DNA of 64,000 bases from Pristiophorus japonicus (lineage: Eukaryota). Below, in pieces: positions 1 to 64,000 of this stretch (positions are counted from its first letter, which is position 1; each line of letters begins with the position of its first letter). The position numbers and the translations under genes are program-made. Location: contig NC_091984.1 in the NCBI RefSeq assembly GCF_044704955.1, forward strand, positions 136,524,001-136,588,000. The letters are read 5' to 3'. The notes beneath the pieces are model-generated. The model worked only from the letters and a program-made list of their open reading frames with translations. It was not told the DNA's origin and searched no databases.

Positions 1-411
1 AGAGGTCATGATATTGGTTGGTGTAGAGTTGTAGGATTTACACCAGTTTAATTGGGCTTATTCTTCGAAACCTGGGGTCAGAGCCTAAGTTTTCAAACTG
101 GTGTCCACAGACCAAGGGGATCTTGGATCTGCAAGCTCATGAAATTTCTATCTGGGCTTCATGTAAAGAGACTCCAGAATTTTTTATCTCTGCAGTGATG
201 CCAGAACAATGGTTTCCCCCTGCCTCGCCCCCCCCCCCCCCCCACACCCCGGCCTTCCCCATGCTGTTAAATGACAGCACCCTCACTATAATGCTGCCAA
301 ACTGCAGGACTCCACCAGAGTGTTATCAAAACCCAGGACCGCTGCCAATAGTACAGGCAGCACCAACCCCAGTGCAGCTAAATCCCACTATTATCGAATC
401 AAAGAACCCTC

Positions 412-503
412 CAAAGTACAGGAGGAGGTCATTTGGCCCATCGTGTCTGTGCCGACTCTGAAAGAGCTATCCAATTCGTCCCCACACCCTTGCTCTTTTC
501 CCT
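412..503 (-). mobile_element. Short, old CR1 LINE 3'-end fragment
   Basis: acaggaggaggtcatttggcccatcgtgtctgtgccg...agagctatccaatt resembles the reverse complement of a CR1 3' UTR (GGCC stem-loop region); it is divergent from the younger copies in the window. Confidence 0.55.
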
Positions 504-1215
504 CATTAGATCTCCTGGGCAATTGAAAAGAGTCTCTTCTGTCTACAAACATTTAAAAAAAAATGTCATGGGGAGCTTTAAAATTGTTGTGTTTTTTTTA
601 ATACTAGTTGAGCAGATTATACTGCTTTTTAACCAATAAAAGAATTAATTTCTGTGTTAATCATTATCCTTTGTTCTGATTGAAAGAAAAAAAAGACTCT
701 TCAGCCACTGGTAAATTATATCTTCAGCATCTGCACAAAGCAACTTGTGTTAAATGGGTAATCTCACTTTGAAGTTTTCTTTCCAGTGTATATGAATGAT
801 GAGCATTAGGTTCTGGAATGTCTTTTGTTGAGCTTTAATTTTGTCATGCTTCCTCGCTATGTGTGTGACCAAGTTTTTTTTAAGCTGATTGATTTAAATT
901 TCTGTTACAAAACAGCACCAAATCATAACTCCAGTAGTAGAGAACATAACTAATGGACAAGAATGAAAACCATCAATCATAAGTTCAAAAATACTAATCA
1001 ACAAAAAAAATGGCAATCTGTTTGGTAATTTAAAAATAAAATGTGCTGATCAAATTGCTGTAAATATTTTCAAAATGCTTTTGGCTACCATCTTGAAGTT
1101 TGAGTTAAGAAATATAATAGTGGAAATAAGATTTCTAACTATCAATAAAGACCAAAATCATAAATTCACAAAGTTACCAAACTCGCCCATATCATAACCT
1201 ACCTGCATTTTATGA

Positions 1216-1786
1216 GAACATAAATAGGAGCAGGAGTAGGCCATTTGGCCGCTCGAGCCTGCTCTGCCATTTAATAAAATCATGGCTGATCTGATCTTGG
1301 CCTCAACTCCACTTAGCTCTCTCCCCATAACCCTTGACTCCCTTATCGTTTAAAAAATTTGTGTCTCTCCATCTTAAATATCTTCAATGACCCAGCCTCC
1401 ACAGCTCTCTGGGGTAGAGAATTCCAAAGATTCACAACCCTTTGAGAGAAGAAATTCCTCCTCATCTCCATTTTAAATGGGCGCCCCCTTATTCTTGAAC
1501 ACTGCCTCCTAGTTCTAGATTCCCCCACTAAGGGAAACATCCTCTCTGCATATACCCTGTCAAGCCCCTCAGAATCTTGTATATTTCAATAAGATCACCT
1601 CACATTCTTCTAAACTCCAATGAGTACAGGCTCAACCTTTCTTCATGTCAATCCCTTCATCTCAGGAATCAACCTTGTGAACATTCTCTGAACTGCCTCC
1701 AATGCAAGTATATCCCTCCTTAAATAAGGAGACCAAAGTTGTGCGCAGTACTCCAGATATGGTCTCACCAACGTCCTGTATAGTTA
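1216..1786 (-). mobile_element. 5'-truncated CR1 LINE (ORF2 C-terminus + 3' tail)
   Basis: Minus ORF 1343-1540 reads MFPLVGESRTR...RRNFFSQRVVNLWNSLPQRAVEA, the CR1 ORF2 C-terminus. The tail gaacataaataggagcaggagtaggcc is shared with other copies. Confidence 0.92.
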
Positions 1787-2135
1787 TCTGTCCACGAATG
1801 TTCTCTGTCGGGCCTTGGGTTTGTGGTCTTCCCAGAGCTCTTATTCTACCAGCTGAAGGGGCAACAAACACAATGCAACTCTAAGTGCCTTTAATTCTCA
1901 GCAAGCTATAATCTTCAGTCTGGGCAAACATTGTGGCTTTAAAAAACTCCCAGCATGTTTGTGTGAGATTTTCGCAGCCAATCTGTGCCGTCCAAACAGA
2001 AGCCAGAGGCAAGGCAGGCTGTACTAGCAATTAAGTGTTTTTCCTGAAGACTTCAAAACAAGGTATAGCAGGGACTGTGGAACATTTTTGAAGACCGAAA
2101 AGCTATTTCCAAGAAATTATTTTTACAGACAGTAT

Positions 2136-4051
2136 GGGCCCAAGTTTCGAGCCGCGCCTAGAGCGGCGCAGTCCCGACCTGGACGCCCGTTTTTCGCGCC
2201 ACAAAGTGCGCCTAAAAAAAACTTCCAGATTCTCCAGCTCCCTGCAGGTCGTTTACAGCTCGGCGCAGCACAGCAGGAGCTGTAGGGGGCGGAGCCAGGT
2301 CCCTGCGCTGAAAACCGTGCCGGGACCTCTGCACATGCGCGCTACAGTGGGCGTGCATGTGCAGTAGCTCCAGGCACCCAAAACTGTATGGGAGGGGCCC
2401 GAAGCACGCAGCCCCTAGCCCTAGCCGAATGGCCTCACTGGGGCTGCGTGAATAAGGCTCCTCCCACGGCCAGCTCCTGCTTCCTCCCGACCCGACTCGA
2501 CTCCCGCCCCCCGCCTCCCGCCTCCGGACCGGACCAACGCCGACCCGACTCCCGCCCCCCCCCCCCCCCCCCTGCCCCTGGACCGGACCCGACTCCCGCT
2601 CCCCCCCACCTCCGGACCCGACACCGACACCGACCCGACTCCCGTTCCCCCGCCCCCAGACCGGACCCGACCCCCTGGACTGCACCCGACCCGACTCCCG
2701 CGCTCCCCCCCCCCCCCCCCCCGGACTGGACCCGACCTGACCTCCCTCCCCCCGACCCGAACCTCCCTTCCTCCCTCCCACCACCCCCCCCCCCCCCCCG
2801 ACCCGTGCTCCCCCCGACCCAACCCAACGCCACCTACCTGTAAATCTGCTGCTGGGGACGGGCCCTGCCCGAAGTCTTGGGCCGTACCGGGCCCGGCCCG
2901 GCCCGTTCAGCCTCCCTCCCCGGCCCGTTCTGCCTCCCTCCCCCTTCTCCTTCCACCCCTCCATCTCCTTTCTTCCCCCCCCCTCCATCTCCTTCCCCCC
3001 CCTCCCCATCTCCTTTCTTCCCCCCCCCCCCCCATCTCCTTTCTTCCCCCCCCCCATCTCCTTTCTTCCCCCCCCCCCCATCTCCTTTCTTCCCCCCCCC
3101 CCATCTCCTTTCTTCCCCCCCCCCCCCCATCTCCTTTCTTCCCCCCCCCCCATCTCCTTTCTTCCCCCCCCCCCCATCTCCTTTCTTCCCCCCCCCCCCA
3201 TCTCCTTTCTTCCCCCCCCCCCATCTCCTTTCTTCCCCCCCCCCATCTCCTTTCTTTCCCCCCCATCTCCTTTCTTTCCCCCCCCATCTCCTTTCTCCCC
3301 CTCCCCCTTCTCTCCTCCCCCCCCCCCTTCTCTCCTCCCCCCCCCTTCTCTCCTCCCCCCCCATCTCTCCTCCCCCCCCCCCCCCTTCCCTCCCTCTGCT
3401 CCCCCCCTCTCTCTCTGTCAGATACACAGACACTGATAGACAGAGAGTGAGAGGCACACACACAGGCAGACAGAGAGATAGAGACACTGACAGAGACACA
3501 CTGGGGGGGGGGGGGCATCCCAGCACGCTGTTGGAGGGCTCCCGGTGCTGCAGTCGGTAAGTAGAAAATGTTTTATTTATTGATTTAAAAAAAATTATTT
3601 CTTATTAATTTTTTATGATTGATTTATTGGTTGATTTATTGATGTAATAATCATTTATTATTGATGGCTCTTTATTTGTAAAACTGAAGTGTTTAATGTT
3701 TGTAAACTTCACTTTTAAACCCCCCCCCCCCCCACCATTCCCTACGCCTGATTTGTAACCTACGCCTGATTTTCTAAAATGTAGACAAGGTTTTTTCGAG
3801 CATACAAAAATCTTCACTTACTCCATTCTAAGTTAGTTTGGAGTAAGTTTTCACTGACGAAACTTTGAAAGCAGGCGTAAGTGGTCGGACACGCCCCCTT
3901 TTGAAAAAAAAATTCTGTTCCAAAGTGAAACTGTTCTAACTGACTCGAACTGGAGCAAACTAAATGACGAGAATTCCGATTTCTAAGATACTCCGTTCTA
4001 CACCAGTTGCTCCTAAAAAATCAGGAGCAAATCATGTCGAAACTTGGGGCC
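2136..4051 (+). mobile_element. Non-autonomous DNA transposon (MITE), PIF/Harbinger-like, family 1
   Basis: TIRs gggcccaagtttcga / tcgaaacttggggcc match at 14/15 positions. The 3-bp TSD is TAT (2133-2135, 4052-4054). No transposase is present. It is homologous to the copies at 21333, 45176, 53003 and 61036. Confidence 0.9.
2960..3300. repeat. ~20-bp pyrimidine minisatellite (CnATCTCCTTTCTT)n inside the MITE
   Basis: Roughly 15 tandem units with variable C-runs, preceded by (CCCGA)-type repeats at ~2485-2830. Confidence 0.9.
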
Positions 4052-7000
4052 TATGTAGGGGAGATGTAAAGGAGAAAGCCCAGATGTAATGAAACGGGGA
4101 AAGGAAGCGCCTCGTACTGTAAAATAAGGTATAAACTGTAAAGAAGAATCGAGCAGAAGTTTGCACCAAGGCTGCGAATTGGAGAGAAATGCAGCTTGAA
4201 TCAGTAGTGTATTATTAAAATGCCGTGTGATGCCTCGCACAGCTGCTTAACATCGGTTACTATAATAACTGGTCATTCAGCCAGCGAGTGATCAGCTCAC
4301 GGCACTATTTAAAATGAGAGTTTTGATTTAAATTGCTGGTAAGTGGAGGAAGTGCTGACTACAAGCAGCTGTTCCAATAATCTGTTGAAGACAGGTTGAG
4401 AAGTAGAATACGAGTATCTTAAAACATTCTGCTGAACTCTTTGGCCAGTGTAGTAAAGTCGATCCTGCAACATCATGAGAGTAGCACTGTGGAACATTTG
4501 CTGGTCTATGAAAAGATTCAGCAGAGTGTGTGTTTTTCCCAAGAGGTCACTTCTCCTCTGTCACAACTTGGCATTGTGTATATAAAATATGAATTTCAGT
4601 GGCTCAAATTTAAAACATTCAGAAGAGAAATCACAGCTAAGAAGTTGGGAATGTATGAACCAAAATGAGGAAATAGAGAATGAAAAGTTAGCAAATTCTA
4701 CCAATAAAAGAAAGCAGATGGGAACAAATGAAATTACCCCAAATTTATTGTCTTTATGTCTCTCTCTCTCTCTCTCTGGCGGTGAATATTGCATCCTTTC
4801 TACCATTCTAGCTAACAGAGCAGGAGTTCAGCTACACACTCTCTCATCTCTCTGAGACATGTACAACTGACGAGGATAATGGCAGTAGCAGGTGGTGTAC
4901 AAAATATCAAATCCACCTTGACTTTACTTGTTTCAAACTCTGTTGGAGTTGTAAACCACTGATCCACAGTCAGTGGTTGAGTTTAGGCAGTTCAGTACAT
5001 TTGAATTTGGGATCTTCCTACTTAATGCAGCTCACCTACTTACTGTTCAGGTCAGAACTTTTTATTCAGCAGTGCTCCTCAAAAGTAAATGACCTAACCC
5101 CTTTAGAACAGATAGCAGCACATGGCCATGATTTTAGAGTTCTTGTGTTCTGCCATCTTATCAAATATCTCATTATATGTGGTCTGGTTTCATGTCAATG
5201 AGCTTGATGTTTCAGCACAGCATAGCATCACGACGCAGCCACGTTGAAGCACAGGACCAGCTCAGCATCAATATTGTTAATTGGCAGCTTTTGACGTGGA
5301 ACCTTTTTGCACTACTGGTATAACTTTGGTCGTATAATTAAGCTGTTACAGCAAAAGGTCACGCATCACATTACCTGCACAGATGAGAGCTCTTCATATG
5401 TGGACAAAACGCCCTGTATATCGTCAGAAGAGCATCCACGTCCAATGGGTCAACAGGAGACCTATGGCGGACTTAAATTTACAAACTGGAGGAGCACGTG
5501 GGGGAGGCCACTTTGACTTTGTGCTCCCAGAACTCAAAGCACATTGAGCTGTTTCATAAAAGTACCTTGCTGTTCCCATTTACTGTATTGCCATTCACAG
5601 TGTAGGAAAATATGTGGACAAACTCAGTACTAGTTCTGAAAAGCAATGATGCACTGATATCGGTCTTGTCAAAAATGCGGGTGACTCCGCTGTGTTTGAT
5701 TTCAGCAGCTTTGTAGGATAAAGTAGAAAGCAAAAATGAAGTTACTGATTCTTCAGCTTTGCGCAGACAGATTGCTGTTTTGTACTGTGGGTGTAGTCGT
5801 GACCCACTGCTGAAGCAATGCAAAATTGTAGCACATTCATCATCATTTCATTTTGAAAGCTATTTGTACTGGGGTCAGGAGGCAAATGTTGTAGCAGTCG
5901 AATGGCAGTCAGTAATTAGCAGCAGGAATAAGGAGACCCTTTGTTTCTGAGGTTGTTGCTACGTTCTCTGGAAGGGGGATGCTTTACTTACCTCGCACAG
6001 GCTTCAGATAACACTAATTAGGGAGAAAACGGAGGGCCAGGGATGATCAAAAGGAAGGAACTCCAGCAGGATTTTCAATGAACTTGTTACAAAGACAAGC
6101 ATAGTTCTGCTTGTTGCCAAAATAGCCCTAAGTACTGTGTGCCAAATAATGTAATTAACAGCTCATCCACGAAATGCATACAATAACGTTAGTGTTTCAT
6201 GAAAATAACCAATGCAATAGGTCTCTTGCAACTCGTTCTACACATGATCTGGGGATTAAGTCATGTCTGTTTGCGTATGGAGCACTTGTGCATGCAGTTT
6301 TTTTTCTTGCAAGAGGCTGGTGAATTCTTGTCGCTCTTGATCAGTCATTGGTCTTGAAAGGGAAGAGGTTGCAATGGGCTGCTTTAACTTTCGGTAGAGT
6401 TTCTTCAAATAGCCATATTTCCCCCCAACCTAAAGATTATTTCAAAATGTTCAACATTAAATACACTCTGGCTAGTGTAGGAAAATGGTAAAAGAGCTAA
6501 AAGGTTGCTTTGGAGGTAGGAGGGGTGCAGCTGTCTTTGGAGAGGATCAAAAATTCCTTTTTAATTCAATTTGTACTGGAAATACAATCCTGATCCACTG
6601 ATGTTGTCTCTTTGAAGCTGCAGAAAAGTTGTCGATGGGTCTGGATGATTCTTTTTCAATCAGGGCAGATGTAGAATTGATAGTTAACGGAGCAATTTTT
6701 ACTAGAACAGGGGAGGTGATTGGTCAGAGCAGTGTTAAATTCGAGGAATGCTATTAGTTTGGAGTACCAGAGGTTGCTTGGATATTCCTCTTGTGTCGGT
6801 ATTTTATTAATGCTCCGTTGCACCTCCAGACGTTCCGGGTATGATGCCCGATTTTTCCTCGCTCTTCTCTGCATCTTCACTGCGTTGCAATCGAGGCTTA
6901 TCGCACTCATTTGATTTGGGTTCCGAGAGACAATGTCCATGAGCCAACTTTCTGTATTTACATTGCTATCTGGCTCCATTATCTTGCTGGCAGAATCATA

Positions 7001-7414
7001 GATGCACAAAAATTGGATTTGTCTTTTTTTCCTGTGCGCTAGCGCAATCACAAACTTGCAATCACGCATGTGTTCACACATTTGTGTGTGTTCATGTGTG
7101 TTAGTGCTGCTTATTTGATGCTACATTAACAGCTGCACTGCAGTGTGAAGTTACAAGTAACATTTGGCAGGGAAATCAGAAATTTCTTTGGATTAAGAAG
7201 TGGTTCGCAGCAGGAAATTGAGATCAGCTCTGAGATAAATGTAGATACAGTAGATCCTTCCATGCCACTGTTACCATCAGATCTCGTTGTCTTTTATTAA
7301 TGGAAGTAATCAGAAAACCCTCAAATTTCCCAAAATGTAATTAGGTTTTAATTTCCCTCATAGGTAAATTGTACAATCTCAAAATAAAGGGGATGAAATC
7401 AAAAACTTTCACTT

Positions 7415-9720
7415 ATAAGAACATAAGTAGAAACAGGAGTTGGCCAAACGGTCCCTCGAGCCTGCTCCACCCTTTCCTCCTCACTGGAATATATTTTTCT
7501 TGAGAGTTGTGAAATATATCCTTAAATGTATACCACTGTTCATCAACCGTCCTATACTTTAATCTATTTTCCCAATCCACTTTAGCCAACTCTGCCCTCA
7601 TACCTTCATAGTCTCATTTTATTTAAGCTTAGTACGCTGGTTAGAGATCCAACTTTCTCACCCTTCATCTGAATTTGAAATTCAATTATGCGATGATTAC
7701 TCAGTCCGAGGGGATCCTTTACCAGGACATTGACTATTAATCCTGTCTCATTTCACAGGACCAGATCTAAGATAGCCTGCCCCCTGGTTGGTTCCGTTAC
7801 ATACTACTCAAGGAATCCATCCCTTATGCACGCTATGAACTCTTCCTCAAGGCTACCCAGACCAATTTGATTTGTCCATTGTGGTGGTTAAAATCACCCA
7901 TGATTATTGCTGTTCCTTTTTTACAAGCCCCCAATATTTCCTGGTTTATGCTCAGACGAACAGAGTTGCTTCTGTTAGGGGGCCTATAGACTCTGCCCAC
8001 TAGTGACTTTTTCCCCTTATTATTCCTTATCTCCACCTAAACTGTTTCAACATCCTTATCATTTGAGCCAATATTGTTTTTCACTATTCCATCCTTTATC
8101 AACAGAGCTACTTCAACTCCTTTTCCTTTCTGTCTGTCCTTCCGGATTGTCAAATCTTCCTGAATATTTAATTCCCAGTCCTGGTCACCTTGCAACCACG
8201 TCTCTGGAATGGCTATCAGATCATACCTATTTGTCTCAATTGGTGCCGTCAACTCATCTATTTTGTTACAAATGCTACATGCATTTAGACAAAAGTGCCT
8301 TTTAAATTTGTTATTTTACCCTATTTTCCTGCTTATTTCCTCTCTCCTTCAAACTCACTTTCTTTATTTTTACTTTATAATTCCAGCTTTACTCCCCTCC
8401 CGACTGAATCTATTTTCAGGTTCCCATCCTCCTGCCAAGCTAGTTTAAACCCTCCCCAACAGCACGAGCAACCCCCTGCTGCAAGGATATTGGTCCCAGC
8501 TCTATTGAGATGCAACCCATCCAGCTTGTATAGGGCCCACCTCCTCCAGAAGTGGTCCCAATGCCTCAGGAAATGAAAGCCCTCCAGCCACTTATTCATC
8601 TGCTCTATCTTCCTATTTCTGTACTCACTAGCTCGGGGCACTGGGAGTAATCCGGAGATTACTACCTTTGAGGTCTTGCTTTTTAATCTCTCTCCTAGCT
8701 TCCTAAACTCTACCTGCAGGACCTCCTCCCTCTTCCTACCTATGTCATTGGTACCGATGTGGACCACGACCTCTGGCTCTTCGCCCTGTCCACTCCCCAG
8801 AATGCCCTGCAGCCGCTCAGTGACATCCTTGACCCTGGCACCAGGGAGGCAACCTACCATCCTGGAGTCAGGTCTGCAGCTGCAGAAACGTCTGTCTGCT
8901 CCCCTGACAATGGAATCCCCGACCACTATAGCTCTTCCATTCCCCCCCACCCCCTGTGCAGCTGAGCCAACCGTGGTGGCGTGGACTTGGCTCTGGCTGC
9001 ATTCCCCAGAGCCACCATTGCCCTCACCGGTACTCAATAGAGTACCGGTTGGAGAGCAAGCTGGACTCGGGTCGGGGGGTGGGGGCGGCGGGAGAGACGC
9101 TTGCACGATCTCCCTAGTCCTTCTCTTCTGTCCAGGGATCACCCAATCACTATCTGCCTGCACACTCTTAAGCTGTGGGGTGACTGCCTCTAGAAACTTG
9201 CTATCCTCGTAGTTCTCAGTTTCACGGATGCACCGCAGTGAATCCAGCCGCCGCTCAAGCTCCGAAACGCGGAGCTCGAGTTGGTGCAGCTCGAGACACC
9301 TCCTTCACACGTGGTCGTCCTGGCTGTGCGGACCATCTGGGATTTCCCACATGCCACAGGATGTGCAATCCATGGGACTGAGCTGCCCTGCCATCCCGCT
9401 AGTTACACTCTGAACTATCAAGTAGAACTAAACTCTAAATCTTAGCAAAACACGCTCAACTGCTACTTATCTATTTAATTGCAGTTCATAACTTACACCA
9501 ATGCCCAACGTTTGTTAAAGAAAAAGAAAAATACTCATCAATCCACCAACCAATTACTTAACTGCTTGGCTGTGACGTCACACTTCGATTTCGATATTTA
9601 TATTTTTACTTTTGTCCCTGCTGCAGATGACCTCCCAATCTGCCGCTGCTCCAAACTGCCGCCACCCTTTGGAGTCCTGCGCCCACTCGGGTCTCGTGAT
9701 GCAGGCCTCCTCCCGATGAC
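7415..9720 (-). mobile_element. CR1 LINE with 5' UTR, ORF1 and endonuclease but no RT; ~55-nt 3' tip joined at ~7470
   Basis: The tail ataagaacataag...cctgctccacc abuts YIPVRRKG of early ORF2. EN motifs IPETWL, YRPPN and MGDFN lie at 7830-8290 and ORF1 at 8375-9394. The 5' boundary is approximate. Confidence 0.88.
8375..9394 (-). pseudogene. CR1 ORF1 remnant (CxxC zinc finger/leucine zipper + SGNH esterase-like domain)
   Basis: From the ATG at 9394 it reads MAGQLSPMDCTSCGMWE...HV*RRCLELHQLELRVSELERRL, with a TGA where the second CxxC cysteine is expected. It continues in frame into ORF 8375-9163 with VGDSIVRG, HIGTND and DGLHLN. Confidence 0.88.
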
Positions 9721-10274
9721 ATTCTTGAGGTGATCGTGGCACTGAGGTTTTCATTAGTTGAAGGGAGGTAGGCTGTGTGCAATCTTGAGGTGGAAGAAGA
9801 TAGTCTCTGGTGGACCGAGTCAACCAGAGGGTTTGATGGAGTTGAAAGTTGAGGCATGCAAGAGGTGATGAAAGCGGAATAGAGTGACTTCAATTTTGCT
9901 GATGTTTAGCTCTTGGAAATGCCAACTAATCTCTGCTTTCATCGATTGGATTGTCAATTATTCAATAATGATGGAATGGTAGTTTAGGAACAGGAACAGT
10001 ACTCTGCCAATCAATGGCTAATGTGCAGCTCGACTCCATTTCTCCACCGTTGCACCATATCCTTTGATACCCTTGCATCAGGTGTCATGTGGAAGCTGAC
10101 CAGGTGATTGCAGGCATGGGCAGGGAAGTTTCAGTGAGTACGTTTGGGCAGGTAGGACTGGATTCATGAGGGTGTTATCGCATAGAAGAGCAGAGTCAAT
10201 AGAGTGAAGATGGCGGAGGATGAGGAGGGATAACAAACTGTACCAGGGTGGTCTTGATGCTGTGGCTGGTTGGA

Positions 10275-10420
10275 AAACATAGAAACATGGAGAATAGGTG
10301 CAGAGTAGGCCATTCGGCCCTTCGAGCCTGCACCACCATTCAATAAGATCATGGCTGATCATTCCCTCAGTACCCCATTCCTGCTTTCTCTCCATGCCCC
10401 TTGATCCCTTTAGCCGTAAG
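10275..10420 (-). mobile_element. CR1 3'-end fragment
   Basis: aaacatagaaacatggagaataggtgcagagtaggccattcggcccttcgagcc is the reverse of the tail seen at 14340-14449. Confidence 0.9.
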
Positions 10421-12148
10421 GACTCTGCAGGGAGTGCTGAGATATTGAACCTGCGGCTGGGTGTTGAAGGAACTTGATGAAAAAATATTGTATGTAGTTT
10501 ATAAAGCACTCAGTCTCTGCATTTTTGCCAATTTTCCTTCATTGCCCTGCTTTTGCTACACTCGATTCTTGCACTGTACTTGTGTTCCCTTTTTGCCATC
10601 ACTTCACTTTAAACTAGCTGTATGAAAACTAATTTGAGTGAGTGGGAAGATTCTTTTATACTTTTCAAAAAATTTGCATGGATTTAGATATTACTGCATG
10701 ATTTAACTTGCATCAGGTGCAAAGTTTGGGAACCTTCAGTTCACCAACTTGAAGACGATGACTTTTGTAAATGAGGACAAATTGCCATAACTTTTGACAT
10801 CTCTTGAAAAACAGTGGAGCAGCATTATTCCATGACAAAGCAAGTGATCTATTCCCTTCTAACACAAACAGCACAGAGTTAGTGTGATAAATACACAGTT
10901 GGCAAATAACCACAGCCTAGTATAATTTGGGAAATTGTCACCACATTACTCATTTAAAGCAGTAGGCTATAATTTGATTTACAAATGGTGATTTCAGTCT
11001 GGTGAAAGCTGAATAGGATTTCAATTTGCTGAAATTGAGCTCTCGGAAATATCCATGTTTTGAAGAACATCATTCTCACTAAACAAAATCTTGCATGTGT
11101 TGAGTTATGATTTAATATAAGCATCTTATTAATATGACCACTCACAGATTCAATTTCTTTCCTTGCTGACCCCTCACTCAATTTTCTTACCTCATTCGCT
11201 CCTCCCATTCACATGAGCATTGGCTTGAGGGTTGCAATAACTTCCAGAATGAAGCAGCACAGCTCGAGGCCGGCAAACTGGCTCGGTCCCTGGGAAGCTG
11301 GAGTACAAGCGTCGGGCGAGAGTACAATTTGAACTTGAGTTACTTGTGCTGAAGTTTTGCTGTGTGTATGACTTGGTCCTGTGCCAACTTTTTCAGTATA
11401 TTGGTGCTAAAAAAGTGATTACGGTTGAAGATGCATATCACCCCTTTGTCTTGCTTTGTTTTACATTTCACCAACGACAGTACATTGGCAGTCAGCACCA
11501 AACCCACTTTTCACACTTGTTTCTTTCGTATAAATATAAAACAAAATTGATTACCTTTGGTTGCATCATTTACTTTCTAGAGATTATATGGAGCTGATTG
11601 TCTCCAACTCTTTTACAAAGGAGCATTAAGCCTGGCCAAGTACACGTGTGCATATTTCTTCTTTTCCCATGTTCCGTAGAGATGCGAGTTGGCAGTGAAA
11701 CCAGGGCTTCCCAATGGTCTTGCTCTTAAAATGATCTTGGTAATTCAACAGCAGTTGTGGTAGAAATTCAGTTGAGATTCATTGTCCCAACTCCGCTGAT
11801 CAGCGGCCATGTTCTTGCAATTGAATCTGCTGTGTGATTTTCAGCATTTACTGCTGTATTGTATTGTCTTTTAAGTGGTGATTTGTACACTCTTGCTTTT
11901 GCGGTGGTACCAGTTGTGAAAGATTCATTGTTGCAGCGAACTGACAAACTCTGCTTTTTATTGGATTCACTCGTACTCTTAAAAGTAAGTGACCCCAGCA
12001 AAAAATGTGGATTTTGTTTCACTTTAGAGACATTTAATTTGGGAAATGTTGCCAATATGGGCTTGAAGTGAACACTTTGGATATCTGCTGCTGCTTGTAT
12101 TTCAACTTTAGGAACTTGGCTGCTGATCAGCGGATTGAAATCCAAATC

Positions 12149-12421
12149 CAACAGCAATTATTTGTACACCGCCTTTAATGTAGTGAAACGTTCCAAGGCA
12201 CTTCACAGGAGTATTATACTCAACACCGAGCCGCATAAGTAGAAATTAGCGCAGTAAGAGGTATGTTTTACGGAGCGCCTTGAAGGAGGAAAGAGAGGTA
12301 GAGGGGTTTAGGCAGCGAGTTCCAGAGCTTGGGGCCAAGGCAACAGAAGGCACAGCCACCAATGGTTGAGTGATTTTAATCAGGGATGCTCAGGAGGGTA
12401 GAATTCGAGGAGTGCAGACAT
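12149..12421 (-). mobile_element. L2-clade LINE 3'-end fragment
   Basis: Homologous to the 3' end of the longer L2 at 25912 (aaggtgcttc...gaggtaggttttaaggagcg...gaattccagagctt). Confidence 0.8.
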
Positions 12422-12751
12422 TCAATTTTCAAAAATAACACTAAGCACAGCAATGTATTCCAGGTCGATTTGATTCTTATTGCAGGCATAGTAATGAGAA
12501 ATATGTTGAAAGTGCTCTCTGACCATAAATAGTGGTGCTATGTTTTGCTGAACAATGTATTTTCCCCCTCCAGCCAAGGAAGTAGCAGACAATCTATCAA
12601 TATTGCTTTTGAGCCAATTGCAAAGAGATGTTTCGATTGGCTTTTTCCTCATCTCCCCCACCCCCTCAGCCCTCTCTGGAGGAAAGTAATTTCTGATTTT
12701 CAAATTGACTGACTACTTGGCTGCTTCTGCACCTCAATGCACTTCATACAC

Positions 12752-12909
12752 TTGTACACCGCCTTTAATGCAGTGAAACGTTCCAAGGTGCTTCAGAGGA
12801 GTATTATACTCGACACCGAGCCGCATAAGTAGAAATTAGTGCAGTAAGAGGTATGTTTTACGGAGCGTCTTGAAGGAGGATAGAGAGGTTTAGGCAGGGA
12901 GTTCCAGAG
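12752..12909 (-). repeat. Local duplicate of the L2 fragment at 12162-12327
   Basis: Near-identical to 12162-12327, including deletions that the other L2 copies (25912, 47660) lack. Confidence 0.85.
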
Positions 12910-14449
12910 TACTTAAGGAAGTGGCCCTAGAAATAGTGGATGCATTGGTGATCATTTTCCAACAGTCTATCGACTCTGGATCGGTTCCTATGGACTGGAG
13001 GATAGCTAGTGTAACACCACTTTTTTTAAGAAAGGAGGAAGAGAGAAAACGGGTAATTATAGACCGGTTAGCCTGACATCAGTAGTGGGGAAAATGTTGG
13101 TATCAATTATTAAAGATGAAATAGCAGCACATTTGGAAAGCAATGACGGGATCGGTCCAAGTCAGCATGGATTTATGAAAGGGAAATCATGCTTGACTAA
13201 TCTTCTGGAATTTTTTGAGGATGTAACTAGCAGAGTGGACAAGGGAGAACCAGTGGATGTGGTGTATTTGGACTTTCAAAAGGCTTTTGACAAGGTCCTG
13301 CACAAGAGATTGGTGTGCAAAATCAAAGCACATTGCATTGTGGGTAATGTACTGACGTAGATCGAGAACTGGTTGGCAGACAGGAAACAGAGATTAGGGA
13401 TAAATGGGTCCTTTTCAGAATGGCAGGCAGTGACTAGTGGAGTGCCGCAAGGCTCAGTGCTGGGACACCAGCTCTTTACAATATATATTAATGATTTAGA
13501 TGAAGGAATTGAGTGTAATATCTCCAAGTTTGCAGATGACACTAAACTGGGTGGGGGTGTGAGCTGTGAGGAGGACGCTAAGAGGCTGCAGGGTGACTTG
13601 GACAGGTTAGGTGAGTGGGCAAATGCACAGCAGATGCAGTATAATATGAATAAATGTGAGGTTATCCATTTTGGGGGCAAAAACACGAAGGCAGAATATT
13701 ATCTGAATGGCGGCAGATTAGAAAAAGGGGAGGTGCAACGAGACCTGGATGTCATGATTCATCAGTCATTGAAAGTTGACATGCAGGTACAGCAGGCGGT
13801 GAAGAAGGCAAATGGTATGTTGTCCTTCATAGCTAGGGGATTTGAGTATAGGAGCAGGGATGTCTTACTGCAGTTGTACAGGGCCTTGGTGAGGTCTCAC
13901 CTGGAATATTGTATTCAGTTTTGGTCTCCCAATCTGAGGAAGGACATTCTTGCTGGTGAGGGAGTGCAGCGAAGGTTCACCAGACTGAGTCTAGGGATGG
14001 CTGGACTGACATATGAGGTGAGACTGGATCAACTGAGTCTTTATTCACTGGAGTTTGGCAGGATGAGAGGGGATCTCATAGAAATGTATAAGATTCCAAC
14101 GGGACTGGACAGGTTAGATGCTGGAAGAATGTTCCCGATGTTGGGGAAGTCCAGAACCAGGGAACACAGTCTAAAGATGAGGGGTAAGCCATTTAGGACT
14201 GAGATGAGGAGAAACTTCTTCACTCAGAGAGTTGTTAACCTGTGGAATTTCCTGCTGCAGAGAGTTGTTGATGCCAGATCATTGGATAGGGAGTTAGATA
14301 TGGCCCTTACGGCTAAAGAGATCAAAGGGTATGGAGAGAAAGCAGGAAAGGGGTACTGAGGGAATGATCAGCCATGATCTTATTGAATGGCGGTGCAAGT
14401 TTGAAGGGCCGAATAGCCTACTCCTGCACCTATTTTCTATGTTTCTATG
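12904..14449 (+). mobile_element. 5'-truncated CR1 LINE (RT domain + tail)
   Basis: ORFs 13085-13360 and 13373-14359 share a frame split by one TAG. Motifs are [34 protein letters not shown] and FADDTKL. The tail is ctattttctatgtttctatg. Confidence 0.96.
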
Positions 14450-14494
14450 TATGTCTGCTATATTATATAGTTTCACTTCCAAGTGCTACATCAA

Positions 14495-15195
14495 GGGCCA
14501 AAAATTGTGGTCGGTGGCTTCCTGCGGGCGGACGCCTCCAACCAAAATATTTTTAACGAAAATACCTGGTTGTCCCAGAGGAGTGAAGTCTTGCACAACA
14601 AGGCCTCCATGTGCAGCCCAGCGTCAGGGCCCACGTATTCCAGGAGCATATGTGCAGCCTGGGATCACATGGGCCGGACTAACCAATGAAAATGGCGTAT
14701 CCCCATTCATCGTAATGGTGATCTGTTTGTATGGATATCAGCATTTCTGTGAATGAAGATATCCCCAACAACACACACATTTTAAATTAAGAAAAACACT
14801 TCACATATATTTAAAATGAATTGAAATTGAATTTAATTAAATGTTTGACTTTTTTGAAATATGTTTTAACAGGGATAAAAATAAACTTGCCTTAATGGAC
14901 AGGGTTTTTAATACAAAAATTATTGACCTTTTATTTTTCTATCTTTTAAAACTCTTGTGTTGGAAAAACCAGGCTTTACGCCTGCATTTACCAGGTGTAA
15001 GAGTTTGAAGGACATTTGTTGGGCAAATAGACCAAGGCCCTTCTCCCGGTCTTGCATTGGAACTGTCAAAGGATATTTTGACTAAGAGCTGGATTTAGGC
15101 ACATGCACATTGCACGCAGAGAACCGGCACTTGCAGGGCCTCTACGGGTGCGTGCGTACATCGTACGTGCCCATAGAGACTGTGAATTTTGACCC
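14495..15195 (+). mobile_element. Harbinger-like MITE, family 2 (older)
   Basis: Degenerate TIRs gggccaaaaattgtgg / ctgtgaattttgaccc. It is the reverse-complement homolog of 49916-54271. No clean TSD (caa/aca). Confidence 0.75.
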
Positions 15196-18100
15196 ACAAT
15201 TTGTGCATTTGCAAGTGTCTTTATCTTGTATACTGTACAAAACCTAGGGGAGTGCTTTGTGCAGAAGGTGGGAGGGGGTAGAGTTTCATAGGTAGTATCA
15301 TATCAGATACACCATAACAGGGCTGAAACCTGTTGCTCTACGCTAGGCTCACTGTATAGAGATTTTGACGGTGGATTACTGGAGCTGTCTTGTTATACTG
15401 GCTGCAATCAGTATGTGTTGGAATTGGGGTCTGGAAGGAAATTAATCCGGAGGTCTTGGCATTTCAGTCATCACATCAGAGGTTGAATTGTGGCAAATTT
15501 TGGAATGACTTCCTTGAATGGAGTTGAAGGCAGTGTATTAAAGACAATTAGCATTTGTGATTCTTTGGGCCTAATCCCACAGAGTATATGACAGGTTGTG
15601 ATTGATTTATTATCCATGCTTTTTCTTTTTCCATTGTTTCTCTTTCTACCTAACATTCATCTTTTCTCTTGGTTCTTTTTCATGCACCTGTTGTTTCTCT
15701 ATTTTACACTTATATTTCATCATTAGATCAGTAAATTTATTGAATGAAATTAATGGTGGCAAGCTTTCTTTATCTCAACCAGCTTTTGAATCTGTTGATT
15801 TGGTGGTCCTCAGACTGATTCAGATATTACATAGCTTAAATACTCATCAGTTAGGGTGAAGTGCTGGTTGTTAGAAATTTATCACCAGTGGGACACGATA
15901 ATCTCATTTTCTGATCATTACAGTTTAGAGTGGTTACTAGAAGGCCAAGGAAACTGTAGTCATTGCTTTCATGTCGGCAACTGCATAAGTGTTCAATAAG
16001 ATCACACAAAAATGAAACAAAATAAATAACTAACCTCTTTTTATTGGTGAGGGAGATATGTTGTCTAAGACACGAGGAAAATGTCCTGCGTTTTGCAAAC
16101 TGCAACGGGATTTTTCTTGTGTGTAAACAGACTCCTCTAAAACCATCATCATAGGCAGTCCCTCAGAATCGAGGAAGACTTACTTCTATTCTTAAAATGA
16201 GTTCTCAGGTGGCTGAACAGTCCAATACAAGAACCACAGTCACAGTCTCTGTCACAGGTGAGACAGATAGTTGAGGGAAGGGGCTGGTGGAACTGGTTTG
16301 CCGCACGCTCTTTCCGCTGCCTGCGTTTGGTTTCTGCATGCGCTCAGCGATGAGACTCAAGGTGCTCAGTGCCCTCACATACACTTCCTCCACTTAGGGC
16401 GGTCTTTGGCCAGGGACTCCCAGGTGTCTGTGGGAATGTTGCACTTTTTCAGGGAGGCTTTGAGGGTCTCCTTGTAACGTTTCCTCTGCCCACCTTTGGC
16501 TTGGTTGCCGTGAAGGAGAGCGCTTGCTTTGGGAGTCTCGTGTCTGACATGTGAACAATGTGGCCTGCCCAGCGGAGCTGATAGTGTGGTCAGTGCTTCA
16601 CTGCTGGAGATGTTAGCCTGATGTTGGTGTGCCTGTCCTCCCAGGGGATTTGTCGGATGTTGCGGAGACATCGTTGGTGATATTTCTGCAGCAACTTGGT
16701 GTCTAGTGTACATGATCCATGTCTCTGAGCCATACAAGAGGGCAGATATTAAAACAGCTCTGTCGACCATGAGCTTGGTGGCAGTTTTTTGAGGGCCTGG
16801 TCTTCAAACGCTCTTTTCCTTAGGCGACTGAAGGCTGCACTGGCGCACTGGAGGTGGTGTTGAATCTTGTCGTTGATGCCTGCTCTTGTTGATAGGAGGC
16901 TCCCGAGATATGGGAAGTGGTCCACGGTGTCCAGGGCCATGCCGTGGATCTTGATGACTGGGGGGCAGTGCTGTGCAGTGAAGATAGGCTGGTGGAGGAC
17001 CTTTGTCTTACGGATGTTTAGCGTAAGGCCCATGCTTTTGTACGCCTCAGTAAATACGTCGACAATGTTCTGGAGCGCAGCCTCTGTATGTGCACAGACG
17101 CAGGCATCGTCCGCATATTGTAGCTCAATGACAGAGGTTGTGGTGGTCTTGGATCTAGCCTGGAGACGGCGCAAGTTGAACAGGTTCCCACTGGTTCTGT
17201 AGTTTGGTTCCACTCCAGCAGGGAGCTTGTTGACTGTGGGGTGGAGCATGGCAGCGAGAAAGATTGAGAAGAGGGTTGGGGCGATGACGCAGCCCTGTTT
17301 GACCCTGGTCCGGACGTGAATTGGGTCTGTGATGGATCCGTTGGTAAGGATCACGGCCTGCATGTCGTCGTGGAGCAGGCGGAGGATGGTGATGAACTTT
17401 TGGGGGCATCCGGAACAGAGGAGGACACTCCATAGACCCTCGCGGTTGACCGTGTCAAAGCCCTTTGTAAGGTCGAAGAAGGCCATGTATAAGGGCTGGT
17501 GCTGTTCCCTGCATTTTTCCTGCAGCTGTCACTGCAAAAATCATGTCCATTTTGCCTCGCAGGGGACGAAATCTGCACTGTGACTCTGGGAGGAGCTCCT
17601 CGGCTACGGGAAGAAGACGGTTGAGGAGGACTCTAGCGATGACTTTCCCAGTGGCTGATAGCAGGGAGATTCCTCTGTAGTTCCCACAGTCAGACTTATC
17701 CCCTTTTTTAAAGATGGTCACGATTACTGCAACTCTGAGATCCCCCGGCGTGCTCTGCTCCCTCCAGATGAGCGAGATGAGATTGTGTATTTGCGCCAGC
17801 AGTTTTTCCCCGCCATACTTCAATGCCTGAACAGGGATTCCATCTGCACCCGCAGCCTTGTTGTTTTTAAGCTGTCTTATAGCTTTTTCTACCTCGTGCA
17901 GTGTTGGGGTCTCACTGAGGTGGTAGCGGGTAGCATGCTGCGGGATGGAGTCGAGACCACTCGAGTCAAAGGCAGAGTCTCGATTGGGGAGATCTTCAAA
18001 GTGCTCCTTCCAGCAAACCCTGACTGCCTCGGTGTCCTTGATGAGTGTTTCCCTGTTCTTGGCCAGCAGTGGGGTGGGGCCTTGGGTATTTGGCCCATAG

Positions 18101-18643
18101 GTGGCCTTGACTGCGATGAAGAATCCTCGCACATCATGGTTGTCGGCCAGCTGCTGTATCTCCTGTGCTTTCTTCATCCACCAACTGTTCTTTAGGTCCC
18201 GGGTTTTTTGTTGGACCTCAGCCTTGAGCCGTCTGTAATGCTGTTTTGCTGCTCCCGCATTGCGTTGTTGTTGATGGCTCAGAAATGCCCTGAGCTTTCA
18301 ATCTATTAACTCTTGAATCACCTGATTATTCTCATCAAACCAGTCCTGGTGTTTCCTGGTTGAGTAACTGAGTGCCTCTTTGCAGGCACTGATTATGGAG
18401 GCATGGAGTGCAGACTAAATGCTGTGAGCATTCTGCGCCTCGGGGTTGTCAAGGCACATTAGGTTAGTTGTGAGGTGGTGGCTGTATAGGGCTCTCTTAG
18501 CTGGGTCCTTAAGTGCTCCAGCATTAAAGTTTTTGCGGCACTGCTTCTGCTGCCCCCTTAGGGGCAATGTTGATGTTGATAATGAATCAGATTAGGCAGT
18601 GGTCCGTCCAGCATTCGTCGGCGCCTGTCATGGCGCGGGTGAT

Positions 18644-21217
18644 AACATAAGAACATAAGAATTAAGAACAGGAGTAGGCCATCGAGCCCCTCGAGCCTGT
18701 TCCGCCATTCAACAAGATCATGGCTGATCTGGCCGTGGACTCGGCTCCACTTACCCGCCCGCTCCCCATAACCCTGAATTCCCTTATTGGTTAAAAATCA
18801 ATCTATCTGTGATTTGAATACATTCAATGAGCTAGCCTCAACTGCTTCCTTGGGCAGAGAATTCCACAGATTCACAACCCTCTGGGAGAAGAAATTCCTT
18901 CTCAACTTGGTTTTAAATTGGCTCCTCCGTATTTTGAGGCTGTGCCCCCGAGTTCTAGTCTCTCCGACCAGTGGAAACAACCTCTCTGCCTCTATCTTGT
19001 CTATCCCTTTCATTATTTTAAATGTTTCTAGAAGATCACCCCTCATCCTCCTGGACTCCAACGAGTAAAGACCCCGTCTACTCAATTTATCATCATAAGG
19101 TAACCCCCTCATCTCCAGAATCAGCCTAGTGAATCATCTCTGTACCCCCTCCAAAGCTAGTATATCCTTCCTTAAGTAAAGTGACTAAAACTGCACGCAG
19201 TACTCCAGATGCGGCCTCACCAATACCATGTACAGTTGCTGCAGGACCTCCCTGCTTTTGTACTCCATCCCTCTCGCAATGAAGGCCAACATTCCATTCT
19301 GATTATCCATGGCTGGTTATCCCTTTTCTTGCCGCCCTTTTTCACTGGAATATATTTTTGTTGAGCACTATAAAAGTCCTCCACTGTTCCTCAATTGTGC
19401 CACCGTTTAGTCTGTGTTCCCAGTCTACTTTAGCCAGCTCTGCCCTCATCCCACCTTAGTCCCCTTTGTTTAAGCATAGTACGCTCGTTTGAGACACGAC
19501 TTCCTCACACTCAATCTGTATTACAAATTCAACCATACTGTGACCCCCAATTCCGAAAAGCTCTTTTACTCGGAGATCGTTTATTATTCCTGTCTCATTA
19601 CACAGGACCAGATCGAAGATAGCTTGCTCCCTTGTAGGTTCTGTAACATACTGTTCTAAGAAACAATCCCGTATGCATTCTATAAATTCCCCTCAAGGCT
19701 ACCCCATGTGATTTGATTTGACCAATCGATGTGTAGGTTAAAATCTCCCATGATTACTGCCGTTCCTTTTTCACATGCCTCCTGTATTCCCTTGATTATT
19801 GTCCGCCACACCATGAAGTTATTATTTGGGGCCCTATAAACTACGCCCACCAGTGACTTTTTCCCCTTACTATCTCTAATCTCCACCCACAATGATTCAA
19901 CATTTTGTTCATTAGAGCCAATATCATCACTCACAACTGCCCTGATATCTTCCTTTATTAACAGAGCTACCCCACCTCCTTTCCCTTCTTGTCTATCTTT
20001 CCGAATTGTCAGATATCCCTGCATGTTTAATTCCCAGTCTTGGCCACCCAGCAACCACGTTTCTGTAATGGCCACCAAATCATACCCATTTGTAATGATT
20101 TGTGCCCTCAACTCATTTACTTTATTTTGAATGCTGCGTGCGTTTAGGTAGAGTGTTTTAATACTAGTTTTTAAACCATGATTTTTAGTTTTGACCCCTC
20201 CTGCAGCCCCTTTATAAATTCATACATATTGTCCCTTACTATCACCTTGTGGTTTACACTTAACCCAGTGCTACTCTGCTCTGTTGCCTCCTGCCTATTG
20301 CATTCTTTCTTGGGGTCCTGTTCATCTGAGCTCTCATCCACTCTAACTAGCTCAGAGCCCTCTCCTGGGTTCCGAATACGCCTCGCATTGAGGCACAGAG
20401 CTTTCAGGCTTGCCTTTTTATTACACTTTGACCCTTTAGAATTTTGCTGTACAGTGGTCCTTTTTGTTTTTTGCCTTGGGTTTCTCTGCCCTCCACTTTT
20501 ACTCATCTCCTTTCTGTCTTTTCATTCTGTCTCCATTTTGTTTCCCTCTGTCTCCCTGCATTGGTTCCCATCCCTCTGCCATATTAGTTTAACTCCTTCC
20601 CAACAGCACTGGCAAACACTCCCCGTAGGACATTGGTTCCGGTCCTGCCTAGGTGCAGACCGTCCGATTTGTCCCACCTCCCCCAGAACCGGTTCCAGTG
20701 CCCCAGGAATTTGAATCCCTCCCTGCTGCACCACTGCTCAAGCCACGTATTCATCTGAGCTATCCTGCGATTCCTACTCTGACGAGCACGTGGCACTGGA
20801 AGCAATCCCGAGATTACTACTTTTGAGGTCCTACTTATTAATTTAGCTCCTAGCTCCTTAAATTCGTCTCGTAGGACCTCATCCCTTTTTTTTACCTATA
20901 TCGTTGGTACCAATGTGCACCACGACAACTGGCTGTTCACCCTCCCTTTTCAGAATGTCCTGCACCCGCTCCGAGATATGTTTGACCCTTGCACAAGGGA
21001 GGCAACATACCATCCTGGAGTCTCGGTTGCTGCTGCAGAAATGCCTATCTATTCCCCTTACAATCGAATCCCCTATCACTATCGCTCTCCCACTCTTTTT
21101 CCTGCCCTCCTGTGCAGCAGAGCCAGCCACGGTGCCATGAACTTGGCTGCTGCTGCGCTCCACTGATGAGTCATCCCCCTCAACAGTACTCAAAGCAGTG
21201 TATCTGTTTTGCAGGGG
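18644..21217 (-). mobile_element. CR1 LINE with ~1.4-kb RT deletion and chimeric 5' half, inserted in the RTE
   Basis: The tail is aacataagaacataag, with ORF2 C-terminus to ~19300 joined directly to the post-EN region. EN lies at 19600-20170 and ORF1 esterase at 20580-21210. 'gat' is duplicated at both junctions. Confidence 0.92.
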
Positions 21218-21332
21218 GATGCGCACATCCTTGCGATCCCTGGCTAGGACAATGACATCGTCAAGCAGGTGACAGTGCTTGGAGCGAGGGTGTTGCCACG
21301 ATGCCTTGTATTTGTCCCTCTGGCGGAACAAG

Positions 21333-22888
21333 GGGCCCAAGTTTCCACAAGAAAAAAAACGGGCGCCCCTCCGAGCTGGGCGCCCGTTTTTCGCGCCTAA
21401 AACGGCGCCTAAAAAAATCCTCGGTATTCTCCACCGACTTACAGGTCCTGTGGCACTCGGCGCAGCCGGCACGAGCTGTGGGGGGGCGGAGCCAGGTCCC
21501 TGCGCTGAAAACAGTGCCGGGACCTCTGCACATGCGCGCTACAGTCGGCACGCAAGTGCAGTAGCTCCAGGCGCCGAACTGTGTGGGAGGGGCCCGAAGC
21601 ACGCAGCCCCTAGCCCTGGCCCAATGGCCTCACTGGGGCTGCGTGAATGAGGCTCCTCCCACGGCCAGCTCCTGCTCCCCGCCCGACCAGACCCGACACT
21701 CGCTTCCCCCCCCCCCCGCAGCCGACCAGACCCGACCCGACACCTGCTCCCCCCTGCCCCCGACACCAGAGACCCGCTCCCCCCCCGCCCCGACCGAGAC
21801 CCGAGACCCGCTTCCCCTGGCCCGACACCCGAGACCCGCTCCCCACCGCCCCGACCGAGACCCGAGACCCGCTCCCCTCCCCCGCCCCGACCCGACACCC
21901 GCTCTCCCCCCCCCCTGCCCCGACCCGACACCCGAGACCCGCTCCCCCCCGCCCCGACCCGACACCCGCTCTTCCCTCCCCCCCCCCCCCCCCCAACCCG
22001 ACACCCGCTCCCCGCCCCGACCCGAGGCCCGCTCCTCCCCCCACCCCCGACCCGACACCCGCTCCTGTTCCCCGACCCCCTCTCTCCTCCCTCCCTCCCT
22101 CCTTCCCTTCTTCCCTCCCTCCCTCCTCTCCTTCCCTCCCTCCCTCCTCTCCTTCCCTCCCTCCCTCCTCTCCCTCTCTCCTCCCCCCCTCTCCTCTCCC
22201 TCTTCCCCTCTCCCCTCCCTCTCTCTCTCCCCTCCCTCACCCTCCCTCTCTCCTCTCTCCCNNNNNNNNNNNNNNNNNNNNNNNNNNNNNNNNNNNNNNN
22301 NNNNNNNNNNNNNNNNNNNNNNNNNNNNNNNNNNNNNNNNNNNNNNNNNNNNNNNNNNNNNNNNNNNNNNNNNNNNNNNNNNNNNNNNNNNNNNNNNACG
22401 ACTGCAGAATTCTCCCTGGCTGAAGCACTTTCACACAGGTAGGAAGATGGTTTATTTAATCTTTTCTTGGCTTATAAATGTTTATTCAGGTTGGATTTAT
22501 TTGTATAATATTTGTAGAAGTATAAATAAGGATTTATTGTCGAATTTAATGAGTTCCCTTCCCCCCCCACCTCGTTCTGGACGCCTAATTTGTAACCTGC
22601 GCCTGATTTTTTAATGTGTACAACAGGTTTTTTCAGTTCTACAAAAATCTTCACTGGCGCCATTCTACTTTAGTTTGGAGTACATTTTCACTGTGGAAAC
22701 TTTCAAATCATGCGTCAGTGGCTGGACACGCCCCCTTTTGAAGAAAAAATTCTGTTCTAAACTAGAACTGTTCTACCTGACTAGAACTGCAGAAAAAAAA
22801 AATGTGGAGAATTGCGATTTCTAAAATAGTCCGTTCTCCACCAGGTGCTCCTAAAAATCAGGCGCGAATCATGTGGAAACTTGGGCCC
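21333..22888 (+). mobile_element. Harbinger-like MITE, family 1
   Basis: Perfect 17-bp TIR gggcccaagtttccaca and perfect TSD AAG (21330-21332, 22889-22891). Excision restores the RTE reading frame. Confidence 0.95.
22262..22397. other. Assembly gap (136 N) in the MITE polypyrimidine tract
   Basis: Run of N in the sequence. Confidence 1.
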
Positions 22889-24181
22889 AAGGTGTTGGTG
22901 ATGACAAGTTCGTGCTCTGGACATTTTGTCAGGAGCAGAGTACCACTGGAGTTGGCTTTTCCTACCCCCTCTCTGTCAATCATGCCCCCCCCCAGAGGTC
23001 TGTGTCCTTGCCAACCCTGGCGTTGAAGTCACTGAGGGGGATCAGTTTGTCGCCTGCGGGCTCGCAGGTCAGGGATTTTTCGAGGTTGGTGTAAAAACCC
23101 TCTTTGGCTTCATCTGTTGAATCGAGTGTTGGGGCGTTCGCACTGATGACTGTGACGCACTGGTTCCGGGATTGGGAAAGTTGAAGAGTCATGAGGCGTT
23201 CGTTAGCCCCGCAGGGGGAGTCTTTGAGACGGTCCACCAGCTTGTTTTTGATGGTTAAAAAAAGTTAGTATCAGAAACACACTGTACACCTTTAACCTCA
23301 GTAGCACACTGAAACTGCATCTACGACTCTTGTGTTGCTGATATATAGCACATGAAGTTAACACATGAATCCGTGTCTCCCAGCAACGAGGTCCCCTCCT
23401 GTTTGCCGAGTGTCTGAGATGGCCAAAATGTACAAGTGTCACCTATTTTTTTTTTATCACTCATTTTGAAGGAGCAAGTGTGCAGCCCATGTTTTATTTT
23501 AAATTCTGAAGGACTCAAAAATGGGGTGGCGGGTTGTGTTTGATAGATGAGATTTGAGAGTTGATTTCCCCCCCCCACCTCACCATTTAATTGCTTTATC
23601 TGAATGTAAATGCATCAGCCAAGTGAATATGGCGACAGTGTAGAGGTTGTATGGTCAAGTTCCAGGCTCATTGGTCTTATGAAACCACTGATGCAACTTG
23701 CACTGGCAAGTTGCCTGTTTGATTATTGAACACCACAAAATGTGGATGTGAGTTGTGGCCTTTAACTTGTAGAGGATGTTTATAGTGATTTCTGATGCAG
23801 TTCCCTGTCCATATGTACTTGCAAGGCCAGCTACCAGGACCTGCAACAGACTTAGCAGCCCAGTTTTCAAATGAATACTCCCTACCTTCTCCAAAGACAC
23901 TTGGTGACATAGAATGGTACCTGAAGATATTACCTTGACTGCAGTGTCTCCATTTTTACCACGGGCACAGTTGAGAAGAATTTAGTTCAAATCCACAGCT
24001 CACAGACTTGGTCTCTGTTTAAATTGGTGTGATCTGTTGGAGATAGCAGCGTCTGTAGAAATGGAAGACCCCAGGCCACCAAGAATGAAAGCCAATTTTA
24101 TTACAGTACAGTAACCTTAAAACCTGCAACTGGTATCTGTAAACCTTCAGAGTATGTTGATTCACTGTCTTACTACAGTAA

Positions 24182-24750
24182 TACAGGGCCTTGGTGAGAC
24201 TGCACCTGGAATATTGTGTGCAGTTTTGGTCTCCTTACCTAATAAATTATACTTGCTATATTGGGAGTGCAGCGAAGGTTCACCAGACTGATTCCTGGGA
24301 TGGCAGGACTGTTGTATGAGGAGAGATTGAGTCGACTACGCCTGTATTCACTAGAGTTTAGAAGAATGAGAGGGGATCTCATTGAAACATATAAAATTCT
24401 GACTGGGTTGCATAGACTGGATGCGGGGAGGATGTTTCCCCTGGCTGAGAAGTCTTGAACAAGGGGTCACAGTCTCAGGATACGGGGTAGGAAATTTAGG
24501 ACCGAGATGAGGAGAACATTTTTCACAGGGTGGTGAACCTATGGAATTCTCTACCATAGAAAGCTGTGGAGGCCAAGTCATTGAATATATTTAAGAGGGA
24601 GATAGATAGATAGATTTCTAGAAACAAAAGGCATCAAGGGGTATGGGGAAAAAGCAGGAATATGGTGTTGAGATGGAGGATCACATTGAATGGCGGTGCA
24701 GACTCGAAGGGCTGAATGGCCTACTCATGCTCCTATTTTCTGTGTTGCTA
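24182..24750 (+). mobile_element. 5'-truncated CR1
   Basis: VQRRFTRLIPGMAGL...YSLEFRRMRGDLIETYKI, followed by the CR1 tail ggcctactcatgctcctattttctgtg. Confidence 0.93.
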
Positions 24751-25911
24751 CTTTAAGTATTTTTGTCTTTACTGGGATGAATTCTGGAGTTTGAAATAAA
24801 TATACAGTGTTTGTTTGTCTTGCTTCAAATGATCATCTGCTTCACTGCCCTAAGTTTGAATGATGCCATGCTTCACATGGAATTTTGAAGTTTGCTAAGA
24901 GTTTTTAGTCGATGAGGACGAATTGCAACTGTTACAACTACACAGTAATATGTGTGTGTTTGGTAAAGACAGGGTCAGGCTTTGCTGTGATGTCTATAAT
25001 TATGTAATCTCCTGACACTTTTCAGGAGGAACAAATAGTTTAAGGATGGGACTAAAAGGGACAGGATTATAAAGACAAGTACAGATGATGGATGCAGTTT
25101 GGCCCATCCAACTCATACTTCCATTGAAACCTACAATCCCCTAACATTTGGGGCAACTGCTTCTTGAGTGACTGCAGGTTCTTTGCTTCCACTGTCCTAT
25201 CTGGAGTCCATTTCAGCTATTGTATAATCTTTGTGGAAACAAGTGTTTTCTGAGTGGGTGATGAAGAGCTTTAGTTGCTGGTTTTGCATTGTGGAAACTT
25301 GAGTTCACAGCCAGCATGTGGTGTCTGCTCGTTGTTGAAGTCATATTTAAAATACTTTGGGCAGTCCCAACCCAATTCATATCTGTCATTTTATTGGCAC
25401 TAAATCAAATTGTCAATCATGTGTTTCAGCCCCATCCTTCAAAAGCTGGGCCACAAGTTGGCTGTTGAGGGGAAACTGATAAATGTCACAGCGGTGTGGG
25501 TGGAGAGCCCTTTTGAGATTGGGGCTGAGATATATTGGGGCAGAGTAGAGGGAAGCTTCACTGTGATTCACCTGACTAGAGAGAGCTTGATGTGGGTGCC
25601 CATAATCGCAAGTGTTCTATTTTCCCCCACTTTGATGACACACCCATTCACCAAACAAATGATTTGCGTGTCTCTGTTCACTGCAGTAATGGAACAATTT
25701 TATATGTTGTGCATGCAAGCGATTGGTATTAAGTTACATGCAATGTGAAGTTCCCTTTAAATTGCTTTGACATTTCATCTGATGTATCCTTTTGAGCGCA
25801 AAGCTCTAGAGCACTCTTAGCTTTTGAAGGATGGGGCTGAAACACGTGACTGACAAGCTTTCTGTCTGCCTTGCAATTGAATCTTTTTTTAAACTTAATA
25901 ACTTCTTTCTC

Positions 25912-26868
25912 CAACAACAATTTGCATTTATATAGCGCACTTAATGTAGTAAAACATCCCAAGGTGCTTCAGAGGAGCGTTATCAGACGAATATGATGCC
26001 GAGTCTTGGAGCTATTTGGATTGGTGAACAAAAGCTTAGCCAGAGGTAGGTTTTAAGGAGCGACTTAAAAAGGAAAGAGACAGAGGATTTGGGAGAGAAT
26101 TCCAAAGCTTTAGGCTGAGGTAACTTAAGGCATGGCCACCGGTGGCAAAGCGAAGTAAATCGGGGATGCATTTGAGGTCAGAATTGGAAAAGCGCAGATA
26201 TCTCGGGAGGGCAGGAGAGGTTACAGAAATAGGAAGGGATGAGGCCATGGAGGGATTTGAAAACACGGATGAGAATTTTAAAATCGAGGCATTGAAGGAC
26301 TGAGTAGGTCAGCAAGTACAGTGGTGATGGGTGAATGCGACTTGATGTGATTTAGGGTACGGGCAGCAGAGTTGGAGATGAGCTCAAGTTTACTGAGGGT
26401 GGGAGGCCAGCCAGGAGATCATTGGAACAGTCGAGTCTCGCGGTAACAAAGGCAAGGCTAAGTGTTTCAGCAGCAGGTGGGCTGAGGTAGGGGTGGCGAC
26501 AAGCGATGCTACAGAGGTGGAAGTAGATAGTAGAGGATATAGGGTCGGAAGCTCAGTTAAGGCTTAAATAGGACACTGAGGTTGAAACAGTCGGCTTCAG
26601 CCTGAAAGCAGGGGGAAGGAGTCGGTGGCTACGAAATGGTGTTTGTGGTGGGGACCGAAGGCAATGGCTTCGGTCTTCCTAATATTTAATTGGAGGAAAT
26701 TTCTGCTTTTCCAATACTGGATATCGGACAACCAGCATGACCAATAAGAGTCAGTTGAGGGGGCGAGGGAGCTCGTAGTGAGTTAGATCTGGGTGTCGTC
26801 AGCATGCATGTAGAATCTGATGTGTTTTCGGATGTCGCTTAGGGGCAGCATGTGGGTGAGAAATAGGA
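25912..26868 (-). mobile_element. L2-clade LINE 3' fragment
   Basis: The minus strand carries a degenerate RT motif HADDTQI near 26790-26810 and LWNSLP near 26100. The tail is tatataaatgcaaattgttgttg. Confidence 0.85.
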
Positions 26869-27126
26869 GTGTGCAATGATGAGCCTGGACAACGAGAGTA
26901 TTTAAAAAAAAAACTAGACATCCACAAGCCTGCTCTGTGCAGGTTTACAAATCATTCTTTGTTAAAATCTGCTGCTTTTGGTTGTGATGAGGATCATGGT
27001 ACCAGCAAGTGTTCCCAAAATGACTGCAGCTGGGACATGGAGTGGAGACTGGAACTGGCTTTGCTTCTGCTGATACTGTTACTTTTGGTGGGAAAATCCG
27101 AATCATAATCTCTTGCTCACACAAAT

Positions 27127-27250
27127 ACAAAAGCAAAATACTGCAGATGCTGGAATCTGAAATAAAAACATAAAATGCTGGAAATCTCAGTGGGTCAGGC
27201 AGCATCTATGGAGAGAGAAACATAGTCGACGTTTTAGGTCGAAGACCCAT
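27127..27250 (-). mobile_element. Penelope-like terminal-repeat fragment with degenerate hammerhead-like motif
   Basis: aaaatactgcagatgctggaatctgaaataaaaac...tgctggaaatctcag...caggcagcatc is, from recall, typical of chondrichthyan Penelope-like element ends. The minus strand reads gggtcttcgacctaaaacgt. Confidence 0.65.
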
Positions 27251-27251
27251 T

Positions 27252-27808
27252 GGGCCGGATTTTCGGCTTTCGGGGTTATTTTGCCGAAAACGGTAGTGAT
27301 ACGTGAAACTTACTGTTTTAGCTGCGCTACCGTTTTTAGGCCAAACTTTCGGCCTTGATGTCTGCGCTGATAAGGGAGGCGTTGCACAAGCGGCGCAAAA
27401 GGCAAGTTTCGGCAACTTTCGTCTGGGGCCGGGAGCGCTGCGAGAGATGCCTTGGGAGGGTGGGGGGGGAAATCCCAAAACTTCCCAAAAACATTTACAA
27501 GACCCTTAACGCTGCAAAAACATTTTAAAAATAAAAGCTTTAAGTTACTTTTTTTGCAGGTTTTCGTACTTACCTCTGCTGGCAGGACTGCAACGACAGG
27601 TTTGACCTGTTGCTATTCGGTGCGCGGTGTACGGGTCGGGAGAGTGCCGAAAGTCGGACACCAACACAATCCGCATCGTTGCATGTCGGCGCACCTCTGC
27701 CCGGCGGTACTTGGAAGCGCTGCCACAAACAGGTACCTGAGGATCCCGCCCAGGCTTTGCGACCAGGTTTTTGCCGTGGAGGATCAAATTTTGGTGCAAA
27801 CCCGGCCC
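27252..27808 (+). mobile_element. Harbinger-like MITE, family 3
   Basis: TIRs gggccggattttc / gcaaacccggccc, flanks ATT/AGT, CpG-rich interior. Confidence 0.75.
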
Positions 27809-27967
27809 AGTATCTACAAATTGACCAGAGTCGAGCTTGAATGTGTACACAGAGAATCAGTTTCATATTTTTGCTCGTTCCCTTGCACTGAAATAGCACC
27901 TTTCAGTCATGTCTGTCGGAAATGATGGTGGTCATTTATTTCTTGATCCACACAAATACAACCAAAA

Positions 27968-28110
27968 AACTGAGATTGCTAGATTTTTGTTAGGCAAGGA
28001 TATTGAGCGTTACAGAACCAAGGCAGGTCGATGGAGTTAAGATACAGATCAGCCATGATCTAATTGAATGGTGGAATAGGCTCAAAGGCCTGCTGCTGTT
28101 GCTATGTTCC
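27968..28110 (+). mobile_element. CR1 3'-end fragment
   Basis: gatcagccatgatctaattgaatggtggaataggctc...ctatgttcc. Confidence 0.8.
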
Positions 28111-29494
28111 AAAACGGGCTCTGTGGGATTAAGTTAAGTCACCACACTGTCACCTGTGTGGTGTTGCAGGTTTGATGGTGCCATGTCTGTTTGTTGCTGT
28201 AAATAATTCTCGCTTGTTTTCACTGCAAGGTTGGAACTGTTCATAGTTCATTTCCCCTTTGGAGAGAGAAAGTGTATGCTTTGAGACATGAATAAACCCG
28301 ACAAGAATAGATTAGTCATGGAAATTGTACAGATTAGTTATCTATCTTCAGTCTTCATTACTAGCATACTTTGTGTTCCTATGGGTCTTATGCTTTTGCA
28401 TAGTAACGTGGTTTCAACTTCCTGCCAGTACCTCCCAGCAGTTTGGCCAAATTCAAATTGCTCATGTGTTGAAGGGGAGTAAAATCCAAAGTTTCAAGCC
28501 TTCCTTTAACTGTCTCCTTCCCTGGAGTTTGGTATTACATTAGTATTCTCTTGTCATGAATGCTGTTGATCTGATCAGGTTCCGATTTTAAAGTTTAATT
28601 ACAGATTTGCAATGGGACAAACAATTACAAAATGAACTTTCCCACAGGAAAGCCTTGAAAATATCAACGTTGAATTCACACAATCAGTGTTATTTCTGTT
28701 GAGAATGCAGGGTGTCTGCCTGTAACCTTCTGTGGGAAGAATTTCTTGGTGTATTCATGATGAATTGAGTTCTTGTCGTCTTTCAATCTGTGCTGTTAAA
28801 ATAAAATGATGTGGTCTAGTGAACCTTAAACTTTATGCCTACATACTATGACTTCATGTGATAAGGATATATTGAGCTACAGTCATCGGTGTGTCCTATC
28901 ATCACCAGTCCATTGGTAAATGTATTGCTTTGTACATGTCAAACTGCTGTTAATTTTCATTCATAAAATCAATAGAATGTCATGTGTAGACTTGCATCAA
29001 TCAGGGTCTTTATCAAGGAGATTTCAAAGCAGCTGACTGCAGTACTGAGGGAACAATTGTGATATGCAGGCTGTAATTCTCAATCTAGCAGTCTTATCAA
29101 AAGTAAACTAACTAGTAACAGAAGATTGAAGTGTAAAGGTGAAACACACCATGTATTTTATAGATGGTATTCCTGCCTAACATTGCATCGTAACCTCACA
29201 GGTCCATAAATCACCAGGGCTTGGGGTGGCCCACAGCGCAAAGAAACAAGAAAAATTCCAATTTGTAATTGGCATCATGTACTCAGACAATCCCATTGAT
29301 CCAGTCAATTCCAGTTGTACATTAGCATGTCAATTGGTAAGATGCGACTTCAAAAGGAGAATGGAACAGTATGTAGAAAAAAAGTGTGTAAATGTATTGA
29401 TAGGTTTATAAAAATGTTCCATCGGCAAATTATTAACTGAGTACGTGGGTCACAAATCTTCAGCTACCTGGATTAGGTAATGAATGATTATTCC

Positions 29495-29790
29495 CTCACA
29501 CCCTTTTTCCTCCTCCTTTTCATGACAGCTCTCCTCAAGGCATTGATTCAAGTTCCACAATGTTTATCACCCTCTGGTGCGTCATCCAAATCGCCATTCT
29601 TATGAAAGCTTGAGCAGTGAGTGTTGGCAGGCTATTTGTCTGTGATGGGGGTGGGAGTCACTGTCCAGCCTGGCCTTCAAAAGCAACCTTTGTCACAGGA
29701 GTCACTAGGTGGTTATCACGAGTGGGAACTATAATTTTTTCACCCCAAATGCCAGTTGTGACCACGATTTGAATTGTTCTGTTTGGGTAT
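29495..29790 (-). mobile_element. Ancient SINE-like interspersed repeat
   Basis: The core ccaaat(g/c)gccattctt...agtgagtgttggcaggctattt recurs at ~43150 and ~46520, and inverted at ~42480. Confidence 0.55.
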
Positions 29791-30119
29791 GGATAGTGAA
29801 CTCGGGTGAATAAAAATTTTTACTGAGACTATGAAGCATCTGAGCAGAAATGAACTGGAAATAAAAAGAAAGGTGAAGGATTTGTGGAGTTTATTTTTCT
29901 TCTTTAACTTGAACCTTGTTTATCTATTCAGGGTTGCCCATTTTTAGCCCATGCTTGCTGCTATCTATCCTGCAAGCTCTTCAATATGTTTTCAACGATT
30001 TTTCCTAAATTGTCATCAAATGAGGTGTTAAATAATTTACCCAGCTCACCTATTTACAGTTGTCTCTCATACCTTTAAAATTGTACATCCTTGGCAATGG
30101 TGATCTCAGTTACGATCAA

Positions 30120-30840
30120 ACTTGTGCTGTGTTGGGCATCATCTAGGGGTGCCGTCACTTCCTTTTTCTCTATGGGATCATTTACCATTTCCAAGATGAG
30201 CTGAGAGCTGCCATTTATGGCTTCTCTTGTGCATTGGGCTCGTGAAGTGGCAGTGCATTTTGTTTACTGACTAATTTGAGTATTTCCAATTCACATTTGG
30301 TTGGTTAAAACCCCCCATTAATATAATCTTCCTTTTGCATGTACCCTCTGTTATGTATGCAACACCTTGTAACCAGCATTCTACCGCCACCAGAGGGTGC
30401 ATCTGTTGGAGTCCCAAGGGATCCCAGCATCTCTTGGGAGCACTGCAGAAAAGCAGGCCTCCCATGCTATGCCAGCACTCGAGAGTCACAATAAAGGGAC
30501 TAAGGTCACCCTTACTCAAGTCTACAATACTCAGTCACATTGCTTTGTATGAGACATAGTGAATGCCCTCCACCTTGTTGTGAGCAGGTGGTCTGTCACA
30601 AACCCCAGGTATTTTTTGCTTTCCTTGTGTTTAAAATGTCCAGGCAGAGTACATTGTTTTACCGACTTGGTGTTCCTCCTTAACAATCCATTCTATCCTT
30701 CTTGAACTGCCTGTACCATTCAACATTGAATTAATTTTTCACTCTGGGGTCAGCCATGTTTCTGTTACATTCACGCATTTTATTTAGAATGCTTTTAGCA
30801 TTTGTGTCGATGCACCTTAATTTATATTTGCTGCTACTTT
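30120..30840 (-). mobile_element. Old CR1 endonuclease fragment interrupted by a solo LTR
   Basis: The minus strand reads TNAKSILNK, VTETWLT, GVCDRPP and IILMGGFNQPNVNW. The left boundary is approximate. Confidence 0.7.
30349..30558 (+). mobile_element. Probable solo LTR
   Basis: A ~210-bp insert splits the CR1 EN frame. It starts TGTTATG, has AATAAA at 30490 and ends ...gagacata (imperfect inverted end). No clean TSD. Confidence 0.6.
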
Positions 30841-31362
30841 TTAATCTTCAGTGACTCCATTTTATTGATAGCTGGATCTGGTATTTTTCTGCATGTTGTC
30901 TGTACTCATCTGTTGGCGGCAATCAGCCTTGTGGGATTCATTTTTGTCATTGGCCTCCCTATTTAGTTGTCTCCTTGCAAGTCTCATGATTCTCACTCCG
31001 TTCAGATCGATCCGGTTTCTTCCAAGTCAGCCCATTTTACATCGTATATATGGCACAGAAACAAGCCATTCGGCCTAACCAGTCCATGCTGGTGTTTATG
31101 CTCCACTCGAGCCTCCTCCCGTCTTTCCTCATCTAAATCTGTCAGCATAACCCTCTATTCACTTCTCTCTCGTATGCATCTATACTATTTGCCTCAACTA
31201 CTCCATGTGGTAGCGAGTTCCACATTCTCACCACTCTCTGGATAAAGAAGTTTCTTCTGAATTCCCTATTGGATTTTTTGGTGACGATCTTATATTGATG
31301 GCCTCTCGATATGCTCTTCCCCAGAAGTGAAAACACTCTATCTACTCTATCGAACCTTTCAT

Positions 31363-34300
31363 GGAAACATAGAAAATAGGTGCAGGAGTAGGCCATTCGG
31401 CCCTTCGAGCCTGCACCGCCATTCAATGAGTTCATGGCTGAACATGCAACTTCAAAGTACCCCATTTCTGCTTTCTCGCCATACCCCTTGATCCCCCGAG
31501 CAGTAAGGACTTCATCTAACTCCTTTTTGAATATATTTAGTGAATTGGCCTCAACAACTTTCTGTGGCAGAGAATTCCACAGGTTCACTGCTCTCTGGGT
31601 GAAGAAGTTTCTCCTCATCTCGGTCCTAAATGGCTTACCCCTTATCCTTAGACTGTGACCCCTGGTTCTGGACTTCCCCAACATTGGGAACATTCTTCCT
31701 GCATCTAACATGTCTAAACCCATCAGAATTTTAAACGTTTCTATGAGGTCCCCTCTCATTCTTCTGAACTCCAGTGAATACAAGCCCAGTTGATCCAGTC
31801 TTTCTTGATAGGTCAGTCCCACCATCCTGGGAATCAGTCTGGTGAACCTTCGCTGCACTCCCTCAATAGCAAGAATGTCCTTCCTCAGGTTAGGAGACCA
31901 AAACTGTACACAATACGCCAGGTGTGGCCTCACCAAGGCCCTGTACAACTGTAGCAACACCTCCCTGCCCCTGTACTCAAATCCCCTCGCTATGAAGGCC
32001 AACATGCCATTTGCTTTCTTAACTGCCTGCTGTACTTGCATGCCAACCTTCAATGACTGATGTACCATGACACCCAGGTCTCGTTGCACCTCCCCTTTTC
32101 CTAATCTGTCACCATTCAGATAATAGTCTGTCTCTCTGTTTTTACCACCAAAGTGGACAACCTCACATTTATCCACATTATACTTCATCTGCCATGCATT
32201 TGCCCACTCACCTAACCTATCCAAGTCGCTCTGCAGCCTCATAGCATCCTCCTCGCAGCTCACATTGCCACTCAACTTAGTGTCATCCGCAAATTTGGAG
32301 ATACTACATTTAATCCCCTCGTCTAAATCATTAATGTACAATGTAAACAGCTGGGGCCCCAGCACAGAACCTTGCGGTACCCCACTAGTCACTGCCTGCC
32401 ATTCTAAAAAGTACCCATTTTACTCCTCCTCTTTGCTTCCTGTCTGCCAACCAGTTCTCAATCCACGTCAGCACACTACCCCCAATCCCATGTGCTTTAA
32501 CTTTGCACATTAATCTCTTGTGTGTGACCTTGTCGAAAGCCTTCTGAAAGTCCAAATATACCACATCAACTGGTTCTCCCTTGTCCACTCTACTGGAAAC
32601 ATCCTCAAAAAATTCCAGAAGATTTGTCAAGCATGATTTCCCTTTCACAAATCCATGTTGACTTGGACCTATCATGTCATCTCTTTCCAAATGCGCTGCT
32701 ATTGACATCCTTAATAATTGATTCCATCATTTTACCCACTACCGATGTCAGGCTGACCGGTCTATAATTCCCTGTTTTCTCTCTCCCTCCTTTTTTAAAA
32801 AGTGGGGTTACATTGGCTACCCTCCACTCGATAGGAACTGATCCAGAGTCAATGGAATGTTGGAAAATGACTGTCAATGCATCCGCTATTTCCAAGGCCA
32901 CCTCCTTAAGTACTCTGGGATGCAGACCATCAGGCCCTGGGGATTTATCGGCCTTCAATCCCATCAATTTCCCCAACACAATTTCCCAACTAATAAGGAT
33001 TTCCCTCCGTTCCTCCTCCTTACTAGACCCTCTGACCCCTTTTATATCCGGAAGGTTGTTTGTGTCCTCCTTAGTGAATACCGAAGCAAAGTACTTGTTC
33101 AATTGGTGTGTCATTTCTTTGTTCCCCGTTATGACTTCCCCTGATTCTGACTGCAGGGGATCTACATTTGTTTTTACTAACCTTTTTCTCTTTACATATC
33201 TATAGAAACTTTTGCAATCCATTTTAATGTTCCCTGCAAGCTTCTTCTCGTACTCCATTTTCCCTGCCCTAATCAAACCCTTTGTCCTCCTCTGCTGAGT
33301 TCTAAATTTCTCCCAGTCCCCGGGTTCGCTGTTATTTCTGGCCAATTTGTATGCCACTTGCTTGGCTTTAATACTATCCCTGATTTCCCTTGATAGTCAC
33401 GGTTGAGCCACCTTCCCTTTTTTATTTTTACGCCAGACAGGAATGTACAATTGTTGTAGTTCATCCATGCGGTCTCTAAATGTCTGCCATTGCCCATCCA
33501 CAGTCAACCCCTTAAGTATCATTCGCCAATCTAACCTAGCCAATTCACGCCACATACCTTCAAAGTTATCCTTCTTTAAGTTCTGGACCATGGTCTCTGA
33601 ATTAACTCTTTCATTCTCCATCCTAATGCAGAATTCCACCATATTATGGTCACTCTTCCCCCAGGGGCCTCGCACAACGAGATTGCTAATTAATCCCCTC
33701 TCATTACACAACACCCAGTTTAAGATGGCCTCCCCCCTAGTTGGTTCCTCGACATATTGGTCTAGAAAACCATCCCTTATGCACTCCAGGAAATCCTCCT
33801 CCACCGTATTGCTTCCAGTTTGGTTAGCCCAATCTATGTGCATATTAAAGTCACCCATTATAACTGCTGCACCTTTATTGCATGCACCCCTAATTTCCTG
33901 TTTGATGCCCTCCCCAACATCACTACTACTGTTTGGAGGTCTGTACACAACTCCCACTCATGTTTTTTGCCCTTTGGTGTTCTGCAGCTCTATCCATATA
34001 GATTCCACATCATCCAAGCTAATGTCCTTCCTAACTATTGCATTAATCTCCTCTTTAACCAGGAATGCTACCCCACCTCCTTTTCCTTTTATTCTATCCT
34101 TCCTGAATGCTGAGTTCCCAGCCCTGATCATCCTGGAGCCACGTCTCTGTAATCCCAATCACATCATATTTGTTAACATCTATTTGCACAGTTAATTTAT
34201 CCACCTTATTACGGATACTCCTTGCATTAAGACACAAAGCCTTCAGGCTTGTTTTTTTTTTTTTACACCCTTTGTCTTTTTAGAATTTTGCTGTACAGTG

Positions 34301-34762
34301 GCCCTTTTTGTTCTTTGCCTTGGGTTTCTCTGCCCTCCACTTTTCCTCATCTCCTTTGTCTTTTGCTTTTGTCTCCTTTTTGTTTCCCTCTGTCTCCCTG
34401 CATTGGTTCCCATCCCCCTGCCATATTAGTTTAACTCCTCCCCAACAGCACGAGCAAACACTCCCCCGAGAACATTGGTTCTGCTCCTGCCCAGGTGCAG
34501 ACCGTCCAGTTTGTACTGGTCCCACCTCCCCCAGAACCGGTTCCAATGCCCCAGGAATTTGAATCCCTCCCTGCTGCACCACTGCTCAAGCCACGTATTC
34601 ATCTGCGCTATCCTGCGATTCCTACTCTGACTAGCACGTGGCAGTGGTAGCAATCACGAGATTACTACTTTTGAGGTCCAACTTTTTAATTTAGCTACAA
34701 GCTCCTTAAATTCGTTTCGTAGGACCTCATCCCTTTTTTTACCAATGTCGTTGGTACCAATG
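31363..34762 (-). mobile_element. 3.4-kb CR1 (3' part of ORF1 + near-complete, disrupted ORF2)
   Basis: Contiguous esterase, EN (LCLNARSIRNK, YRPPN, MGDFN, SDHNMV) and RT (FADDTKL), broken by frameshifts and stops. TTCAT is duplicated at 31358-31362 and 34763-34767. Confidence 0.96.
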
Positions 34763-34916
34763 TTCATAATAAATACCTCAATTAGGTCACCCCTCAGCCT
34801 TTTTTCAAGTGAAGAGAGATCCAGCCTGTTCATCTTTTCTTGACTGGTATACTCTCGCATTTCTGGTATCATTCTTATAAATCTTCTCTGCACCCTCTCT
34901 ATGTCTATATCCTTTT

Positions 34917-36827
34917 AACATAACATAAGAACATAAGAATTAGGAACAGGAGTCGGCCATCTAGCCCCTCGAACCTGCTCCGTCATTCAACAAGATCATG
35001 GCTGATCTGGCCGTGGACTCAGCTCCACTTACCCGCCCGCTCCCCGTAACCCTTAATTCCCTTATTGGTTAAAAATCTATCTATCTGTGATTTGAATACA
35101 TTCAATGAACTAGCCTCAACTGCTTCCTTGGGCAGAGAATTCCACAGATTCACAACCCACTGGGAGAAGAAATTCCTTCTCAACTCTGTTTTAAATTGGC
35201 TCCCCAGTATTTTGAGGCTGTGCCCCCTAGTTCTCGTCCCCCTGACCAGTGGAAACAACCTCTCTGCCTCTATCTTGTCTATCCCTTTCATTATTTTAAA
35301 TGTTTCTATAAGATCACCCGTCATCCTTCTGAACTCCAACGAATAAAGACCCAGTCTACTCAATCTCTTATCATAAGGTAACCCCCTCATCTCCGGAATC
35401 AGCCTAGTGAATCGTCTCTGTACCCCCTCCAAAGCTCAGTATATCCTTCCTTAAGTAAGGTGGCCAAAACTGCACGCAGTACTCCAGGTGCAGCCTCACC
35501 AATACCCTGTACAGTTGCTGCAGGACCTCCCTGCTTTTGTACTGCATCCCTCTCGCAATGAAGGCTAACATTCCATTCGCCTTCCTGATTACCTGCTGTA
35601 CCTGCAAACTAACCTTTTGGGATTCATGCACAAGGACCGCCAGGTCCCTCTGCACCGCAGCATGTTGTAATTTCTCCCCATTCAAATAATATTCCCTTTT
35701 ACTGTTTTTTTTTTTCCCAAGGTGGATGACCTCACATTTTCCGACATTGTATTCCATCTGCCAAACCTTAGCCCATTCGCTTAACCTATCTAAATCTCTT
35801 TGCAGCCCCTCTGTGTCCTCTACACAACCCGCTTTCCCACTAATCTTTGTGTCATCTGCAAATTTTGTTACACTACACTCTGTCCCCTCTTCCAGGTCAT
35901 CTCTGTATATTGTAAACAGTTGTGGTCGCAGCACCGATCCCTATGGCACACCACTAACCACCGATTTCCAACCGGAAAAGGACCCATTTATCCCGACTCT
36001 CTGCTTTCTGTAAGCCAGCCAATTCTCTATCCATGCTAATACATTTCCTCTGACTCCGCGTACCTTTATCTTCTGCAGTAACCTTTTGTGTGGCACCTTA
36101 TCGAATGCCTTTTGGAAATCCAAATACACCACATCCATCGGCACACCTCTATCCATCATGCTCGTTACATCCTCAAAGAATTCCAGTAACTTAGTCAAAC
36201 ATGATTTCCCCTTCATGAATCCATGTTGCGTCTGCTTGATTGCTCTATTCCCACCGAGATGTCCCGCTATTTCTTCCTTAATGATAGCTTCAAGCATTTT
36301 CCCCACTACAGATGTTAAACTAACTGGCCTATAGTTACCTGCCTTTTGTCTTCCCCCTTTTTTAAACAGAAGTGTTAAATTAGCTGCTTTCCAATCCGCT
36401 GGTACCTCCCCAGAGTCCAGAGAATTTTGGTAGATTATAACGAATGCATCTGCTATAACTTCCGCCATCTCTTTTAATACCCACGGATGCATTTCATCAG
36501 GACCAGGGACTTGTCTACCTTGAGTCCCATTAGCCTGTACAGCACTACCTCCCTAGTGATAGTGATTGTCTCAAGGTCCTCCCTTCCCACATTCCTCTGA
36601 CCAGCAATTTTTGGCATGGTTTTTGTGTCTTCCACTGTGAAGACCGAAGCAAAATAATTGTTTAAGGTCTCAGCCATTTCCACATTTCCCATTATTAAAT
36701 CCCCCTTCTCATCTTCTAAGGGACCAACATTTACTTTAGTCACTCTTTTCCGTTTTATATATCTGTAAAAGCTTTTACTATCTGTTTTTATGTTTTGCGC
36801 AAGTTTAATTTCGTAATCTATCTTTCT
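34917..36827 (-). mobile_element. 5'-truncated CR1 (RT + tail), same 3' type as 18644
   Basis: ORFs 35019-36743 carry NYRPVSLTS, QHGFMKGKSCL and FADDTKI. The tail is aacataacataagaacataag. Confidence 0.95.
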
Positions 36828-37174
36828 TTCTTTCTTTAATAATATGGCGACCAGAATTGTTCGCAGTACTCCCGTGTGGTCTAACCAAGGTTCGATTCAA
36901 GTTTAGCATAACTTCAGTACTATGCAATTCTATCTCTCTTGAAATAAACCCTAGTGCCTGTTTTTTTTAATGACCTTGTTAACCTGTGTATTTGTGTATT
37001 TGTACTCCGAGATCCCTTTGATCCTCTACCCGACCCAGACTCGTGACCTCCCTATTCTTCCTATCAAAATGTAATACCTGTACCACACATTTATTGTTGT
37101 TGAATTTCATTTGCCAATTATATATGCCCTTTCTGCAAGTTGTACTGAAAACATTCTCCGTTGCTAGTTATCTT

Positions 37175-37396
37175 TGCACCAGTTTCGAGTCTCTTCGCTG
37201 GGAGCAGACGGAAGCCAAGTACAAAAAGCGGAAGGCGCGTACGACAAATCAAGCACCCCACCCACCCGTCCCACCATCTGCCCCACCTGTGACCGAGCCG
37301 AGATCCCGCATTGGTCTCATCAGTTTCTTTAGAACTCATATATTAGTGAGGAAACAAGTCATCCTCGACTCCGGTGGATTGTCTAAGAAGAAATAG
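37175..37396 (+). mobile_element. RTE 3'-end fragment (different subfamily, AAG tail)
   Basis: ...SRIGLISFFRTH, then caagtcatcctcgactcc...ctaagaagaa, homologous to the reverse of the RTE ends at 16144 and 38455. Confidence 0.75.
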
Positions 37397-38454
37397 TTTC
37401 TTTGCCTTTTGTTTAAACAATTTGTTTTCCTGGTAAACTTGAAGTGCAAGCTGGTCAAACATTACTTGGCATCTTTTGGGCAATAAAAGATCAGATGAAA
37501 TGAGCTAAATGCTATCTTCCCTCCTTCCTCATATTTTCTTTATCCTAAATTAAAATAATCTGGTCAACAAATCCCAAGGTTTGGTAAATGCTCACTTTGG
37601 GAAATCGGATGAAATAAATCACCTGTTGGGAAGCAGGCAGCACTTTTTTTAAATTCAAAATGTTTGTGCAGCTTCTTTGCATTTTAGATGTCAGTTTTCT
37701 TTTAAGGTTCTCCTGGTCCACAGTTGATCATTTCACGCTATAAATCTCTGCAGCTGCCACTCCTCTCCACAACACTTCAGATTGGGGCCAGGGTTCCTGG
37801 AGCAAGAGGGCATTTTGAGGACCTTTCAGTTTTAATCTCTGCTATTTGAACCCATTGTGCACTTTCAGTTCAGCATTGGCCATTTGACCGTCAGAATTAA
37901 TTAGATATTACAGTACTGTTCGACCGAATCCTGATAAAGATGCTGCCTGTTTGCCAAAGAATGTAATACTGTAGAGACCAGTTGTGATAAGCAACTCTCA
38001 TTCAGCTCCAAGGGCAAAGGAATTGTGTTCAGTTTAAGGGTTGGGCAAATAAGCTGGTTTTTGTCTCTCTTATTTCCTCCCAATGTTTTTACACATGCTC
38101 GGCAAAGATACATCACACCCATGAGGTCTTAAATAACTTAAGATTTTGCAGCTGAAATCCACGAGTCACATTGGATGTTCATAATGCAGCCCATCTTCGA
38201 ATGTGCATAACAGCCAGTAACAAGAGCCAAGAATCTTTATTGTGAGTCAGAATTGCATGGGAATTTGCTGCCTAGGATGATGTCCAATCCAGTTTCCTAT
38301 AATGTCAATGCTCTACATTCAAAATTATTTTGGTTTGTTCCCAGATTAAAACCTCTTGGAATCGAACACTACCTACCATCACTACCTTTCACCCGCCAAT
38401 TTTCTCCTCCTGAAAGTGCAAATTGTACTGTGGTGGGGTTCCTCGGGTGCCAGT

Positions 38455-39869
38455 CATCATTACTATCGGCAGTCCCTCGGAATCAAGGAAGACTCGCTTC
38501 CATTCTAAAAATGAGTCCTTAGGTGGCTGAGCAGTCCAATACATGAACCACAGTCCCTGTCACAGATGGGACAGATAGTCGTTGAGGGAAGTGGTGGGTG
38601 GGACAGATTTGCCGCACGCTCTTTCCGCTGCCTGCGTTTGACTTCTGCATGCTCTTGGCGATAAGACTCGAGGTGCTCAGCGCTCTCCCGAATGCACTTC
38701 CTCCACTTAAGGTGGTCTTTGGCCAGGGACTCCCAGGTGTCGGTGGGGATGTTGCACTTTATCAGGGAGGCTTTGAGGGTGTCCTTGTAATGTTTGCCCA
38801 CCTTTGGCTTGTTGCCGTGAAGGAGTTCCGAGTAGAGCACTTGCTTTGGGAGTCTTGTGTCTGGCATGCAAACAGTGTGACCTGCCTAGCAGAGCTGATC
38901 AAGTATGGTCAGTGCTTCAATGCTGGGAATGTTGGCCTGGTCGAGCATGCTAACATTGATATGTCTGTCCTCCCAGGGGATTTGTAGGATCTTGCAGAGT
39001 TATCGTTGGTGGTATTTCTCCAGCGATTTGAGGTGTCTACTGTACATGGTCCATTTCTCTGAGCCATACAGGAGGGCAGGTATTACTGTAGCCCGGTAGA
39101 CCATGAGCTTGGTGGCAGATTTGAGGGCTTGGTCTTCAAACATTCTTTTCCTCAGGCGGCCGAAGACTGCACTGGAGGCGATGTTGGATCTCATCGTCAA
39201 AGTCTGCTCTTGTCGATAAGAGGCTCCCGAGGTATGGGAAATGGTGCACGTTGTTCAGGGCCGTGCCGTAGATCTTGATGACTGGGGCAGTGTGGTGTGG
39301 CGAGGGCAGGCTGGTGGAGGACCTTTGTCTTACGGATGGTTCGAGTAAGACCCATGCTTTCATACGCTTCAGTAAATACGTTGACTCTGTCCTGGAGTTC
39401 AGCCTCTGTTTGTGCGCAGACGCAGGCGTCGTCCGCGTACTGTTGCTCAACGGCAGATGTTGGGGTGGTCTTGGACCTGGCCTGGAGACGACGAAGGTTG
39501 AACAGGTTCCCACTGGTTCTGTAATTTAGTCCCATTCCAGCGGGGAGTTTGTTGACTGAGGTAGAGCATGGCAGCGAGGAAGATTGAGAAGAGGGTTGAG
39601 GCGATGACGCAGCCCTGTTTGACCCCAGTCTGGACGTGGATTGGGTCTGTAATGGATCCCTTGGTAAGGATCACAGCCTGCATGTCGTCATGGAGCAGGC
39701 GGAGGATGGTGACGAACTTTTGGTGGCATCCGAAGCGGAGGAGGACGCTCCATCGACCCTCGTGGTTGACAGTGTCAAAGGCCTTTGTTAGGTCGAAGAA
39801 GGCCATGTATAAGGGCTGGTGTTGTTCCCTGCATTTTTCCTGCAGCTTTCGCGCTGTAAATTGAAGATG
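38455..39869 (-). mobile_element. 5'-truncated RTE LINE with 13-bp TSD
   Basis: Motifs FFDLTKAFDTV, GVKQGCVI, QYADD and a C-terminal CPICDRDC...HLRTH. The TSD ctcgggtgccagt is at 38442-38454 and 39870-39882. Confidence 0.95.
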
Positions 39870-39993
39870 CTCGGGTGCCAGTAGCCTTCTGGTAACTCGC
39901 CCAAGAGGCCCTTTTTCATAGACGAGCCCAGACAATGAGTCTTGGCAGGTTGATTAAACTGTGGGACATCATGGCTTAACTCGATGCTCTTCT

Positions 39994-40560
39994 CATAGAA
40001 ACATAGAAACATAGAAAATAGGTGCAGGAGCAGGCCATTCAGCCCTTCTAGCCTGCACCGCCATTCAATGAGTTCATGGCTGAACATGAAACTTCAGTAC
40101 CCCCTTCCTGCTTTCTCGCCATAACCCTTGATCCCCCGAGTAGTAAGGACTTCATCTAACTCCCTTTTGAATATATTTAGTGAATTGGCCTCAACTACTT
40201 TCTGTGGTAGAGAATTCCACAGGTTCACCACTCTCTGGGTGAAGAAGTTTCTCCTCATCTCGGTCCTAAATGGCTTACCCCTTATCCTCAGACTGTGACC
40301 CCTGGTTCTGGACTTCCCCAACATTGGGAACATTCTTTCTGCATCTAACCTGTCTAAACCCGTCAGAATTTTAAACGTTTCTATGAGGTCCCCTCTCATT
40401 CTTCTGAACTCCAGTGAATACAATCCCAATTGATCCAATCTTTCTTGATAGGTCAGTCCCGCCATCCCGGGAATCAGTCTGGTGAACCTTCGCTGCACTC
40501 CCTCAATAGCAAGAATGTCCTTCCTCAAGTTAGGAGACCAAAACTGTACACAATACTCCA
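39994..40560 (-). mobile_element. 5'-truncated young CR1
   Basis: ORF 40094-40561 is an uninterrupted ORF2 C-terminus with a (catagaaa)n tail, nearly identical to 31363-31920. Confidence 0.96.
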
Positions 40561-40994
40561 ATACGTATACACTTTCTTGCAGGTGTTGCTAGATAAAGAA
40601 TTTTTTTTGGACATTTCTTCAAGGTCAATTTTTCCACTCTCCTTCCCTCAAATCATCATGGTAGTCGGTCTTTATTAGGCCTTTGGCACTTGTAAGATTG
40701 TCACCATTGTGGGAAGGGATAGAATCTGAAGAAAAGTCAGCAACATCTTTAATTCTATGATATCATGCACGAGCAAATAATGACATCTTTGGAATGCAAA
40801 TACAGATGGAAAGCAACACTAGCTTTTCAACTCTGATGAGCTAAAGCCAATTAAGTCATTTCCATTCAGTATTAAAATAATTTTCTCTTTACAGTAGCTG
40901 CTGTCACCTTTTCTCTCCTATGGGCAAAGCATTCTTGGCTCATTTATTTAGCAAATTGCCATGACATTTGTTTGGAACTGAAAAATAAAGATCT

Positions 40995-41046
40995 ATAAGA
41001 AATAGGAGCAGGAGTAGGCCATTTGGCGCCTCAGCCTGCTCCGCCA
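40995..41046 (-). mobile_element. CR1 3' tip (~52 nt)
   Basis: ataagaaataggagcaggagtaggccatttggcgcctcagcctgctccgcca. Confidence 0.85.
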
Positions 41047-41057
41047 AAGTTATAACC

Positions 41058-41101
41058 TGCATCGGTCGAGAATCGAACTTGGGTCTCCTGCGTGGCAGGC
41101 G
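41058..41101 (-). pseudogene. tRNA-Gly(GCC) 3' half (anticodon arm to discriminator)
   Basis: Minus strand CGCCTGCCACGCAGGAGACCCAAGTTCGATTCTCGACCGATGCA matches the vertebrate tRNA-Gly-GCC 3' part (recalled sequence) at 37/44 positions. The anticodon GCC and T-loop GTTCGATTC are retained. There is no D arm and no CCA. Confidence 0.85.
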
Positions 41102-41729
41102 TGTGCCAAGCATCTATGCCAAGACCGTCTGCAGGAAACTACCAAAATGGAAAATACCTTGAGAAAGCAGCCTCATAACTATGCACTGTCGTATAGTTGA
41201 AAGTGAAATTCAGTCGATGGCGTTTTCGCAGGGCGAGTATTGCTGACCTTTAAATTGTAAGCAGGAAATCCCATCAGTCGTGAGTACCGAATGCTTTGAC
41301 TGAGGCATAATGGATGCTGATAGCATAATTGATATTGCAAGAAATGTATTAAAAGCTGTTGCTTCACTACTGTTCATTTTGAATATCCCTGTGCATAGCT
41401 GATTTTTGATTTGCATCATGAAGATGCAGATCTCCAGCTGCCACTGGATACTGCAGTACTAAAATGCTCTAATGCACGTTGGTAGAAAATATTGCAATAT
41501 CTGTATACTATGACAAAGTGGTGAAGGCTGTTGGTTCCACTTCTTTCTCCTTTCCATGGTGCCAAGGCCTCCTGGAAGCCAGTTCAGAGTGGCATTCACC
41601 AAGGCCCAAGATACCTGGAGTGAGATTGTGCCCAGTGTTATATTTACTGTGAGAACTCCTGACCGAATAGTTGGTCTTACCCTAACTGTTCTATTTTCAG
41701 TACTAAGGGTAAACGTTTAGAGAGAGGTT

Positions 41730-41820
41730 CCACCCATGGCTCAGCTGGTTAAGGCAAAATGTTTCTCTGAGCCCTTTAAACCAGGAAGGACTGAGATTGA
41801 ATCCCTGGCCTACGCTCAAA
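41730..41820 (+). mobile_element. tRNA-derived SINE head remnant
   Basis: A-box-like tggctcagctgg (41737) and B-box-like gattgaatccc (~41795). Confidence 0.5.
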
Positions 41821-42239
41821 AAGTTAAAACGTCAAACATATGCTCCCTCCACCCCCACCATGGTATTTGAAGGATGAGAAATTGGCCAGGATCCTTGCTC
41901 ACTGCTTTCCAATTACTCTTGCTGTAAATGTTTGTGCATGGCTGTCAGCATTGGGCTTCAATTTGATGTACCTCATAGTACAGCACGAAGTGACTAGGGT
42001 TTCAAAAGAAGAATGTCCACTTGGGTGACATAGTGGAGAGTGACCAGCATCCGTGGAACTGTGAGCCAGCATGGAGATGATGCCATCAGGAGAAAAGTAA
42101 TAGTGGGGTGAGACTGTTGGCGGAAGGACCAATGATTGGTGGTGGGGCGGGCGGGGCGGGGGTTAGTGGGGGAAGAAGTTTTTAGAGCGGATTAAGAAGA
42201 GCAAAATACATTTTGCGTGTCTTGTTACTTCCCAAACAT

Positions 42240-42570
42240 TTAGTGTGTGAAGACACAGTCTGGTGTGGTACGAGGTCAGAAAGATCTTTGGTTCCTTCTT
42301 TGGTCTGCGTTAAGTTATCACTTTGTGAAGTAGCCAGAGTACCTCTTGACACACAGTGAAAAGCAGCCAGAGCTCCTATTTCTAATCTAGTTCACTGTTG
42401 GATCGTCTCTGCACGACTGAACGTCGGGTGAAGACAGAACCATACTCACTACGGTGTCTCCCATGAACAAATAGTGTGCGGCCACTAATTGTTTAGGCTC
42501 AAACGTGAAAACTATTTACTTGAATGAATGGGCAGCTTCAGGAGAGCAGGGGCAAAACATTGGGGAAAAA
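42240..42570 (+). mobile_element. Ancient SINE-like repeat
   Basis: Degenerate reverse complement of the repeat at 29495, 43050 and 46410. Confidence 0.45.
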
Positions 42571-43049
42571 ATTTGAGACTTCCTGCATTGTTCCTCCTGT
42601 TCCAAAAAGTTGCAATGGATCAGGGTACAGATTGCTTGCAAACAATGGCCATTTTAAATTATTTATATTGGAACCCATTTATAGATTTGCAAACACAAAA
42701 CATCTGTTTAAATATATGGGGAAAATATTATGCCAGCTAACGCATACCAGAATTCTTTTTTAATGAAGTATTATTCGTGGGTTTTTCCAGAGGTCTGGGA
42801 GCAGGCTGCTTCCTCCTTACACAAGGAACTGAATACTGGGGTGGGCTGTTTCTATTAACTTTCCTTGATAAATATCAATAATTAACATTCCTTGTAAATA
42901 ATGCAATGCTTTTTTGGTTTATGGTAAAGCAAGTACAAGGAATAGACAGTTATTTAACAGTAAAACATTAACTTCATTTGTAAACCGCTGTGCTGAAATA
43001 GCAAAAGCTAACCCGAACGTGGCTGTTTTGAGCTAGCTTTTCTTTGAAG

Positions 43050-43390
43050 TTTTTTTTCTTCTGCTATTTTTGTCTCCTTTCCTATCCACTCTTAAAGATT
43101 GCAAGTCCTACATTTCCACAGGAAGCAGCTCCATGTACCTTACCCAAGTGATAATTCTTCATATGTGAGCCTGGTCAGTGAATGTCAATAGACTATTTCA
43201 TGATGCACATTGCAACCAATCATATTCCTGCGCATTCTAGAGTGATCAGAGGTAGATATGCTAACACCCAGCTAGCACCCTGATGGAGATCGGCTCGATC
43301 GTCACAGAACAGGGCTTAAACCCAGTACCTTCCTTGTATGTATGGCTCCAGATCACATCATGTCATCTATTTACCCACTGAACTCTCAGG
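43050..43390 (-). mobile_element. Ancient SINE-like repeat
   Basis: cccaagtgataattcttcatatgtgagcctggtcagtgaatg core plus a tRNA-like end. Confidence 0.5.
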
Positions 43391-43507
43391 TCACTGAGTT
43401 TAGAATGCCTTCCTATATATTGGGTCCAATTTCAACACTAGACTTTCTAAGCTCCATCAGTCGATGTGGATCCCAGTGTTTGATTCGGTAGGTTTTTAAA
43501 ATGACTT

Positions 43508-43680
43508 TTCTGCCTCTGCACCTCTTTATCTTCCTTTAAGACATTACTTAAAACCCATCACTTTGACTAAGCTTTTAGTCACCCGTCCTAAAGTCTCCTT
43601 TGCTTCTGGGTCAATTTCTTGTCTGATTATGCTCCTATGGTCATTTTATTATATTAAAGATGCTATATAAATGCAAATTA
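43508..43680 (+). mobile_element. L2 3'-end fragment
   Basis: ttcctttaagac...ctttgactaagctttt...gctatataaatgcaa is the reverse complement of the 25912 tail. Confidence 0.7.
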
Positions 43681-44713
43681 CTTAATTTGCAGGACTTCAA
43701 AACTGTTGTAGAATTGCAGAATTTTGCAGTAGGTCATTCAGCCCATTGAGCTTGCATGGGCTCTCGACAAGAATTGTCCATTTAGTCTCTTTTTGTGTAC
43801 CCTTTTACATTTTTCTTTTTGAAGTATTTATTTACGACTTTAAGAAATTCAGCATATTAAATTGTTGTAATAGAAATAAATGGTGTGTCTTGCCCTCATT
43901 TATGGTAATTATCTTCTTTAATACTACATTTGCAAAGCTAGTAGAGAGAATTTTTAGGTTCCAGCAAATATTAACTCGCCAAATTAAAGCATGGTGAAAT
44001 AACCAAAATTCCCATATCTTACAAAATGTAAATGTGCCAGATTTTTCATTTGCTTTTGACTTGCCTTGCATCAGTCTACTTTGTTAAAACACAATTTGTG
44101 ACCATTATCTCAAATCGTTACATAGCAGATCCAAAATTAATTTTCAGATTTAAACAATGTATTCTGTGCACCATCTCAATTGTACATTTTGATCTGAAGA
44201 CATTGCTGTATTTGTCAAAACGTTGTCACCAAGTAAATGAGAAAATTCTTGCAAGTGTTGAATATTTGTTTTATTCATTTTCTCCTATTTTGCATTTAAA
44301 TTTCCATGTACCACCCATGGCTCCATAGTGTGGGCTACCTGCGACCAGGGTTCTGCTCGTGCAAGACTGACGGTGTGCGAGAGTGGCTCAAATTTTCCTG
44401 CACTCACTCCAAGATGTGGCTGAGATCAGGAACTCGACGCTGTAGGGATTTCAGGCACGAAATGTAATGTGCTTGAGCAGCAGAATGGTGCACTAATTAT
44501 AAATCCGCCATGCTGTCTTGCCTCCATACTTCATTGACTATGAAGTGCAGGATAATTGGAAGTGAGTTTCAAAGGTATAATACAGTTATATGGAGAGACT
44601 CTGGAGTGACTTATGGACCGTGAGATTGTCTTAAAATTGCTTTTGTGTACGTACAATGAAACTGGTCTATGGCCACCCACAGGATTCGCTGTAATACACG
44701 GATCAGTATTGTT

Positions 44714-45140
44714 TTGGCTCACTTGGTCGCACTCTTACTTCGGAGTCTGAAGGTTATGGGTTCAAGTCTCATTCCAGGATTTCAGCACAGAACCTAGGCT
44801 GGCACTTTTGTGCAGTACTGAGTGAGTGCTGCATTGTCACACATGCTGTTTATTTGGATGAGAATGTTAAACTGGGCCCCTGTTTGCTTGATCATGTGGC
44901 ACTATTTGAAGAAGAACAGGGAATTTCTGTCTGGCCAACCTCCTTTCCTCAACCAGCATCACCAATAACTGAGAAACTAGTTGTTCATCATCCGATGTCC
45001 TGCTTGTGCAAATTTGCATGCAAATTGGCTGCTATATTTGCCTACCTAATAAAGGATTACACTTCAAAGAATAACTAATGGGATATGAAATACTTTTGGG
45101 TGTTGTGGACAGAAGTGAGAGATACGTGCAAGTTTTTTTT
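44714..45140 (+). mobile_element. tRNA-derived Deu-type SINE (SacSINE1-like) with L2-like tail
   Basis: A box tggctcacttgg and B box ggttcaagtc, a central gtgcagtactgagtgagtgctgcattgtc, and a Deu-like caaattggctgc...acacttcaaag segment. Confidence 0.75.
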
Positions 45141-45175
45141 AAACTTCAGTAGAAACAGTACCTGTGAAGCACTAT

Positions 45176-46293
45176 GGGCTCAAGTTTCACACCCGCACTA
45201 GAACGGTGCACATCGGAGAGGCCCGCCAAATTTGTAGAACTGAAAAAGCGCCGAATACTTACCTCACGATGCTCCCATATCTGTAGTGCTGTTTCCAGCT
45301 CAGCACGCGCAGCAGGAGCTTCTGGGAGTGGAGCTGCAGCCCTGCGCAAAAAACAGTGCCGACAGCTGCGCGCCCTGTCTCCGGGCGATGACCCTATCCC
45401 TGGCCGAAGGGACGTCTCACCCTATCCCGGGCCGAGTGGCCTGACAGTACTTACCTCTTCGGCGGCGACCCGCCCGGCATCTCTTGGGGGCAGGCCCCGC
45501 CCAAACTCTTCGGCGGCAGGGCCCGCCCGAAGTCCTGGGCAGCAGTCTGTCGGCTGGGAGCGGGCCCCGCCCTAAGTCCTCGGCGGCGGGGCCTGCCGCA
45601 AGTCCTGGGCGTGAGTCCATCTTCTGGTCGGCGGTGGGGCCCCGCCCAAAGTCCTGGTCGTCGGCGGGGCCCCGCCCAAAGTCCTGGTCGTCGGCGGGGC
45701 CCCGCCCAAAGTCCTGGTTGGCTGTGGCCCGCCCAACCGGCATTTCCTGGGGTGGGGGGGCCGTTCCAGCACGCTGTTGGAGGGCTCCTGGTGCTGCAGT
45801 AAGTGAGTAGAAACTTTAAATTTTTTATTGATTTTTTAAAAAAATTATTTTTTACCTTTTGATTTTTTTTTGGATTTATTTATTGGTTGGTTTATTGATT
45901 TATTGATAATTTATTATTGATGATGGCTCTTTATTTGTAAAAGTTAAGTGTTTAATGCTTGTAAACTTCCCTTCTCCCCCCCCCCCCCCCCATCACCATT
46001 TTTCGTTCCCTTCGCCTAATTTCTAAAGCGTCGGCAAGGTTTTTCTGTGCGTACAAAAATCTACACTTCGTCTATTCTAAGTTAGTTTGGAGTAAGTTTT
46101 CGCTGCCGAAACTTGCAAAACAGGCGTAAGTGGCTGGTAACGCCCCCTTTTGGAAAAAAACTTCTAAAACGAAACTATTCTAACTCGCTAGAATTGGAGC
46201 AAACTAAATGCCGAGAATTGCAATTTCTAAGATACATTCTAAGCTAGTTGCTCCAAAAAAAAATAGGAGCATATCAGGCCGAAACTTGGGCCC
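45176..46293 (+). mobile_element. Harbinger-like MITE, family 1 variant
   Basis: TIRs gggctcaagtttc / gaaacttgggccc, flanks TAT/AAT. It contains internal 30-bp tandem repeats ggggccccgcccaaagtcctggtcgtcggc (~45635-45720). Confidence 0.9.
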
Positions 46294-46409
46294 AATGTAT
46301 TGTACTGAAAAATATTGGGGAGAGTGGGAATGTTCATACTCCTGAAGCACAATATGTTAGTACTTTTTGCACACATTAAACTGTAACTAGACTACATGAA
46401 CTGAAAAAA

Positions 46410-47385
46410 AATTCCAAACTTTTGCCCCTCTCAAATTCCCTGCCTCCTCTCGTCCTCCCAGCGATGTTAACTCATCCTGGTCCATGGTTCCTTGGTGCTG
46501 GCTGCCCTCCAGTGACTCACCCAAATGGCCATTCTTCATGTGTGAGTTTGGCCAAGTAATTGTTACGCAGGTTATTTGACTCTGGCAGGTGTCCCAGTAA
46601 GTCAAATGTCACCCTTGTCTAATGTTCATTTGCTGCACTTTCCAGTATGAGTCTTGAATAGGTATCAGGAGATGAAATCTTGCGTGGTTTTTTTCCCCCC
46701 GGCTCTCACAATCGACACGTGAAGTTAATTGTGGAGCATCAACTGCTGCCCTGGCTGAGATCAGCTCACTGAACACAGATTGGAAATTAACCGTGTGGCT
46801 TTTCTGTTTTATCCACACGTTGCCTTCACCAACCAAAGTATTCGGGGAGCGAAAATCAGTTTGTTTTCAAATAAATCATGTGCGCAGCAGAGTCAAGGGT
46901 TCAACCTGTTTCTTCCACTGCTGCAGCACAGTCTCATTGTTGATCATTATTTAAATTCTCTTTTCTTCTCTCTTTCTCCCCCCTCCCCACCCTGTTTCCT
47001 CCACCCTTTACTCCCATTCATTTTTGAAGGTGTTAATTCACACCCGGGTACAGACTATGTTTGCCAGCTGATCACCAGTGCCTTATTTGTGGTCATTCTT
47101 GATGCTTGATTTTCGGGGCTTTATATCCAAATCTGATGCTGCCATCACTTGATGTCCATGCACACATACTTAAAAATATGGGTGACAGGATAGAAATCAG
47201 GAGCATGGACCCCCTTAATATTATTTCTCTCTCGAGCTCAGTGAGATTAAGACCAATTGTGTCCAATGCTGCCCCAACTGAGACTGACAAATTGAACGGA
47301 GAAATTGAACGAATTAAATTTGAAGCCTTGCTGGTCTTTGTATGGTTTACCACCACTTCATATTGCACAGTTAGTAACTAACCAT
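46410..47385 (-). mobile_element. Two adjacent ancient SINE-like repeats (46410-46830, 46960-47385)
   Basis: Each has the (g/t)gccattcttca-like core and a degenerate tRNA-like head. Confidence 0.5.
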
Positions 47386-47659
47386 TAGGGAAGACTAATA
47401 ATTTGGTTTTCAGAACAACTTGTAAGGACAATCTTTTTCGCCTCTATTCTGTCATGTACAGTAATTCTTGCAGACAATGTGGACGACTGATACTTGGAGT
47501 ACCCCTCCATGGGAAAATTAGCTAATGCTGTAATAATTAAAACATTTTTAAAGCAGCTGTATGAATATGCCTTCATGATGGGATTGAAATTGAGCTAAGC
47601 ATCGGCATGATCAAATACACTTGTAGAACATGCATTCTGTTGGGAGTCTTGGAAACTTA

Positions 47660-47915
47660 TAACAACAAAAATAACTTTGTCTTTACTAGCACTTTTAATA
47701 TAGTAAAACATCTCAAGGTGCCTCAAGGAGTATTATAAGACGCAGAATTTGACACCAAGCCACACAAGGAGAAATTAGGGCAGGTAATCAAAAGCTTGGT
47801 CAAAGAGGTAGGTTTTAAGGAGCATTTTCAAGGAGGAAAAGAGAGGTTTAAGCAGGGAATTCCAGAGCTTGGGGCCGAGGCAATAGAAGGCACGACCACC
47901 AATGGTTAAGTGATT
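47660..47915 (-). mobile_element. L2 3'-end fragment
   Basis: caaaagcttggtcaaagaggtaggttttaaggagc...gaattccagagcttggggcc. Confidence 0.8.
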
Positions 47916-50900
47916 ATGGAATGGAATTTATTTTTCATTTCTTTGGTAGTTGATGAGAAACATTCTCCGTTTTTAGCTGTGGTGATTCACTACACTCATT
48001 GGGAGCAAGTTGGGAAGAGTTAATAACTGGGGAGATGCACAAGGGTATGTTGGAGCCAGCAAGTCGAGTGGGATATCTGATCTCTTCTGCTATGTAGATT
48101 AGTTTATATAATTCTATTAAGTGACTTCATCACTTGAGTGAATTTTTAAATTAAATGATCTCTTGTTGAGATGAAACTTTGGTTATTTTGGCAGTTCCAT
48201 GAAGCGAGCAAGCCCAGTTTTGGATCAGTAGTGGATATGTACAGGTTGTTCTCAGTGTACAGTATACATTAAAAAATATTTTATAAGTTGAAGCTCCCAT
48301 TTGTTTTTTCTGGGGAGAGGAGGTGGGGTGGAGGAGGCATTTTAACACTACTCGCTCAGCAGAAACCTGGTGGATGGGCAGTTAAAATCGCCCTGGCTGT
48401 TGGCTGTTAGCTGTTCGAAAGCCGCCATGATCACAATGTTTGCAATCTTAACCTGCTCTCCTGAGTCGGCAGCAAGGACACGTGCCCAGAACCAACGGGG
48501 TCCTTCATCACTGATGACATAATTAAGACTTGACTGTAATTTTAACTCTGGCCTGAGCGGGGAATCCACTGGAGTTAAAAGCAATGTTGAATTTGGAAAC
48601 CTTTTTTAGTTGCATTCAGAAAATATGTCTACCATTTTTTTTTAAATAGCTGCGAAACTTGAGTGTACAATATTTTTGAAAACTTTGTTTGAAGATTCAC
48701 ACCTGCTGCAAATCTTGGTGCTTAATAAATACAATGTTATGGAGTGTATTCTTCAATTTGAAATTACTGTTGTTCCACATTAACTTCATATAAATCATGC
48801 ATACCTTTAACTGTATTTTCAGCCTGCTGAGATATGATTCTTGCACAGAATGTACTGTAAGAATGGCCCCAGTCTTGTGTTTCCATCATCAGATAATAAC
48901 GATCGTCACACTGCAGGAAGAAAATGCGCTTAATAATTGGCGTAAAATATATCCCTAGGGAGGGGAGCAAACTTTCTCCACCAGCTACGTTTAAGTATTA
49001 AAATGCTGACCCAACAGTGTTGGCTTTATGCTTCTTTCGTGATAACAAGCAGGGCTTTTGCAAATCTGGAAGAAAACCTGTGCAGATGTTGGGAGTTCAG
49101 CAACGTGTTGTACAGTTAGGGTTATGAATGTGTGCCAGTGAACTAGTGCCAGACATGGACAGTCTTGTGTGAGCTTTTGTCTGTTAAGAGCTGACCTGAG
49201 TCAGACAGAGAATGTTTAGTATTGGACTTTGAAGCAGGAACGGAAGTCTCCATCTGTCCAGGACAGATTTGAGCTTAAATAACATTGCTGAATCAAAGTT
49301 TAAAAAGCCAATAAACTTAAGTTGTAAAGGTACAGTTTTTGTAAGAGTTTTTGACTACCCTTTCTTTATATTATTTTACAAACTTCAAACGCAATACAAG
49401 TTGCCAAACTTGTGCATCATGTCACTGTCAAATATATTGCATAGTTCGTGTGCTTTCCTCCCACAAAAGTGTGCTGAACACTGTCAAGAATATAAATTTC
49501 TTTTTTAAAAGGAGTCTCCTCCTCTTCCCATCAGTTTTTGCTGGTTTAAAAACAAGCAAGTAGGTAATTTGATTGTTTTTATTTTCTTGAACGGATGGAG
49601 CAGGTTTTTGAGACTCTTCCATTTACATATTTTAAGAAAAAGAACGTTCAGGTAATGTCAGGGTAGAACTTGTTGACCCTGGATGTTTCAATGATGGTCT
49701 GTATTTCAGCTCTATATATATTTTTAATTCAATTCCCTTGTGCCATCTGGCTCTAATTGCTTCCGGCCAGATCCCCATGTGTCATATATTGTTTTCTGAA
49801 AGTATTCAAAAACTCAGCAAAAGTCCACTGGAGTTATTTTTGTAATTTTTATTTCTTTAATAAAAAAACAGGACTGATCCATGGTCTCTTATCTTGATGT
49901 TTATTTCGAATAATTTGCCCTGAAATTACGGCCTCTCCAGATGCGTACGATGTGCACATGCGCCCGAAGAGGCCCCACAAGTTACGAGTTGAGATGCGCA
50001 ACGCGCATGTGCATGAATCCGGCACTTCCGATCTGTCAAAATGTATTTGACAGCTCCAATGCATCCCTGGAAGGGCTTTCGCAGGCGGTGATTGGGCAAT
50101 TCGCCCAACTCTTGCCCAGCGAATGTCCTTCAAATACTTACACCTGGTTTAAAAATAAGCGTAAGGTCTGCTTTAACCAGCATAAGAGTTTTAATAGATA
50201 AAATACTGTATTAAAAACCCTGTCTATGAAGGCAAGTATTTTTAACACTACACCTGTATTAAAATATTTAAAAAAAATTTTTTTCGAAAACATTTAATTT
50301 AATGCAATGTCAATTTTTAAAAAGTGAAGTTTTTTAATATTTATTTGTTTTATTTGATTTTAGGGGTATTCTCATTGATAGAAATGAGCTCAGAGCTCCC
50401 ATGACTATGAATGAGAATACCACATCGTGATTGGTCGTCCAGTCCTACACTCCTGGAATATGTGGTCCACTGCGCAGCTCATCATCATCATCATAGGCAG
50501 TCCCTCGAAATCGAGGAAGACTTGCTTCCACTCTGAGTTCTTGGGTGACTGTACAGTCCAATGTGGGGATTATAGTCTCTAAGGTTGGGCAGACAGCGGT
50601 TGAAGCAAAGGGTGGGTGGGAAGCCTGGTTTGCTGCACACTCCTTCTGCTGTCTGTGCTTGGTTTCTACATGCTCTCCACGACGAGACTCGAGGTGCTCA
50701 GCGTCCTCCCGAATGCTCTTCCTCCACTTTGGGCGGTCTTGGGTCAGGGATTCCCAGGTGCCGATGGGGATGTTCCACTTTATCAAGGAGGCTTTGAGGG
50801 CATCCTTGAAGCATTTCCTCTGCCCACCTGGGGCTCGCTTGCCGTGTAGGAGTTCCGAGTAGCGCACTTGCTTAGGGAGTCTCGTGTCAGACATGCAGGC

Positions 50901-51498
50901 GATGTGGCCCGCCCAACGGAGCTGGTCGAGTGTGGTCAGCACTTTGATGCTGGTGATATTAGCCTGGGCGGGAACACTGATGTTGGTGCGTCTATCCTCT
51001 CAGTGGATTTGCAGGATCTTGCGGAGGCAGCGTGTTGGTGGTACTTCAGCGCTTTGAGGTGTCTGTTGTGTATATAGTCCACGTCTCTTGAGCCAGAGAC
51101 GGAGGGTAGGTATCACTATAGCCCTGTAAACGAGGAGCTTGGTGCCAGATTTGACATTCTGGTCTTCAAACACAGTCCTCCTCAGGTGACCGAAGGTTGC
51201 GCTGGCACACTGGAGGCGGTGTTGGATCGAGTCATCGATGTCTGCCCTTGCTGTGATAGTTGGTTCCAGAGGTATGGAAAATGGTCCACATTGTCCAAGG
51301 CGGAGCGTGGATTTTAATGACCGGGGGGCAGTGCTGTCTGACTGGGTCAGGTTGGTGGGTGACCGTTGTCTGATGGATGTTTAGCGTAAGGCCCATGCTT
51401 TCATACGCCTCAGTGAAGGTGTTGACGATGGCTTGGAGTTCAGCCTCTGAGTGTGTGCAGACGGAAGCGTTGTCCGTGCACTGTAGTTCGATGACTGG

Positions 51499-51705
51499 AT
51501 AAGAACGTAAGAAATAGGAATAGGCCATATGGCCCCTCGAGCCTGCTCCGCCACTCAATAAGATCATGGCTGATCTGATCATGGACTTGGCTCCACTTTC
51601 CCGCCCGCTCCCCATAACCCCTTATCCCCTTGTTGTTTAAGAAACTGTCTATTTCTGTCTTAAATTTATTCAATGTCCCAGCTTCCACAGCTCTCTGAGG
51701 CAGCG
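51499..51705 (-). mobile_element. CR1 3' fragment inside the RTE
   Basis: Tail ataagaacgtaagaaatagg...ggcccctcgagcctgctccg. Confidence 0.9.
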
Positions 51706-52364
51706 ATGGGACAATTTTGGATTTAGCTTGGAGGCGACGTAGGTCGAACAGGTTCCCATTGGTTCTATAGTTTAGTTCTGGTTGAGCGCGAGATGGAGCA
51801 TTGTCGCAAAGAAGTTTGAGAAGAGCGTTGGTGCGACGATGCAGCCCTGCTTTACCCCTTCCGGACATGGATTGGGTCTGTGGTAGATCCGTTGGTCGGG
51901 ATCACGGTTTGCATTTTGTCGTGGAGCAGGCGGAGGATGGTGACAAACTTTTGGGGGCAGCTGAAACTGAGGAGGACACTCCATAGTCCCTCACGGTTGA
52001 CAATGTCAAAGGCCTTTGTGAGGTACAAGGGTTGGTGCTGTTCCCTGCATTTCTCTTGTAGTTTTCACGCGGTGAAGATCGTGTCCATTTTACCTCTTAC
52101 TGGACGGAATCTGCACTGTGACTCCAGGAGGAGCTCTTTATCAACATGGAGAAGACGGTGAGGAGGATTCTTGCGATGACTTTCCCAGTGGCTGATAGGG
52201 AGATTCTTCTGAGGTTGCCACAGTCAGACTTTTCCCCTTTGTTGAAGATGGTCACAATTACGGCATCTCTGAGATCAGATAAGAGATGAGGTCATGCATT
52301 CGTGGCATTAGTGCTTCTCCGCTATACTTTAGTGCCTCAGTGGTGATTCCATCTGCTCCTGATG

Positions 52365-53865
52365 ATATGCTGGCCTTCATAGCGAGAGGATTTGAGTATA
52401 GGAGCAGGGAGGTCTTACTGCTGTTGTACAGAGCCTTGGTGAGGCCACACCTTGAGTATTGTGTGCAGTTTTGGTCTCCTAATCTGAGGAAGAACGTGCT
52501 TGCTATTGAGGGAGTGCAACGAAGGTTCACCAGACTAATTCCCGGGATGGCAGGACTGACATATGAAAGACTGGATCGGCGAGGCTTATACTCACTGGAA
52601 TTTAGAAGAATGAGAGGGGATCTCAAAGAAACATATAAAATTTTGACTGGATTGGACAAGTTAGATGCAGGAAGAATGTTCCCGATGTTGGGGAATTCCA
52701 CAACCAGGGGACACAATCTAAGGATAAGGGGTAAGCCATTTAGGACTGAGATGAGGAGAAACTTTTTCACCCAGAGTTGTGAACCTGTGGAATTTTCTAC
52801 CACAAAGTTGTTGAGGCCAGTTCGTTAGATATATTCAAGAGGGAGTTAGATGTGGCCCTTACGGCTAAAGGGATCAAGGGGTATGGAGAGAAGGCGGGAG
52901 TGGGGTCCTGAAGTTGCATGATCAGCCATGATCATATTGAATGGTGGTGCAGGCTCGAAGGGCCGAATGACCTGCTCCTGCACCTATTTTCTATGTTTCT
53001 ATGGACTCAAGTTTTGAACCCCCACTAGAATGGTGCACATCGGAGAGACCCGCCTAATTTGTAGAACAGAAATTGCGCCGAATGCTTACCTCGAGATTCT
53101 CTGATATCTGAAGGCCCGTTTCCAGCTTGGCGCGGCGCAGCAGGAGCTGCTGGGGGCAGAGCTACAACCCTCCGCCAAAACAGTGCCGGCAGCTGCACGC
53201 GTGCGCAGTAGCTCCTGACCCTCCCAGCGTGTCCCGTCTCCGGGCGACCACCCTATCACTGACCGAAGGGACATCACCCCTATCCCGGGCAAAGTGGCCT
53301 GACAGCTCTTACCTCGACGGCAGCAGGGCCCGCCCGCCCGGCATCTCCTGGGGGCGCTGTTGGAGGGCTCCTGGTGCTGCAGTCGGTGAATAGAAACTTA
53401 ATTTTTTATTTATTGATTTAAAAAAAAATTATTCTTTGCATTTTTTATTTATTTTTTGGTTGATTTATTGATTTATTATTTATTATTGATGATTGCTCTT
53501 TATTTGTAAAAGTGAAGTGTTTAATGCTTGTAAACTTCCTTTCCCCCCCTCCACCATCTCTCGTTCCCAACACCTAATTTATAAAGTGTCGGCAAGGTTT
53601 TTGAGCGTACAAAAATCTACATTTATTCCAATCTAAGTTAGCTTGGAGTAAGTTTTCGTTGCCTAAACTTGCAAAACAGGTGTAAGTGGCTGGGCACGCC
53701 TCCTTTTGGGGAAAAAAATCTGTTTCAAAATGAAACTATTCTAACTCACTAGAACTGGTGCAAACTAAATGCCGAGAATTGCAATTTCTAAGATGCTCCA
53801 TTCTAAACTCGTTGCTCCAAAAAAATAGGAGCAACTCAGGCCGAAACTTGAGCCCATAGGTTTCT
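52365..53865 (+). mobile_element. 5'-truncated CR1 inside the RTE, with its tail split by a MITE
   Basis: MLAFIARGFEYRS...RPHLEYCVQFWSP; tail ctatgtttctat-[MITE]-ataggtttctatg. Confidence 0.93.
53003..53855 (+). mobile_element. Harbinger-like MITE, family 1 variant (short core)
   Basis: TIRs ggactcaagtttt / gaaacttgagccc, close homolog of 45176-46293. The TSD is imperfect (TAT vs ATA). Confidence 0.88.
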
Positions 53866-55249
53866 ATGCCTTGTTGGGCTTGAGCTGACAGATGGTCTTT
53901 TCTACCTCTTGCATGGCTGGGGTTTTGCTGAGATGGTGGCGGGTCGCATGCTGCGGGTTAGAGTCGAGGACACTCATGTCGAAGGCAGAGTTTCGGTTAA
54001 GGAGATCTGCAAAGTGCTCCTTCCAGTGGGCCCTGACTGCCTCGCTGTCCTGAATGAGTGTGCCTCCGTTCTTGGCTAGCATTGGGTTGGGACCTTGGGT
54101 GTTTCCATTATTATGAATGAGAATACTACATCGTGATTGGTGGTCCAGGCATACGCTCCTGGAATATGTGGGCCTCTGCGCAGTTCATTCCTGCGGGACC
54201 GCCAGGTATATTCCTTTATTTAAAAAAAACCATTTTGGTTGGAGGAAGCCTCCGACCGCAATTTTTGGCCCATTGTGTGGAATTACTGACACAATCATGC
54301 GCAGCTCCGTTTCAGTGCTCCAATACAAGCTCGATTTGTCTTTGAGCCTTTTTCCCTCACTCTGTTTATGATCGGTATGGTGTCCTTGGTAATCTGTGGT
54401 ACTTCACCCACCCAAGTGGCCATCCTTTGTTTGTAAAGCCTGAACAGTTGAATGCTGGCTGGTTATGTGGCAAAGCTTGATCCTGTCCTGACTTGATGCA
54501 TCATCTCCACATACCACCCCCCACACACACCATTTAAGGATACCTCTGAACCTTTTTCTCTTTATCCTCTTTTTCAATTTTAGGAGTTTAGGAGGCTCTG
54601 TGCCAAGCATTTTGTTACTAGCTTTTTTTTGGTGCACCCATGATATTTGGACAATTGGTTTCCCAATGGGAATCCCACTAGTGTTTTTCTTTTGAGTTAG
54701 AGGAGCAGTTGAGCGATACCTGGCAGGATGGGCTGCAGCAGAGAAGGACTGCACCCACCTGCCAATAACCTCTCCTGCATTTACATGCAATGCACAACTG
54801 TCTGGCTCAATAGGCTGTGTCGTCTGCTGCAAGGACACCTGCAACTAAAATGCACAACAGAGCTGGCACTACCAGTCAGCTGCACCTTCACTTTCCCCTC
54901 CTGCCTGCATCTGGGCATATCCTAATACTGTCCTATGGTGAGGGTGCTCTTCAGTTTTAAAAAAAAAACAGCCATCTTTCTTGAAACCACCTTATTCAGT
55001 ATCACCTCCACTTTTCCAACCATTAACACAGGATTCAAGCTTGCACCATTTCATCGCTTGAGCTCAGTTTCCTGTCATCACACTGATCGTGCCAGTATTT
55101 GGGGCTTGCCAGCTATTTTTGTTAACTGAACAGCAGGATTCCCCTAGGGGAAAGCCCACTGTCCCAATACAGTACTGTGGACGCATCAAAAAATGCAAGT
55201 GCCAGAACACTTGGCACAATGCCTCCTGACCAACTCCTTGGAAACAGAA

Positions 55250-55435
55250 GAAAGACTTGCATTTATATGGCTCCTTTCAGGACATCCCAAAGCCCTTTAC
55301 ATCCAGTGAAGAACATTTGAAGTGTAGTCAGTGTTGTAATTTTGGAAATGCAGCAGCCAATTTGCACACAGCAAGATTCCACAAATGGTGATAAAATAAA
55401 TGACCAGATAATCTGTTTATTTTGGTTGAAAGGCT
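55250..55435 (-). mobile_element. Deu-type SINE 3' part
   Basis: gacttgcatttatat...tgaagtgtagtca...gcagccaatttgcacacagcaaga is the reverse of the 3' half of the 44714 element. Confidence 0.75.
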
Positions 55436-55486
55436 GCCGTCTCATGTAGTGGACGTTGATTCGCTGAATTCCTTCAAGTGTTTCTG

Positions 55487-55712
55487 AGCCAGATGATCTG
55501 AACTAGTTTTGGTTGCCCAGATGGGTCGGAGGGGAATTTCCCAGGGTCTGTGTCTTTTCTCGTTTTTTTCCCTCCTCTCGCAGGAGATCACATGGTTTCA
55601 GATGGGTTGGAGAGTATATTTTGTATATTTTGTACACAAGGCATTGCAATTGTGTGGGAAAGGCTAGATGAACCAGATGGTCTTTAACTGTCAGCCATTC
55701 TTCATATGTTCG
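55487..55712 (+). mobile_element. Probable old CR1-type 3' UTR
   Basis: gggtcggaggggaatttcccagg...aggctagatgaaccagatggtcttt...atatgttc resembles ancient CR1 3' ends. Confidence 0.45.
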
Positions 55713-57712
55713 CATAAATATTGGCCAGAACATAGAACTCCCTTGCTCTTTCAACTCATGCACACTTGTGCGCAGGACTGGCAGTGGACAAGCTCGTTGA
55801 AGGCAAATTTACTAGCTTCTCCCATGCTGATCTCTATTAATGAAAATTTAGTTTGATGTCAAACAGTTCTGCACACTGAGTGCTGAACATAAGGAATAAA
55901 CTTCCAGGTAGAGGAATGCAGGAAAAAAAACCTGGAGTTAATGAAGAAACTATTAGATGCTTTGATCGGTGGGGTAAGTGTCTGTGCTCTTTCTGAATGG
56001 ATGAACTAAAGTGAGCTGCATGACATTCCTCTTCGGCATTTATGTTCCAACTAAAATTTGCTGATCTTGTGATCACACTTGTTGTCTTCAATGAAATGCC
56101 TTAATAGTGTGCTAAGATAGGCAGCTTTTGTTGCCTAACACTTACTACACAAGTTAGTCATCAAATCGCTTGTAATTGAGGAAGTTACAGTGAGTTGCAC
56201 TTCTTGTACAGTGAATTACACAAGTATTATGCTGTCCCACAGAGTTTCTGGCACCCAGCACCAGTCACCACGTTCATAAGTGCAAGTGCGTTGAGACAAG
56301 GGACAGGATGACCCTAGAAAAGCACAACATTTAACTCTATGGAGGGTCGTTTGCAGGGATGTATTGTGCCAAATTAAACTGATGCTGTTGGATCCATAAA
56401 CTACCATAATAATAATATTTTAAATGTGGTAGTTGGGCCAAAATATCAGTCTGCAGATTCCCTATGAGCTAAAATGTATTTTTAGAACTTCAATTCTTGG
56501 CTTTTATCACATGTTCTCCATTCCCTTGGTGATGAATTATGACTTGGCATGGTTTAGTTTCAAAAATACTTGTCATTTGTTAATGAATTGGAAACAAAAG
56601 TACAAGAAGTAGGATCAGAATAAAAATGCAATTGTGGTATTTGGTATTTCAACTAATCGTGATTGAAAGATGTTACAGGATGTGGACACTGAGAGGGAGT
56701 GTTCAAAAAAAAATATGATAACCAGCTTTAGTTCAGGGTAGGATCAGTAGCTGTTATTTCAATAAGAAAATGTTACTTGTTTTCTGCACACACTGTAGAC
56801 TATTGTCCAGCTTAAGAAATGGATGGGTTGGTTTTAATTTGTGTAACAGGATTTGTAGAGGGTGGACCAGTTATGAACTTTGCTTGATCCTTTTTTTTAG
56901 AAATATCTTATCTCTGTTTAGCATCTTCTCTTGGGCATGACCGAGATCAAGAATTTGCTTAAGCTTGAAACCCAGTTTTAATAAATCATTTCGGTACTAG
57001 AATACAAATTTTCCTTGGTACTGTTAACTCATTTTGGGGGCGATGTTTTCAGCTGATGAACGTATGAAAGGTAAAAATGCATATAACTATGCTCCAAGTG
57101 GCCTGCCAGCAGTGTGTCTGAAGGTGAAGACTTGGACTTGTAAAGAGCTGTCAACCTCTTCCTGAATTGTATGGCTATTTCATAAAGATCATGGGGCGAA
57201 TTTCATGGAAAATTTGCTTGATTTCTGCCATTGTTCATGTGCGATTCCGAGTTCGAGTCTGTCTGAAGCTTTACGTAATCCTCACGTATCTGAAGAAGCT
57301 CTTCTAGCACCTCTTAGTTCTGGACAGTATACAACAGAAAGCTTGTTGTTTGATTGGTGATACTTCTCTCCCCTCCTATCCTCTCGCTGCATTTTTTACT
57401 GTTGAAAAATCTGTGCTTGTGGCTGAATCCTGATATATGGGTCTCGTGCAGGTGGTTGAAACCGGTATTTCAAGTAAGTGGCTTTAGTGAATCCTGGAAA
57501 GTTTGTCAGGCTCTGCAAGACCCACTTATACAATATAAAAGCAGCTTCTTTCTCTTTAGTGTGGTTAATCTTGACTACTTCTGTTTTTACTGATATTGCT
57601 ATGACTGTTCTTTTTCTGAACTTTAAGTAGCTAGCCGAGACTGTCTCCTTCTCTCTGCATCCTCATTGTTTTGTTCTTGGTTATTCTTCCCCAGGATCTC
57701 AAAACTGTGCCA

Positions 57713-58248
57713 AAGAAATAGGAGCAGCAGTAAGCCATTTGGCCCCTCGAGCCTGCTCCACCATTCAATAAGATCATAGCTGATCTGATATTGGCCTCAA
57801 CTCCACGTCCCCGCCCGCTCTCCATAACCCTTGACTCCCTTATCTTTCAAAAGTTTGTTTATCTCCACCTTAAATACATTTCAAGGACCCAGCCTTCACA
57901 GTTCTCTGAGGTAGAGAATTCCAAAGATTCACGGCCCTCTGAGAGAAGAAATTCCTCCTCATTTCCGTTTTAAATGGGCGACCCCTTATTCTGAAACTAT
58001 GCCCCCAGTTCTAGATTCCCCCATGAGGGGAAACATCCTCTCTGCATCTATCCTGTCGAGCTCCCTCAGTATCTTGTATGTTTCAATAAGATCACCTCTC
58101 ATTTTTCTAAACTCCAATGAGTATAGGCTCAACCTATCTTCATAAGATAACCCCTTCATCTCGGGAATCAAACTCGTGAACCTTCTCTGAACAGCCTCCA
58201 ATGCAAGTATGTCCTTCCTTAAATAAGGAGACCTAAACTGTACACACA
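57713..58248 (-). mobile_element. 5'-truncated CR1
   Basis: CVQFRSPYLRKDILALEAVQRRFT...MFPLMGESRT; same type as the copy at 1216. Confidence 0.93.
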
Positions 58249-58460
58249 ACTTTATTCTTGAGAATTATTAGCCCAATATCAATATTGAGGAAAATAGCTG
58301 GAGTCTATTATTTAAAAAGCAATTAAAGTGTCCAATGGCAGTGAAGGCAATTCTGCCAAGTCAGTGGGTTTCTGCACTTGTGACGCCAAGAAAATGTATT
58401 GGAATTTTTTGAGGATTTGTTTAATGTTGATATTGCACCGCCTGACCTTCACAAAGCATT

Positions 58461-58608
58461 TAAGAACATAACAAGAAATAGAAGCAGGAGTCGGCCATAC
58501 GGCCCCTCGAGCCCGCTCTGCCATTTTGCATGATCATGGCTGATCTGATCATGGACTAGGTCCGCTCCCCATAACCCCTTATTCCCTTATCGGTTAAGAA
58601 ACTGTCTC
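58461..58608 (-). mobile_element. CR1 3'-end fragment
   Basis: taagaacataacaagaaatagaagcaggagtcggccatacggcccctcgagc. Confidence 0.88.
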
Positions 58609-59434
58609 TTCTTTTCAGTCTTGATGGTGTTCTGTGGTATTAGACTTGAATTTCCACCTACTTTTCTCCGTTCCACTGTCGAAAAAAAACAAGCATGACA
58701 GAAAGAATAATATTTGACACAGCCGGACCCAAACCGGTTCATGACTCATTCTTTTCATTACACAACTCTATTTTCCATCTATTTAATGACAGACACTGGT
58801 TTTTATTCTGATAACAATCACTCTCGGTTGCCTAACTAAGCTCATCTTAGTTGCTGTAACATTAGTTTTGTGATCAGATAAGTTTCTGTAGCTGACTTCT
58901 TTTCCCTGCTTGCCGCTAGTTCCTCTCGCCCACTGATGTTAATTTGACCACTTAAAAATTGTAATGGAGGCACATTTTACTCCAGACCTCTTGTGACACA
59001 ATTTATCCATAAGTTATAGCAAAGGAAACAATATCCCTCCAAGCCTCAAGTTGATCAGTACAAGACGCTATGGCAGCAAGGAAGAAATAGTTGAGAAACA
59101 CACATTTTTATTCGCTAACTAGTTTTAGTGACAGTGTGGGTATAAAAGGGGTATTCCTCTCTTTGTAGGTGCATCTAATTTTCTGGTAAAATTAGGGAAC
59201 TGGACATACATACTTCAAGGAAATTGAATAGTGGGAACAGTGACCAACGAAATGAATGCTTTCCCCTAATAGGCATTCAAATTTTCTTTTTAAAATACAG
59301 GTAAATCGGGGAAAGTTTTTAAAAATAGTACCTGATTCAGATTTCTAATTTCGGGGGACCAGAAAGAGAGATGAGTTGAAATCTGAAGGCAGATTCTAGT
59401 GCCGTTTGTTGCTTTACTCAAACTTGGAGTGCTT

Positions 59435-62253
59435 TGTGTTGGGGAAATTGATGGGATTGTCGGCCGATAAATCCCCAGTGGCTGATAGACTGCATCCCAG
59501 AGTACTTAAGAAAGTGGCCCTAGAAATAGTGGATGCATTGGTCATCATTTTCCAACATTCTATTGACTCTGGATCAGTTCCTATGGACTGGAGGGTAGCT
59601 AATGTAACACCACTTTTTAAAAAAAGGAGTGAGAGAGAAAACAGGGAATTATAGACCGGTTAGCCTGACATCAGTAGTGGGGAAAATGTTGGAATTAATT
59701 ATTAAAGATGAAAGAGCAGTGCATTTGGAAAGCAGTGACAGGATCGGTCCAAGTCAGCATGGATTTATGAAAGGGAAATCATGCTTGACAAATCTTGTGG
59801 AATATTTTGCGGATGTAACTCGTAGAGCGGACAAGGGAGGATCAGTGGATGTGGTGTATTTGGACTTTCAAAAGGCTTTTGACAAGGATCCACACGAGAT
59901 TAGTGTGCAAAATTAAAGCACATGGTATTGGGGGTAATGTATTGACGTGGCTAGAAAACTGGTTGGCAGACAGGAAGCAGAGAGTTGGAATAAATGGATC
60001 TTTTTCAGAATGGCAGGCAGTGACCAGTGGGGTGCCGCAGGGTTCAGTGCTGGGACCCCAGCTATTTACAATATACATCAATGATTTAGATGAAGGAATT
60101 GAATGTAGTATCTCCAAGTTTGCAGATGACACTAAGCTGGGTGGCAGCGTGAGCTGCAAGGAGGCCGCCAAGAGGCGCAGGGTGACTTGGACAGGTTAGG
60201 TGAGTGGGCAAATGCATGGCGGATGCAGTATAATGTGGATAAATGTGAGGTTATCCACTTTGGTGGCAAAAAACAAGACAGTAGAATATTATCTGAATGG
60301 TGACAGATTAGGAAAAGGGGAGGTGCAACGAGACCTGGGTGTCATGGTACATCAGTCATTGAAGGTTGGCATGCAGGTACAGCAGGCGGTGAAGAAGGCA
60401 AGTGGCATGTTGGCCTTCATAGCTAGAGGATTTGAGTATAGGAGCAGGGAGGTTTTACTGCAGTTGTACAGAGCCTTGGTGAGGCCGCACCTGGAATATT
60501 GTGTTCCGTTTTGGTCTCATAATCTGAGGAAGGACATTCTTGTTATTGAGGGAGTGAAGCAAAGGTTCACCAGACTGATTCCTGGGATGGCAGGACTGAC
60601 ATATGAGGAGGGACTGGATCAACTGGGCTTGTATCTACTGGAATTTAGATGAATGAGAGGGGATCTCAAAAACGTATACAATTCTAACGAGATTGGACAG
60701 GTTAGAGGCAGGAAGAATGTTCCCGTTGTTGGGGAGTTCCAGAACCATCTAAGGATAAGGGGTAAGACATTTAGGACGAAGATGAGAAGAAACTTCTTCA
60801 CTCGGAGTGGTTAACCTATGGAATTCTCAACCGCAGAAAGTTGTTGAAGCCAGTTCGTTAGATATATTCAAAAGGGAGTTAGATATGGCCCATACGGCCA
60901 AAGGGATCAAGGGGTATGGAGAAAAAGCAGGAAAGGGATGCTGAGCTTGGATGATCAGCCATGATCTTATTGAATGGCGATGCAGGCTCGAAGGGCCGAA
61001 TGGCCTGCTCTTGCACCTAATTTCTATGTTTCAATGGGCCCAAGTTTCCACAAGAAAAAAAACGGGCGCCCCTCCGAGCTGGGCGCCCGTTTTTCGCGCC
61101 TAAAATGGCGCCTAAAAAAATCCTTGGTATTCTCCACTGACTTTCAGGTGCTGTGGCACTCGGCGCAGCCGGCACGAGCTGTGGGGGGGGGGGGGGGGGC
61201 GGAGCCAGAGCCCTGCGCTGAAAACAGTGCCGGGACCTCTGCACATGCGCGCTACAGTCGGCACACAAGTGCAGTAGCTCCAGGCGCCGAACTGTGTGGG
61301 AGGGGCCCGAAGCACGCAGCCCCTAGCCCTGGCCCAATGGCCTCACTGGGGCTGCGTGAATGAGGCTCCTCCCACGGCCAGCTCCTGATCCCCGCCCGTC
61401 CAGACCCGACACTCGCCCCCTCCCCCCCGCCCCAGACCCGACACCCGCTCCCCCCCCTCTCCCGACCCGACACCCGCTCCCCCCCCCCCCCCCGACACCC
61501 GAGACCCGCTCCCCCCCCCCCCCCGAGACCAGAGACCCGCTCTCCCCCCCCCCCCCCGACCCGACCCGACCCGACCCGAGACCCGCTCCCCCCCCGAGGC
61601 CCACTTCCCCCCCCCGACCCGACACCCGCTCCCCCGACCCAACACCCGCTCCTGTTCCCCGACCCCCCCTATCTTCCCCTCCCCCCTCCCCCTCCCCTCC
61701 CCCCCCCTCTCCCCTTCTCTCTCTCTCTCTCTCCCTCCCTCCCTCCCTCCCTCTCTCGCTCAGCGGCAGAATTCTCCCTGGCTGAAGCACTTTCACACAG
61801 GTAGGAAGATGGTTTATTTAATCTTTTCTTGGCTTATAAATGTTTATTCAGGTTGGATTTATTTGTAGAAGTATAAATAAGGATTTATTGTCGAATTTAA
61901 TGAGTTCCCCTCCCCCCCCACCTCGTTCTGGACGCCTAATTTGTAACCTGCGCCTGATTTTTTAATGTGTAGAACAGGTTTTTTCAGTTCTACAAAAATC
62001 TTCACTGGCGCCATTCTACTTTAGTTTGGAGTACATTTTCACTGTAGAAACTTTCAAATCAGGCGTCAGTGGCCGGACACGCCCCCTTTTGAAGAAAAAA
62101 TTCTGTTCTAAACTAGAACTGTTCTACCTGACTAGAACTGCAGAAAAAAAAAATGTGGAGAATTGCGATTTCTAAAATAGTCCGTTCTCCACCAGTTGCT
62201 CCTAAAAATCAGGCGCGAATCATGTGGAAACTTGGGCCCTATGTTTCTATGTT
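59435..62253 (+). mobile_element. 5'-truncated CR1 (59435-61035) whose tail resumes at 62240 after a MITE
   Basis: Frameshifted RT with [19 protein letters not shown] and FADDTKL. The tail reads tttctatgtttcaat-[MITE]-tatgtttctatgttt. Confidence 0.95.
61036..62239 (+). mobile_element. Harbinger-like MITE, family 1
   Basis: Perfect 17-bp TIR gggcccaagtttccaca, flanks AAT/TAT. The arms are nearly identical to 21333-22888. Confidence 0.95.
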
Positions 62254-62919
62254 TGGTGCTGTCACAGGATGAACCGTCTTCACTGAGTGCACATGTAGTT
62301 TAAATGAGGTTTTATGTAAAGCTTGTGCATTATGTTCTGCTGTGTATGTTGGCTCAATGTACATTATGGTGTCTTACATTTCCATCAGATAAGTCTCTTA
62401 TTTGGCTTTGGGAAGGTTTGTGGCCGCCACTTATTTCCTATGCACCTGAAAACCTAGGTAGTGTTAGTGTTTTGTCGTGTGCCTTGAGGCTAAGGTGACA
62501 CAGACAAGAGGCTACAGTGACATCGACAAATAATAGTGTGCCATGGTCAACTGAAACTCTTAAATTACATGGAAAGCATTAATTACATAACTTGCGCAAG
62601 ACTGTGAAACTGCATTCAGCTGCAAAATTTATATTCAGAGTCGAGTTTGAGAGAAGAATTGTAGCTCGAGTGTTGACTTGTGCAGAGGAAAATAGGTGCT
62701 ACCTGATTTTGGATTCTGGGGTATTTTTGCATGCAGATGCTTCAATTTATTAAAATAAGTTTTGGTAACTAAATGTTTTAATATCAAAATATTTTAACAT
62801 CAAAGTTGCACTTTAGCAAAATCGACCTTGCAGCACAAACAACATTTCTTAGAAATTACATCTTCGTCCAAGCTATTTGTTTTACACTCCAGCAAAATAT
62901 TTCCAGCTCTTTCTAAAAT

Positions 62920-63625
62920 TTCTTTGGGTGTTGGGTGTGATGGAAGAGTGAACCAGAAAGATGCGAAGGGAACGGTCCCTTTTGGAATACTGAAAGGGGA
63001 GGGGCTGAGGTGTTTGGTGGTGACATCACGCTGGAGGTGGCAGAAATGATGGAGGATGATCCGTTGAATGTGGAGGTTGGTGAGTTTGAAGGGGAGGATA
63101 AGGGAAATCCTATTGTGGTTCTGGGAGGGAGGGGAAGAGGTAAGAGCACAAGTGTGGGAAATGGGACGGATTCAGTCGAGGACAGTGGAGCAGAATCCTC
63201 AGTTGAGGAAAAAGGAAGACTTGTGTGGAAGGTGGCACTGTCAGATCAGATGAGACGGAGGAACTGGGAGAATGGAATTGCAAGAAGTGAGGTGGGAGGA
63301 AGTGTAATCAAGGTAGTTGGGGGAGGGGAGAGGAGAGGAGAGGAGAGGAGGAGGGTGGGGTTGGGGGGGACTGGCGGGGGAGGGAAGAGAGAGAGAGAGG
63401 AAAGACTCCAGGCGAAAGAAGTGAGAACGGAGGCGAAGGTCAAGGAGCAAGAGTTACACATTGTGCTGAGCTCGAAATTCATTGATGTGGCTGGGTAAGG
63501 GGATGAAGCTGAGACCATTGCTGAGGATTGATCGTTCAGGGTTAGAGAGGGGTAGGTTTGTGGGGATAATAAAAACATGGCAATGGGTGAGATTGGAGGA
63601 AGGGATGAGGTAAAAATTGTAATGT
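62920..63625 (-). mobile_element. Penelope-like element remnant lacking the RT core
   Basis: N-terminal-type CHVFIIPTNLPLSNPERSILSNGLSFIPLPSHINEFRAQH is joined through a low-complexity tract to RT-thumb/linker-type YLDYTSSH...IPFSQFLRL...HIQRIIL. Confidence 0.75.
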
Positions 63626-64000
63626 TGGTGTTTCACAGCTGGCGCACTTGATGTTTAACTTTACTGAGATCCTAGCTGGTTGAGGAGGTGTCTTGGCAGA
63701 GTGGTGGGAGCCAGCTGCCAGCATACATTTTCTTTTAGCCAGGAAAGGTGTCATGGAGTCGGGGGGCAAATTAAAGGTGATGAACATAATAAATGGGGGT
63801 AATTTTATATTGAAAGAAAAAATACACTCGTGGGATGTCTCTCCTATCCATGGAAAACTGGTAAAATACTTGCTAAATGTGCAGTTTCTTGTGCAGAGCC
63901 TGAGGTTATCCATTTAAAGGCAATGATTTTAGGTCCAATCCTAGCATATTGTAATCATGTCCAGTGCAGTTTGATGCATTTTCTCCATCTTTCATATAAC

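What the first reader, a model, noticed from the sequence alone, without database searches (positions are those of the whole stretch)
40995..41101. tRNA-Gly(GCC)/CR1-tail chimera: candidate minimal SINE or pre-tRNA retro-chimera
Read on the minus strand there are 44 nt of tRNA-Gly 3' half ending at the discriminator with no CCA. An 11-nt spacer GGTTATAACTT(T) follows, resembling a Pol III trailer ending in U residues, and then the ~52-nt CR1 3' stem-loop and tail in the same orientation. tRNA head plus LINE tail is the established SINE layout, and U-tract-ended RNA joined to LINE 3' sequence parallels U6/L1 chimeras. It could be a 5'-truncated copy of an undescribed very short SINE, or a snapshot of SINE birth from an unprocessed pre-tRNA.
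Basis: partly seen in the sequence, partly recalled or inferred. Interest (0 to 1): 0.7.

Follow-up and report, generated by a model that had tools for sequence, protein, structure and literature searches.

The report
Pre-tRNA fused to a CR1 tip
This is a single-copy fusion of the back half of an unprocessed glycine tRNA to the last 52 bases of a very common shark-type retrotransposon (CR1), likely made when the element's copying enzyme jumped onto a newly made tRNA; it is not a SINE family but one of a recurring class of such accidents in this genome.

Summary
Observation confirmed base for base: 44 nt tRNA-Gly(GCC) 3' part, trailer ending in TTT, 52-nt CR1 stem-loop and tail. The junction is unique in the 5.9-Gb genome (1 match at up to 3 mismatches), so no SINE family. 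The trailer is a real tRNA-Gly trailer: it follows decayed tRNA-Gly loci of an old lineage here and a locus in a related species; an intact parent gene was not found. A 9/10-bp direct repeat brackets both parts (p about 0.015), which points to one insertion. The element belongs to a class: 7 tRNA-headed CR1 tips in two searches, each with a different head and junction, 5 joined at the Pol III T-tract, one keeping its intron. Best reading: CR1 reverse transcriptase likely jumped onto the oligo-U end of a pre-tRNA. Known kind (U6/L1, U6/L2 chimeras; proposed origin of PittSINE); a CR1/pre-tRNA set was not found in my searches. The scan noted the same habit for Tx1 elements in this genome. Oddity: the flank supplies an A-box-like motif at tRNA spacing, yet no daughter copies exist. 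Empty site unresolved.

The parts
41111..41121 (-). A-box-like motif in the flank (overlaps the 5' repeat copy), at the same distance from the B box as in tRNA-Gly
   Evidence: index 8 in both the window and the array gene; such a motif occurs at 1 in about 1,970 positions of the window; consensus recalled; the 27 nt are only 9/27 like the tRNA 5' part; unique in the genome
41108..41117 (-). 5' copy of the probable target-site duplication (10 nt)
41102..41107 (-). 6 extra bases at the 5' junction; the first four repeat the bases just upstream of the duplication (likely slippage)
   Evidence: sequence; origin inferred
41058..41101 (-). 3' 44 nt of tRNA-Gly(GCC): anticodon arm, T arm with B box (41078-41070), discriminator, no CCA
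   Evidence: 38/44 to an intact array gene; two of the six differences are shared with the old-lineage loci, the other four are G to A
41046..41057 (-). pre-tRNA 3' trailer ending in three T (T4 in the old-lineage loci); last T shared with CR1
40995..41046 (-). CR1 3' tip: hairpin plus start of the 8-nt tail repeat; 3' UTR only
40988..40996 (-). 3' copy of the probable target-site duplication (9 nt), overlapping the last two bases of the tail
40981..40985 (-). T5 run in the flank, first possible Pol III terminator downstream of the head
   Evidence: T runs: 3, 3, 3, then 5

Best explanation
It is a single-copy chimeric retrocopy, likely written in one insertion event by a CR1 reverse transcriptase that copied 52 nt of its own 3' end and then likely jumped onto the oligo-U end of an unprocessed pre-tRNA-Gly. 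Shown: anatomy, uniqueness of the junction, gene origin of the trailer, a bracketing direct repeat, and a class of sister chimeras that end at the parent's T-tract and lack gene flanks. Inferred: target-primed start on the tail repeat, the jump at the shared T, a stop after 56 nt of tRNA RNA, and repair of the 5' end with 6 extra bases. The parent was likely a functional tRNA-Gly(GCC) gene with this trailer that has since been lost or is missing from the assembly. The copy has most likely been inert since.
For: Junction 1 match at up to 3 mismatches against 156,973 exact CR1 tip anchors. Trailer sits behind tRNA-Gly in 8 decayed loci aligned, which share long flanks, and in a related species. 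The window has none of those flanks: the profile hit is limited to tRNA part plus trailer. Direct repeat at both ends, p 0.015-0.018 with position fixed. (no T-tract demanded): 7 of 25 matches are tRNA-headed CR1 tips, all different, 5 of 7 joined at a T-tract. tRNA-Asp census: 8 of 30 trailer-bearing copies lack both gene flanks; 3 of these 8 carry a CR1 tip against 0 of 22 gene-type copies. Flankless copies start within about 6 nt upstream of the mature 5' end or inside the tRNA, and L097 and L118 keep the Tyr intron. L110 and L117 have the same layout as the window with 7-bp repeats abutting both ends. RtcB ligation needs a cyclic-phosphate end (PMC6789731, passages); nascent pre-tRNA ends in 3'-OH (own knowledge).
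Against: The repeat has an indel and is 6 nt off the head; with free position p is 0.059. 3 of the 10 chimeras examined show no clear repeat (L097, L102, L106). No intact parent gene found; old-lineage copies read GCA at the anticodon while the window reads GCC. The orthologous site in the related species could not be read. Sequence alone cannot separate a jump from RNA ligation. The A-box-like motif at exact tRNA spacing is an unexplained coincidence under this reading. 2 of 7 sisters do not join at a T-tract (L092, L097).
Confidence: 0.72

Rival explanations
1. Two successive insertions: a pre-tRNA retrocopy first, then a 52-nt CR1 tip landing in its terminal T-tract.
For: The end of the trailer loosely resembles the bases after the tail (sequence), which could be a second, decayed duplication; very short CR1 tips do insert on their own (L014, inside a SINE); flankless tRNA copies without a CR1 tip exist (5 of 8).
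Against: That second repeat needs two indels against one for the bracketing repeat; L110 and L117 have clean repeats around head plus tail; 5 of 7 joins fall at the T-tract, all with head and tail on the same strand.
Confidence: 0.12
2. RNA ligation before retrotransposition (RtcB-type): the pre-tRNA 3' end was ligated to a cleaved CR1 RNA fragment and the chimeric RNA was copied.
For: Shown for U6/L1, whose joins also end in a T run (PMC6789731, passages); the product would look the same.
Against: Needs a 2',3'-cyclic phosphate, which U6 has and nascent pre-tRNA is not known to have (own knowledge); a base is shared at the join here.
Confidence: 0.1
3. 5'-truncated copy of an undescribed very short SINE family (tRNA-Gly head, trailer, CR1 tip).
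For: Layout equals that of TguSINE1/PittSINE (PMC5729268, passages).
Against: 1 match for the junction; 1 of 17 B-box-plus-tip matches is this head; no other hit of the DNA searches spans the join (40 of 754 candidates scored).
Confidence: 0.03
4. Chance adjacency, or a CR1 tip inserted into a DNA-level copy of a tRNA gene.
For: CR1 tails are dense (11 in this window at up to 2 mismatches).
Against: No gene flank on either side; 0 of 30 unselected anchors start as short as this tip; 0 of 22 gene-type Asp copies have a tip within 330 nt.
Confidence: 0.03

Closest known systems
U6/L2 chimeras of platypus and U6/L1, U6/L2, U6/RTE chimeras of lizard (PMC4476161, section 10 read)
   Same: 5'-truncated small-RNA head, short tip of a stringent LINE, short target duplication (1-9 bp in 72.5% of 40 platypus cases), each formed independently.
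   Different: Head is a pre-tRNA with trailer, not U6; carrier is CR1, for which that paper had one unresolved U6 case in turkey.
U6/L1 chimeric pseudogenes of mammals (PMC6789731, passages)
   Same: Pol III RNA joined at its U-tract to a 5'-truncated LINE.
   Different: There RtcB ligation through a cyclic phosphate; here a jump is more likely; L1 versus CR1.
TguSINE1 and PittSINE of passerines (PMC5729268, passages)
   Same: tRNA head plus CR1 hairpin and 8-nt tail; the paper proposes a tRNA-CR1 chimera by template switching as the founding step.
   Different: Those are amplified families with full heads; this is one copy without its own A box and with the gene trailer kept.
Pre-tRNA and tailless retropseudogenes of mammals (Schmitz et al. 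2004, seen only as cited in PMC4476161 and PMC3747384)
   Same: Nuclear pre-tRNA used as template by a LINE enzyme.
   Different: Those lack a LINE tip and depend on L1.

Membership tests
SINE family (SINE2) | many dispersed copies sharing head-tail junction | tested here: not met
   1 match at up to 3 mismatches
SINE family (SINE2) | tRNA-derived head with its own A and B boxes | tested here: not met
   tRNA match starts at position 28; upstream 27 nt 9/27 identical; B box present; an A-box-like motif comes from the flank
SINE family (SINE2) | LINE-derived 3' tail | tested here: met
SINE family (SINE2) | Pol III transcription through the tail | not tested
Chimeric retrocopy (small RNA/LINE) | cellular RNA copy directly 5' of a 5'-truncated LINE, same strand | tested here: met
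Chimeric retrocopy (small RNA/LINE) | head bounded by transcript ends, without gene flanks | tested here: met
   ends in the T-tract; no flank homology
Chimeric retrocopy (small RNA/LINE) | one target-site duplication around both parts | tested here: inconclusive
   9/10-bp repeat with one indel, p 0.015-0.06
Chimeric retrocopy (small RNA/LINE) | clean empty site in an ortholog | tested here: inconclusive
   related species bridges the site with 392 unaligned letters against 372
Chimeric retrocopy (small RNA/LINE) | independent single events with differing junctions | tested here: met
CR1 clade (tail donor) | RT-bearing ORF2 of CR1 type upstream of the same tail | tested here: met
   487-aa frame ending 37 nt before the anchor in L146, RVT_1; named homologues are from birds, turtles, coelacanth, rays and sharks; birds lack L2 (PMC13343379, passage). 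No hit is itself named CR1 and no tree was built, so the clade call is indirect.
CR1 clade (tail donor) | 3' hairpin plus 8-nt terminal repeat | tested here: met
   feature as described in PMC5729268

The most novel reading that the evidence does not exclude
The insertion built a working Pol III unit by luck: the target DNA supplies an A box at exactly the tRNA-Gly spacing, the terminator was cut to three T so polymerase would read through the CR1 hairpin, and a T5 run 10 nt past the tail ends the transcript. It would be a transcribed proto-SINE master caught before amplification, while most sisters keep a T4-T6 terminator between head and tail, a built-in filter that would explain why such chimeras rarely found SINE families.
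Probability: 0.07. Interest if true: 0.62.

Novelty: new variant of a known kind. Interest (0 to 1): 0.33.

Why it matters
As one locus it is an ordinary retroposition accident. As a class it gives real examples of the tRNA-CR1 chimera that has been proposed as the first step of SINE birth, and shows that the RNA taken is the nascent, trailer-bearing transcript. It also suggests a testable filter: joining at the U-tract usually carries the terminator along and often loses the A box, so few chimeras could become SINE masters. A CR1-rich shark-type genome offers enough events to count this.

Tried and rejected
SINE family: rejected. Full-length or hybrid tRNA head: the 26 nt upstream match only this locus at up to 3 mismatches, Rfam finds no tRNA, identity to the tRNA-Gly 5' part is 9/27; left as a low-odds reading. 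CR1 inserted in a DNA copy of the old tRNA unit: no flank hit. Intact parent gene: none among the 150 matches (100 listed; the 50 unlisted have 2 mismatches). ARAGORN at relaxed thresholds is mostly noise and was used only for Asp, Gln, Leu, Thr/Ile and Gly heads that also align; the Lys and Pro labels of L102 and L150 are recalled. L150 came from a pattern that demanded a T-tract and was left out of the 5-of-7 count. The protein atlas gave no answer. Paper searches searches returned nothing. U6/CR1 chimeras were not searched. Supplements of the papers were not opened; they may list tRNA/LINE chimeras.

Full report
Observation. On the minus strand 41101-41058 is the 3' 44 nt of tRNA-Gly(GCC), 41057-41046 reads GGTTATAACTTT, and 41046-40995 is a 52-nt LINE tip; one T is shared. 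The tRNA part is 38/44 identical to an intact gene from this genome's 1.48-kb tandem arrays. The tip is 98% identical over 52 nt to its best other copy and folds into a hairpin plus tail (z -3.2). The genome (5.9 Gb) holds 156,973 exact copies of a 13-nt anchor of this tip. A long copy carries a 487-aa RT frame ending 37 nt before the anchor; its named homologues come from birds, turtles, coelacanth, rays and sharks. Birds lack L2 (PMC13343379, passage), so the donor is CR1 by indirect evidence. That the host is a shark or ray is my inference from this.

Not a SINE family. A 26-nt pattern across the join matches once at up to 3 mismatches. DNA searches with the whole element and with the head gave no other hit that spans the join (only 40 of 754 candidates were scored). 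Of 17 places with a B box 12-42 nt before the anchor, only this one has a Gly head.

The spacer is a gene trailer. The same or a near-identical trailer follows tRNA-Gly-like sequence at other places. Eight of these that I aligned share hundreds to thousands of bases of flank, many pairs at about 70-80% identity, and continue after a T-tract with a common downstream sequence: an old, decayed tRNA-Gly lineage, one unit per 10 kb in five of the six stretches read and a second partial hit in some. A related species (organism B, 2 studies) has a locus matching 40 of 49 bases through the trailer, with a tRNA-Gly 5' half on one side and the same kind of flank on the other. Today's intact array genes have another trailer. 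The window copy is array-like in the anticodon arm and old-lineage-like at the 3' end (two shared substitutions); the old-lineage copies read GCA at the anticodon. So the parent was likely a still-working gene with the old trailer; it is not in the assembly. The window shares nothing with the unit beyond tRNA part and trailer, so it is not a DNA-level copy.

One insertion. 41117-41108 and 40996-40988 form a direct repeat with one indel; the 3' copy begins in the tail's last two bases. Chance of as good a match with the position fixed is 0.015-0.018, 0.059 with position free. Six extra bases lie between repeat and head. A weaker alternative repeat around the tip alone needs two indels. The ortholog in organism B could not be read: its contig bridges the site with 392 letters against 372, and neither element nor nearby flank was laid.

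A class. Two patterns that did not ask for a T-tract gave 25 matches: 7 tRNA-headed CR1 tips (window Gly, L087 Asp, L092 Gln, L097 Tyr, L099 Leu, L100 Tyr, L102 Lys-like), 4 heads of a tRNA-derived SINE, 14 CR1-internal or other. Five of the 7 join at a T-tract; L092 joins inside the T arm and L097 within the trailer. A census of tRNA-Asp with one trailer type found 30 copies (all read): 22 keep gene flank and none has a CR1 tip within 330 nt; 8 lack both flanks, 3 of them carry a CR1 tip with different joins, a fourth runs into what looks like CR1 ORF2, two join another element. Flankless copies begin within about 6 nt upstream of the mature 5' end or inside the tRNA and lose the parent in or just after the T-tract. 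L097 and L118 keep the tRNA-Tyr intron of gene L119. L110 and L117 repeat the window's layout with 7-bp repeats touching both ends; 5 of 10 chimeras tested have repeats at p 0.06 or less, 3 show none. These are lower bounds, since exact anchors were required.

Mechanism. Shown: the above. Inferred: CR1 protein primes at a nick on its tail repeat, copies the hairpin, jumps at one shared T to the U-ended pre-tRNA, stops after 56 nt, and the 5' end is repaired with extra bases. RNA ligation gives the same product but needs a cyclic phosphate (PMC6789731, passages), which nascent pre-tRNA is not known to carry (own knowledge). Confidence 0.72; two steps 0.12; ligation 0.10.

An oddity. The flank matches a recalled A-box consensus at 41121-41111, at exactly the index it has in tRNA-Gly (1 in about 1,970 positions; about 1.5% over a workable spacing range; noticed after the fact). 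No run of four T lies between there and 40985. The locus could therefore be transcribed through the CR1 hairpin. But this upstream stretch is unique, so no daughter exists, and I have no RNA data.

Comparison. It works like, and on tested features belongs with, small-RNA/LINE chimeric retrocopies; the platypus U6/L2 set is closest in anatomy (PMC4476161, section 10 read, passages elsewhere). That paper had one unresolved U6/CR1 case. A tRNA-CR1 chimera by template switching is proposed as the origin of PittSINE (PMC5729268, passages). PMC4494074, PMC7245038, PMC3747384 and PMC13343379 were seen as passages only. Searches searches listed no paper describing pre-tRNA/CR1 chimeras in sharks; the library lacks most subscription papers and I opened no supplements. 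The shark SINE HE1 and LINE HER1 are recalled names that I did not compare. Earlier notes of this scan report the same capture habit for Tx1 elements in this genome (unreviewed); none matched this sequence.

Verdict. Real, single-copy, most likely inert; a new variant (pre-tRNA head, CR1 carrier) of a known kind. Interest 0.33.

Noticed in passing
L092 (G000:C16:13239677): Full tRNA-Gln head cut inside the T arm and joined to a CR1 tip, with A and B boxes and no terminator between: a better proto-SINE layout than the window's; seen once.
   Followed up: partly
L052 versus L061: A flankless copy 97% identical over 87 nt to a strongly decayed tRNA-Gly pseudogene, bounded by -3 and the T-tract: decayed tRNA loci here seem still to be transcribed and retroposed.
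   Followed up: partly
L034 and L044/L052: Two different tRNA-Gly pieces sit antisense at the same site of CR1 ORF2, each ending in the same short tail; earlier notes ascribe this to a site-specific Tx1 element.
   Followed up: partly
L050/L051, L109, L118, L156, L054: Pre-tRNA copies (Gly, Asp, Tyr with intron) joined to another element after a shared upstream motif; L054 also has a U6-like piece (recalled) in front of the tRNA.
   Followed up: partly
L058: A piece of one tRNA, an array-type tRNA-Gly with 44 nt of trailer, then a CR1 3' end, all on one strand.
   Followed up: partly
L010, L012, L013 (about 700-1560): An 850-1,500 nt sequence from downstream of a zinc-finger gene ends in the same 52-nt CR1 tip and occurs at three places with different 3' flanks: possibly a non-autonomous family mobilised by the tip.
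   Followed up: no
old-lineage loci L053, L055, L059-L064: Copies with an anticodon arm read GCA on a Gly body although many are only 70-80% alike in flanks; one subgroup is 94-96% alike over 3 kb on several contigs.
   Followed up: partly
window 41167-41184: Organism B appears to carry this short stretch inverted (loose end).
   Followed up: no
G000:C2056 and C1838: Tandem arrays of intact tRNA-Gly(GCC) with a 1.48-kb unit that includes a CR1 fragment; well over 60 units listed.
   Followed up: no
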